This document shows, one piece after another, positions 1 to 64,000 of a stretch of 64,000 bases of DNA (position 1 is the first letter of the stretch; each line of letters opens with the position of its first letter). This DNA comes from Paraglomus brasilianum (Eukaryota): positions 1 through 64,000 of the forward strand of contig CAJVPI010000020.1 in assembly GCA_910592345.1 (NCBI GenBank). The letters run 5' to 3'. The notes beneath the pieces are model-generated. The model made no database searches, had not been told where the DNA came from, and was given only the letters and a program-made list of their open reading frames with translations. The translations under genes and the position numbers were made by a program.

Positions 1-1108
1 AAGAATCTGTTATAACGTTCTTATACGCTTTCGCATGAGCGTTTGCCGTTGTTAATAGGCGAAGTATACTTTAACATACTCTTAAGCAAACATCCAAAGA
101 CTACAAATAAAGCACCTTTACGGCCATAAGACATTTTGAAGCACTTTCTATTCGCCATCTAAAACGAAGGAAAACTGACCTTAACCAAGCATAACCGAAG
201 GAAGATCTTAACTTTTATACGAAAAAAGTGGATGTTTTCAGGTCTAAGCAAAGTCAACGTAGAGTGGAGCAATAAAGGCCTTGTTGGTACGTAACGAGAA
301 CTCAAAAGGTGGAGATTTAAACTTGTATAAGGTCAAAGACAATTTAATGTTGTCGCAGTGGAGCTATTTCACCGCAAATGTCTTGCATCTCACGTTACAC
401 CAAAAAATTTACTTATGAAAATCATTCGAGGGGACATTTCCCATGACTGGTTATAATAGTATATTTAAATCTTTATTATTATTACTAAAGATATTGTTAA
501 ATTTGGATATTGTCGAGTCAATACACGTAATAACCTTGAGATTTAACTTTTCGAACGACTATCTCTACTAATGTTAAATCTATAAATACAGTTAGTGACT
601 TTAACGTTGGATACTCATGTATTCGCCGATCCTAGATTATTATTTAACCTCGTCGATTTCTTTTGATGGGATTAATTTCAAAAGCCTATCGGTCGGATGT
701 CAATGAATCGATCCCATTTACCGCTGATACGGGAAGGCTGATAACAACTATTATAATATATGGCAAAACAGAAACCGTGAGTTAGAAAGGCAACTTCAAG
801 AGATTATATCGTTGTGTCGTTACTTGAATGAGAAACAGATCGGAGAGTGAATTCCGCGAGCAAGTTACACGATTATTGTCAGAAACCCCTTTTTGCAAAT
901 CTCGCATAATCCGACTATAGAGTGAAAACATGAAATACAGTAGCTTTGACCCTTGAAATCTACATTACTATTATCCTTAATCAACCTACACCCACCAGAT
1001 TCATCGAAAATAAAGAAACATCCGACACTTGCTGTGATTGGTCTTGCGCTTGTGGTCTTCTGCCATTTATTTCTCGTTGACGCCAATTCCAGTGTCTGTC
1101 GTAATTGC

Positions 1109-1773
1109 ATGCCTCTGTTCTCATGCCTTCCGAAAAATAGAAGCTGTCCATTCTGCGATCCAACACAAATAACGGAAAGAATTGTTTACGAGGACGATGA
1201 AATTATCGTTTTTTTTGACAGAAAACCGGCAGCAAGTACTCATTTGTTGGCCGTGCCTAAAGCTCACATTCGTAAATATTATTTTTTTACTTCGCTCTAA
1301 TATTTTAACATGTTTGTTTAATAATATATCTATTTTTTCAGCCACTGTGAAAGATTTGAGGGCAAAACACGCCGGATTATGTTAGTCTATATATTATGCT
1401 TATTGATTTCATTGCACACACTTGGTCGTGATATCTAACAACTTTTCTATTCCTCCAGTAAAACATATGCTCGACACTGGACACGAACTTCTCAAAGACG
1501 CTGGATACACGCAAGATCAAATACGGTACGAAAATGTCAAGTATTGTGCTTATTATTAATAATTACTGCCATGCATTGTTATTGGAAACTGACGTCTATT
1601 GTCTTATTTATTGTAGTCTTGGTTTCCATGTGCCCCCCTTCAATTCAGTTCATCATCTTCACCTCCATTGTTTAGGACTACCTTTCGTTCATATGCTCAT
1701 TGGGATAAAATATACGGAAATGACACCCTGGTACGTGGATGGAAAGAAATTGTATGAAAAGCTGATACAATAA
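1109..1773 (+). CDS. HIT-family (histidine triad) nucleotide hydrolase, HINT3/HINT4-like, 4 exons
   Basis: Spliced reading MPLFSCLPKNRSCPFC...DRKPAASTHLLAVPKAHI...LGFHVPPFNSVHHLHLHCLG. It contains the HxHxH triad and the N-terminal CPFC. Three GT-AG introns. Confidence 0.9.
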
Positions 1774-1929
1774 TAGCGAATAGAAAATCATTTATTTATT
1801 TATAGCTTTGTATTTAGCCCATAAGGGTAGCTTTGAAATAAAGTCTGATCATTGTTGAAGAATCATTTACTATTTGCTAATGTTTATTAATATATAGCTG
1901 ACGTGTTGGTAACTTATGCCATATTGTCA

Positions 1930-3523
1930 CTATACTTTTATACCAACTTCTCGTAACTTGTTTCTAAGATCATTGAAAGGGTCGGCTTCTTCAATGATAT
2001 CCTCATTCTCTTGTTTCCATTTTAGGAATTCGCTTTGATTACCTCCTCGTTGAACATATTTCCTTAGTATTTCATCAACCTCAACATTGTTCGCGTCGGA
2101 CAAATACTTCAAAGCTACTGCATAATACAAATATATATCAAGGTTATCTGGATCGATATCCAGAGAACGTTTCGACGCATCAACAGACGAGGTAATTAAT
2201 GCATGCTTGTCCACACTTGCGGGTAAAAACCGTAGCTGTGCTTTACGCAGACACAGCACACCAATATTCTGCCATATGACTGAATTTGTATCTTCTAATT
2301 CAGTAGCAGTGCGGAACGACATGATTGCCGTATCAAATAGTTCTAGGATTTTATCTTTATGGTCATCAGGATCAGATAGTAACATGTCAATATAATCTGT
2401 TGCTAAATCGCCTCTGTCACATAAAGCTTCAACGTTGTCATTATCCGTTTCAATGACGAAATTCAACTTTTGGAGAGCAATCTCACGCAACCTTTGGATT
2501 TGATGTATGTTTTCCTCGGATGGAACAATACTATGAGCATGGTGCGACAAAACGTTGGCCCATTGAAGCTGAATATCGGCTTCACGAGACTGTACATTAA
2601 GACTAAGCGCTTGTTCAAGTAATTCAATTGCGCGAATGTAACATTCTTCATTGATAGCGGGATCTTCTGCCATCATGGCCCGAGACGTTAAAGCTTGAGA
2701 CATTGATGTCAACGTATCAATAAGAGTGCTGGGTGTAACTTTCTCCTCATCTTCGTTTGAATTATCTGGATGTGCTGATGAGGATGAACTGGCGACCTGT
2801 CCAGTCAGTTGTAGTTCTTTTTGCTGTAGACGAATCACCTTTTCAAATGCCTCAATTGCTTCATTCAGAGTATCAACTGGTCCGTCATTTGCTTCCAAAT
2901 TGAAGATAATATCAGCTTTAGTCGTCAAAGCCTGAGCCATGTTGTACAACGCATCTGCATTGTTTTCATCGATAGCAATGGCCGCCTTGAATTTTTCAAT
3001 CGATCTAGTTAACAGATGCACTTTCTCTTCTTCAGTTTGTTTTGGATCGTCGAGATGGGCAAGTATATACAATGTTCTGCCCCTATAACCGAAAGTGATA
3101 ATTAGAATATATTACGTAGTCTCCAGCTAGGAAACGACGATGGTTTACAAACCAGTTGTACAAGCAATCACCGTTCTCAGGATCTTTGTTGTGTGCTTTC
3201 TCGTACATATCTCCGGCTTGTTCGTAATATCTCCTAGCCTTTCCAGAAGTTTGGCCAGAAGTTTGGAATCTTTCACCTAATCAATTATTCGATATTTAGA
3301 GTCGACTAATGAATCCAAATGTATATGAAAAATATAATAAAACCTCTTTCCTCGAGCCTTATTCCTTCTATAATAATTGACAAGATTAACGATTAGCCAG
3401 ATCTAGTTTCATAATATTTTTTTATCATTAAAACCTATTCTTACCAGACATTAGCTTCTCAAATGATTCCTTTTTATCATCGCTCTTGCTACTGCTAGCT
3501 TTTGCTTTACCCCTTCTGCCCAT
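1930..3523 (-). CDS. TPR-repeat protein, multi-exon
   Basis: ATG at 3523 (MGRRGKAK...), small 5' exons, then a 380-aa exon with TPR-like helices (NADALYNMAQAL, NVEALCDRGD, NSVIWQNIG). Confidence 0.75.
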
Positions 3524-6098
3524 AATTATTTGCCAACAGAAAACGTAGCAAGTATTCGTGACAAAACACAATATAATTGTTTTGATGCGTAAATAACACG
3601 AAGTTACACAGCAATCTTCGGAGTTAAGGCCAAATAAAGATTAGTACCTATACTGTATTACTATATGTTTATAACGTCTGTGTAAAATTCAGGAATATGG
3701 TTATACAAGAAACTATGGTTCCTTATTCTTAGTATTGGCGCGGTGAAAACGCCATCGATTTCTCGATGAGAAATATGCAGCATTCGACATTCGTGCCTTG
3801 TGGCAGGGCGAGTCAAACATTGAGGAGAACAATCGATCGTCAACGCTAGGAATTCATCCGTGTGGATTTCTCCTGCTTTAGTTAAATATAGAGACAGTTA
3901 TTGACCTTTAAACCAGGCTCGACCTGGTGTCGATCTAATCCTAAATAAATATTCGTCCTCTCTAAGTAATTCATTATTCCTTCCGATGTAATCGTATTAT
4001 CGATATAGGGATTAGCGGTTTCTAAGCTATATCGAATATTGGAATAAAGTATCAATTGTGTATTTCAGAGTATCTGGTATGAGGAACTACTCGTTTATTA
4101 TAATAATAAAGGATGCGAACATAACGGAAGTCGAGTCTCTTATATCCAAATTGGCACTTTATTCGATTTTTATCTGAATTATTGCAGCGGCATCATTGTT
4201 GGATAATTATGGTGTAGTGAAAGGGCCCTGATCTAAAATCCTACACGTCATCGCCACTCTAAAGAAAATTCCTAAGATTGCGCTTATCTTTGAGGTCCCA
4301 GCTGGGACAATCACTGGGACAATGGCTTAAAAGAGTTGGTTCTGTACTGTGCGGGAAAATACCGATTTTGTGCGGCTCATACTCAGGACAGTTAACAACA
4401 CCAATTTGCCCACATTTAGAATGATCACACCAAACGCAATAAACATTGCAAAAAATAAGACTTTGCCAAACTTACAATAAACGTTCGTAAAAAAAAAGCT
4501 TGATTTCCCGAGTGAATTCTTTTAAAAAGGGTAGCGTTATCAGGCAATAAAAATTTCCCTCATAATCAGGATGCCTCATTTTGGCCAATGACAAAATTAA
4601 TTGTCGATGAAATGAACCAAACGCCATAGCCGAAGAGTTAAATTTATTAGAAGGATGTCAAGAAGTTTTAAATGTTTTTGATAGTAGAAGTTTAAGTCGG
4701 AGAATTTTTTATAACCCCTTGAAGTTTTTTGTTGTCAATGAGCTTTTGAATAAACGTATTTCTAATTGCTGTATCTACGCTGTCTAATTGTTGGGATATA
4801 TAGATTATGTCCAGCTTCACTTTTAGTCGGTCGGTTGTGAGTCTTGAAAGCCTTTTCCATTGTCGTAAGTTCGGGTTGTTGTGACATTAATATGTTGTGT
4901 GTTAACGAGTTGTCAATAATTTACAATTACATTCATATCAAATAGAATACTACGACCAAGTAGTGAAATCGACTGAACCTATCGTTTACAATTATTAAAG
5001 AGCTCACTCTAAGCGCAGCTAAGAACGATTATAAGGAGTTCCTTAAAAAGACGCGTCGAGATTGTCGCCTTTGTTCTAATTATTATACTCTTTGACTAGA
5101 GATTGTTGTTAGTCCTTGTTCTTGTGCCATTCTCATGCGGGATAAGCCAGCTTACGGAAGTTAGAGTAACATCTAACTGTAGATTATAATTAAGGAATAT
5201 TAGACCAGACAGGAAAGAACATTCAATTAACGGTTAATGTTTCATTCATTTAAATAATTTACGCGAGTGTGCGTTTATACCTTCTAAAATCGATCCAGCT
5301 GACAGCGTTTAAGAAAATTGATCAAAATTGATAGCGTCTACTTGCCAATATATTACTGGATATTAAAAAATTGTTATGCCTATTCATATTAATATTATCT
5401 TCAATTTATACATGCCTTCATGTTTGAGTCTAACTGATATTCAAGTTTAACATCTACGCTTTATAGCCTTTAGACACTTTAGTATTAGCAATACTCTCAC
5501 CAATTACAACGCAGTTGACTAATAAATAAAATGTAGTTAGCGAGCTGTTTGGTATCGTTGAAATCCACTTTCCATCCAAGATGCAGGGGCGCATAGGATA
5601 CCATGGTGGACACAATATCAATAATTGTCTTTACACGCGTGCATACAGCCAATGCATCGCATACGTCATCATTAGTTGTTCGCATGCATGCATGGATTAA
5701 TTTGTACCTGATGGATGCAACCACTTCGAAGGAAAATATTTGGGGGTTTCCCTGGATAATGGTGTATATTAGGTATAAATGTTTGCAATCGTCGATCTAT
5801 GAACCTAAGTTATTGCAAACTGGAACACAAACATTTAAGAAAAGGTACAACTGGCGTGAACTATGAGGATACAATTCATAATAAGAACGCGTAAAATCCC
5901 AAAATTATTTATCTATTAAGTACCGCGTTTGACCAGAAAAGTGTAAAAGAGAAGCTCTTATTTACAATAATGAAGCGTAAATTTGTTACCATGATGGCAT
6001 GTCTAGGTTTATTGCGTTATACAAGAGTCCATTGCACTAATTAGTTAATATCACGAGGGGAAGAAGATTAAATTTAGAGAAAAATGAAGCTTGAGCTA

Positions 6099-8559
6099 CT
6101 AGTCCTTCTGCCGTTTGGTCTTACTGCTTTCCGATCTAAGAATCGAGAAGTGAGGAGAATCAATGTAGTGTATAAAAACGAGACAATTTATGACGTGCAT
6201 AAAACTTACACAGCTTCTAGTCCACGTTTCACACCCTTTTTTGCAGCATCCAAGAAACGGTTGATATCAAATGGATCTGCTTCCTCTCTCTCAAACTCAA
6301 TAGGACCAGTTCGAATCTTAAAAAAAGGTAACTTGTAAACATTCTGTTGGATGATGAACGGCACCTTAAAAGACAGTTGTCAAACTTCATACCTGACCGG
6401 CTTCTGCGGATTGGCCAGTTTTGGCCAAGAGTTGTCTGATATTTTCATCACCGTCAAAAAGATCTGGGTCATAGCTTTTCTTTGGATTATATATCATGTT
6501 GGCGCTAGATCCCGCAAACAAGGGTTTGTCATAGAGATCATATGCTGGAAAAAAAAGAAACAATGTGAATAAGATCCTTTGTCACGAATGCGATAGGAGC
6601 CAAGCAAATATGCGTATATTGACGGTAGTATACCTTCGTCATCCTTGAAACCAGATGAGAGACCACCTGAATGACTAAACAGTCGTGGATCAAGCAGACT
6701 GTCTTTGCTCATTGTGGGTTTGGCAAGCCCTAGTGCGACTTGTTCTGAAATATCACGGCCTTCCTCACTAAATTAAAAGCGCGTAAATCGAACAGCCCTT
6801 TATACTCGTACTTCAACGAAGAATCACTCGGAAACTTACCGGGCTAGGTATTTCGCTTTCTGTTCTGCTCCCATACGAGACAATCTATATTCTCTCTCTC
6901 TTTCTCTCCGTCGATCCTGTCGTATTTCGTCTCGATGTTTGACCTTTTCTTCGTCAGACTCCTCGCCAGATTCTGACTGTTCTCCAGCTTCAGAAGATGG
7001 TGCTGCAGCAGACGTTGATAGCCCTGCCCTAGAAAATTCCAATCAATTACTATCGAGGCCGTCAATTAATACCTTGACTTGTAGTATAATTTTACCTTTC
7101 CTCGCGAGCCTTCTGTGCCAACATGCGTAATCGTTTCTCTTTCTCCTCCTTCTCTTTTTGTGCAAGTTTTTCTCGCATTAAACTGCGCTGACGTACTTCT
7201 TCACGAGCATGTCGATCAGCAGCGAACAGCGCTTCAGACAATTTTGCAAAATTATCGTTTATTGTAACCTATATTGCATCAATACACGTTTAGGTTGTCT
7301 TATTCATGAATCATAAGCTGAGTACGTTTGGAGACAGTAATGCACATACCTCTTGCAATCCGCGTCCATCTGCTGCTAAACGTTTATCGAGTGGAATTGT
7401 ATAACCTTTAGCATTTTTCCAATTCGATATGCAAGGAGGAATGACCCACTCTTGTTGCTCCTTTGCAGAAGTTTTACGCGGTGGTGAATGTAGAACAGGA
7501 GCCGGGGGTGAAGGTGGACCTATTGAAAGTGTTTCCTCAGTCTATAAATACATCGATCAATCAGAACAATACCAAATACCGTTAACTTACCGCGAGGCAC
7601 TTTTTTGTGTTTAAACTTTGGCGGTTCCATGGGATCCGTTGGCATTTCTACCATTCTTATAATACGTTGACTAGCGCCAGAATTAAACGATTCCCCTTGT
7701 TGTGCGGGCGTATATCTTATATAAGCCGGTTCGGTAGCAGGTTTGTTTGTTTTGACATTTTTAGGTTGTGCTGCTCTTATTTTCCCTACAGAAAAAAACG
7801 CACGTGTTAATAAATTCATATTAGAGAGTTTGGGCGAGAAGATAAAAATAAAAGAAAAACCTTGCACAATCTTTTCCAATGCTTCTCTTGTCTTATCAGT
7901 TGTTTCTTTAACCAAATCGTCGGTAGGTCTTTCCAAATCGACTTTTTCGATGTCAACCCTTTGACTTAGTGGAACTAAATCTTTGAATTGTGAGTGAATT
8001 ACGCGATTCTCGGAATGGCCTTGACGAGCAATAGCATCATAACGAATGCTGCCTTCTGCATCCACCTGTAAAGTAAGAGATCCTCCGCTTGTGCCCTATT
8101 TTACATTAGACAAAACTATTATTTTAAGATTTCGAACTTTTATTACCAATAACAAGGTAATTTGACGTATAGAATAAACAGGCAACGCACTGTCTTCTTT
8201 CGGCCCATGTCGAGAGGGTATTGGGCCATGTGGATCTCTGGAAAGGCACCACCCTCACCAAAATCTTCGAGATTTCTTGGCTTCCAATCGGCTCGATGGC
8301 CATATGGTGGGGGACCTTTTGTGCGTTTCGTTGCAGTCAACTCGTCGAAGCCACGTTCATATTCACTGTGCTGTTCGGAGCTCAGCTGAGTATGTCGAGG
8401 CTTTGGTAAAACACTGTAACAGTGAATTTGAGGTAAGTAATCAAAGCATCGTCGTCTCCCATAACTTTCAAACGCAGGGTACCCACTCCTAACAACGCCG
8501 ATCGCCAAAGCAGCCGACTAATCTTGCCAAGAAGTGTACCTTGAGAGTGTGGAATTCAT
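6099..8559 (-). CDS. PRP45: SNW1/SKIP (Prp45) pre-mRNA splicing factor, multi-exon
   Basis: Motifs GGAFPEIHMAQYPLDMG, YIRYTP, DPMEPPKFKHKKVPRGPPSPPAPVLHSPPRK, IPPCISNWKNAKGYTIPLDKRLAADGRG, RDISEQVALG. Confidence 0.95.
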
Positions 8560-8797
8560 AATCTGGATAGTTTTAGAGAAATTGGCGTCGTCCAAGTCGA
8601 CAAAAAAATTATTTGCCTTTCAGATGGGATCCAACTGTAATTAGTGTTTTCATACATGTGACTCTCGATTGCGTAACACGCAGACAACAATATTATGGCG
8701 TTTTTCCATGGTTTCTAGATCTATAAAAACTTTACACCCTTGACTGCTATATAACATTTTTCACTCTCTCCTCATAATAAATAAAAGATAAAGCAAA

Positions 8798-9472
8798 ATG
8801 TCGACCGAAGCTCGTCGCAGGCTTATGCGTGACTTTAAACGGCTACAGAATGACCCCCCGGCTGGCATTTCAGGAGCGCCTTGCCCCGACAACATCTTGC
8901 TTTGGAACGCAGTCATCTTCGGTCCTGGTATGTATGCATGTTGGGCATTACAGAGTAATTTTGGTAGAGTGCTTCTAAATAGTATTCAAAGTTCCATAGT
9001 GACCACAGACAGTTTATTCGACCGTTTTACGTGCTGTGCTAGTTGCTTTAGGGCAAACTGGATGACTGCGACAAGCTGCTTATATTCAAAAGTATGGAGA
9101 GAACACTCTGATTATTAATATTGTCTTTTTGATTTACTATTCCATATAGCCGAAACACCGTTTGAAGATGGTACGTTCAAACTGGCGCTTCAGTTTGATG
9201 AAAGCTATCCTAACAAGCCTCCGACAGTGAGGTTCATCTCTAAAATGTTTCATCCGAATGTCTACGCAAACGGCGAACTGTGTCTTGACATTTTGCAGAA
9301 CAGATGGTCGCCGACATATGATGTTGCGGCTATTTTGACAAGTATTCAGAGTTTATTACATGATCCCAATCCAAATTCACCGGCAAATGCGGAGGCTGCC
9401 AATCTCTATCGAGAGAACAGAAAGGAATACACAAGAAGGATACGGGATATTGTAGAAAGTTCGTGGGAGTGA
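8798..9472 (+). CDS. RAD6: Ubiquitin-conjugating enzyme E2 Rad6/Ubc2, 2 exons (intron about 8928-9149)
   Basis: [23 protein letters not shown]...[26 protein letters not shown]...PNPNSPAN is near-canonical Rad6. Confidence 0.97.
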
Positions 9473-10684
9473 TTCCCTCATACCCTCTGTTGCTGACTGC
9501 GTTAATTGAAATGTATCTAATTATCTAATGGTTGTTTGACACGTGGTTGGTAATTGTCGGGTGTATGCGGCTATTTTTTTTTTTTTTTTTAATTTTTTAT
9601 TTTTCAAATTCAAGTCTTCTTCACTTTGTCATTCAAAAACTTTCACTGTAGGTTATTATTTCAATAAATGAACATTGATTACGGCTGTGCTTGGCGGAAC
9701 ATTCCTACACTAGCAACAAATTTTGGTCTTTTTCTTCTACTGTTCATCATTTGTCTTGTATTCAATTTGGCTTACAATTAACAATTAGAGCATAAATAAA
9801 GTACAAAATGTAATTTAAAGGCAAGAAAATGATCAAGTCTCTTTTTATCAAAAGAACTTTGGTTTTGATGAAGCGTTTATAACTTCAATGCTAGTGCTGC
9901 AATCTCATTTCTTTGCCCGCAAGTCTTTTGCTAGTCCTTCCATTACAACGTAAATGTTAAAGTCGGGATAATTATTTCTTCCTTGCTGTCAGTGATAACC
10001 CATTTTCGTTAATCTTCTTGTTGCAGCGATAGTAATAGCCATGTATTTGAATCAATCATGTAGTCTTGTTTGTTTTCAAAGTCAATTGCTAGAATTAGAG
10101 TTAATCGAGTGTCTACTACTATGGAAAGACATTTGCTCTGCGGAATGCACCCTACTATTACGGAATTAAAAATTACGACTTTGCACAATAATATCATTCA
10201 ACTTCTAAAAACATTAACATACTCGACTTTTTTCCAAGTTGATATTAATTCTATGTGCCACGTGGTCAACCAGTCTACTATTAGAAACTTGTCATTTGTC
10301 ACGTCATACGCCATTTAGTAACTCAGACACCTTCCAACTCTGTAAACAGAATGAACTATTGGTAACATAATATTTGTTACACACAGTATGTAAAGCAAGT
10401 TGGCGTTTGCTTACACGATTTACCATATATAGGCAGACCATCTCGTTATGACAATGAACTATTAAGATCGGCATACTTTACCAAGCCCGTATCATTAACT
10501 CGTTACAAAAGTCGCAATACAGGTAATGAGGATGATAACAAACGAGCGAAGAGTGAAGTACAAGCCTTATATTGTGCATAGGCTTATCTGATATCTGTGC
10601 ATTTGCCAGTGATAATACTTACACTTGGTGACAGAATATCTAACTCTTTCTTTGTCTTTTTATTTATAGTATACATACTAATAA

Positions 10685-12265
10685 ATGTCTTTACTGGACA
10701 TGTATCGGAGATTATTTTCACGCCGACTGCTTTTATCTTTCGTATTGGTAGCGACACTATTTCGCTTGTTACCATTGGCAAAAACAGAATACACTTTAGA
10801 GACATCTTTTGTTTCAATTAACACAAACTATATAAAAAAGTGTTCGTATGTCGTTAAATTAATAGAAGAGGGTAAACATGTTCCTGTGGAGGAAAGTACA
10901 ATGGACAAATGTCCGTATCTATTGGAACGCTGGTCCAGTATCGAAGGAAATCCAACACATACAGAATTTGCGAGCGGAACGCCTTCAACAGAACCAACTG
11001 AAATCCACATCTCCAGATCAACGCAATCACCGATCCATATGAAACTCTGTCCATACATCTCTCTTCTCTCAGCAGAAAAACGTGCTCGCCTCTCTCATTC
11101 CTCTCCATTGCAAAAAACGATATTTTCTTTTCTTTTTCCTGGTTCGCCAAAAGTTAACTCGTTGCTTGCTACTTTTTACATTTCATCGATACCTAATTTC
11201 ATACTTTTTTTCGTTCCTCCTGATATTCAGCCGCCGTCATTAAACACATTGGTGAGTTTTGCTGTCGGTGGGTTGTTGGGAGATGTGTTTTTGCATTTGT
11301 TACCACAGAGTTTCATGGGAGAGACTAGTGACGATGACGTGCATTTTGTTATGATAGATGAGAAAAGGAATGTGGTTATTGGGTTGGGGTTATTTGCGGG
11401 ATTGGCGTGTTTTTTTGTTATTGACAAGAGTATGAGAATTTTAAGCGGGGATGGACAACATGAGCATGGACATGGACATACCCATGGACATGCCCACGAG
11501 CATCAAAGTACCGTCGAGCGTAAAAGTGTGAAGGAAACGGGAGAGAGTACTGCTATAAATAAGATATCGAACGATGCTAAAAGGCGTAATACAAGCCAAT
11601 CGTCTGATAGTACTTATGACTCTACTTCATCACTATCGTCATCATCGCCATCGTCGACATCATCCTCATCCTCAGTACCGCCATCCTCCTCATCACCAAA
11701 ATCTCCTTCCAAACAACCCTCGACAAGCATTCGCCTTTCAGCATACTTAAATCTTATAGCTGATGCAACCCATAATTTCACTGATGGCCTTGCAATGGCT
11801 GCTTCGTTCTACGCATCTCCGAGTGTTGGTGCGACTACAACTGTTGCTGTATTTTTCCACGAGATACCTCATGAGATTGGTGATTATGCTATACTCGTTC
11901 AATCTGGATTCACCAAACGGTATGCTTTGCTATCACAATTTGGCACTGCCTTGGGAGCATTCCTGGGTACCTTTGCTGGTATTGCTATTGAAGAGTATAG
12001 CAGAGGAGATCATCCGGCGGGGGAAAAAGGATTTAATGTTGGTGATGTTGGTGATGGTATATGGGGTACCAGTGTTCATATGAGTGATTTGGTGATACCA
12101 TTTACTGCTGGTGGCTTTATATATATTGCTACAGTAGGTGTGATTCCCGAGTTGTTGGAAGTATCAGGGAAATTTGGGAAGGATATCAAGCAAGGTATAA
12201 CAGAGTTTGTAGCCATGTTGATTGGAATTGGTATGATGGCTGTTATTGCTTGGAATGAAGACTGA
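10685..12265 (+). CDS. YKE4: ZIP-family zinc transporter, ZIP7/Yke4-like
   Basis: SFAVGGLLGDVFLHLLP, His-rich loop HEHGHGHTHGHAHEH, YLNLIADATHNFTDGLA, HEIPHEIGDYAIL, FTAGGFIYIA. The start codon is not certain. Confidence 0.9.
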   Translation: MSLLDMYRRLFSRRLLLSFVLVATLFRLLPLAKTEYTLETSFVSINTNYIKKCSYVVKLIEEGKHVPVEESTMDKCPYLLERWSSIEGNPTHTEFASGTPSTEPTEIHISRSTQSPIHMKLCPYISLLSAEKRARLSHSSPLQKTIFSFLFPGSPKVNSLLATFYISSIPNFILFFVPPDIQPPSLNTLVSFAVGGLLGDVFLHLLPQSFMGETSDDDVHFVMIDEKRNVVIGLGLFAGLACFFVIDKSMRILSGDGQHEHGHGHTHGHAHEHQSTVERKSVKETGESTAINKISNDAKRRNTSQSSDSTYDSTSSLSSSSPSSTSSSSSVPPSSSSPKSPSKQPSTSIRLSAYLNLIADATHNFTDGLAMAASFYASPSVGATTTVAVFFHEIPHEIGDYAILVQSGFTKRYALLSQFGTALGAFLGTFAGIAIEEYSRGDHPAGEKGFNVGDVGDGIWGTSVHMSDLVIPFTAGGFIYIATVGVIPELLEVSGKFGKDIKQGITEFVAMLIGIGMMAVIAWNED

Positions 12266-12735
12266 GAGAATTATTTTGATGATGGGCAAAATTAGTAGTG
12301 ACTTGTAAAAAGTGAAATACCCAACTAAAATTGTAATAAAGATACAAGTGATCAGGAGTAATTCTGTTCTTTCTAATGCACGAACACCTTTACTTATGTG
12401 TTATTAATAAAGGAACGCAAACCTTCAGGATGTAATGATTCTTTTACCCACGAAGACGTATGGTTCAGTCGATTATTTTCAAATTGATCCGCGTAGTATA
12501 TTATGAATTAGATTCATTTATTATCTATAGGTTAGTATTGATTTATCTAATTATAATTGGACTCTCTAGTCTAATTGGGGGGGTTTGCAGCCAATTCGTA
12601 TCGGCGTACTAAATATGATTAATTATAAGTAATTATCATATCAAAGAATATTAAGAATTAAGAAATTGCATCTAACAATAATTTAAAGTACTTTGATAAC
12701 GAACAATGATATTTACAGTATAACCCCAACAAAAC

Positions 12736-13828
12736 TCAATCGTGATTGTTACTCCGTAGGTCATCTTCTCTTATCCTCTCTTTATCAACCAACAGATCAT
12801 AAGAAAGAATCCATGTCTTGGTTCGTTTCCTATATTCTCTATACTCATCACCAAAGAATCTAATCAAAGTTGGCTCCTCTTCCTTGAGTCTCTCGCTGAA
12901 GAAGTAATGCAATGTGCGCACAAACGCTGTTAGACAGATTGGGTTAAATAACATCATTTGCGTGCCAATGGCCCAATAATAAAAACCAAAGTACGATGGG
13001 TGACGGAGATAACTAATATTTGAACAATGAATAATAAATAGAAAGATGGTGAGATTAACTTTTAACGCAACAGGGTAGATCAATAATTTCGATCTCATGA
13101 TGTGCACTTACGCATAAACACCCGTTGTTACTAGTTCGTGATCGGGTTGTTTGTAATATACGAGCTGATGAGAGAAATTAGATTTTGCATGCCACATGGC
13201 AAGACTTCTTGCTGTCTGACCCACTATTATGCAGAACAGACCTAATAGATCACATGTACAACGAACATCCATCAATCAATAGTGAGGGACTTGTTCTAAT
13301 CAATTACTTCTCATAATTGAAATATGTAGCCTCACCTATTAAATTAATAAAACCAAACTTCTTCGTCCCGGGAAATAACCACAACTCAATCAGATATTCG
13401 ATCATACCCGATGCAAACGCGATATGATACGCCTTCCCGTTGTTAATCAAGAAAGCTACAAAATCAAATCTTGATGTAAAACACAAGCTACATATGATGT
13501 TAGACTACCGAATCCTCTCCTGACCCTCTCACTCACTATCAAGACTTAATTTGTCGGCGTTAAACATTGCGGTCAGCAGATACTCAAGCACATGAAATAG
13601 TCCGAGTGCGGCTATAAAGAGTCCCAATTGAAATAATTTTTCAGAGTACAACGATATCCCGATACCAAGGCCGAACAGACTCCCAACTATAAAGCCATGT
13701 AAAGCTATATTCTGAGGAGTATGCTGGCCATCTAATATCGGTATCTTGCTACTTGGGAGAGGTTGTTCATATTCATATGGAGGAGTAGAATCACCGTTTG
13801 CGTGCAAACTGTCCGCTATTGATTCCAT
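12736..13828 (-). CDS. STE14: Isoprenylcysteine carboxyl methyltransferase, 4 exons
   Basis: Spliced reading: FHVLEYLLTAMFN...GQTARSLAMWHAKSNFSHQL...HELVTTGVY/YLRHPSYFGFYYWAIGTQ...FFSERLKEEEPTLIRFFGDEYREY. Confidence 0.93.
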
Positions 13829-15515
13829 TGATCGAGTGAGAGAGATACAACCAGAATTTGAAGTCGAGAGGTGAGGGGGATAATAAAGCAGCTTCTTAAC
13901 GAAACCGGTCAACTCGAGTTTCGTTCAAACATATTATGATCATAATATAGATGTTGCGGGCATTCTGGGATTCAGGATTGTCACTATTTACTTTGATTTT
14001 ATCACATAAAATGTATTGTTAACATCCAAATGTACATGGGATTATTGTGATGTGATAATCTCGAAAACGGCCGTATTTGCGCCCACTTTTTTCAATTATA
14101 GTCAAGAAATCCTAAATCCCCACACATTTATCCCACACTTTTAACGTCGAACAGTATATTCCTATATATAGTATTTTACACAATGCTGACCGGAATTAAT
14201 GTTGGTTTTTACAATGAAGATTACCCCTTATATAGGAATTATAATGTGCGACGTGGGATTTCTTGACTATAATCTATTTTCAACAATTAAATTATTTAAT
14301 CAGGTTTCAAGATGCATACAGTGCATGCCAAGTTTGCGCTCGTAGTTGGATAAGAGAAAGAGGTTTTACCAACATGGCTACAGTGTGTTGTACGTGGACA
14401 TTTGGATCGAGTCCTCTCTGGAACTCTTGCCAATCTCAAAGAATTGATTAACAATACCACAATAGTGACTCCCACGATTAAGATGAAACGTTAAGTTGTA
14501 GGCACTCCAATGGTATCAGATGTTCATAATCCGATTTAAACTTATTAATATTAATATCGATACATTCTGTATCAGAGATACAAAATGCGGGTTATATTTG
14601 GATTCACAAGGTTAAATTAATTGAACCAAAATTAACTATATTAGTTAATAACTATTTTAGCTTAGCAGTGCCCTGCATAAAGTTTGTTGTCTTTAATAAA
14701 CGGCGACGTGTTATGAGTGAGGCAAGTGGCCTAATTGGGGACTTGTTTTGGTAATACTAATTGAATTCATTCATACCCATCGAGACAAGGCGGACAATAA
14801 TAACTAATAATAATGTTGCATGTCTATGAGAATACGTATAATAACGGATTGATATAGTTCCGGGAAGTGGCCTCATTCGTGATTACTTTGCAATCAGCGA
14901 TCTTCTTGAGATTACGTTTGAAAATCTCTTCCACGATCAAACCGTCTATGTCTATTTACTGGAATTATATATCGCGTTCGATATTTTCTTGCACATTTAG
15001 ATCACGTATTGTAATGGATCCACTGGTTACAATAAAGCGTTTATTTATTTTACCAAAACCTATAGTAGATTAACATTTGACAAAAGCAAAGCAAAAAGAC
15101 TGGATTTTTCTGTCAACAAAGTGATTGGGCAAACAATACTTATAGCATTACTAAATAAAGAATGTCAGTTATATGACAATATGAAAATAAAATTAAATCA
15201 TTGCTTTTTATTTTATTAAGTTTAGTTGGTTCAGGTTTACATCAATGAAACTTCTTTCACAAATGAGTTATAATCCTTAAAGCATGTTGTTTTTGTTAAA
15301 AACTGACCATCAGTATTACGAAACAATCTCTACTTAAATTCAGTCTACACTGAATAATATCGAGACTTCAAATGGACGGTTAACGACACGAATTTAATCG
15401 TAATAGTGATCGTACAATTCATCAAAGTTTCTGGCTTACTAAAATAAACACCGATACATTAGTATTCATAGATTATTTTTCTTAACATCAATACAATTAA
15501 TACCTACAATTGTAC

Positions 15516-18012
15516 CTATTCTCGATCTCTAATAGGTAGGAGTTTACTAGAATATTTACTCTCCTTCTCAAAACGTGACAAGGGTTTTACGTCGTTATGA
15601 TAGATGGTATCCCAAATAGGTTTATCAGAGTTCTGTATATCCCATCTAAAATAATAACAAAAAGAAAAAATATCTGGACGATTGTCAGATTGGCATCGCA
15701 ACACAGCATGGCAATATACTTACAAACTGTTGGTGCTGAATAAGGCATCCACGGCAGTAGTCCATTCGAAATATCGTGTACTAAACTATTATCAAATTGT
15801 CTATTTCTGAAAGGCGGTTCACCGCTAGCAAGCAAATACATAATAATACTGAAGGCATATACGTCTGATTTCTGAGTGAATTTGCCCGTAGTGAAAACTT
15901 CCGGCGCAACAAAAGGCAAGACTCCTTTAATGCAAGTTGATTCGTATTTCTCCGATCGAGCTAGACCAAGATCGAGTAGAAGTGGCCTAGGCAGAGGAGA
16001 ATCATTTCCAGGCAAGCTACGGGGCTTGACGTCCATGGCTATGTTGTCTCCATGGAGGTTTCTATGTACCAATCCGCAGCGATGAATCCAATGCAGACCA
16101 AGTTTAAGATCACCCAAAAACGCACATTTCATCCTCCATGTCATTTTGTTAAAATTTTGGTCCAGATAAGACCAAAGATTACCATGCTTAGCATATTGCG
16201 AAATAATCATGTATTCGTGTGTCTCCCTTTGTCGCGCAACTCCATAGTGTCTTAGGAAATCTTCGCTGGAGTAAAAATGTGTAAAACATTTGGCTTGGTT
16301 TACGACCTATGAAGAAAAATAATAAAATGTTGAGATCCAGCATAACTTGAATTAATAATGTTAGAGATCGCTTACCTCGAAAATAAACAAGTCCGTCATC
16401 TCCTCAAAATTTTTAAACGCTTAAAAACAACAAGATCTTCTGAAGCGTTTTTATATTTGGCAGTATAAACTGTTGCATAACCACCCGATCCAATCTCTTC
16501 GATTTCATTAACATCGATATCCTGAATAATCTGTAAATCGTCATCAAATGGCAGATGCAAATGTTTATCCAGTATCGTGTCTATCTCATAGTGGAATACT
16601 AAATAGTAGTCCCGAGTAGACGACTCGTGAGTGATACCAATGATCCAAACATTATCAGTTCCTGACAATATCTCCGGGTAATCTTTGGTCAACTATTGGT
16701 TAAACAATACAATTTGATCAAAACACGTCCTCATTATTCAAATGTAATAATGTCGCTACATTATTTACGCGTAAAAGTTCTTTTACCTGATAAAAATCAA
16801 ACGACTGTGCATACTGTCCATCGACTATTTTCTTGAGTATCACTCAATTTATTTCTTGCTGGTTCTAAACAATCCGCTGTATGTGTGCATCCATGGTGTA
16901 ATAATGGGGTCTCTCGCACGTTTGTCAACCGAGAATACTCTATCCATTGTAGATAGCCATCGTCATCAAACACAGCATCACGCCATGATTTTTCTATAAA
17001 CGAATCCAATGCCTTGTTGCCGGTAGTCCAATAAGGAGCCGTGGTTTTGCAATCAAAACAGAATGACTTTAGCACAGGGTTTAATGGTGCTGTACATGCT
17101 AGACAAAGGCCAACTTCATTTATATCTTTAATTAAAAAATATTCTTGTGATTCATTATCAAATGTAAATCCGATAGTGCTCCAAAAAGTAGGATCAAGCA
17201 AATCCGGATGGTCATCGCATAACTGGAGGAAATCAACGTTAATGACTAGTAATATAAGATTCACTAACATTAATAGTTTACCTTATCATAATCCGTTTCA
17301 TCCGTTATCTCGAGCGGAACCAATTTTACCCTAGAAAGAATGGTTGGAATAGATATAGTCCAGTGATTTCCCTCATCATAAACACGATCAAATGGAATCC
17401 ATTCCAAATAGGCATCATTTGCTGACTTTGTTTGTAATTGAGATTTTTTAATAAACTCGTCAAGTTTCTTATTATTGCTGGTCCACCCATTGGACACTTC
17501 TTTATGGCCACAAATGCACCACACGGGACTACATCTCAGCAATCCACATGCCGAGCAGAAACATATAGGTAATAACTATGACAAAAGCGGTCGCCAGCTA
17601 CCAGATAATAATTATCATAATACCTGGTAAACCCTTCTATCTCAATACTTTCAAGCCATGTCGGATATCTTCTGAAATGACTGACAATAGTAGTCCGTAT
17701 ATCAGCATATTTTGTTAGAAGTGAGTACACTCTGGCAACCTCACTTATATATTCTGGCGTACATTTTTCAGCGCTTCCAAGTAATATCAGCATGTATGTC
17801 AGCGCCCAATTGCGCCTGGCGCGTTTGACATGAATGACGGTTTGACCGTTAATGCTTTTCGGACTTGACACTATGGCAGTAAAGTCCGTTATATCAATCC
17901 ATTTAGGGCGCCTGTCAGCTGCCGTCCGTTTAATACAATTGTCAATTGCCGGACATCCTGAAGCATTAGACGACGACGAATTGGAAGTAAAATTCGAGAT
18001 AGAGTTACCCAT
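15516..18012 (-). pseudogene. Tyrosine-kinase-like protein kinase of the Glomeromycota-expanded type, frameshifted
   Basis: Kinase motifs IGSGGYATVY, HRNLHGDNI (catalytic D replaced by N), DLGLA, GVLPFVAPE, KSDVYAFS. N-terminal repeats WTSNNKKLDEFI...EWIPF and WTTGNKALDSFI...WIEY. Several frame changes occur without splice signals. Confidence 0.8.
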
Positions 18013-18992
18013 CTTGATCTGAACACAAAATTGCCACGAACACGTTCCAATAAATATACCATTCACAGTGACCAGTAAAAATTAAAATAAAATTCCTTTG
18101 ACAAGTTTATTCGAAAAGAAAGCCCTATCTTTTGTTAACCGCCAAACAAAAGCAGCAAATACCGACTTGGAATTAGCTAAAGAATGAAAACAACTATAAG
18201 AGTATTATACGGTTGATGTGTTACCAGTAAAATCTTGTGTATTTATACGAGGGCGTAGCTCGATCAGCGAAGAAAACCTGGTTACCTGTTTTAAATTCAA
18301 CTCAATCTCTGTAAGGGCATTCGTTTGTTTGTTTTTTTTTTGTTTTTTTTTTGCCTCATCTTTCTACGAGAATTAAATTGCAAATGTTGATATCACATAC
18401 TGTAAGTCAGTTTGGTGGCCCATTGTAGTGTTACTTGATGCCATAGACATCATATTGAGCATGGTATTTCTATTATTATAAATTAATTACCAGAGTAAAA
18501 GAGGATATTGACAGCAGACGCATTAACGACGCGCGCAAATTTTATTGCTTCAGGTGATTAAGCTTCGTATTAAAACAAAATATATCATTTCGAGTAGTAT
18601 TATTCTTTAATACTAACAAAGAAGAATATCTCGATAAAAGCTTATTGACACCATGACGGAAATTAATGGGGATGAGCCTATTCGTCTGTATTCTCTCTAA
18701 CCCATTGCAGAGGAATTTAACCTGGATCGGTCTAGTAACCGATCTCCAAGTATCATTAATCATGACGATGAAGTATGTGTATGAAAGTAATTGGCTGACT
18801 TCTCTACGTTACACAACGCCTTCGACCTTTTCAATTCAGTCGCGGCCAAAAGAGCTTATTTGGACAGAATTAATTCGTTCACGATACCACTGACACGTCT
18901 ATATGTTACTTTTAGTGCTTCATTTCTAAGTCTTCTTGTACTATATCATTGTTCAAGATTCATTTTGACCCAAACGTATATTAGAACAACGC

Positions 18993-21900
18993 ATGTCCGA
19001 TCACATAGCACCAAAACCCGCCGACCCTACAAAGGTAGCAAAAGACTTGGCCGACGCCAGTGAAAAGTCAAACGTGTATTCATTCCCTCCTGACGCCACG
19101 CCTGCTGCAAAAGCAGCACTTGCAAAGTCAAAAGAGGCTGCAGGAAAGGGCTCTGTTTCTGAGATCTTGAGTAGTGACGTTAATACTACCAAGACTCCAG
19201 CCGCGTCCTCGTCCTCGTCCTTGCCTTCTTCTGTTTATCCAGACCAGAGCTCCTCCGACTCTGACCTCTTAGTCCCAGGAGGAATCACTTCTGCAGTATC
19301 AGACGTTCCAGACTGGATACGTGTCGGCTGGAACAAAGTCGCAGAATTCGAAGCGACGAATAAAGACAAGGATATCTTTGAGACCATAATCGGCGATATT
19401 TATTGTGGGAAACTTTGGCTGAATGTCGGAGCGGTATTCGTAGGCATTTTCTTGACTTGGATTATCACAGCTTTAGGATTTAGCTTCGGTTGGGTAGCGC
19501 TTCTGGCTGTAGTAACCGGTGAGTTTTTCGTAATAGTGAAGGGTAGTATATGCTACTTGTTAAGAACTCATTTTCTGTAAAGGATATAATCCTTTCCTAT
19601 GTCGATTCTAATTTCCGTAATTTCTATTATTTATAATTTTACCTGATTCTTCATTCTTTCCTAGCCACGTACTTCAAAAGCTCTTCTTACAAATACTACC
19701 GTACGGCTCGAAATGACATAATTCGCGAACTATCCCAAAAACGCCTCGAAACTGATCTTGAAACGACCGAATGGCTTAACGAATTTCTCCGTCGTTTCTG
19801 GCTGATCTTTGAGCCGGTTCTGTCTACTATGGTTGTCCAAAAGGTTGACGCAATTCTTGCCGCGTCTACTCCCGCATTCTTGGATTCCATTAGACTTTCA
19901 ACGTTCACTCTTGGCACTAAACCGCCGAGAGTTGAGAGTGTGAAGTCTTACCCGAGGGTTGAAGACGACATTGTGGTATGTATAAGATTTGTTATAGTAT
20001 ACGGGAAATTCGGAAGTGTTGGACACAATACTTGATCTGATTTATTCGCTTAAACCTGTATACAAATCTATCTTCTTGCCTTATTAAACGATAGGTAATG
20101 GACTGGAAATTTGCGCTTGAACCTAATGATGTCGTGGGTTTGACGCAAGCTCAACTTCACAACAAAGTAAACCCGAAGATCATCCTCACTGTCCATGTCG
20201 GCAAAGGCGCGGCTAGCACAAAAATACCCATTCTCCTAGAGAATATGTCCTTTTCTGGTCACCTCAAAATCCAAATGAAACTTATTAATACGTTCCCCCA
20301 TATTCAAACTGTCGATGTGAGCTTCCTGGAACCACCAAAATTTGATTTTGTGTTGAAACCAGTTGGAGGTGAAACGTTTGGATTCGACATTGCACACGTA
20401 AGGACTTGATTCCGTTCGTGTAAAGAAAGCTTCGTGTAATTGTGTTTCTATGCGCAAGGATTTTGACAGTTTGATCTGATTTTTTGCAGATTCCGGGATT
20501 GATATCATTAATACATGATACTGCTCACACAGTATTAAGTCCCATGCTCTATTATCCGAATATATTCACTCTCGATTTGGAAAATATTCTTGGCGGTTAT
20601 CCAATAGGTAAATGTACCTCACGTACCAGAAAAATCTGCTCTGCTACCAGTTGCTTCTTCCCTTGGATTATAATTAACACCTTTCCATACGATGCTTTTT
20701 TAACTACAGAAATGTCTGCTGGTGTGCTCAAACTTGTAATCCGCAATGCCGAAGGTCTAAAGAACGTTGAAACCTTCGGATGCTCGGATCCTTATGTCAA
20801 AGTCGTAGTCCATGGCAACAAAGAAGTTGCTAGAACGAAGTTCATTGATGATACACTGAATCCTTACTGGAATGAAACCCATTACCTAATATTGACGACT
20901 TTGGCAGAGCCGCTGAACTTGACTATATTCGACGCGAACCTGAACAAAGATAAACTATTAGGGAACGTCGTTTTTGAATGTTCAACGTTGAATGAGAAGC
21001 CAATTCAAGATTCCATGTAAGTTGGAAGGTGTTAGGAAACTAGATTTTTTTTTGTGCTTCAAACGTGTGCTGCTGAAGGTTATGAGATTTACCGTATGAT
21101 TCTGGTGTCTAGTACTTCTCCTGTGATTCTTGATGGGCAAGAACATGGTACACTCACTTTCGACGCGGAATGGTATCCAGTCATACATCCTAAGCCAGAT
21201 GAACCGTTGCCTGAATCAAGTAAGCTTCATTCTGATGGATACTAGTTCTTGTTTAACACTTGAATACTTCTAACCATCAAATAAATATGCACCATTTAGA
21301 CAGCGGCATTCTTCGCCTTATGCTAAATCAAGCCAAAGATTTAGATGCCACTAAATCGGTGGTTGGACAATACAGTCCATATGCCGAATTGTTCCTAAAC
21401 AAGATGCCAGTTCGCAAGACCAAGACAGTTAGAAAGACAAATAACCCGGTTTGGAATGTAAGTACGTTTCGCAGCTTGCTTTCAAATAATTTATATCTCA
21501 TACTATTCCTCATTCAACCATAGGAACACATTGAAATATTTGTAACAAATAAAGCTGCAGCCCAATTGGGAATAATTATCCGCGATGAACGTGGATTTGC
21601 AGAGGATCCCGCCGTTGGCGTATGGCGTGGTGATTTAACTGAAATTATGAAAAGCATTGAGAAGAAAAATGACTGGTTTAATCTCACGAGTGCTGCTAGT
21701 GGAAAGATACGATTGGGTTGTTTATGGATGCCGGTTCTAATGGATTCTGTTCCACATCCAGCCGGATATGGTAAATATCGAGTTATTGGACTATTGAAGG
21801 GGAGATGAATTGGAGCGAGTAGCGTCTAATATCGATACTCCGCATTCTAGTTAACGCTATTGGAATAGTCAAGTTGAAAATAAAATCCGCAAAGGATCTG

Positions 21901-24816
21901 AAGAACTTGGAAAACTTCCGAGGTGAGTTATGAGCCTACTGCCAAGTGTCAGTCCAAACACGTCAATTCGTGATGGTTGTTTACCCGTTGTCGTATTCAT
22001 TTTCTCATTGGACCAATCTATGTACTTGATCGTATACCACAGGCAGATCAGATCCATACGTTATAGTCTCACTGGGTTCAACGTTCCGTAGTAGAACGGA
22101 AGTGATTAGCAACGAATTAAATCCGGAGTGGCAAGATGAATATCACTATGTGCCGGTACACACCGATAAAGAAGTTATAGTTCTTAATGTAATGGACTTT
22201 GAGGACTCAGGATCTGATAGGCGACTGGGGAGAACGGAGTTACGTCTTAACGACCTTGTGAATAAGAAAGACGATGGAACGTATGTGGCTAGCAAAAGCT
22301 TGGACACGTGAGTATATGAGAACTATGCGGGAATATTGTACACACGAGTTTATTAACGATTCATACTCTTATGGGTACTACTAGCTCTGCCCCGTTGGTC
22401 TTTGACAACAAGGAACAAAAAGGTGAACTATTTTACGAAGCATCATTCCATCCTGCTTTGATACAATCCACGAAAACGGAGAAGAAATTTCAAGGCGGAG
22501 AAGAAAAGGTTGTTGTTGAAACATCCAAGACTGCGAAGGACATTGACATTTTTGCATACCGTACGTTATCATACATGTATACGTGCAGGAGATGGATATT
22601 TTAACTAGTTTTATGCTAAATAATATCAATGTATTTTTCTCTTAGAATCTGGCTCATTGATAATCAATATACATCAAGCGAAAGTCAACAAAAAGAACGT
22701 GTTTGTTGAGTGTCTTATTGACAGTGAAGCATATCCATTCTATAAGACCGAAAGTCTAAAGGTTTCTGATCCTATATGGGAAACTGGTAACGAAATGCTT
22801 TGATATGCAAAGGTTTGATTTTTTAAATGCCTCTCGGATAAACATCACTCATTCTTTGTACTCTTCTTGCTAGTAACCGACGTCGCGGTGAAAGAACTTG
22901 ATTTTTCCAGACTGACGATTAGATTAAAACAAAGTGGCACTAACGGGCTAATTGCAGTCTATGAGGAGAATGTTAAGAGCTTATTACGACAAAGCAAACA
23001 GAGAAAATCGGGAGATGGTGTGTGGTTAACATCTTCGACGTCACCTGATGTAAAGTTGAACATTTCATTAGATTACATACCAACCAATTTACCATTGGAA
23101 CCGAGCGAAAGTGTTAGCAGTAAGTTACGTCTCTCTTTTCAAATTATAGTAATTTAATTCGCGTATCAATATTTATTTGCGAATTTGGTCTTTGTTGTAG
23201 ATCAGGGATTATTGGTGGTGACTGTCAAAGACGCCAAAGATCTTCCAGCAGCTGATCGCTCAGGCACAAGTGATCCCTATATAGTATTCACTTATAATAA
23301 CGAAAAGATATTCAAGACGAATACAGTAAAGGAGAACTTGAACCCTGTTTATGATGAGCGTTTTGAAATACAAATTGTAAGAATTAATTGTAATGTGTTT
23401 TATACATAAGACTCTTTTTCTTTTCTAATCGTTATTTACCTTTTTTATTTAGAAATCGCGTACGGCGTCCAATTTCTATTTTGAAGTATTTGATTGGAAC
23501 CGAATAACCAGTGCTACGTTGCTAGGCAAAGCTCAAATAGATCTTAAAGATCTTCCAGCGCTTGAAGGCATAGAACGTGAAATTCCCATTTCTGGAGGGA
23601 AAGGCAGTGTTCGACTTGTTTTACTATTTCGCCCCGAATTTGTTACAAAGAGCGCGCGAATGTCCTCCTTTGCGGCTGGGGCTAAGGCCGGAGCTAAGGT
23701 CGCCGCTAATGTCGGTAGCGGTGCTGCCCAGCTTGCGTCAACTTCAGTTAGAGGCGTGGTTACTGGTGGAGGTGTGGTTGGAAAAGCCGGTGTCAATGCT
23801 GTTGGTACTGCTGCTGGGGCTGCTGCTGGTTTAGTAAGCGGTGGTGCAAAATTTGTGTTAAATAAGAATGAAGAGAAGGTGAAAGAAGAGAAAGTGAAAG
23901 GGAAGAGTGATGAAAACTTAGAGGATAAATTAAGGCCAAATATTGATAGGCAAAATTCAGAGAAGAATGAAGAGAATGGTATGTCATCATGAAAATCTAA
24001 TGATTAAGTACGAGGGCATTTAAAATGTATATTTATGATTTCGATAGGTATGTCGAGCAATCGTAGCTCAACATACATTCAACAACAAGGAGGTATAGTT
24101 AGTTTACTTATCTCATAAATAAATGCCCCAAATATAGCTCGTATAATCTGAATGAGTGGTATGTTATTTTGCAGGCGTTTCAAGTGCACGCAGTTCAATG
24201 TACCTTGATCAATCTGGAGGTATGTTAATTTGAGTTTAATGGCTTGCGTTCTTAACTGTTTTCTCATGCTTTGATGCGCTCATTGAATAGAAATCGTTGG
24301 TATGCCCGGAACACTGACTATACATATTATTGAGGCAAAAGATTTACCTCCCGAACGTGCAGGTAATAATGCGGATAAGCGACACTGTTGATATTATAAT
24401 CGCAACATTTTAATTCCTGTTTTTTTGCTTACTATAGGACCAGGTAATCCATTTGTGCGCATAAAGGTTAACAAGAAAGATTTTTTCAAAACACAAGTAA
24501 TAAAGAAGTCGCAAAATCCCAAATGGTTTGTTACTATTGTTTTCATAGCTATCCTTTTAACAGGCTACTGGGACTAACTTTAGTTTTATTATGTAGGGAT
24601 GAGGTAAGTATATTAAAGGATCTCACGGGTGTTAACATAGTGATAGGCTTTGGAGTCAAGTACCACAACAGAATAACTGCAAACGTAGATATTGGGGATT
24701 ATGAAATGGTATTATGGGACCATATCCTTCCAGGAAAATTCAATGAAGATTTTTGGGCAGATTTGGGCGAAGGAAAAGGAAAACTACATCTTAAGTTGGA
24801 ATTCGTACCAAAGTAA
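18993..24816 (+). CDS. Tricalbin / extended-synaptotagmin (TM hairpin, SMP domain, multiple C2 domains), many exons
   Basis: ETTEWLNEFLRRFWLIFEP, FTLGTKPPRVESVK (SMP); C2 motifs SDPYVKV, LNPYWNE, AKDLPAADRSGTSDPY. Confidence 0.92.
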
Positions 24817-26484
24817 AAGGATTGCTGAATCATGGGGTTCCGACCATTTGATTTAAATTGTAGTGGTTGCAAGACTCGTTAGCTTGGTATGGTGAACAAT
24901 TTGAATTTTAATTTCTTGTCGTAAGCAGTTATTCTATTTATATATGTGATAAATGTAAAGAATTCAGAAACAAAAGAACATTTTGATGTTTACGACAATC
25001 TTATTGTTTGAACAATTTGTATTCTCTATGACTATTATTAATGTATTGTTGCCTGCAAAATGCGAGTCCACGAGTTATTGCTGTGGTGATCTACGATGTT
25101 ACTGATTCTTATCTGCGGATATCTAGTGTAAGAGGATCTACTAGTTCATCGATTGACGCTTTGGGTTCATTGTTGTTACAATTTGATTTGCATCACACCC
25201 ATGGAGAGGTAAACATAGTGCGCTGTAGAATTTTGCCATCCGCTCGTGAACTGTTCTTTCTTGGAAAAATAGTATACCTTCCGACATTACAAAGAGCAGA
25301 ATCTCGCGTTTTGGTTTAACATTCTGGACCTGATGTGTGTGGATTGTGGCACGCAGTTTAAGTATATGTTAATATTTTAGTCCAAACGTTTTCCTTACTG
25401 ACAGGTCTATAGTTCTGACAATCACGCATAGAATGAAATTGCAGTAAGGAAACAGACTATCTCAATAATGAGATGTTTATTTTCAAATATACACCGCGGA
25501 TTTGTCAATTCTGTGGGATCAAAAAAAAACCAGGAATTCTTTACACATACTCGTATTTGTGCAGTCGGTAAAGAAATTAATCCCAAGTTAAATTATTTCG
25601 ATTTAAAATTGTTTTGTGACGGGAAGGGAACTTTTTACAGGATTGTTGGATTGAAAAACAAGCAATAATGATACATCCCTGTATTGGTCCAAACTTACCG
25701 AGAAACATTCTCGTGTTTAGTTCTCCGCGTCGATTAAGACGGATATTCCATTAGCTCAAGAATATTATTGCTAGCCAATATTTAATACTCACCGGCCAAA
25801 GTACCGAATCAATTTGAAAAAAAAAGCTTATTTTCACATTCGCGCTCTAAGCAACAAAAAAAATGTATCTATTGACGGCAGACAATAATGTACAGTATTA
25901 TTATAAGAAGGATATACGTGAGGCCACTGAAGTACATTCATTTCAATAAGAACTATAACTTAGAATCGGGATGGTGGCCGTAAAAAAATTATAACCGGCT
26001 ACTTGACATTCGCAGAATGGCCTGTAGGTTCCAAGAAGTTTAATTCTTTTCCCTTTAAGCTAGGGTAGAAAATATAATCCAAATACTGTGCGTAGACTCT
26101 GTAAAGAACTATACGAATGACTATTTACGTCAAACTTGGAAATTATTCTGGGATACTCATATCGCGTTCGGAATCACCTAATATCGAGTACACATACTGG
26201 CAATGATTTTTGATTATATGAAGTACCGTTAGTTCGCGTATTTATGTTACACGTGTAATTTTACGACACTTTTACTAAAGCTAATATGAAGTTGTAAGAA
26301 CTTTCACTGGTGAAATCACGTTGCTTTGCCATTTTTAAATCTATGCTTAATAAGTGTCGCAATAATGTAATAGACAATGAATTGCGTGACAGTCGATCAG
26401 CATTCTTGCCACTCCACTTGTATTAATTGTGTGACCGCAGACAAAATTCTATAATATTAATGATATTAGTATACTTTGCTGTCA

Positions 26485-28766
26485 ATGCCTTCAGAAAACT
26501 TTTGGTTAAAGTCGCGGCTACAAGCTCTTAAACGGTCTGGTCTGTCAGAAGATGTCTTTATAGCAATATTGCTATGTCTTATATCAACAAACAAACATCT
26601 TATTCTTACTGCACGATCTGAGGATTTGGACGATCTACGAAGTATGACCGAGCAGGTTAAACCAAGGCTACTGACAACCACTTATAATCTACGAAAAGAC
26701 AAGTGCATTTGTTAATTAGCCTTTTTCCTGTCCACTTACCATTTTCAGATCCTCCTGGTCGTGTTTGGTCTAACGTGTTCTACCATAACCTGTGAACCGT
26801 CCCAAACGCTAGCAGATTTCACTTCTTCCCTGTTTGCCCGCTCTCGTGATGATGCTTCAATCGCTACACATTCAGTAGAAGACAACGGTGGTCTGCATAG
26901 AATGGGCACGCAGAAATCTTACCGGTCTATCCGAACTGCGAGTTCAACGAGTCTGAATACAGAAAGTAGAGGATACGAGGGAAAGAACGAAGGCCGATCA
27001 CGCAAGCGAAAATCAAATTATTCTCATGTATCTAGTGCATCTAATCAACCATCCAGAGATAGTAAGGAGTTGGAGAACATGGAAATTCTGGGAATAGCAA
27101 ACGAGAGGCAGCTGGAGATTGAGAATCGGTTCTATAATTCGCCGGAAATGGAAATTGAGGAAATTACCGAGGTATGAGTTCCAGTAATCTTTCTTGCTCC
27201 ACTAGCAGTTTTTGCAACTCCCAAATGACCAATATTGATAATATTGTTTAGTCAAGAGATAGAATAAAATCTGTAGATCAAACGAATCCATTAAGAAATC
27301 CAATCTTGACAAATGCACGCCGACGTGACAATTACTTTCCACCATCCTCGTCCACGTCCTCAATGTCATCCTTTACCAATTCGGAAACTCCCTACATACC
27401 TTCCTTAACTCCTTCGCCTTTTGCGTCTCACTCGTACAGTCTTCGACCAGATTTTTCTCCACGCAATTATACAACACATCATCTTTCCTATACCGGTCAA
27501 CCGCACCAGCCGCCACCATTATCACCGATGGATTTTACAATACCAAGGAGGAGACATGACAGCATTGTAACCACCGGGGGGAGTAATCCGCCATCCCCAT
27601 TCTTGTTTGCAAAGCATATAGCACAGGCAGTCATAATAGAGCGACTAGACGAGGGAGATGAAGAGGTTCAATTTTTCCTGTTGGAGGTAAAGCAGAAGTA
27701 TAGAGAAGGACGTATGAGCGATTGGATGGAAGAGGGCACAAATATTTCTCGTCGGAGTTATTACTGCTTTTAACCCTATACTTTATTATTCTTTATGAAG
27801 ACGATAATTAAAAAACGATTCTGTTATCGAAAGGAGTCGCATAGTCTCCCCAAGCCTTTCATTGTAATCGCATTATTACCAACTATGGAGGAACGCCTCA
27901 ATTTACCTAGTCAGTTGGTAAGTGTTGCAAAGAAAACTGAAAGATTGTATATACCTATATAACTGTATGAAGTTGCTATTCTGAAGATGTATAAACAAAT
28001 AGGCAGAGAATTCATTTATCCAATGGAAGATCGAATATTTATGAGTGCCTTTTTGATATATTATGGAGCTTGACAGGTTTTTCATAAGTTACGAATACGA
28101 GAACGATACATCGAGAGTACCTGCGAATGGAATGTATAAAGGAGAACCTATCAAACCGACGGTAAGAGTACACATTTTGTTTACATCCCCATTTATGTTC
28201 TTCTCGTCTTCACTCTACTTTCGCGCTTTCTGAACAATGCCGACATTCAATATAGGAAATCAAAGAACTAGAGAGAAAAATAGATAAAGTATCTGTCCAT
28301 AATGACATACAACGATACATGAGAGATATAGTGGTCGGTTTGCGTACGCACAGACTGATCAAGGGAGGAATAACAGCTAGAACTTCGCGTGATTTTGAAA
28401 AGCTTGCTAAGTGAGTTAATTGTTCGTTAATAGCTTGTATCTTTGGCCGCATATTAACCTTTATCCTCGTCCATCGTTTTGTTTGTCTGTATCATACTTT
28501 GTGATCGTTTTCTTTCCAATGATCATCTTAACAGAGCTGTGGCAGTAATATTCGATCGCACATTTATAACTCCGGATTTAATTCTTATAACAGCCGAAAA
28601 AGTCTTTGCTCACAGACTGATTCCTCGTGAATCCGTGGATGATAGAAGTGTCATGTATGGAACAAAACGATTGCCGCTGCTTAGAGTTAAAATGGAAGAC
28701 GGCTGGGAATGTAATGTGAGAGATATAGTGGCAGATGTGTTGCAGATTGTTAGGCCTCCAGTGTGA
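26485..28766 (+). CDS. MTC2-like / Mg-chelatase-MoxR-type AAA-lid protein, multi-exon
   Basis: C-terminal IQRYMRDIVVGLRTHRLIKGGITARTSRDF...FITPDLILITAEKVFAHRL resembles the AAA lid of the fungal Mtc2 family. Middle exons are Ser/Pro-rich. Family call is from memory. Confidence 0.65.
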
Positions 28767-29409
28767 AAGTATGGTTGAGAGCGGTTTGCTTCTTACAAAC
28801 GTTTGATTGTATAATAATACTTGAGGTTTGGGCTATGCGGGAATTAGGGGTAATACTGAACGAAGTGAATGCGATGACACGAACGATTTCAAGGTTGTAT
28901 TGTAAACACAAACTCACCTTAATATTCGGTTTGCTTGAATCCTAATTACTGGTTAAAATTATGGATTTAAGCGTTTAATTGAACGCGCAAAAATTAATAT
29001 TAAGTAAAGAAATTAAATTAAAATCAAATGCTAAAAATTAGTAACTTTCAATTAAGCAATACTGTATTTTGACTCTGACTTTCATCGCATAATTGCATTA
29101 AATTTTATGCTTTAACTCTTTATCCTCGTAATCACTATTCTATCCAACATTTTATGCATGGTGCTTTTTGAATATTTATGAGGAAATCTACAAACTCTTC
29201 GTCTATTAAATTAAATGATAATTGTGCAAAGGAAACAGCATTTGGCGAATTTTCATAATTCCAGGCTAAACGACAATTAAATACTAATATCTTTTTGCAT
29301 CGGTTAACACGTGCAAGATTTCTTTAAATTTGATGAATTGTACACATTTTAATCTCATGTGATCCCAACATCTAATTTTCGTCCGAATCATTCATGGTTC
29401 GTATTTGCA

Positions 29410-31655
29410 ATGAATGAGGACGAATGGACTACTGTGAGATCGCGCCATACCGCTCGCGGACGGTCGGGATTCGGTACTCGTGGGCAGTCGCGCGGGCAGC
29501 ACATTAGCAACCAATTCTCAACTACCAGTAGAGGAAATGGTAGAGGAAGCAATACTTGGCGTTCCGGTGGCGGGCACCAGCAACAACAACCGCAACAAGG
29601 AACCAATGATGATACTTTACAGCATAATGGGTTTTCGGTACTAAGGAATACCTCTCTGTCCAATAGGTCTGATCCAAATATAAATCGGCACCTTTCTTCA
29701 TCAGACGAATCCGAATCTTCTGAAAACGAATCTGTCACAAATGATGCTCAAGAGAATTCTCTCCCTCCATATCACATAACATTATCTGTTCGTTGTCCGT
29801 TCCCCGATTGTCTCTTGGAAGAACCATTAACCACTAGCACTGCACTAGTAGATCATTTGAAGTTGGTGCATAAATTACAGTTTGTTAATTTTCACCATGT
29901 TTATATGATACTGGAGAGTTATCTAGACTATTGGGCCAAAAAAGTTGCCGAGAAAGGTGTGGAGAATGTCGGGAGAAAGGAAGCCGGAGAAGAAGGTATG
30001 CAGAATAGTAAGTGTGTAGAGTGGTTGTTCTCTATATAGTGTTTGAAATAAACTTTGGGCATTCCAGGTGAAATATATTTTATTGACCCCGGTAAAATGC
30101 CGCAAGATAAAGAATTACGCGAAAGGCTCCAGCATGAGAAATTGGTCTGTACATGGCTTGATTGTTTAGCAGAATACTTGTTATATAAATTGATAAACTT
30201 TATTGTTAACAATTATCTATTATTGCTCCTAACATTATGGGGCTACAGAACGAAATACTTGCAATTCAAGCGCGTGAACGTATCGAAGAAGCTAGACATG
30301 AACGCAAATGTCTTTTTTGTAAAAACATTTGCGAGAACAGGTAACTGATAGATGATATTGTATTGTTTATTTGTGCTATAACTGTTCCCTGCTTATCCCA
30401 ATTGAGATAAACTTGTCAATCTTTCAACACGGTAGAGCAGTACTATTTCGTCACATGTTTGATGAACATAATTTTAATATTGGTCTCGCAGATAATCTCG
30501 TCAACGTTAACGAGTTTCTCGAGATTTTAGAGAAGAAATTAGCCGGGTAAGAACTATTTATTCCGTCATAAACTAATATTTTTTATTTATGTGATGACTG
30601 TTTATATATTGATTAGGTCCATCTGTAAATGCTTCCAATAGTTTACAATGTATTTATTGTGAGAAAGTATTTGTTACTTCTACAGTGCTTCGTAAGCATA
30701 TGCGCAAAAAGAAACATTTTAAAATTAATGCGCGAAACAGAATATACGATCAATTTTATGTTATTAACTACCTGGTGAGAATACGTCAATGCTACTGTGC
30801 TCATATTAATATCCACAACTCATTAACCAATCAACACAATAAACAGGAGCCAGGAATGAATTGGGAAACGTTTGAAAGAGAGAGATATGATTCAGACGAA
30901 GACAGAAAAGATGAGTAAGTGCTGGCAATATTTCGATGCTGGCAATATTTCGATGCTGGCAATTGTAGATCTGATTTTTTAATTACTCGACTATTTATTT
31001 TTACGGCAAGTTCATGGGAAGATTGGAATGAGATAGTCGAACCAGATCCAACTGTTTGTTTATTCTGTGAACTTGTAGCCAACTCTCCTAAAGAAGCGTC
31101 TCTGCATATGAAACAAAAACATAACTTTGACTTACACGGGGTTCAACGAGAAATGGGTAACAAGCAGACTTGTGTTGTTGTTTTTTCTTTTTCACATGCA
31201 TCAAAGTAACATAAACACACTTTATTAGGACTTGGATTTTATAAAATGATTGCTCTAATAAACTACATTCGTCACAAGACATCCATTAATTCCTGTATGT
31301 CTTGCAACGCGTCGTTTGATACACTACCTCAATTGACGGAGCATATGGAGAAACAGAACTGTTTTAGCAAAGTTCCTGATCTGAATCATGCGTTCTGGAC
31401 AGATCCTCAGTATGATTAATTTGTCTTGCTCAATTTCTGTAATGATTTTTTTTTTACTTAACATGCAAACCAATGTCGCGAATATCGTTTATGTTAACCA
31501 GCTACTTATTTCCAACATACGAGAACGACCCACTCCTTACGGGAGTTGAAGAAGCTGTTGGGAGCGAAGAAAATTCAGGTGACGAGTTATTACAGATTCC
31601 CGAAAATATTGTTATTGTACCTGAGAATAAAAAAGAAGAGTTTGCGCAAATTTGA
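29410..31655 (+). CDS. ZNF277-like C2H2 zinc-finger protein, multi-exon
   Basis: CLFCK...HMFDEHNFNIGLADNLVNVNEFL, CIYCEKVF...LRKHMRKKKHFKI, YDQFYVINYLEPG, YLFPTYENDPLL. Confidence 0.88.
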
Positions 31656-33914
31656 GGACTATTAATCGGGAAGCTGTTCGACGAGCAAGTAAATAAACAT
31701 CATAATAGAAAAAATTTTTCGAAAATGATTATGGAATAAAAATTCGTCAATGCACTACTTACAAAAAAGCGGAACACGTAACTTCCGGGAAAAAGACTTG
31801 TTAGGAGGTTTCAAGACAATGACTCAAAACATACCAGCCGCCTTGCTAAACCCTTTCTTCGGGATAATATATAGACTGGCCTTCTAACAGTTCTAACTTG
31901 AATATCTCTGGAGAATTGTAACATTACTGGAATGGTTTGAGAAATCAAACTTTTTAACAGTCTCGCTGTTAACGTTATAGTGTTCAAATCATCGCAATCC
32001 ACATACGTAATCAAATCAAACAATAAAGTACTACTACTACGTATCATTATTGGCGACCATACAGTACGCCGACGGAACTACAACCACGTTTGTTGATGGT
32101 GAAGAAAGGACTGCTTCGCGAACTTGTTTAGAAAATCCTCCATGACATTATGACAGCCAATTGAAACGACGATAGGGCAAGTTCCGGGATACGTATTACA
32201 AAGAAGGAGCAACGTTTAAGCCAGTCAACTACGTCGCCAACTCTTGTCCATTACCAAAAGCTGCCTTCCGGTATTTCAGCCTTATCGAAGCTATTACTAA
32301 GCAAACTGAATAATATAAGGGTGAAGAAAAAAGCGCTCTTTCAAGTGTTTAAATCAAAGCTTCCCCCTCCGAGAGAAAGCTTCCCTATCGGATATGGCTG
32401 TTGTAAGTACAATCATATTATCCATTTAACGATTTTATGTCACATTTTGACACTACTGTTTCTGATGTACTAGTGGAAGCAGAACGATAGAGTCAAACGG
32501 CGCTTCATCTCAATGGTCCATCAAGCAATGAAGGAGATGAAACGTATCTGAATAATATTGTCATAAGGCAAAGAGCTGAGAGGAGGGCTAGTATAGAGTT
32601 TACTTATGCTAGTGTACAGAATTTGCCTAGACCCTACTGTTACGGTCGAGAATTTTGGGAGAGCGATTTATCTTTCGCGTAGGTGTGTTCGCCGACCGGG
32701 GGATGTTACCAGGCTTAGCTGCCCTTACTGCGATAGTTGTGCAATTAAGCCTCAAGTGACCTATTTTAATTATGCGCGCTTCTCACTCCCTATCCGAGTT
32801 TCAGACACTGATAAGGATAGATATTAAAGAATCGAAGGGGAATAATACTATTTTTAAAAAAGATATATAAGTAGCTCTTCCTCCATCGTCAATATTCATG
32901 TTGTAATATTGTTCATGTTGTGAAATAAAAAAATACTACTGATCTTAGTAGTAGATTATTAGACTGGACACTCCAATAAACGGCTCACTTAAGCTGTGAC
33001 GGAATAGCATTGATCAGATCAAGCTAATAAGCTGTCCACGGATCAACTACGTGAATAACGGAACGAGAGTTCATAACTAATCATCGAGACGAATATTCTT
33101 TAATTAGTTTAGTAAAGACAAGTGGACTAGTCGACACACAATAAATCATGACTGCGGAGGAAGATTTTAAACAGCAACAGTAAGTGAGCTAACGCTGTAA
33201 CATACGTTCTTAAATGAAATGGACCAAATAAGCGCTTAATTTTATCCGTACAAGAATGCTGTAATGGCAGCTCGCTATATCGAAAACAAATAATTTAATG
33301 AGCATTGTTTACCTTTTAATGTTAACAAACATCTGTTTTTCCTGATTTAGTTCGTCCACTGACCAATAAACTAAAAGGTCATTGGGATTGAGAATGTGCG
33401 ATATGCATTGATAAAGCTTTTCAAATTCAACAAACGGAAAAATTTACTATAGATATAAAAGCGAAGATATTTGATCGTAATATGCTATTCTTTCTCAATA
33501 ACCAGCTCATATTTGTACTTTATCGATTGTACTAAGTTTGTTGAAGTAAGCGTCAAACTAACATTGACGCGCTATTTTTTAAGGTATGGTTAAGAAATAC
33601 TTTAATTTCGATAATAAAGAGAAACGATTGCTATTCGTTGTTCTATAGATGCGCTGTAGAGGCACGCAATCTCTTGCCTATTAAGGAAAGCCCTGTAAAC
33701 GTACCCCCATAAATGCAACCCGCGTAAATGCAACCCCATAAAGCTACTAAAACGTTTCCGTATGAAGGAATCTCCGTTATAAACATGACCGCTTCTTTTC
33801 CATAAACATCTACATAATCTTTTCCCTAGAATTCCTCATTCCAACGTCCATATCATTCACTCTCCTCACAATGGCGTGAACCATCTTTGTCCACGGAATT
33901 CCTAATGACCGAAT

Positions 33915-34075
33915 GAAGCATCAGAACCGACTGCTGTATACTGCCTTTTTACTTCTTTACCTCCAACGTCCCTAATGAATCAACATCTCTCCAGCCACAT
34001 CATGGCTGCTGTCATACTTGCTAGCCATCCGTCTATCAGCACAACCAGAAATCAGTGTCGATTGACATCATCAAT
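33915..34075 (-). pseudogene. Possible Ulp1/C48 peptidase remnant (Mutator-type transposon cargo)
   Basis: Minus strand reads DDVNRH*FLVVLIDG (stop where HW is expected), then YDS and IQQ..GSD across frameshifts. This is the order of the Ulp1 catalytic motifs. Confidence 0.3.
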
Positions 34076-34520
34076 ATTCTTTTTATTTTATCTTTATCTT
34101 TGTCTATGTAATGGAATCACAACTCTTATAATAAAAAAAAAAAGATGATTTTGAAATGACTGCCATTATGATACTTATTTTTATATACACTAAATTCCAA
34201 CATTATCGGGAAAGTTCCCTCCTCAGTTGTCATCCTAGTTATCACAAATAATATTAAGTAACAATTTCCTCGATAATCCTCTACAAAATGCTACATTCAT
34301 AAGCGATTCTTTTTTGGAGTATTCATTCTCGGTAATGGCCAACTCTAAAAAACATGAGTAAATGCATGTTACGTATAAGGGACTTTATATTAATCCGTCT
34401 CAATACCCCAGAGCATTTGTATAATTTAAATTACAAAGAAAAAAAAAAGAATGTACAAAGAGAAGATAATTAATTTAACAGAATTATATTCAGACAAGAG
34501 TATCTATATCAAAGTGTCTC

Positions 34521-35959
34521 CTATGCAGCATCCGTCCGTTTAAGGGGCAATAAAGAATCGTCTAAAGAAGAATGCGATTCCGGGAATGCTTCCAAGCAAG
34601 TATCATCACGGTATAGGGAGAGGAATGTGTCTGTACCGTGGCCTTCCATTGACACAAAAGAAAGATCACCACCAAAATCTAATCAACAGGGAAAGGTCAA
34701 CGTAAATTGTTAGCAAAGATCCCATGCTTTACCCTTATCTATCAGCTTGCAAACACTTACATCGTGCAGTAACCCTAGCAAACGGTAAACTAACGCCAAC
34801 ACCGCAATCAAACGGTCTCTCTACATGCTCTTTTTCTTTTACATCTGCCTCCAACTGGCCTTCATCATCATACACGAAGTAACTCCAAGCGTCATCCATA
34901 GCAGACATTGGCATGCCACCTCCGTGATCTGATATTTTTATTGTTATATCCTGTGCCCCCTGGGCTATTAATATGGATATTGGTGGAAGACTAGAGTTTG
35001 GTTTTGGTGATTGCGCAGAAGATGAAGTGAGAAAGGAAGAAAAGAGTAACCCGCGAGATTGAGAAGGTATAGAAGATGATGGGTCAGAAGGTGAGAATTC
35101 AGGAGAATGGTGTCGTATCGTAGTACGAATAGAGTTTCTGAGCAGTTCGCATAAAATACTGTGAAGGTGCTCTTCGATATGAATGGTTGTAGCAGTAGGA
35201 TCTGTTGTAAATAATTGAATTTCGGGCACTGGACGGCTGTATGAGCCAGTTGAAAAAATGGCGAGTCGGTTTAATACTATCAGTTGATTGATTCTTCACT
35301 GCAACGTTTAGTTAGACTTACTTGTACAATTTTTCACAATAGTTTCTTGTGTCTTTAATCGCTCGCTCAGCCACATCCTTTGGGGCAATCCTCGTGACTA
35401 AATTTTTCTTTTCGTCATGTAAGGCTAAGTGTTGGGCCATAAGTAACCGGGTTCCTAAAGTAATAGCATAAAATCTATCCCATATCTCTTCCGTATCCAA
35501 GTGCTTGATCTTTTCTATCCCATTCAAATCTATTATTTCTCTGAATGCTTGTCTCAATGTTACCAAGTTTATCCTGTGCTCTTTTTTCAGCAATCTCAAA
35601 ACTTTAGTATATTCCTCTTCCTTTGTTTCGTTTTCTGGCTTAGATATACTCATAAGAATGCTAATATAGTCATAATATTGTCGAGTGAATTTCTTAAATG
35701 TAGATAGAGTGGTGAATTCTTGAGGCATCAAAGATGAATGAAGTATTTTGAGTGTTTGAGAGAGACGTATGGGTAACTCAGCATGGAGAAACTGAGCAGG
35801 TATAATATATTTTTTTTGAGAAGAGGAGTCTAGCACATGACGACCGACAGTATATAAATGTGAGAGAGAGACACGAGTGGGACGTTGAATTGACAGTTTC
35901 GTGAGCGTTTCGTGTGGAATAGCGCGCATTACAGATGATGGAACAGGAACCATGTTCAA
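34521..35959 (-). CDS. Mitochondrial PDK/BCKDK-family (GHKL) protein kinase, divergent, 3 exons
   Basis: PTRVSLSHL, FLHAELPIRL, DRFY...GTRLLMAQHLAL, ELLRNS (N box), IKISDHGGG (G1), FGGDLSFVSMEGHGTDTFL. Confidence 0.85.
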
Positions 35960-37659
35960 ATTGAGCGTGAGGAGATGAGATAATGAGAGTACCAGACAAT
36001 GGTGTGTGGTACCTCGTCTGTCGAAGGTTGGAATTTATATGTTTTTTGTAATCAATTAGGCTATATTAAAATTAGGGGGTACGACATCAAGTCTGTACTA
36101 ATATTAATATATATATTGTATTGTGCTCTATTTCGTGCTAATACAAATTAACATTCTTAGTAATTCTTATTGTGACGTAAACACTGATACTTAGTAATAA
36201 TAAGTCCCTAGCTTACCTAGAAATGTTTGCTTAACTATGATGCGATGATTAACACCACAGAGACCAACTCCTCGTTTTTACAGTACGTACAGTCAAATCG
36301 CGTTAATATTGCCTTTACCATTACGCTTATCATTGCGGGGTCAACGACTATTTTGAGAATCTTTGGAGCAACTAACTAATCTTAGAAATACAGCATGGCC
36401 TGAACTTCCCGATTTGCATGTTGAAGAATGATCTCCTTGTCGGCGTAAAGAATGAGGGACCGGTTGGCAGAAGGTGTCTAGTACTAGAGTAATGGTAATC
36501 AATTAACATTGGAGAGACAGATTGGTGCTTTACTATGCAGGAGGAGAAATTGTAAGGGGCTAATGCCGAAGGATAATCGCAGTTCTTTGCCTTTTGGCAA
36601 GTCATTCCCACAAATCTCAACTGTTCCGGGAACATATTATTTGTGCTCATCACGTGTATTACTCACGGCGCATAATCTAATCTAATATTAATCAGATGAT
36701 CGTTTCATTGATGACACGTTTTCACAAATTCAATTAATTATCTGCACCCTTTGTAATCAAATTTCTTATTAGTATTAGTACGGTTATTTAGTTGTCTTTA
36801 ATACGACTGGGTTGTATATTACAATACGCCTTTCTGCTATTAAACAAGTGTATTAAGCAGTAAAACCATATATGCAACGAAAGTCAAGGAATTAGAATAC
36901 ATACACCATCAAAGCTCATGTCATAAAACTCGTCGGGGTAAATGACACTTCTAAAAATGTGCATGTGTTACTATTCGGTATTGCTATGTGAAACAGTAAT
37001 TATTGTGTCATTATTTATTTGCTGATAAGAGCCCAATTTATTGGTCGCACGATGCAGATCGTTGTTTCATATCCAAGGACGCGAAATGAGTAATAATGGG
37101 ACTTCATCACCGCATTGATACATCAACACTTCAACCACCAACACACAGAAACAATGATACAACGCATTGACAGTTTGGAGCGATGTGTGCGAAAATGGCA
37201 ACCATATAGCAAGTAATAGATCAAGAGTTTAGACGTATCGATCATTTGTTGCGTATGAAAGAAACTGAATTGGAAAGGAGAGAAAAGACTGGAAAAGCAA
37301 AAGAGAAAAAGTTATTATTATATGGAGAGGTGAATTATATTTTTGCTTATTTAATGGCATTGGACAAAGATGGGTATAGGCAACCAACAGAAAGCTTAAC
37401 AAGATTGCCTTGTTATTTTCAACCACAATATGGAATAATGCTTTTATAAAAATGTAAAATATAATTGAGATCTGAACCAAATTATCAGGAAAATCTTTTT
37501 GAAGCGTCGGGATCTTTCTACTTAAGAACACGAGGGACGGATAAATAACTTTTCTGAATTACCTTATAATAATAGAAGTTTTACAATATATATTTAAAAT
37601 CCTTTTCTTCAATGCAAACAGTCACTTTATGGATTGTAACATATCAATAGTAGGCATTA

Positions 37660-38184
37660 CAGTCAACTCTGGCTATACCGGCCTTGCTTATACCAGGCCA
37701 ATTTTGCTGCACCAATTTAATCTCACCCCTTATAACGGCTGAATCTTAATAACTCTGTTTATAACGGCTCCGGCGCAAGTTACATAAATGTAACCATAAC
37801 TCAACCACTCTTAACTATTATTATGAGAATTTCTGCCAAACATCCTAATAAAGACATAGAACCGCATAAACGCATAAGAACTTCATTAACAGGATTGCAG
37901 AAGAAAGAAATATGCCAAATTAAATTAAATAATCCATCTTTACTAACGCAGAAATTGCTGAAGTGTTTGGTTGTGGCAGTAGACTGTTGGTGATGCTATT
38001 CGTGAGAGCAGAAAATGGCTTGCAATAAACGATGATGATTATGCTCAGCTTCGCAAGAATCGAAGACCAAAATGGCCTGCACTTGAGCAAGCCATAACTG
38101 TTTGGCTTGAAAAACTTCTTTTTGGAAATCAGGATATCGATGGCTCCAACAAAGCTAATCAATTTGCTCGACAAATGAATATTG
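37660..38184 (+). mobile_element. 5' end of a pogo/Tigger-type DNA transposon (TIR start plus CENP-B-type HTH transposase fragment), truncated
   Basis: TA|CAGTCAACTCTGGCTATACCGGC at 37658 with subterminal TATA(C/A)CGGC-like repeats. A frameshifted ORF from 37823 reads RTSLTGLQKKEIC...AEIAEVFGC...TVGDAIRESRKWL...RKNRRPKWPALEQAITVWL...KANQFARQMNI (HTH-psq followed by HTH_Tnp_Tc5). Confidence 0.8.
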
Positions 38185-38290
38185 TTGTAATAATCATTTA
38201 TCACACAAATCATGTGGTTACACAATTTCCTACATGTGTAACAATTCTATACTGCACGCCGGTATAGCCATTTCCGGAGAAAGATTCCCG
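38185..38290 (-). ncRNA. Candidate Fanzor omegaRNA scaffold / element right end
   Basis: Overlaps the Fanzor stop codon and extends downstream. Three consecutive stems on the minus strand: CTATAC..GTATAG, GTTACACA..TGTGTAAC, CACAT..GTGTG. The position matches known TnpB/Fanzor omegaRNAs. Expression is not shown. Confidence 0.45.
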
Positions 38291-39111
38291 GAGCGCCATT
38301 TCCATTACAGTCCCACAATTTCGGCACTTGTACATCTCGGTTCCTATTTTTTGAACGCCACCACACCAGCTGCAAGTTTTTGAAGTATAGGTCTCATTTT
38401 GGATAATAACATGGACCCCTAATTCTTCTGCTTTAGCCACCAGACGTTGGCGAAATTGATGGTGGCCCCAACAGAGCATTTTACGAACGGTTTTTCGTGT
38501 TATCTTTCCTGTTTCTCGATTTACCATATTCGACACCTCAAAAGGAAGAATGATATGGCATCAAATTTGCGAGTAAAAAATGCGACACTCTTTTTATAAA
38601 CTTATTTTGCAGGTGTTTGATTTTTCGTCGCATCTGAAATATTGCCTTATTATTATCAAGTCACAAGGCATTTTTCTTCTTACGTTTTGAACTAGAGGCA
38701 GCCAGCTTGTCCTTTATAGAAAAAAGATCATCCATATGCGAATAATTCGTCTAATGTCGTATAGGCCAATTTACCTACACCTTTAGTAGGAGAGTACCAT
38801 GTGATAGGCCAGGGTTAATGGAAACTGCATGAACAGAACTATCCGTTTGGGTTTCGCGGAGTTGTTTTTGCGTCTCGTAAACCCATGAAAATTTCCATCA
38901 TTAGTTTTGCGAATATATTAATATGTGATCTTGCAATTGAACGCTATTCTGTGAGGAACAGGCCACTTATTATTATACCTTTTTTTCTCGAAACCACAAA
39001 TCGCGTTTATGATAACAGGCTTATGACGGTATGCGATGGATTATGGAGATGGGTGCTATAAAAAGGTTCCACGTGGTGGTTGATCCTATATTTTGGTTAA
39101 TTATCTTGTCC

Positions 39112-39120
39112 CTAAAATTA

Positions 39121-39174
<54 letters not shown>

Positions 39175-39245
39175 ACAAAACAAAACAAAACCAAACAAAC
39201 CAAACAAAACCAAACCAAACAAAAAACAAAAAACAACAATCATAC
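39112..39245 (-). other. Spliceosomal intron inside the Fanzor gene
   Basis: Donor AG|GTATGA, branch-like TACTAAT, acceptor TTTTAG|G. Splicing yields ...ALTAR-DKIINQN. Confidence 0.8.
39125..39238. repeat. (AAAT)n microsatellite (about 12 units) followed by a degenerate (CAAA/CAAAA)n tract
   Basis: Seen directly; lies entirely within the Fanzor intron. Confidence 0.95.
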
Positions 39246-40309
39246 CTAGCAGTTAATGCTCCTCATCGATAATGTTTGCAGGCGCTTTGCCATGTGTACT
39301 TGAAGTAACACTCCAATACGCACAACAATTCGCACGAATTTGCGTTCACCCCATACGCATGATTTTTGAAGTCTCTTGTCCTCATGCTCATTAACGTCTT
39401 TTCCTACACGAACATCCGTGTAAAGCTTAAGCTTATCTTCAATAGGTTGAGATTTTATCCAAACCCGTCGTGATGGACCAATATGCGAATCTTTGGTATA
39501 GAAACGGCGGTATCGACTCCAGCGGACAACTGCATTATAAGCATATCTCGACAAGCTCATCCACCGTTTCAATAGCTGCTTTTGAAGGTAATTTGAATAT
39601 ACTTTGATTAGCGGCGTACGATGGAGAGCTTCCAAGTGTTGTCGTTTGTTGCATGCTGCTGTTGTTCTGATCTTGCGCTTTTTTCCTTGTTTGGGATTCT
39701 CGTCGGGCGACTTTTCTTCCTCGCTTGATTGTAAGAATATCTTGGGAAAGCCCGTGCTCGTCAGAGGTCGCTTCGTTGACGAAAATCATGAGTTTTGTAG
39801 TATGGGGAGAGTGGATGAGGTCGCGCAGAGTCGGTCACAATGGGCAACGACAATTTCTGAGACCATACCGCGACTTTTCCGTTCCAATAAGGTCTTAGGT
39901 TCGTAGGTTGGGAGTTGTTTATAGGTTGGGGAGCTGAGGACCTCCTTTTGCTTAAACCCTTTTTTAGTGGTGGGTGGTGGTTGCTTTGGCGGTGGTGGTG
40001 TTAGCATTGATTGAGGAGAGAGCTTATGATTTTCAAATAAGCAAAATATTGCAATGGTTAAAGAATTTGGGGAATAATGTCTTTAAATATGTTTATGGTT
40101 GCCGGTGCTTGAATGGTGGAGCCTGTGCTTGCATTGAATGAAGCTATTGTCTACGAAAACGGTTCTGAAGCTTTGACTACGAGCATACAACTCTCTCGGC
40201 AATACCCGACGAGTGAGGAATGATTACACATAGACCGGTTGCTTAGTAAAGGTTGCATCGCATTGAACAGCTACACGTATTAGCATTAGACCACTCGCTT
40301 TTGTCAGAG

Positions 40310-40580
40310 AATAGAGTCGCTTCTGAAATATTTTGCCATTCTTCTTCCATAAATTGCTTTAACTTCTCACAATTTTTTGGTGTCTTCTCTCAACATTATA
40401 TTTAACGATACACAAAAGATTTTCTATTGAATTTAAATAGATGGCCAATCCACGTATTTTTCTGAATAAAATCTTTAGCAACTCTAGTATTTGTATACTT
40501 GGGTCATTGTCCTGCTGGAACTTCCACCTTTTACCAAGCATTTGATTGATTTCAGGACATAAAAGTTTGCATTCATTGGA
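40310..40580 (-). mobile_element. Tc1/IS630-type DDE transposase C-terminal remnant
   Basis: Across frameshifts: MNANFY...PEINQMLGKRWKFQQDNDPKYT...DWPS..LNSIENL..IVKYNVERR...LKQFMEEEWQNISEATL. Confidence 0.85.
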
Positions 40581-41439
40581 TTATTTTGGAAAAGTTATTA
40601 TCATACGCGTTTGTAACAAACCGGAAAATATACCTTTTTTTTTGTGTTACACACTGTACATATCAGATGTTTTGTTGCGGCATTACAGTATTTGAATACG
40701 CCAAGATCCATCAATCGAGTTTCTGGCGCAGAGTCTGGTTGTAAATAACAACCAATACGTCAATAGTTGTATAAACATAGCCATTTCTTTTGCAAAGTAG
40801 CAACTTAAAGATGTAGTGGGTACTTGTCTGCCCATAACACTACTCGATTGTATTAAAACTTGATTGGCAACAGATAATATGAAAGTGGTCAACCTTTATT
40901 TTAAATTTGCAATCAGCAATCCAAGGAATACAAAGACGTTGAAGGAAGCTGGTTAAACTCGCCGCTCAGAAGCGTAAGATCCTATGCTACAATTTTTTAC
41001 AAGCAGATGAATATTTGGTAATTTAAAAGCACACCAGTAATTGATTTTGTAGAAGACAGCGCATTGGTGAACTAGGACTATTAAATTTAAATTTTCTATT
41101 CGTTTTGATGATGTAACTTCATTCTTGTCCATAAACGATATGCGGATGATTATGCGCAGTAGAATGTATAAAGAATGTTTCGATAACTTGGCTCTTTAAT
41201 GTTGCACAACGCTACAAAGCAAATGAAACTTTCACTTGCGCTTAAACAGAAGAAGCCGTGATTATAAGCACTGAGCAATGATGACGTTTTTATCCGTCTA
41301 TTGTTGTGGCTGAAATAATCACAAGGAAATCTTGTGGCGCCTTGGGCAGCCTTGGCCAATAGGCATCTTGGCGGCCAAGATCTCGGCCCCCAAATTTATA
41401 TACCCGCTCCACATCGTTTACTATCCAGACTCAAACAAG

Positions 41440-44109
41440 ATGAATGTGCTCAAGCTGCAAAAGAAATATCCTCAATTTAATCAACAAGACATTTTCGATC
41501 TTATAGCAGCATTCAAGCAAGTATTCATTCTCTATTTCGGTTTAAAAGTTCTCGACGTTTAGTAATTTTTTGTTCTGTCGCTAATACGCACCATATGATA
41601 TTTCGATTTTTGATTTTATAATCAAATAGCAAGATTGATTTAGATGGAAACGGTGCAATAGAACAGAAAGAAGCTGTGAAAGCCCTCCAGAATATGGGCG
41701 AAAGTCAATCTTATGATGAAATTAGGGCTGCTTTAAAAGAAGTAGATTTGAGTTCAACTGGTAAAGTTGAAGTCGAAGAATTTGTTGAGGTGCGGTGAAA
41801 CATACTTTTATTTTTCATTCTATGTGTAATTGAAGACTTCTTCATAATACTCACTGTTGTCAACTTTATTTCTCACTCTCAGTGACTGTCAAATATTTAC
41901 TAATCATGTCTTGTTTAAAACCATATTTATATCAGCTTGTCGCCAAAGTGCGCGAGGGGCGTTTAAAGGGTGCTTTCCAAGTCAGCCGGCACAAGATTAC
42001 CGTTCAGGGTTCCAGTGCAAATGTCTCCCATACAATCAATGAAGATGAGCGAACCGAATTTACGCGTCACATAAACCAAGCACTCGCATATGACCCAAGC
42101 CTGGCAGATAAGCTCCCCGTTCCTACAGACACTATGCAATTATTTGATGAATGCAAAGGTATGTTAGCCTGAACGCTTATTTATACACACAACATTTGAA
42201 TAATACTATACTCGTGTATTTTTTTTTATTATAGATGGGTTGATTCTTGCAAAACTGATCAATGACTCAGTACCAGACACCATCGATGAGCGTGTATTAA
42301 ATCTTGCATCAAAAGGAAAGAAACTCAACAAATTCAAGATGACTGAAAACAACAATCTTGTTATTTTTTCCGCAAAGGGTATTGGGTGCAGCGTGGTCAA
42401 TATCGGTTCAGCAGATCTAATCGAAGGAAGAGAACATTTAATTCTTGGGCTTATATGGCAGATCATAAAGATAGGGCTGTTGAATAAGATCGATATTAAA
42501 CTGCATCCCGAATTGTATCGTTTATTGGAAGAAGACGAGACACTAGAGCAGTTTTTGAAATTACCGCCTGATCAGATTCTATTGAGATGGTTTAATTATC
42601 ACTTGAAGGCTGCTAAATGGCATCGCACGTATGTTGATATCCATTGGGTTTAACCTTATTCGGACACTTAACGGGTCTATTTACTGACTGCTAATTGAAT
42701 TTTGTAGAGTGAAAAACTTTAGCAAAGATGTAGCTGATGGTGAAAACTACACGATATTACTCAACCAACTGGTACCAGATGTGTGTTCAAGAAGTCCTCT
42801 AAATACGAAAGATTTGTTGGAAAGAGCCGAACAGGTAACATTCTTTCGTCAGAATACATCCACTTACCCAATAAGATTATCTAATGCACATGTAATTTGT
42901 TAATGAAGGTGCTTCAAAATGCCGAGAAAATAAATTGCAGGAAATATCTTACGCCGAAGGCTCTCGTTGCTGGCAATCCCAAGTTGAATCTTGCTTTTGT
43001 CGCTCACTTATTCAATACTTATCCTGGACTGGCTCCACTCGATGAAACAGAGAAAGCCGAGATCGAAGAGTTTGATGATAGTGATGATAGAGAGGCAAGA
43101 GGTACATGATACAAATAAAACACAAACGGTGAATGTTTTTTGATGCTCCTTTTCTAACTTTTTTTTTCTTCTCAAATTAGTGTTTGCGCTTTGGCTCAAC
43201 AGTTTGGATGTGACGCCGGCTGTAAACAATTTATACGAAGATGTGCAGGTATTATTATGCGGCTCCGTAGGATTATGAATTGGATTTAACAACGTTGGTT
43301 TATAACTAACCCATGGAAATGTGATTAGGATGGTATCGTCTTACTCCAAGCCTTCGATAAGATACGACCAAATACAGTTAACTGGAAGAAGGTCAACGCG
43401 AAGCAACCTCTTTCCCGATTCAAACAAGTAGAAAACACAAACTATGCCATCCTTGTTGGCCGAGAATTGCGCTTTACGCTCGTAAATATGCAAGGTGCCG
43501 ATATTTGTGACGGAAACAAAACACTCATCCTCGGACTGGTCTGGCAAATGATGAGACTAAACATTATTCAGACACTCACAAGCTTATCGAAAGGTGGAAA
43601 AGAGATTACTGATCAAGATTTAATCAATTGGGCCAATAATTTTGTGAAAAAGAGTGGAAAGTCAACGAAGATTAACAGTTTCAAGGATCCAACGTTGAGA
43701 AATGCATTATTCTTTATTGATTTGTTGGACAGTATTAAACCGGGCATTGTAGACTATTCGTTGGTTACAAGAGGGGTTACCGGTAAGGAGTGGGAGTACG
43801 ATACCTTTGCTGTCGCTTGTTTTGCATGGAATATAAACGTCTAATGAATAATTTTATTCCGACTATTATAACAGAGGAAGATGCGGCCCTGAATGCCAAA
43901 TATGCAATTTCCATAGCTCGTAAGATTGGTGCTACAATCTTTTTATTACCCGAAGATATAGTAGAAGTGCGACATCGTCTTGTAAGTTTTTATTCGGATC
44001 TGTCAACATGCGGAGTCGATAACGATAAATCGGTATACTGACTATTTATGTCTCTCTTTCATATTAGATCTTGACCTTCATCGGTAGTCTTATGGCTGTT
44101 GCGGGGTAG
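41440..44109 (+). CDS. SAC6: Fimbrin/plastin (EF hands plus four CH domains), multi-exon
   Basis: [77 protein letters not shown]. Confidence 0.97.
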
Positions 44110-44504
44110 CAAATAATAGCCGATATGTAGTTGACGGAGGAATAGGCATACAACACTACTTTCTTTGAATATTTGACATAGATAATTATTTATCCATAAC
44201 GGAAATAAAACTATTTAGAAAAGGAAAAAAAAACAATTGACGTTAAGCTAAGCCAAGATCACGCAACAGACTCTTCCCAAAGTTTGGTGAATTACAAATA
44301 ACAGTAAATTAGGGCGGGTTGCTCGCTCGAATACATTTTTCAGGATGTAAAATCTTTGTTTATTAGAGATCTTAGGTTTCAATACATATGTTGGTTCGCA
44401 ATTTTTTAATAAAATTGACGTTTATTATTTTATTATATCTTACGTTGAATGCTAAAGAATTTTTTTTATATTGTTATTAACAGATGTGTCGTTTTTCGTA
44501 GCTT

Positions 44505-45420
44505 TCACTCTTTGTACAACTTCTCCCGCATAAATTTACGGGACATCATCGAAATAGATATCACCATGTGCTGGTTCCAAATATTGACGCGTGGTATGGC
44601 GTTTGCCCCAGCATAGCAGATCATAAACTTTATTCCCCCGAAATGCAAGGGTTCAAGCTTTCCAAATTTATTCTTCATATCCTCCAAGGCTCCTTGCATT
44701 GAGGCTTGCTTCTCTTCACCCCACATGATAAGTACACTGTTGACTCGAAGAATAAAGTCCGGGCGACTTTTAGCTTTCATTGACGTTCCACTTAAAATAA
44801 TACAATTGCAAGTTAACACAACATCTGTTTGATAAGTCACAAGTCAAAGGTACTTACGAGTCACTTTTGTTTCGATCAATTTCGATTGGAAGTTTGCCAC
44901 CTAAATTTCTCTTAAGGACATCTAATGGCATCCTAACCAGGGAGTCAATCGGGTAGTGGAGGAGATCTTCTGATCCACCCATTTTGACTGCTTCTCCAGT
45001 CGAATCACTAAGTGCATTCGTAATTCGTTCTTCTAGTAAACCATAGCCGGCTTCAAGATATGTCAACTGATTCGGTTGCTGAAAAGAAGATTCGTTTGTC
45101 AGTGAGCCAGAGATTTCTAGAAGAACATAACTTAATAATAACCTGTCTTTTGCATTATGTAAGGCGACACAGGCAATTTGCGAAGAAGCGGTGCCTCAAT
45201 AAGTGGTTGTACATCCCGCGCAAAACACGGTACAATATCGAATGGTTGTACAAGTTCGGCGCAGATGGAATCACTGCAGTCAACTATCGCTAAACACATC
45301 ATAAAATAATTATTATTTAGTTCAAGTCAGTTTCAGTAAAGATTAGTAGGACCAAATCCTCAATACCTTCCTCATGGCTTCGTTTCCTTGTTGGACCTAA
45401 AATGGAAGGAGTATTGCTAG
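44505..45420 (-). pseudogene. Crinkler-type REase-like effector remnant
   Basis: SEDLLHYPIDSLVRMPL...IDRNKSDS/SG..KSRPDFILRVNSVLIMWGEEK...ALEDMKNKF...FMICYAGA. The RPDF...GEEK pattern is typical of CRN C-terminal nuclease-like domains. The 3' part is truncated and the 5' exon is broken. Confidence 0.55.
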
Positions 45421-45641
45421 GAATTTTCTAGACCTTTCCCGTATGCAGAATGTGACCAATGATAATTGATGCGCAGAAATTCATGCAGTGTATTCTCTAA
45501 AATGTAGATCACATTACACAAATTGTGTAACTACTGATATTTATCAATCTATCATTATCATCTATCTTTTTTTTTGTTATTACATGTACAACTTACTAAA
45601 TCAAACCGTATTTTCAGAACATAAATCAATATCATTTAAAT

Positions 45642-46707
45642 ATGAATCCTTTTGCAGATGAAGTAAGAGTATTGTTGAGAGTGAGGGGTGTTGAAGTTCG
45701 TCGTTATAGGTGAGAATTCCACTGAGTATTTGTTGAGGTATTATGTATCTGAAGGTACGCTGCCACTAGGTGTAAATCGAAGAAATTGAAAGCGCATCGA
45801 GGCCACAGCTTGCGAAAGTCGCCAGTCAGGTACCCAGCCCTGGCGTACGGTGGACGGCCTGCTGTGAACGTTCAAATCTTCGTTACCGAAAAGTTACCGT
45901 GACTACCAGAGCCTGTGGTGAATAGGATACATGATATATTATACCGTGACTACCAGATAATATATCTTGATAACTATGACACACATACTCATTTCTCTAT
46001 AATTTAATAGACATGAACCCGGTGACGGCGGTATCGATCTAAGTGGGGGTTTTAGAGAGCGTACAATAATAGGACAATGTAAGGTAGATATTGTTCTGAT
46101 TTCTTTTTTCCTTTCTTATCTTTTATCTTATGAGTATAGAATAATAAAACTTACTTACTTTTAGGGTGGGATGAGGGTTAGAATGGAAGATGTAATTGCA
46201 TTAGAAGGAGTTTTATCAAGATATGATAGGAGGACAACTATCGCTATCTTGATAGTTAGATCCGAAAACAGAATAGCTTGCGCAAGAAACGGGATAGATA
46301 TATTTACCGATTGCGCAAGGACTAGAGCAAGATCGTCTGAATATAACATCATCCTAACGGATGAATTAAATGTGTATTCGGATTTGATCAACTTTATCGA
46401 GTCGCATCCGCTCGATAGCTCTAACAATGGTGGATGGGGAACAAGGGGAGAGATTGACTTGGTTGTAAGGAGAATAGAAGCGGAGATAAGAGAAGAAATA
46501 CAAAGGTGGAGAGAAGGAATGGAACGGGAAAATAGGGAATTAAGAAATGAGTTTATGAGAATGCAAATTGAGCGGGTAGAGATTCAGAGGGGGAATGTGG
46601 TATTGCAAAGGGAACTTTTAGATATGAATAGGAGGTTGTATATTATTTGTTTTTTAATGTTTTTTATGTTGTTTTATATCATTTTTCTGATCCAAAATGG
46701 AACTTGA
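45642..46707 (+). CDS. Mrr-like PD-(D/Q)xK endonuclease domain plus coiled coil and C-terminal TM helix, 3 exons (45642-45709, 46011-46083, 46165-46707), about 227 aa
   Basis: In-frame splicing gives MNPFADEVRVLLRVRGVEVRRYRHEPGDGGIDLSGGFRERTIIGQCKGGMRVRMEDVIALEGVLSRY...TIAILIV...FTDCARTRA...IILTD, then an E/R-rich helix and LYIICFLMFFMLFYIIFLI. Confidence 0.8.
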
Positions 46708-46955
46708 CCCGGTTCTGAACTGGGTCAACCCAATTCGGAACCAGCACATAGTGATATCTATTTCGATGATGTCCTGTAAATTTATGCATTTCACGATGCC
46801 TTGATTTTTAAAGCATTTTATTGGGTAAATGACATGTGATTTATTATGATCTGTCAGACCGTTGACTTGCAATCAAACATTTTCATCCTCAAATAGTTTG
46901 ATTTAGTTTACACTAGCGTTAAAGATTCTTTCTTAACAGTGAATGAATTTGGTGA

Positions 46956-49900
46956 CTATTTTTGTATCTTCTTCTTTTCTAGATATTCTTTCATCAACCG
47001 ATCATATTCCAAGGCTGACTGTGACGAATTCTCGATGATAGTTGGATCATCCAAATGAACAAATTCATTAGCTTGATGTCCTGTAGTGGCAGCAGCAGGC
47101 GCCATTGAATCTCGAGTAATAGATGAATTTGATCGCTCTTTCTGTTTTTTCTTTGACTTTGCCTTCTTCCGTTTCGGACTTTTCGTTGATTTTTCAGTTT
47201 TCTGAATCTTACCAGGTAATCCACTTGCGTCGTCAGGCAACTTGTGTGTGCTTAACCTCTTCAAAGTCTGTGGATCATTTATTTCATTTTTCGGAATATG
47301 TTGGAACGGGCACTACCAAAACACAAGTATGACATGAGGGCATGTAATAAAGAATGGGCAGAAGTTGAAGTCCAGTTTACCTGTTCCCGTGTGCAAACAC
47401 CATAATTAGCGTACTGATAACAAAATTGTGGCTTCTGGCGGACAGGAAAAGTGAACGGTATCTGGTCTGAAGGGCCGTTCCATTTCAATGGTACAAAATG
47501 TACAGTTTCAGTGTCATAAATCGCTGAAGCTGAATAGGCCGTATGGAGATCATAGATACGCGATTGACTTGTTGAAACTGTTGCATCTGGGAATTCTTTG
47601 TTGTTTTTGATTATGCTTTTGTATATACTTGCGTGTAAATCTCCTGCTGCATGAGAAAACAAATAGTTTCCATCGGGAAGACTGAAGATAGCATCGAGTT
47701 AACTCATTGAAATATTCTGTCAGTATAACCTTAACAATGACAAAGAATACAACTCGAACCTCTGAAAATTTTTTATCATGGTAAATAGAAATTTGCTATG
47801 TGGTCGAGGCCTAGAAAGAATTGTTAACATGAATGGCCACCATACTGTATGTACGTGTAAATTCATCATACTTGCCAATTTCCATTTGGTATAATATTGA
47901 TCATCTGTTTTCTTTCGACTGCCTGTATTTCAGTATTAAGCACGTCTATTCGCCCAAGCATCAAATCAGCATCCCCGCGAATGTAAGTGTGGATCCAGTA
48001 TCGAGCCCTATCAGCAGCAGCAATCTCCTCCATGCCTAAATCAAGCTGATACTCAAGATTCGTCTTTATCCCAACAATCCGAGGCTTCAATTGATGTACG
48101 GTTAAAAGGTAAAATTAGTGACTAAAATTCCGAATGCAGTTGATATGAAGATAATCAAAAGCGGGTAAGTGGTCACAAAAATTGCATTAGAGTTAGGCAT
48201 TATTACCTTGTTGATGGAATCGAATGCAAATCCATGCCTTTTACATCTAATTAATACGCTAAACTCACCAAAACACCACAAGTTATAAGTAATGTTGACG
48301 TGCCTCTCCAATGTAGTTTGACTATTCTCCTTGCCCGCTCGCTGCAGTAGTTCGGGTGATGACAAAGAAGCAGTCATATTCTTTGACTCGGAGTCTGTCC
48401 CAGTGTCGACAATATCGCTCATATTATCATCTTTCAGGATCTCATCATGTTCAGAAAGTTTATTGTCGTTAATTGTCTCACTAAAAGTGCTCTTAGTCGA
48501 TTGATTAGAAGGCGTTTGTTCTTGTGACTCCTCGTTAAAAATATCAAGTGTGCTTTCATTGTCTAATTGTATAAATATATCATTGGTTACTGTGGTCTTA
48601 TTCATTCAATCATCACATTTTGAAACTCAATTATACCGTTAAATTCCTGGTCTTCCATCAAAAAGCTAGACTTCGATTCTTTTTTCTTTTCAAATGTATG
48701 CCGTGTATCCATAACCACACTCTTGAAAGCAGCATCATAAAATATTTGATTACGTTCGCGGTTCGTCATTTTCTTCTTCACAAATGGCTTGTCAATATAC
48801 ACAGTCCTTTTCATTTCACCAGAGGCTGAATTAAATGAGTCAGTAGATGCTTAAAATTAATCCTTAGTGTGATTGCTCAACTGGTTTTACCATTTTTGCG
48901 CGAAACGACACATATGGGAATGTTGCAATCTCTCTCAGTTGATGCATGCAGAGCAACAAGAGCGCACAATCCACTCGAGGAGATCACGATATCAACAGAG
49001 TTTTGTTCCACCATAGCTGGAATTAATGGATCTGCACTGACCACAGGCATGATCTGAAGGGACGGAACAGTCAGATCGATTGATAGAGGTGTTGAACATA
49101 GCCATTACTCACATATTTCTGCCATCGACTTCCTGCTGTCTTATCATCATGTATTTTAATATTCGTTTGAGTATTGGATTCTGCTTGATTGTCTAAGACG
49201 AGATCAGAACTGATAGTCTCCGTCTTATTTGATTGCAAATAATTTTCATGCGTAGGAATCTTTTTTGAAGCTGTTCCCATTGGCAGAGTAAATTGGAAAC
49301 ACGCTCCCTAATTCCCAAGTATTAGGCAAATCAGATATGTTTTCGACAGCAAATCCAAAGAATGGTAATTATCTTACAGCTTCATGAAGCGTCTGTTTAT
49401 GAACCAAAATTGGATCTCGCGCATCAGGCAATCCAACTGTAAGGTCGAAAGCTTTAAGAAACTCATAATATCGCTGTATAGATATAAAGTTGTATGTTAG
49501 ACGAATAACAAGTAATTTTAATATTAATCAAACAACTCCTACCGGATAATCCCTGATAATACGTTCCCGTTCAATGGTCAGATAGCCCTAGTAAAGAGAT
49601 GAGGAGATTATTATTTTGATACACACCTACCGCATCGAATCACTAAAAACTAACCTCAACCGCCTCATCCACATTCTTATCTAAATGTTGGAATCGTTCT
49701 TTTGCTCTATCATACAACCACTTCATATATGCATTTTTCTCTTCCTGCACTCGCTCTCGCAAATAATGAAAAATTTTTCGATCGTTGTCACCAAGCAGCT
49801 GAGGCTAGATAACAGATATAAGTAGTTAGACCTTGCGTTCCTACGTCTATCTTAAATAACTCATGAAAACCGACATTTGAGGCGGCAATTGTGTTTAATT

Positions 49901-50381
49901 GAAGAAATTTCAGATGTTCTTCGCGAGACAAGGAAGAAGATGGGGTTGCGAGTTGCTGGCAAATAGAAGAGGGTTTATTCGAAGACTCGGATGTGTGAGA
50001 AGGGCCGATTGATTCGGGAGGTGGTTTGGATTGTTTTTGCTTTGTTTCGAGTTCGAGTCGTTTTTCTTCAAGTTGTTTCAGTAGAGCTCCAACGACATTA
50101 TTATCCTTTGAACTCTTATCTTCAGACCCCTTGTTTCTATTGTACCAATGCGTAAACGCTCGCACAGGGTCATACACACTATGCTTTTCATAATCCTCTT
50201 GGGTAAATGGCAAGAGTTCGTCTTCCGAAGACTCTTCCGATGCGCTAAAGTAGAAATTGAATCTCTAGTGGGAAAATACAAGGGCTTAAAGAGACAATTC
50301 TCAACTCCACTCTACCTACATGCATAAGTCCGACGGCGAATCAGATGTGCTCGACATAGGATGCGACAAGTTATCTGACAT
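46956..50381 (-). CDS. ICE2/NARG2-like protein (NARG2_C domain) with C-terminal CCCH zinc finger, multi-exon
   Basis: VYIDKPFVKKKMTNRERNQIFY, YNLWCFGEFSVLIRC, LEYQLDLGMEEI, RIDV. The spliced CYQYANYGVCTREQ|CPFQH forms a CCCH finger. The start exon is uncertain. Confidence 0.75.
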
Positions 50382-53374
50382 GCAAGAAATGTTTTATTTG
50401 ATAATCTTGTGTTACTAACTATAATAATAACAGTATTTCTCGTATCCGACATATTATTAAATCGCTAGCGAGTCACTAATTGTATATGTGGACGATTGGC
50501 CAAAGGTACTAAATAATTAAGAAAGTATATTGCAGATGTCCGATTTAGAGATCACGATATATGTCAAAAATTCCATTAATTATCTGACTTCGAGATACAA
50601 GCTTATCACTATATTTAAACCATTTGCTAGCAGAGTAATATTTTCTAGTTGGGAAGGTAAATAACAATAAGTCAATATTAATGTGTATAAGTATAAATGA
50701 CGGATGAATAATCAATTGCTATTTTACTGTGAGAGCGAAAATAGTCAAAAAATTTCAACTTCTGATATTTCCGTCGCGACTTTATTATTTGCAGGAGAAA
50801 CAAAGCAGATCGTAGACGATTGTGAAACAATTTATGATACTTATAATGGCGTCGTGCCATTCCTTATGCTATGAGATCATTTGTACAGTAGCTAAAGTCG
50901 GAATATCTTTTAGACAGCATGCATTCTTGGTAAGCTACGGCCGCTTCATGCAAAGTCTACTGTGCAAACTCAACTCCATTATCGTTATTGCCTGCGCCGC
51001 TTTGTCTTGCTTTTTTAGTATAGAAAGTTATTGAGTGCAACGTCTCCGAAATATTAATAAAAGTGTCGCTGAAACTGAAACTAACCAATGGAAGATCATG
51101 GCTTCAGCTTCAGCCGGATTTCAGCATCACTTATTAATATTAACGAAACAAAGTTTGGTTAGAGTGAATGCAAGACTTCATTTAATAGCGAATATAGTAG
51201 CAGGGTAAATCCATTTGTGGCGCTCTGATTGCCAAGCCACCAAGACTTATCTAATTATAGATTACCAGACTTTCACTCCTTCATTACAGTGCTGCGTCCT
51301 TCTCCCAAGCCAATCCGCCAAGGCCCTTAGTCAGTCACACTGCAAACTCCGCAGTAAATAATGAAAGCTTAAATATAATCAATGTAGTTTAAAGGGGTTT
51401 ACTTCAAATGTCTCAACAAACCGAGTCTCAAGTGAATAAAACGGTTCCGGACGAAATGCCGTCAGCGACTCCCATTTTGATTGGACGCCTACTGTCAGAA
51501 AGGAAATTCCTTGTATGGATTTGATGATTCGATTTGTAATTGAAATTCGTCTTTATCTGAGTAAAAGTTAAGAATGTAATCGTATTGTAGGTAGACGAGC
51601 AGGCACAAGTTAAACATTTAGACGCATCTGCAATTCCCGCCTCCTCTACTGTATACTTGAGAAATTGTGAAAATGGAGAATACTTTCTCGATAGTGTTTG
51701 TACCAAAGTCATGATTGGTGAGTTGCTACAATAAAACTTGCCATTTGTTAGACATTCTTTAATCATAATTAGCAATTTCTAGAGAACTGCAAAAATCTCA
51801 CCATAATCGCTAATGACAAAATCATCACTTCGACTATCGAAGTATGGAAGTCTTCCAATGTGTCTTTTAAGGTGATGCACCATTGCATGTATACTTCTGC
51901 TGCTGTTTGACCATTTATGATCATTGTTGCATCAGGTGATTAATTGAGCCGTTAATATTCGCTCGTTTATTTCTGTTGTAGCTTAATACCCAGGTTCAGA
52001 CTGTTCAAGTTGACGAATGTGGTACTATTGATATTGAGTATGACAAGCCGTCGGCTTTCCATTCTGTTGTCTGGACTGCGACCAGTGAATTGAAATTGAG
52101 GATTCTTGAAAACGGTGAAGGTAGGAATTTGACCCAGACTATCTTGACCATTCAACAAAGTCGTTGACGCAGTTAACCTAATTTGTTTTAATTATTAGAA
52201 AAGTATAGTTTGATTACTGGGGAGAGCATTCCAATGCAAGGTGAAACTAATGAAAGCATTGAGAAAGTGAATCCGTATCAGTATATAATTCGTCTAATAA
52301 ATGGCGCCTTGAAAAGTGAAGAGTTAATTAGAGCTGAGAAAGGATTTCCTATCACCCAAAGAGAACTACAACATTGGAGAGTGGTTAATAACATTCAAGT
52401 ATAAAAGCCAATTCTCACTGCATACTGGGCTTAATCTGCTGACCAATACGACCGAATTTTTGCAGATAAATAAAATATATTAATTTAAAATCAAGTCGAT
52501 ATTTGGTTTCTATACCTCGGTTCGGACGTAGAGTACCAAGTTGCGATATTAACTTGTAACTATACCGTCTATGTTTATGGTTGGAACCACTTGATTATTA
52601 GTCAAAATTGTTCGAGCGATCATGTGCCACCGTTTGTGGGCAACAATTTTAGATTCTTCTATTTCTTTGTCAAGGGTACGCGCCGTAAAATTTTATAGAT
52701 CAACCCACGTTAACTTTCTGACATGTATAGACCTCAGACCTTAAAAACGATGATCTAACAAACAGGGTTGCGTACCCGAGATATAAGACATGACCATGCT
52801 TCTTGTATTAGAGATGGTGATTTATGCTTGTGATTTCGGGGAACTCTGACATAATGTATTAGTACGTATTTACAGGGTAGAACAAACTGGAATTTATGAT
52901 AAAAAATGTTTTATCGAAAATCAAGGCCTTGTCTTTCTACTGTAAAGTACGAAAGGCAAAAATGTCTTTATTGTTATAATTGTATTCAGCTGTTTATCAA
53001 AGATGCAGTTAAAATATGCTACTTGCGTGGTACACTGACTAACGATTAAGTAAATAATAATAATTACTATAAAGAACAAACAATGTACAGTAGCTTTCCA
53101 TCCTTTCCTTATTAATTCCAGGTCGGAAAAAAAGCATGGCCCCGTAAAAGCTTATTTTCCTTGACAAAAACCAATCAAAAGCTTGACTGGGGAACAGTCT
53201 TTTTTCTTCGGTTTAGAACTTACCTATTACTATACCACACTTGAAAACTTTCACGTGACGCCTATTCCCATCAAGCCACGGTAGTTGGTTACTACATATG
53301 GTCACTATTGTGGCGGTTAATTTGTTTCGATATTATCTCCTTTAAGAAAACATCTTATATTCCTTAATCAAAAT

Positions 53375-56300
53375 ATGGAGATTAATCAAATTCCTCCCGT
53401 TGAATACGTGGAACAGGTAAGTTATTCACGAGAATGCATTTAGGATATGCATTTATCTCATTTACTACGTAAATTTATCATGATGTAGGCAATACAACAA
53501 CTTTATGGTAACGGAAACCATAGGGAAGCCCAAGAGTATTTACATAGCCTTCAAAAAAAATCGTATGCATGGGACTTAGCTCCCCAATTACTACGCTCAG
53601 AGGCATGTAATTAGCTTAGCTATAGCTAGATGGACAACTGCCAATGATTACTGCTAATACTCATCACTCCAATATCTACCAGGCTGTAAACTCTCAATTC
53701 TTCGGTGCTCACACATTTCAGGTCAAGATCTCTAGAGACTGGTATGCGGCTATGATCGATCCTTTGTCTTGTTCTCTTCTATGCAACAACTTCGACTAAA
53801 CCTCTGTTTATTGGCCAAATATTTAGGAAATCTTTGCCAGATGATCGCAAAATCTGGCTCCGCGACGAATTAATTCGCTGGCTGATTCACTTCTCCAATG
53901 GCCCATCGGTAGTCACTACAAAACTATCAACCGCGGTAACACATATTCTTTTTATCAGGCCGCGCAATTTATGTCTAACGGTCTTTGTGAAAATTTCCCT
54001 TTAATAAAAATTTGTTTCTTCTAGCTTGCAGCATATACAATCAATGCCATACCAAATGTATGGACGAATTGTATAGCGGAGCTCTTTCAGTATCTTCAAT
54101 CAGGGGCAATGGCACTCGGGAGACAAGATCTAGCTGTAGAGCTACCGTTGTTAGAATATTTGACTGTGTTGCCGGAGGAAGTTTCGACTACTGATTTTGT
54201 TGACAAGCAGAGGTAATTATAAGTTGGATAACTAGAATGCTGTCTAATGTATATGGAAATATATTTACATGACATGTTGATTCAGGATAAGCGTTCATAA
54301 GGAATTAAAAGATGCAGTGCCATTGGTAATGTCGACGTTGCAATCATTTCTGGCTCAAAATGATCGATCAGAGCGAAGCATTCTGTTAAAGCAAAAGAGC
54401 CTTAGGTGCTTGGAAAGCTGGATAGCGTATAATGTGCCATTTGAGTAAGTACCCGAAAATCTAGCCTGCATAGTTGATATTTTGTTGACAAAACGTCGTA
54501 TTTAATCTTTAGGTCTCTCCTGCCATTGATCGATCACGTTATCGAATTATTTCCATGTGAAGAGACACATGAATCAGCAACAGAAGTATTAATTCAGTTC
54601 TTAGATCAGCCGTCAGTAACCTCAATTCAAGATACTGTCTGTGATTTAATAATGAGATGTTTTGCTAGTGAATGGACAAAATCAAGAATAGCAGAAGCCT
54701 TTAATGGTAGAAAAAATATAATATTCTTCGTTTTATACTTAACAGTTGCGACAACGATAATAGTAACTAGTGGTTTATTAACTGATACCTTTATCTACTG
54801 TAGAATCCGATGAACACGCGGTAAAGAATCTATGCCGTCTTATGACGGTGTTTGGCGATACTTTCACCAACTACATTGCCAAACACTTTATTCGTCCAGA
54901 CATTATGATATATTTGGAAATGATGCTTACATTCACAGGCTTTCCCGGTTATTATGCTCAAGATCAGGAGATATCCTTTGTTTTCATCTTCTGTATTAAA
55001 TTTAATTAATGGAATTTGTAAAAAATCCTCAACACCAGAATTGTTAACACATTGGCGAAATGACGCTCCAATTCTGGGTCCCTCTCCAAGAGGCTATTTA
55101 TGATCCATACGTGATACCTATTCGAACCAACCCATCAGAGGACAACAAATATACTGTTCACGTCTTTGGTAACGCTGCGCCTCAAGCAGGGACATTATCA
55201 ACTGAAGAAGCCCAGAATATTAGAGATGCGGCAATTATATTGTTTAAAAGATTAATTGAAATATTGAGAGTAAAGCTGCAACTGCCACCCGAAGATGAAT
55301 GGAATGAATGGCATGAGGGTAAGTTGGAGTGTAGACAGACTTAGTTTATAGACAATTTTTTGTTGATAATAATAGCATAACTCTCATTTGTTAGAGACAA
55401 AACAAAAGTTTAGATCCTATCGCCGAGATATTGGAGATATTATCTTGAGTGCATATGTCATTCTGCATGAAGAGCTTCTTGCTTACTTTATAGATCTTAT
55501 CGCAAACCAATTAAACACTCCCAATAGCGATTTCAATCGTTACGAGGTATTATTATATTCCACATATTCTGTCAATTTATATTTTGTGATTTATAGAAAA
55601 TTACTTTTGCATTAATTATACTGTAGGACGCAGAATCAACACTATATTGTATTAAAGCTATTTCAGAGTCAATGAGTAACTCGGAAAATACTTATCTACC
55701 AAGGCTCTTTGGTGCTGAAATATATGGACGGTTACCATCGCACGGACAGACAAGATTGAGGAATACGGCTTTAGTATTAATCGGTAAAATATAAATATGT
55801 GATTACAGCGTCTGTCGAAATTTACGAATTGTACTGTTCGCAACATATTCATAGGATTATCTAATCGTATTGGATATCATTATAGGTTCCTACGCTGAGT
55901 GGTTGAACGAAAACCCGGATTTCCTGTTTCCATCTATCAATTACATAATGGCTAGTCTAAATGAACCTGGGCTCTCCTCCAGTGCCGCCACGGCATTCAA
56001 AGATGTCTGTGAGCTATGTCGTAATCACTTAGTAAATGTAGTAGAAACCATGGTAAATGCGTATTTATCGCTTGGATCCCATGTTCAGGTAAATAGTTTC
56101 ATGACGTCATTACGTGTGCATTTTAGTCTGTCAGTATAAGAGACTCAAATGGCTGCTGGATCATAGCCACCACAAAGACAAAAGATTATTGAATCAATAG
56201 CGGACGTCTTACAGAATTTGCCACTAGAGAAGATGGTACAACCTATCCTGGTAAGTTGACGAGTTGAAAAATATTTGTCACGCTAATCTCGCGTATGCTG

Positions 56301-58106
56301 AAGGGAGAGTAAAACTTATAGGTATTAACAGGGCATATCATAGAGAAGAGCAAAGAAATCATCTCACATGTACAGGTATGTAATTTTACCACTTTAGAGA
56401 AAACTATTCATTTGCTGCTTGTTACTTCGATTCAGGAATTCATCCGCCCATTTACATTAATACAGGATCCACCTGTGTTCCGAGACTCCATAATGATTCA
56501 ACTTGGTTATCTCACGTCATGTGCACGGGGTATACAAGCTAGAGACGAGGAACCAATTCTTGTGGATGTTGACAAGGGTAATTTACGAATACAGGCCGTG
56601 TTCGCATCAGCGACTGTTACATCCTTCACATCTACGATAACTGACATTATTGGAAGTATTGCTAACGTTTGGTATCAAGATCAGGATGTTATGGAGGTAA
56701 CTACTATTAATATTTGGCAATTAGACTACAGTTATAAATGCGAGATACAGGAAAATATATACGTTATGATAAAAATGACACGATTCTACCAACACAACTG
56801 ATATTTATCGCACCATTATGTTTATAAACCCTCCCCCCCTTTCCAAAGTCAGTTTGTAAATTTCTAAATGCTGGAATACGGGATCCACTCCACCTTCTTT
56901 CACTTCCATTTGAGTTCATCATTCGTCTAATCCAAAACTTTTATTCTCGAAAACAACACCCATGTTTGATGGACACTGCTGCACAACTATTGACGGTCTA
57001 CGGGTCTAGGAGTGAATACAAAGATGTGTTCCAAGAGATGCTTGCAACGTTCACTGTCAGCACTCTGAGTATCGTTACTAACCAGAATGGTAAGAATTAT
57101 CCAATAATCGATGCCGATGAGTTGCGCTGGGAAAGTCTTATGGTGAATAATTATGTGGATTTCGGTCCTCCATTCTGTAGACATAGAGGATTGTCCAGAT
57201 GTGGTTAATTCGTATTTCGAGCTGCTTTCAAAGGTATATATTGTTTCTAGTTTTGTTAATTGTTAGTGTTTCGAAAATATCTCGTTAGATACAATCTAAC
57301 GTTTTTGCATTCAGTTCATAATGAAGTGTCCGATATCATTTTACTCTATTCCGTCGGACATGTTCAAGAGCATAATCATGTTCTCTATAGCTGGTCTTCG
57401 TACCTATGAGCGACTTGCGCTGAAAGCGGCTATTAACTTTATGGTAAATCTTTTTCACGAAGACCGTCTACTCATACTCTACCTTCTCACTAATTATAGT
57501 TTAAATACAGAAAGAATTCCTAGGCCAAAGTTACCATGATGATCAATTGAATGCAGCAAGTGAGAAAGTAATCATGACTTATGGGTTGGAGATAATGACG
57601 GAATTATTAGCAGTAAGTTTCGAAACGGATGTTGCAACAATCAATATAAATATCGATTAAAAAATCATTTCCCTACTACTACAGGGAATAGGTGGGAAAA
57701 CGCCAAGGTCTTACGTACCATTAGTGGCTGACGTGCTCTATAAGATGACTAGTCGACATGTTGAGGCTAGTAGTAATTGGTTGAGAGTTTTACTTTCTCA
57801 GGTAATGGACGAATTGTTGGCGAGTCTTTACGAATTCTCGGTAGCGCATTATTCACTAATCTCTCGCCATTCCAAACAGGACAACTTCCCTTCGCGTAAT
57901 GTCAAGCAGGACGCAAAAGATTTGTTTGCAAAAAGTATTCTTGGGTAAGCCTGCTTATTATGTTCATCCAAATTGAGAATATCTAAAAGTCTGATTTCCC
58001 ATTTGTTTTTTTTAGGACGCGTAATATACGCAGATACAAGGATTTGGTTAATGATTTCTCGCTGAAATGTCGAGGTTTGGAGAATACAGCATATGGGCGC
58101 ATATGA
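53375..58106 (+). CDS. Importin-beta family karyopherin, importin-13/transportin-SR-like, about 20 exons
   Basis: AIQQLYG...AQEYLHSLQ..YAWDLAPQLL...FFGAHTFQVKISRDW, LEYLTVLPEE, FRSYRRDIGD, IGSYAEWL, GIGGKTPRS, FSLKCRGLENTAYG. Confidence 0.9.
54971..55050 (+). other. U12-type (minor spliceosome) AT-AC intron
   Basis: 5' splice site ATATCCTTT, branch-like TCCTCAAC, 3' AC. Removal joins DQE|IGEMTLQFW in frame. Confidence 0.9.
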
Positions 58107-58267
58107 GGATATCCTTACTACTTAAATATAATTAATTGGTACGTCTGCCAACAGCATAGTTAATATTAATGAAGATGTGAATGAAACTTCTAATAGAACA
58201 TTATCATGTAACACAAATGAGAGCTGGTGTGGTAGAAAGTAACTAATTTGACTAGTGACATTTAAAT

Positions 58268-58755
58268 CCGGAAGTCATAACTCGACAATAAATGGTATGA
58301 CTTTAAAACCTTTCAACTCCACCAAAAACTTATATTTTTAAAAACTGACGGTAATTTTCTTCATGATAAGGTCTATAAAGTTACCGGTCAGATTTTTAAA
58401 CTTGGGTTACTTTTATGAACTTTTTTGGTGAAATTTATTATTGTTGTTTTCGATTTGCAATGCAGATAATTTAATGGTAACTACAATGCAATTATAAAGA
58501 AAAGTGTGTGGTGACCAGCTAGTGAAATCAACGATACCCGTAGATACTGCTATAGAAATCTTATAAAATTGTCAACGTGATAATTCGGTCCAGATTTTCT
58601 TCAACAACGATCAATATTAGAAGAAGCAATTATCAAATGAGGAGGGAGAATGGGCTGTTACTAAGTTAAATTATATCATAATGATAAAGTATTGAAAGAA
58701 TTATAGAATATGAAAATACCCATAGTTAATTGAAATCTCGAGTTATGACTTCTGG
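58268..58755. mobile_element. Non-autonomous TIR element (MITE-like), about 490 bp
   Basis: CCGGAAGTCATAACTCGA (58268-58285) and TCGAGTTATGACTTCTGG (58738-58755) are a 17/18 inverted match. No clear target-site duplication. Confidence 0.6.
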
Positions 58756-58777
58756 CATCATATTAACAAAAAACGTC

Positions 58778-59001
58778 TTGAGAACAAGACCTTTCAAATA
58801 ATATAAAAATCGCGATTGTTATTTGAGAGAGAAGTGCAAAAACAAGAACAAGACGGATGTCAATTTTGTAATTTCGACGACAATTTTATTTTTAAATTTT
58901 TGTCATAATAAAAATTCATAAATGCAAATTTGACGTTAATAACAAACTTTGTTGAGAACAAGAGCTTTCAAATGATGTAAAAATCGTAACTATTTATTTG
59001 A
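58778..59001 (+). repeat. Two diverged ~50-bp direct repeats
   Basis: TTGAGAACAAGACCTTTCAAATAATATAAAAATCG at 58778 versus TTGAGAACAAGAGCTTTCAAATGATGTAAAAATCG at 58952. Confidence 0.7.
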
Positions 59002-59598
59002 AAAACGTTCAAAATAGTTTTGGGGACAAACTTTGTGTACATCAGGAAGAGTTTGTAACATATATCAATCCTCTTTCGGTGTTTTGCCGTGTTGGACTGA
59101 ATCAACACGTTCCATTGATCCGCGTTTACTCCGCCAATTCTTATAACTCGTTCGTAATATTCAACCTACTTATTGTACACGTCCCAGTCTTGCAATCTCG
59201 TTAAGTTTGTTAAACGCGTAGATGATCACGTTTTGATATATATACACACTCTAATTCAGTTTTCCAAATTACAGAGTTTGAAGCCAAAGCCGAAATTTAA
59301 TTTTCGACCAATATGTTACTATTTCGGCTAATGTAACATAATACAGATAATTCAAGCGAACTGCTTTCTCTAACCATATTACCATATCGATATTGTACTG
59401 ATAGCATTAAGATTTGCTGAGGGATGTCTTTATTTGAGGAACTTGCACATTACATATTGGTTCCACAACTTTGATTACTTTTGTCTTAGCTATTGGCGCG
59501 TACCCTTGACGGTGGTCTCATTATTGATTATATCGATATAATATAGTCTAAATGTTTAATAAATAGTTCATCTGCCAGAATACATGTTGCCGGATCCT

Positions 59599-61656
59599 CT
59601 ATTCCAGTCGTCTCTTGTAGTTCGTATGACTAACTGAAGCAGCAAATGCCAATATCCACTTCGTATCATGTAAAGTATACTTAAGTGCACGTGTCCATTG
59701 CTCATCGTGACCAATATGCCGCTTTATGGATACATCACCTATCTTGTCTTTATTTATTCTAACAAAGGCAAAACTCGAATGAGATACTTTTTCCTGTAAT
59801 AAAAGATGCGACACTAGAATCTTTATCCTGAGCCAAATACTTACCGGTAAGGCAGCTTAATGTTACGATCTTGTTTCTCAGCGTATTCACCCAATTGCTG
59901 CAAACAGTTGAGAAATGCAACCATAGCCGTATCAAAGCGACCGTTCTGAAATACTCTACTTATAGCATAGTCCCCTGAACCGTAACTGATTCAATAATAA
60001 AGATTAATACCGATACAGATGAAAATTCAATCTGCTACAGAATTATTTACACTTACAGTTCATAGACGGCCCTATCGCCTTCTATTTTCTCTATCTTGGA
60101 GAAAGAGCCTAGTGGTATAAGACGATACCTGCAAAAAACAAACGAGTTGACATGCACCATCTAATAAATGTTTCCATGTACAAAGGTGTTCAAATGGAAA
60201 AATGACATACGTCTTAAAAGTAAAATTGAGCTTATTCGCAATCGTAGAGAGTAATAGCACCGTCTGACCCCATGCTGCATTGATCTCGTTCCATTCCACC
60301 TAATCGAAAGCGATAAAAAAAAATTCGACAGGTTTACAAATATTATAAAATTCCAAAGCAGCGAATTCATCACTCCCAGCCTTCTCTCCTATCATACTCG
60401 TAGTAATCTCTAAACTTACCCTTTGGGTCGGCAGATATCCCAACCGAAAACCATTTATCGTTCCAAAATGTCCTTCATTCACAATGTAAAAGGTATCATT
60501 ATAAACGTTGGTCTTCTGAAGCTTCTCAAGCTGTCTCGTATCATGATCATATTTGAGGTTCACGCTGTCACGTTCATTCTGAAACGCGCTCAGCTGAATG
60601 TGAAAGTCATTAAACTCCTGCCAGTACCTAAAAAAATTACAGGCAACAAATTTGTTCGAGAAAATAATGCAATATGAGCTAGAGCTCGATTACAGCGAGT
60701 AATCAACTCGCGTCAATTCGATCATATACCTCTCCTCCATTTTATCGAGTTCACGTGCCTCTGCTTCTAGGGCTTCTAACTCCTTTTTCAACGAATCCCG
60801 CTCGTGCTCGATATTTGTTATCGTTTCAATAGCGGCCGCCTCCCTTACTTTTATCTAATACAAAACGCATTGTTTTTTTTTCAGCAAAGTACAATTCGCC
60901 TAAAACGTGGTTGCACGAATAGACTAGAAACTTAATATTGTGCAAATTATCAATGAATAAAACAAACCTCTTTGATTTCTTTCTTCAAGTTTTCTCCTTC
61001 CTCATCGCTTATCAAACTTGAATTAATCTTCTTTAAAAAATCAACATAACATTCTTTCTCCTTTGACGCGTCAGATAACTGCTTGCTCAGAGAATCTAGT
61101 AACATATCCGTACACTCTACACAGATAGGATGTGTGATTTCTGATCTTTGCGACATTATATCGAGTAGTCGAGATGTTACTTTCAATCTATATGATAACG
61201 AAGTACGTTGATCCGTTGAGGTTGCATCAGACGAAGATAGGGGAAGAGAAGGTTGAGAAAGGGGAGCTATCTGTGAGCGAGAAAGTACAACGTATGATTC
61301 GGATGGGCCGAGATAGGATTCTTTGTTTGGAAACTGCTGTATCGGGCGCGAAGGATGTAACTTCGATGTTTTATGAGACATCGACGACGGATGCTCGGAA
61401 AAATGAGGAAGACGTGAGTCGCGGTAATGAGAATTGTCTTCGGGTAGTGTGGCTTAAGAGATCGAGGTACAATAGGAAAATGTAAGCAAAGAGGTGTCCG
61501 AATTGGGCGTCATTCTAAAGATTGTTAAGCTTCTTCTTACTTACACAATAAGAGATCTACGTTCGCCTTGCTTAGGTCGTTTAAAGAGTCGTCTATCCTT
61601 AGCGGTTGTTTACATCTTTGGCAGTTAAATATAGAATGTGAGTCTCTTGCCTGCAT
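59599..61656 (-). CDS. ATG6: Beclin-1 / Atg6 / Vps30, multi-exon
   Basis: [71 protein letters not shown]. Confidence 0.96.
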
Positions 61657-62198
61657 TTCTAACTTTTTCGTTAAACTTTCTGAATATGTGGGAGTTTATA
61701 TATCTCTTTTTATTCTGGGCACAAACTATTGGCCAATCAAACCAAGTCGCAGTATAAGCTTCCACAAACTTCATGATTTCTGCTAAGGAAGTACATTGTC
61801 AAGCTATATATTATATGCTTACGGAGTCAAGGCACAAAAGCGGTGCGGAAATACATATACCCTTATAATAATTTAAAAGGGAACAGCATAGCTCACACAA
61901 AGGAACAGTCGACCAAAGAGAATCACTGGCGAGGCTTCTAAAGCATTATGGCAGTAGATAAGACTCTCTCAATTAGGTAGGACTTTGGCGATCATGTTAA
62001 CGAAAAAAGAAGTGACGTGGCTGCGCTCTGCCATAGTGGAATGATTTTCTAGAAACACTATTAAATTGGGTTAAAAGCTGTAAATTTCTAGACTTTATAA
62101 TTAGTCGCATTAAACCCCATATACATATAGTAGAAGCGCTATTAAATTCTCGAGGGATTAAAAACTATAATTTTTCTAAACTTATGATTAATTACATT

Positions 62199-62722
62199 AC
62201 GCGTCATAATAGACTTTGCAATCTTGGCAAGTCCCCTCTTCTACGAATTTCCCTGGGTCTTGGTGTTCTATGTACTGCAAAAGTAACTTACATTGCTATA
62301 ATGAAATTTTTCTCGTATGTATTGTCTTCATAACTATTATCAGAATTAGAAGTGCGAAAAGTATAAAATAGTAAATCCCCCATTGGCATGTACTAGCGAT
62401 TAAAAACTGTAATTTTATACTAAAACTCTTCAAGATATACTTAGACAGCTCCCGTGAATAAATCAATATATGGAACATAGAATGAGGAATACCCTAATCC
62501 GATTTATTGCTCAATAAAGAACTCGAAAACTCTACTCTTATTATAATGCACGTAATTATTCTAAATTAACAGTGAAGCGTCTATACGGCAAATCAATATT
62601 GATAAAAGTGATAAAGACAATACATACGAGAAACCCTTCATTATAGCAACGTAAGTTATTTTGCGGTATATAGAACACCAAGACCCAGAGAAGAGGGGAT
62701 TGCAAAGCCTATTATGACGTGT
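62199..62722. mobile_element. Long-TIR non-autonomous element (MULE/foldback-like MITE), about 520 bp
   Basis: 62199-62342 is an imperfect inverted copy of 62600-62722. Examples: CTGGGTCTTGGTGTTCTAT / ATAGAACACCAAGACCCAG and TTTCTCGTATGTATTGTCTT / AAGACAATACATACGAGAAA. Confidence 0.8.
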
Positions 62723-62729
62723 TCAATAG

Positions 62730-63330
62730 AATGTATAATAAAGTTGATTACTATCATTTATTTACCAAATTCTCAAAAGAATTAATATTTCCCTTGTCAG
62801 TGTTAGAAGATACACTAACCTGTCAAGTAGGCACCAGCGATCGCATCGTTGAAAAAGTCTTGCATTCTCTCGAAACCAACATTTTCCAAGAAATCGAATG
62901 ATCGAATATTATGATGATACTTGGGAGGCTATCAATAATGCTCTTCGAAGTCCGCAAGCAGTTTGGCTTATTGGACTAGGGAGATGATCAAACAACATTG
63001 CAATTGTTTTAGAAGATTGACGCACATTTAGAACGTGGAGAAAACACGCTGAAATTCTACAGGTATGTAAACAATTGGTGAAGGATGCTGTAGATTGATA
63101 ATATCGTGAAAACGTTATTAACGAGGAAAAGAAGTTATGTCTTTTGGAATCTCTCAAGGTAGTTGATTTGGCAGAGCAGGTATTTGGAGTAAACCATGCT
63201 GGAGCCGACTTGTTGATGAGATCAGTGGGTGGCATCCGATAACCGGAAAAATAAACAATAGTATAAAACAAGCCTGTATCGAGCATCGGACACGGCGGTT
63301 GCAGGTGCAAAAAGTCTGCTCGTGCTCCCT
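62730..63330 (+). pseudogene. Decayed coding sequence of unknown family
   Basis: Protein-like reading (YYDDTWEAINNALRSPQAVWLIG...EEKKLCLLESLKVVDLAEQVFG) interrupted by TGA/TAA stops. Family not recognised. Confidence 0.3.
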
Positions 63331-64000
63331 ACTGCTCCTGTCATACGTCTGTTAGTATTAGTAAAATCGACAACCTTACAATCAAGTTCAGTTAACACGG
63401 TGCAAGACTTGTTGCGATAGAATACTCCTAACGGGCGAAGAAACATTAAAGGATTGTTCTTTTGACAAATATACACGTCTCTGCCTAAATTTTACCTGAA
63501 ATTGATCTATTTTTAGCAGCTAATTCTAATATTCTATCGATTGTTCTTTAGTATACGTTTAGAATGTACTGAAGCGTTTCATCACTATTTCCGCACTGTT
63601 TTAGCGTGCTCGTATTACCAATGTTCGGAATGTTGCAATAGTGCTTGTACCCTGCAATAGTGATTGTAGTGATTGTAGTGATCGTACCTCGCAACGCTAT
63701 CCCTCCTTCCGATAAATAAAGGAGAGAATACGCGAGCATCACAGCCTGCTATTTTTTTTTACCCACATTATCCATGCGGTCCTCAGACGGTGGATAATGC
63801 CTGGAAGTGTGAAGAAGAGATGTCATCAGACAGTGACCTTTTCAACACATCCTGTTTATTGGTTTAACCCTCAGGTGATCAGTTGGCAGAAGTGCAAGTA
63901 GAAAGACCTCACTTACCCTCAGGTGGTGAACTTTCTATTTGTAATGGTAAGCCACCAAGTTTTGTGTGGTCCTCAGACAGCAGACTGGTGGCAAATATAG

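Follow-up and report, generated by a model that had tools for sequence, protein, structure and literature searches.

The minus strand of a 64,000-nucleotide stretch of DNA from the mycorrhizal fungus Paraglomus brasilianum (contig CAJVPI010000020.1, positions 1 to 64,000; the whole stretch is here called the window) carries, at positions 37629-40057, what is very probably a dead member of a multicopy family of IS607-type transposons, in which the transposase gene tnpA overlaps a Fanzor2 nuclease gene in the +1 frame. A probability of about 0.85 is assigned to this reading, which for the intact copies includes a model of homing by TnpA and Fanzor2, both produced through leaky scanning. The window copy was compared with 17 metagenome loci (L001-L017) and with related proteins; published papers are cited for those parts of their text that were accessible.

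The Fanzor2 pseudogene

The nuclease gene in the window is a dead Fanzor2 pseudogene, from a family already catalogued. Translation of the minus strand recovered all the motifs that an earlier sequence-only reading had named, each where that reading had placed it: a Pro/Lys-rich N-terminus beginning at the ATG 40007, NS*FS with its TGA stop at 39788-39786, KVY..QKQLLKRWMSLSRYAYN, the RuvC-I motif SINPG (38822-38808), PFEVSNMV, the RuvC-II E at 38395, six residues ahead of the CxxC, and NGAPGIFLR. The decay that it described is equally real: the D of RuvC-I is replaced by N at 38816, the RuvC-III DRD has been removed by a 10-nt deletion at 38301, a TGA interrupts NS*F, and the comparison with L001 gives about 34 indels, 19 with a length that is not a multiple of three and one of 87 nt, counts that vary with the alignment chosen. 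Two of the three catalytic residues are gone and the E is kept. The sequence-only reading had allowed for intact members elsewhere in the genome; other copies of the same sample retain DPG and DRD (contig loose ends at 38804 and 38301), the NPG of the window being a decay change.

The pseudogene is divided into two exons. Exon 1 (39246-40007, minus strand), identified by its match to L001 (756 nt aligned at 87% identity and interrupted by 18 indels), comprises the Pro-rich start, the N-terminal domain with NS*F, a basic thumb/NLS-like stretch and the start of WED/REC. Exon 2 (38271-39111, minus strand) contains WED, RuvC-I, the RuvC-II E and the zinc ribbon, with RuvC-III deleted; its identity is 84% to the protein P0001 and, at the nucleotide level, 87% to L011, with 17 indels. 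About 534 codons' worth could be counted, close to the roughly 540 claimed before, and the description of the gene as a full-length Fanzor2 holds for its identity and not for its length, since intact relatives have 641-685 aa and this copy has 34 indels. Within the span first proposed, 38247-40007, the stretch 38270-38247 is part of a foreign insert, and the right end proper of the element is found at 37657-37629. The IS607 transposase gene that overlaps Fanzor2 had been overlooked, as had both ends of the element and the region of the omegaRNA.

Relationship to other Fanzor proteins

A C-terminal piece of 86 aa (38560-38303), within exon 2, matches the Pfam profile PF07282 with E 3.8e-15, and 30 relatives, with identities up to 86%, were obtained. 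The Fanzor fingerprint is composed of DPG, an alternative E, a zinc finger and D (PMC10711439); the RuvC-I DPG motif is present in 30/30 family proteins tested, the window copy having NPG, and 30/30 family proteins likewise have the E six residues ahead of the zinc finger, with the RuvC-III D following. A profile built from 32 relatives matched the mimivirus Fanzor2 9b0l with E 2.3e-56, the next match being at 8e-22. The predicted model of P0036 has a mean pLDDT of 66, with values under 50 in the N-terminal region (residues 1-83, 104-124 and 149-186); in Foldseek its best match was 9b0l (E 5.4e-21), with Fanzor1 (SpuFz1) at about 2e-5, and the VIA comparison with 9b0l gave Z 21.8 and rmsd 5.6, with 432 aligned. 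Among the matches listed, 9b0l alone aligns from the N-terminal domain onwards (model residue 83, chain residue 53). Overall, the family is closer to ApmFz2, the protein of 9b0l, and to the pro-Fanzors than to Fanzor1, N-terminal domain included. Natural full-length family proteins are P0274, P0035-P0037, P0043 and P0256; RNA-guided DNA cleavage is predicted for the intact members.

A FastTree tree was built from 130 rows, which included neither Fanzor1 nor named Fz2 sequences and lacked P0052, removed by the length filter; it carries long-branch warnings. In it the window copy adjoins P0001, within a clade of 31 rows (SH-like 99) where Cetraspora, Diversispora and Borealophlyctis proteins are found and bacterial or viral rows are absent. 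In P0048, a protein model from Borealophlyctis, Fanzor2 is preceded by FHA and HMG-box domains; the arrangement may reflect either a genuine fusion or the merging of gene models.

The clade, the neighbouring gene discussed below and the profile matches together bear out a decayed Fanzor2 of a Glomeromycota fungus. Conversely, the notion that Fanzor2 is rare in fungi and the family undescribed finds no support: Fz2 'is found broadly in fungi' according to PMC10432273, whose Supplementary Table 1 has FZ2 rows from Cetraspora (CAG8554615.1), Geosiphon (KAG9286232.1) and Diversispora (RHZ45176.1). These rows remove the novelty of the family, a loss that the sequence-only reading had itself attached to placement inside a described one. 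CAG8554615.1 corresponds to P0052 in record name and length, and the match between P0052 and P0017 has E 4.8e-75; the C-terminal tail of KAG9286232.1 is that of the family described here. In the accessible parts of PMC10432273 these Glomeromycota rows are partial gene models on a tree, without ends, TnpA, intron or omegaRNA. Glomeromycota Fanzor hits, one of them from P. brasilianum, are also listed in PMC10711439.

Overlap of tnpA and Fanzor2

The metagenome loci with upstream DNA carry a second ORF, which is an IS607 transposase (MerR-HTH plus serine recombinase). The TnpA of L008 scores 148.5 bits with NF033518, for which the cut-off is 110, and the window piece only 13.8 bits against the same cut-off of 110; tblastn with the L008 TnpA located a remnant of the serine recombinase in the other frame within Fanzor2 exon 1 (39535-39953, minus strand), with matches at 39858-39538 (E 3.9e-28) and 39953-39825 (E 2.9e-9). 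From the position of these remnants it follows that the N-terminal frame proposed in the sequence-only reading mixes both proteins: part of it is Fanzor2, and KQKE..RGMVSEIVVAHCDRLC (39953-39825) is transposase. The distance from the tnpA ATG to the Fanzor ATG is 157 nt, in the +1 frame, in 5/5 loci with both, and the overlap of about 600 nt corresponds to the first 200 or so Fanzor2 codons; within it, reading the TnpA strand KLVVLF in the +1 frame yields the NSWF motif of Fanzor2.

Divergence between loci reveals which of the frames constrains the overlap. In its core, L008 and L012 differ at 24/127, 14/127 and 53/126 of the first, second and third TnpA codon positions; in 4/4 pairs the divergence tracks the TnpA codons, the third position being the most variable and the second the least, as in the TnpA-only region, and the pattern switches to the Fanzor frame only past the catalytic domain. 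The +1 frame contains 0 stops in L008, 0 in L003 and 3 in L012, with about 8-9 expected from synonymous recoding. Judged from these patterns, both frames were maintained, with TnpA under purifying selection. Among bacterial and viral loci, 114 were surveyed and 58 scored, that is, those with a TnpA match and a full TnpB by the filter; the unscored ones have no TnpA match or no full TnpB, and several of the scored ones are near-duplicates. TnpB lies in the +1 frame of tnpA in 58/58, with a median overlap of about 500 nt that exceeds 300 nt in 53/58; in L129 it is almost nil because TnpB is broken there. On this distribution, the overlap of tnpA and TnpB is ancestral.

The tnpA frame might instead be a relic in fungi, with the Fanzor2 frame alone in use and copies spreading through homing, in trans or in some other way. 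A TnpA lesion, either a stop or a frameshift, is present in 5/5 loci with a tnpA start, the window copy has neither that start nor the HTH region, and many viral loci have TnpB and no TnpA match, all of which would suit such a relic; however, the divergence of the overlap core fits the TnpA codon structure in all four pairs, and the Fanzor frames of these same copies have decayed too, which leaves this explanation improbable. No fully intact element was found at the DNA level among the loci compared.

Near the Fanzor start, L002, L003, L008 and L012 have an ACC/CCA repeat, read as poly-Thr in TnpA and as poly-Pro in Fanzor2; relative to L008, its length differs by 12 nt in L002, 27 nt in L003 and 6 nt in L012, and both frames are kept. 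In three public Glomeromycota gene models, P0045, P0052 and P0066, the TnpA and Fanzor2 frames are spliced into one protein, likely through faulty annotation of the overlapping genes. Furthermore, most database entries begin past the overlap, indicating that gene callers truncate these proteins.

That the ORFs of IS607 overlap, often, is already published (PMC3673617, PMC6188088, PMC9956272); the accessible part of PMC10691335 contains nothing on the overlap of tnpA and TnpB. In the literature searched, of which figures, ISfinder, Repbase and most subscription papers were outside the scope, no work was found that places the Fanzor2 N-terminal domain inside tnpA, nor any paper on overprinting and TnpB. 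In PMC11832414 the N-terminal domain is treated as a unique extension, and TnpA is never mentioned in the portion available; the same paper reports that Asn82 and Ser83 of 9b0l, which align with the NSWF motif, contact the omegaRNA pseudoknot.

The intron and probable nuclear transposition

A spliceosomal-type intron with GT..AG borders (39112-39245, minus strand, 134 nt), correctly recognized in the sequence-only reading, separates the two exons; L001, L008, L010 and L011 share it with the window, at an identical AG|G. Its absence from L002, which is itself 95-99% identical to L001, is precise, and the more distant L003, L004, L005, L006, L009, L012, L013 and L015 also lack it. A compound TTTG/TTTA microsatellite (39118-39240) accounts for its growth to 134 nt in the window, versus 91 nt in L001. 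Introns are known to occur in Fanzors (PMC10530073); the intron-less L002 and P0017 may be spliced transcripts or alleles that precede the intron.

The intron-bearing L001 and L011 have sharp CCG ends and unlike right flanks; the element thus likely moved after the intron was gained, i.e. in a nucleus. The jumps likely took place within fungal nuclei, the hosts of the metagenome loci being presumed ones. Whether IS607 transposes in eukaryotic genomes was left undecided in PMC3673617, and the sharp end and differing locations of copies that carry the intron represent sequence evidence of IS607 transposition in fungal nuclei.

Element ends, putative omegaRNA and predicted TAM

At the right end, CCG is found in 8/9 loci that reach it and CCA in one, and the flank differs in each. 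At the left end, ACCG is present in 3/6 loci with upstream DNA (L003, L012 and L015) and not in L002, L006 and L008. L003 has a 13-bp repeat close to each of its ends. The relatives appear to end at CCG without TIRs, and no empty site was encountered among the loci; the published IS607 core is GG, here CCG on the coding strand. In the window, the left-end remnant (40012-40057, minus strand), recognized by its similarity to the corresponding ends of L003 and L008, begins with CCA, where relatives have CCG, so that the end reads ACCA; the left-end deletions in this copy also took the tnpA start and the HTH region. The right-end remnant (37629-37657, minus strand), recognized by comparison with L001, corresponds to the 3' portion of the scaffold of the putative omegaRNA, with the terminal CCG lost; it has 4 mismatches to a 22-nt right-end stretch of L001 and is the sole such match in the window.

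The last 140 nt or so of 8 loci share a conserved predicted fold, in which 98% of cells are paired, against 36-53% in slid controls; two-sided changes occur in 4/40 pairs, and a z of -3.35 was obtained for L007. Support for the fold is moderate, since the eight sequences are related, and a 6-bp long-range helix is invariant and hence yields no covariation signal. The right end would encode a conserved structured RNA, the putative omegaRNA, followed by a variable guide. Following the IS607 logic of PMC10711439, the empty site would consist of CCG plus guide, from which a 5'-CCG TAM is predicted for intact family members.

Foreign insert and genomic surroundings

The Fanzor2 3' end and the omegaRNA region are split by a foreign 611-bp insert (37660-38270, plus strand), delimited by its terminal inverted repeats (37670-37682 and 38258-38270, with flanking TA present) and by joined contigs. 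The X1 and X3 contigs, which derive from one sample, possibly the window's own source, bridge the insert at 37651/38274 and at 37650/38301, and letters of the Fanzor 3' end lie between these points; the insert must therefore have arrived later. From its motifs it is tentatively taken to be pogo/Tigger-like, and Pfam gave no match for it or for the Tc1-like piece described below. A 13-nt inverted match (37670/38258), considered as a guide-target pair, was rejected because it consists of the insert's own terminal inverted repeats.

Immediately upstream of the element, 40190-40600 (minus strand) presumably contains a decayed Tc1/mariner-like transposase, as suggested by the motifs FQQDND.. and LNSIENL.., and a TIR may end near 40188. 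The 3' flank of L017 is matched by two stretches of the window, 31812-31903 and 40457-40520, which suggests a further Tc1-like piece near 31800. The highest contig depth of the stretch, in 4/4 runs, is at 40036-40149 (tied with 39466-39579 in X6), where loose ends occur at 40120; this segment probably represents a further family of short repeats next to the left end.

The same-strand Tc1-like remnant at about 40190-40600 and the TIR element at 37660-38270, both tentatively named from their motifs, would allow Fanzor2 to be seen as cargo of a DDE transposon, either the upstream or the downstream one. Some Fanzor2s do lie within non-IS607 TIR elements (PMC13565253). Nevertheless, this origin is highly improbable: the relatives have CCG ends without TIRs and a TnpA of their own, Tc1-like motifs occur in none of the relatives' upstream stretches examined, and the junction of same-sample contigs across the insert, which makes it a later arrival, largely refutes the cargo explanation.

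The window carries intron-rich fungal genes. A zinc transporter (11240-12262) is 88% identical to Paraglomus brasilianum, the next named species being at 63% or less, which makes the host a Paraglomus-like member of the Glomeromycota, and 15587-18081 (minus strand) is presumably a fragmented kinase gene, of a type expanded in Glomeromycota. That the DNA is bacterial or of giant-virus origin, as a contaminant, an endobacterium or an endogenised virus, is the least credible explanation of all, since, despite close homologues in cyanobacteria and in viral contigs, the GT..AG intron, the fungal genes around, the well-supported fungal clade devoid of bacterial and viral rows and a viral scan with P0017 that gave no relative stand against it.

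Proposed mechanism

For intact copies of the IS607-type transposon with two overlapping frames, TnpA would bind the 13-bp repeat near both ends and move the element by recombination within the CCG core, and Fanzor2 would bind the omegaRNA formed by the last ~140 nt plus flank. The complex of Fanzor2 and omegaRNA would then cut empty sites adjoining the 5'-CCG TAM, and repair would restore the element (homing). Both proteins likely derive from a single capped, spliced mRNA, Fanzor2 being reached by leaky scanning past a weak tnpA start. Leaky scanning is proposed because position -3 is a pyrimidine at the tnpA ATG in 5/5 loci and a purine at the Fanzor ATG in 7/7; its simple form is weakened by an extra ATG between the two starts in 3/5 loci and by upstream ATGs in 5/5. 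The window copy is incapable of all these steps. That mycorrhizal fungi host a working transposon of this kind, with one spliced mRNA, two frames, an N-terminal domain born by overprinting tnpA and CCG homing, is tentative, and is held at somewhat less than even odds.

Known elements and significance

Eukaryotic IS607-Fanzor2 elements have been defined in PMC3627910 and PMC13565253, the name IS607EU being that of PMC13565253. Like the element described here, IS607EU combines a serine recombinase with Fanzor2, and the lack of TIRs and a short core at the ends are apparently common to both; the examples of IS607EU in the accessible text are amoebal, algal-virus and giant-virus, whereas the present element is nuclear in Glomeromycota, with a Fanzor intron and a CCG end. 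ApmFz2 (9b0l; PMC11832414) resembles the family in the order of its domains, in having an N-terminal domain and a rearranged RuvC, and in its IS607 context; differently from it, ApmFz2 is about 120 aa shorter, at ~20% identity, and its TAM is GGG, compared with the predicted CCG. Pro-Fanzors, the cyanobacterial IS607 TnpBs of PMC10711439, have the same fingerprint (DPG, alternative E) and, in 10/10 scored bacterial loci, the same +1 overlap with tnpA, but they are prokaryotic, intron-free and placed in separate clades of the FastTree tree. Finally, NlovFz2 from Naegleria lovaniensis, likened here by its description in PMC10432273, has a measured 5'-CCG TAM, the very motif predicted in this work, and in the accessible text of that paper no clear transposase association is reported for it.

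Thus, what was already known is the Fanzor2 family; the anatomy of an IS607 element in mycorrhizal fungi was not found described, and the literature search returned nothing on IS607 in arbuscular mycorrhizal fungi. The overlap is here documented in a nuclear, intron-bearing family in which, on the evidence of codon divergence, TnpA is under purifying selection. The window copy itself is a fossil; with the natural full-length proteins, the right-end RNA and the predicted CCG TAM, cleavage could readily be assayed. The overlap would also explain the origin of the Fanzor2 N-terminal domain, whose NSWF motif is KLVVLF of TnpA read in the +1 frame.
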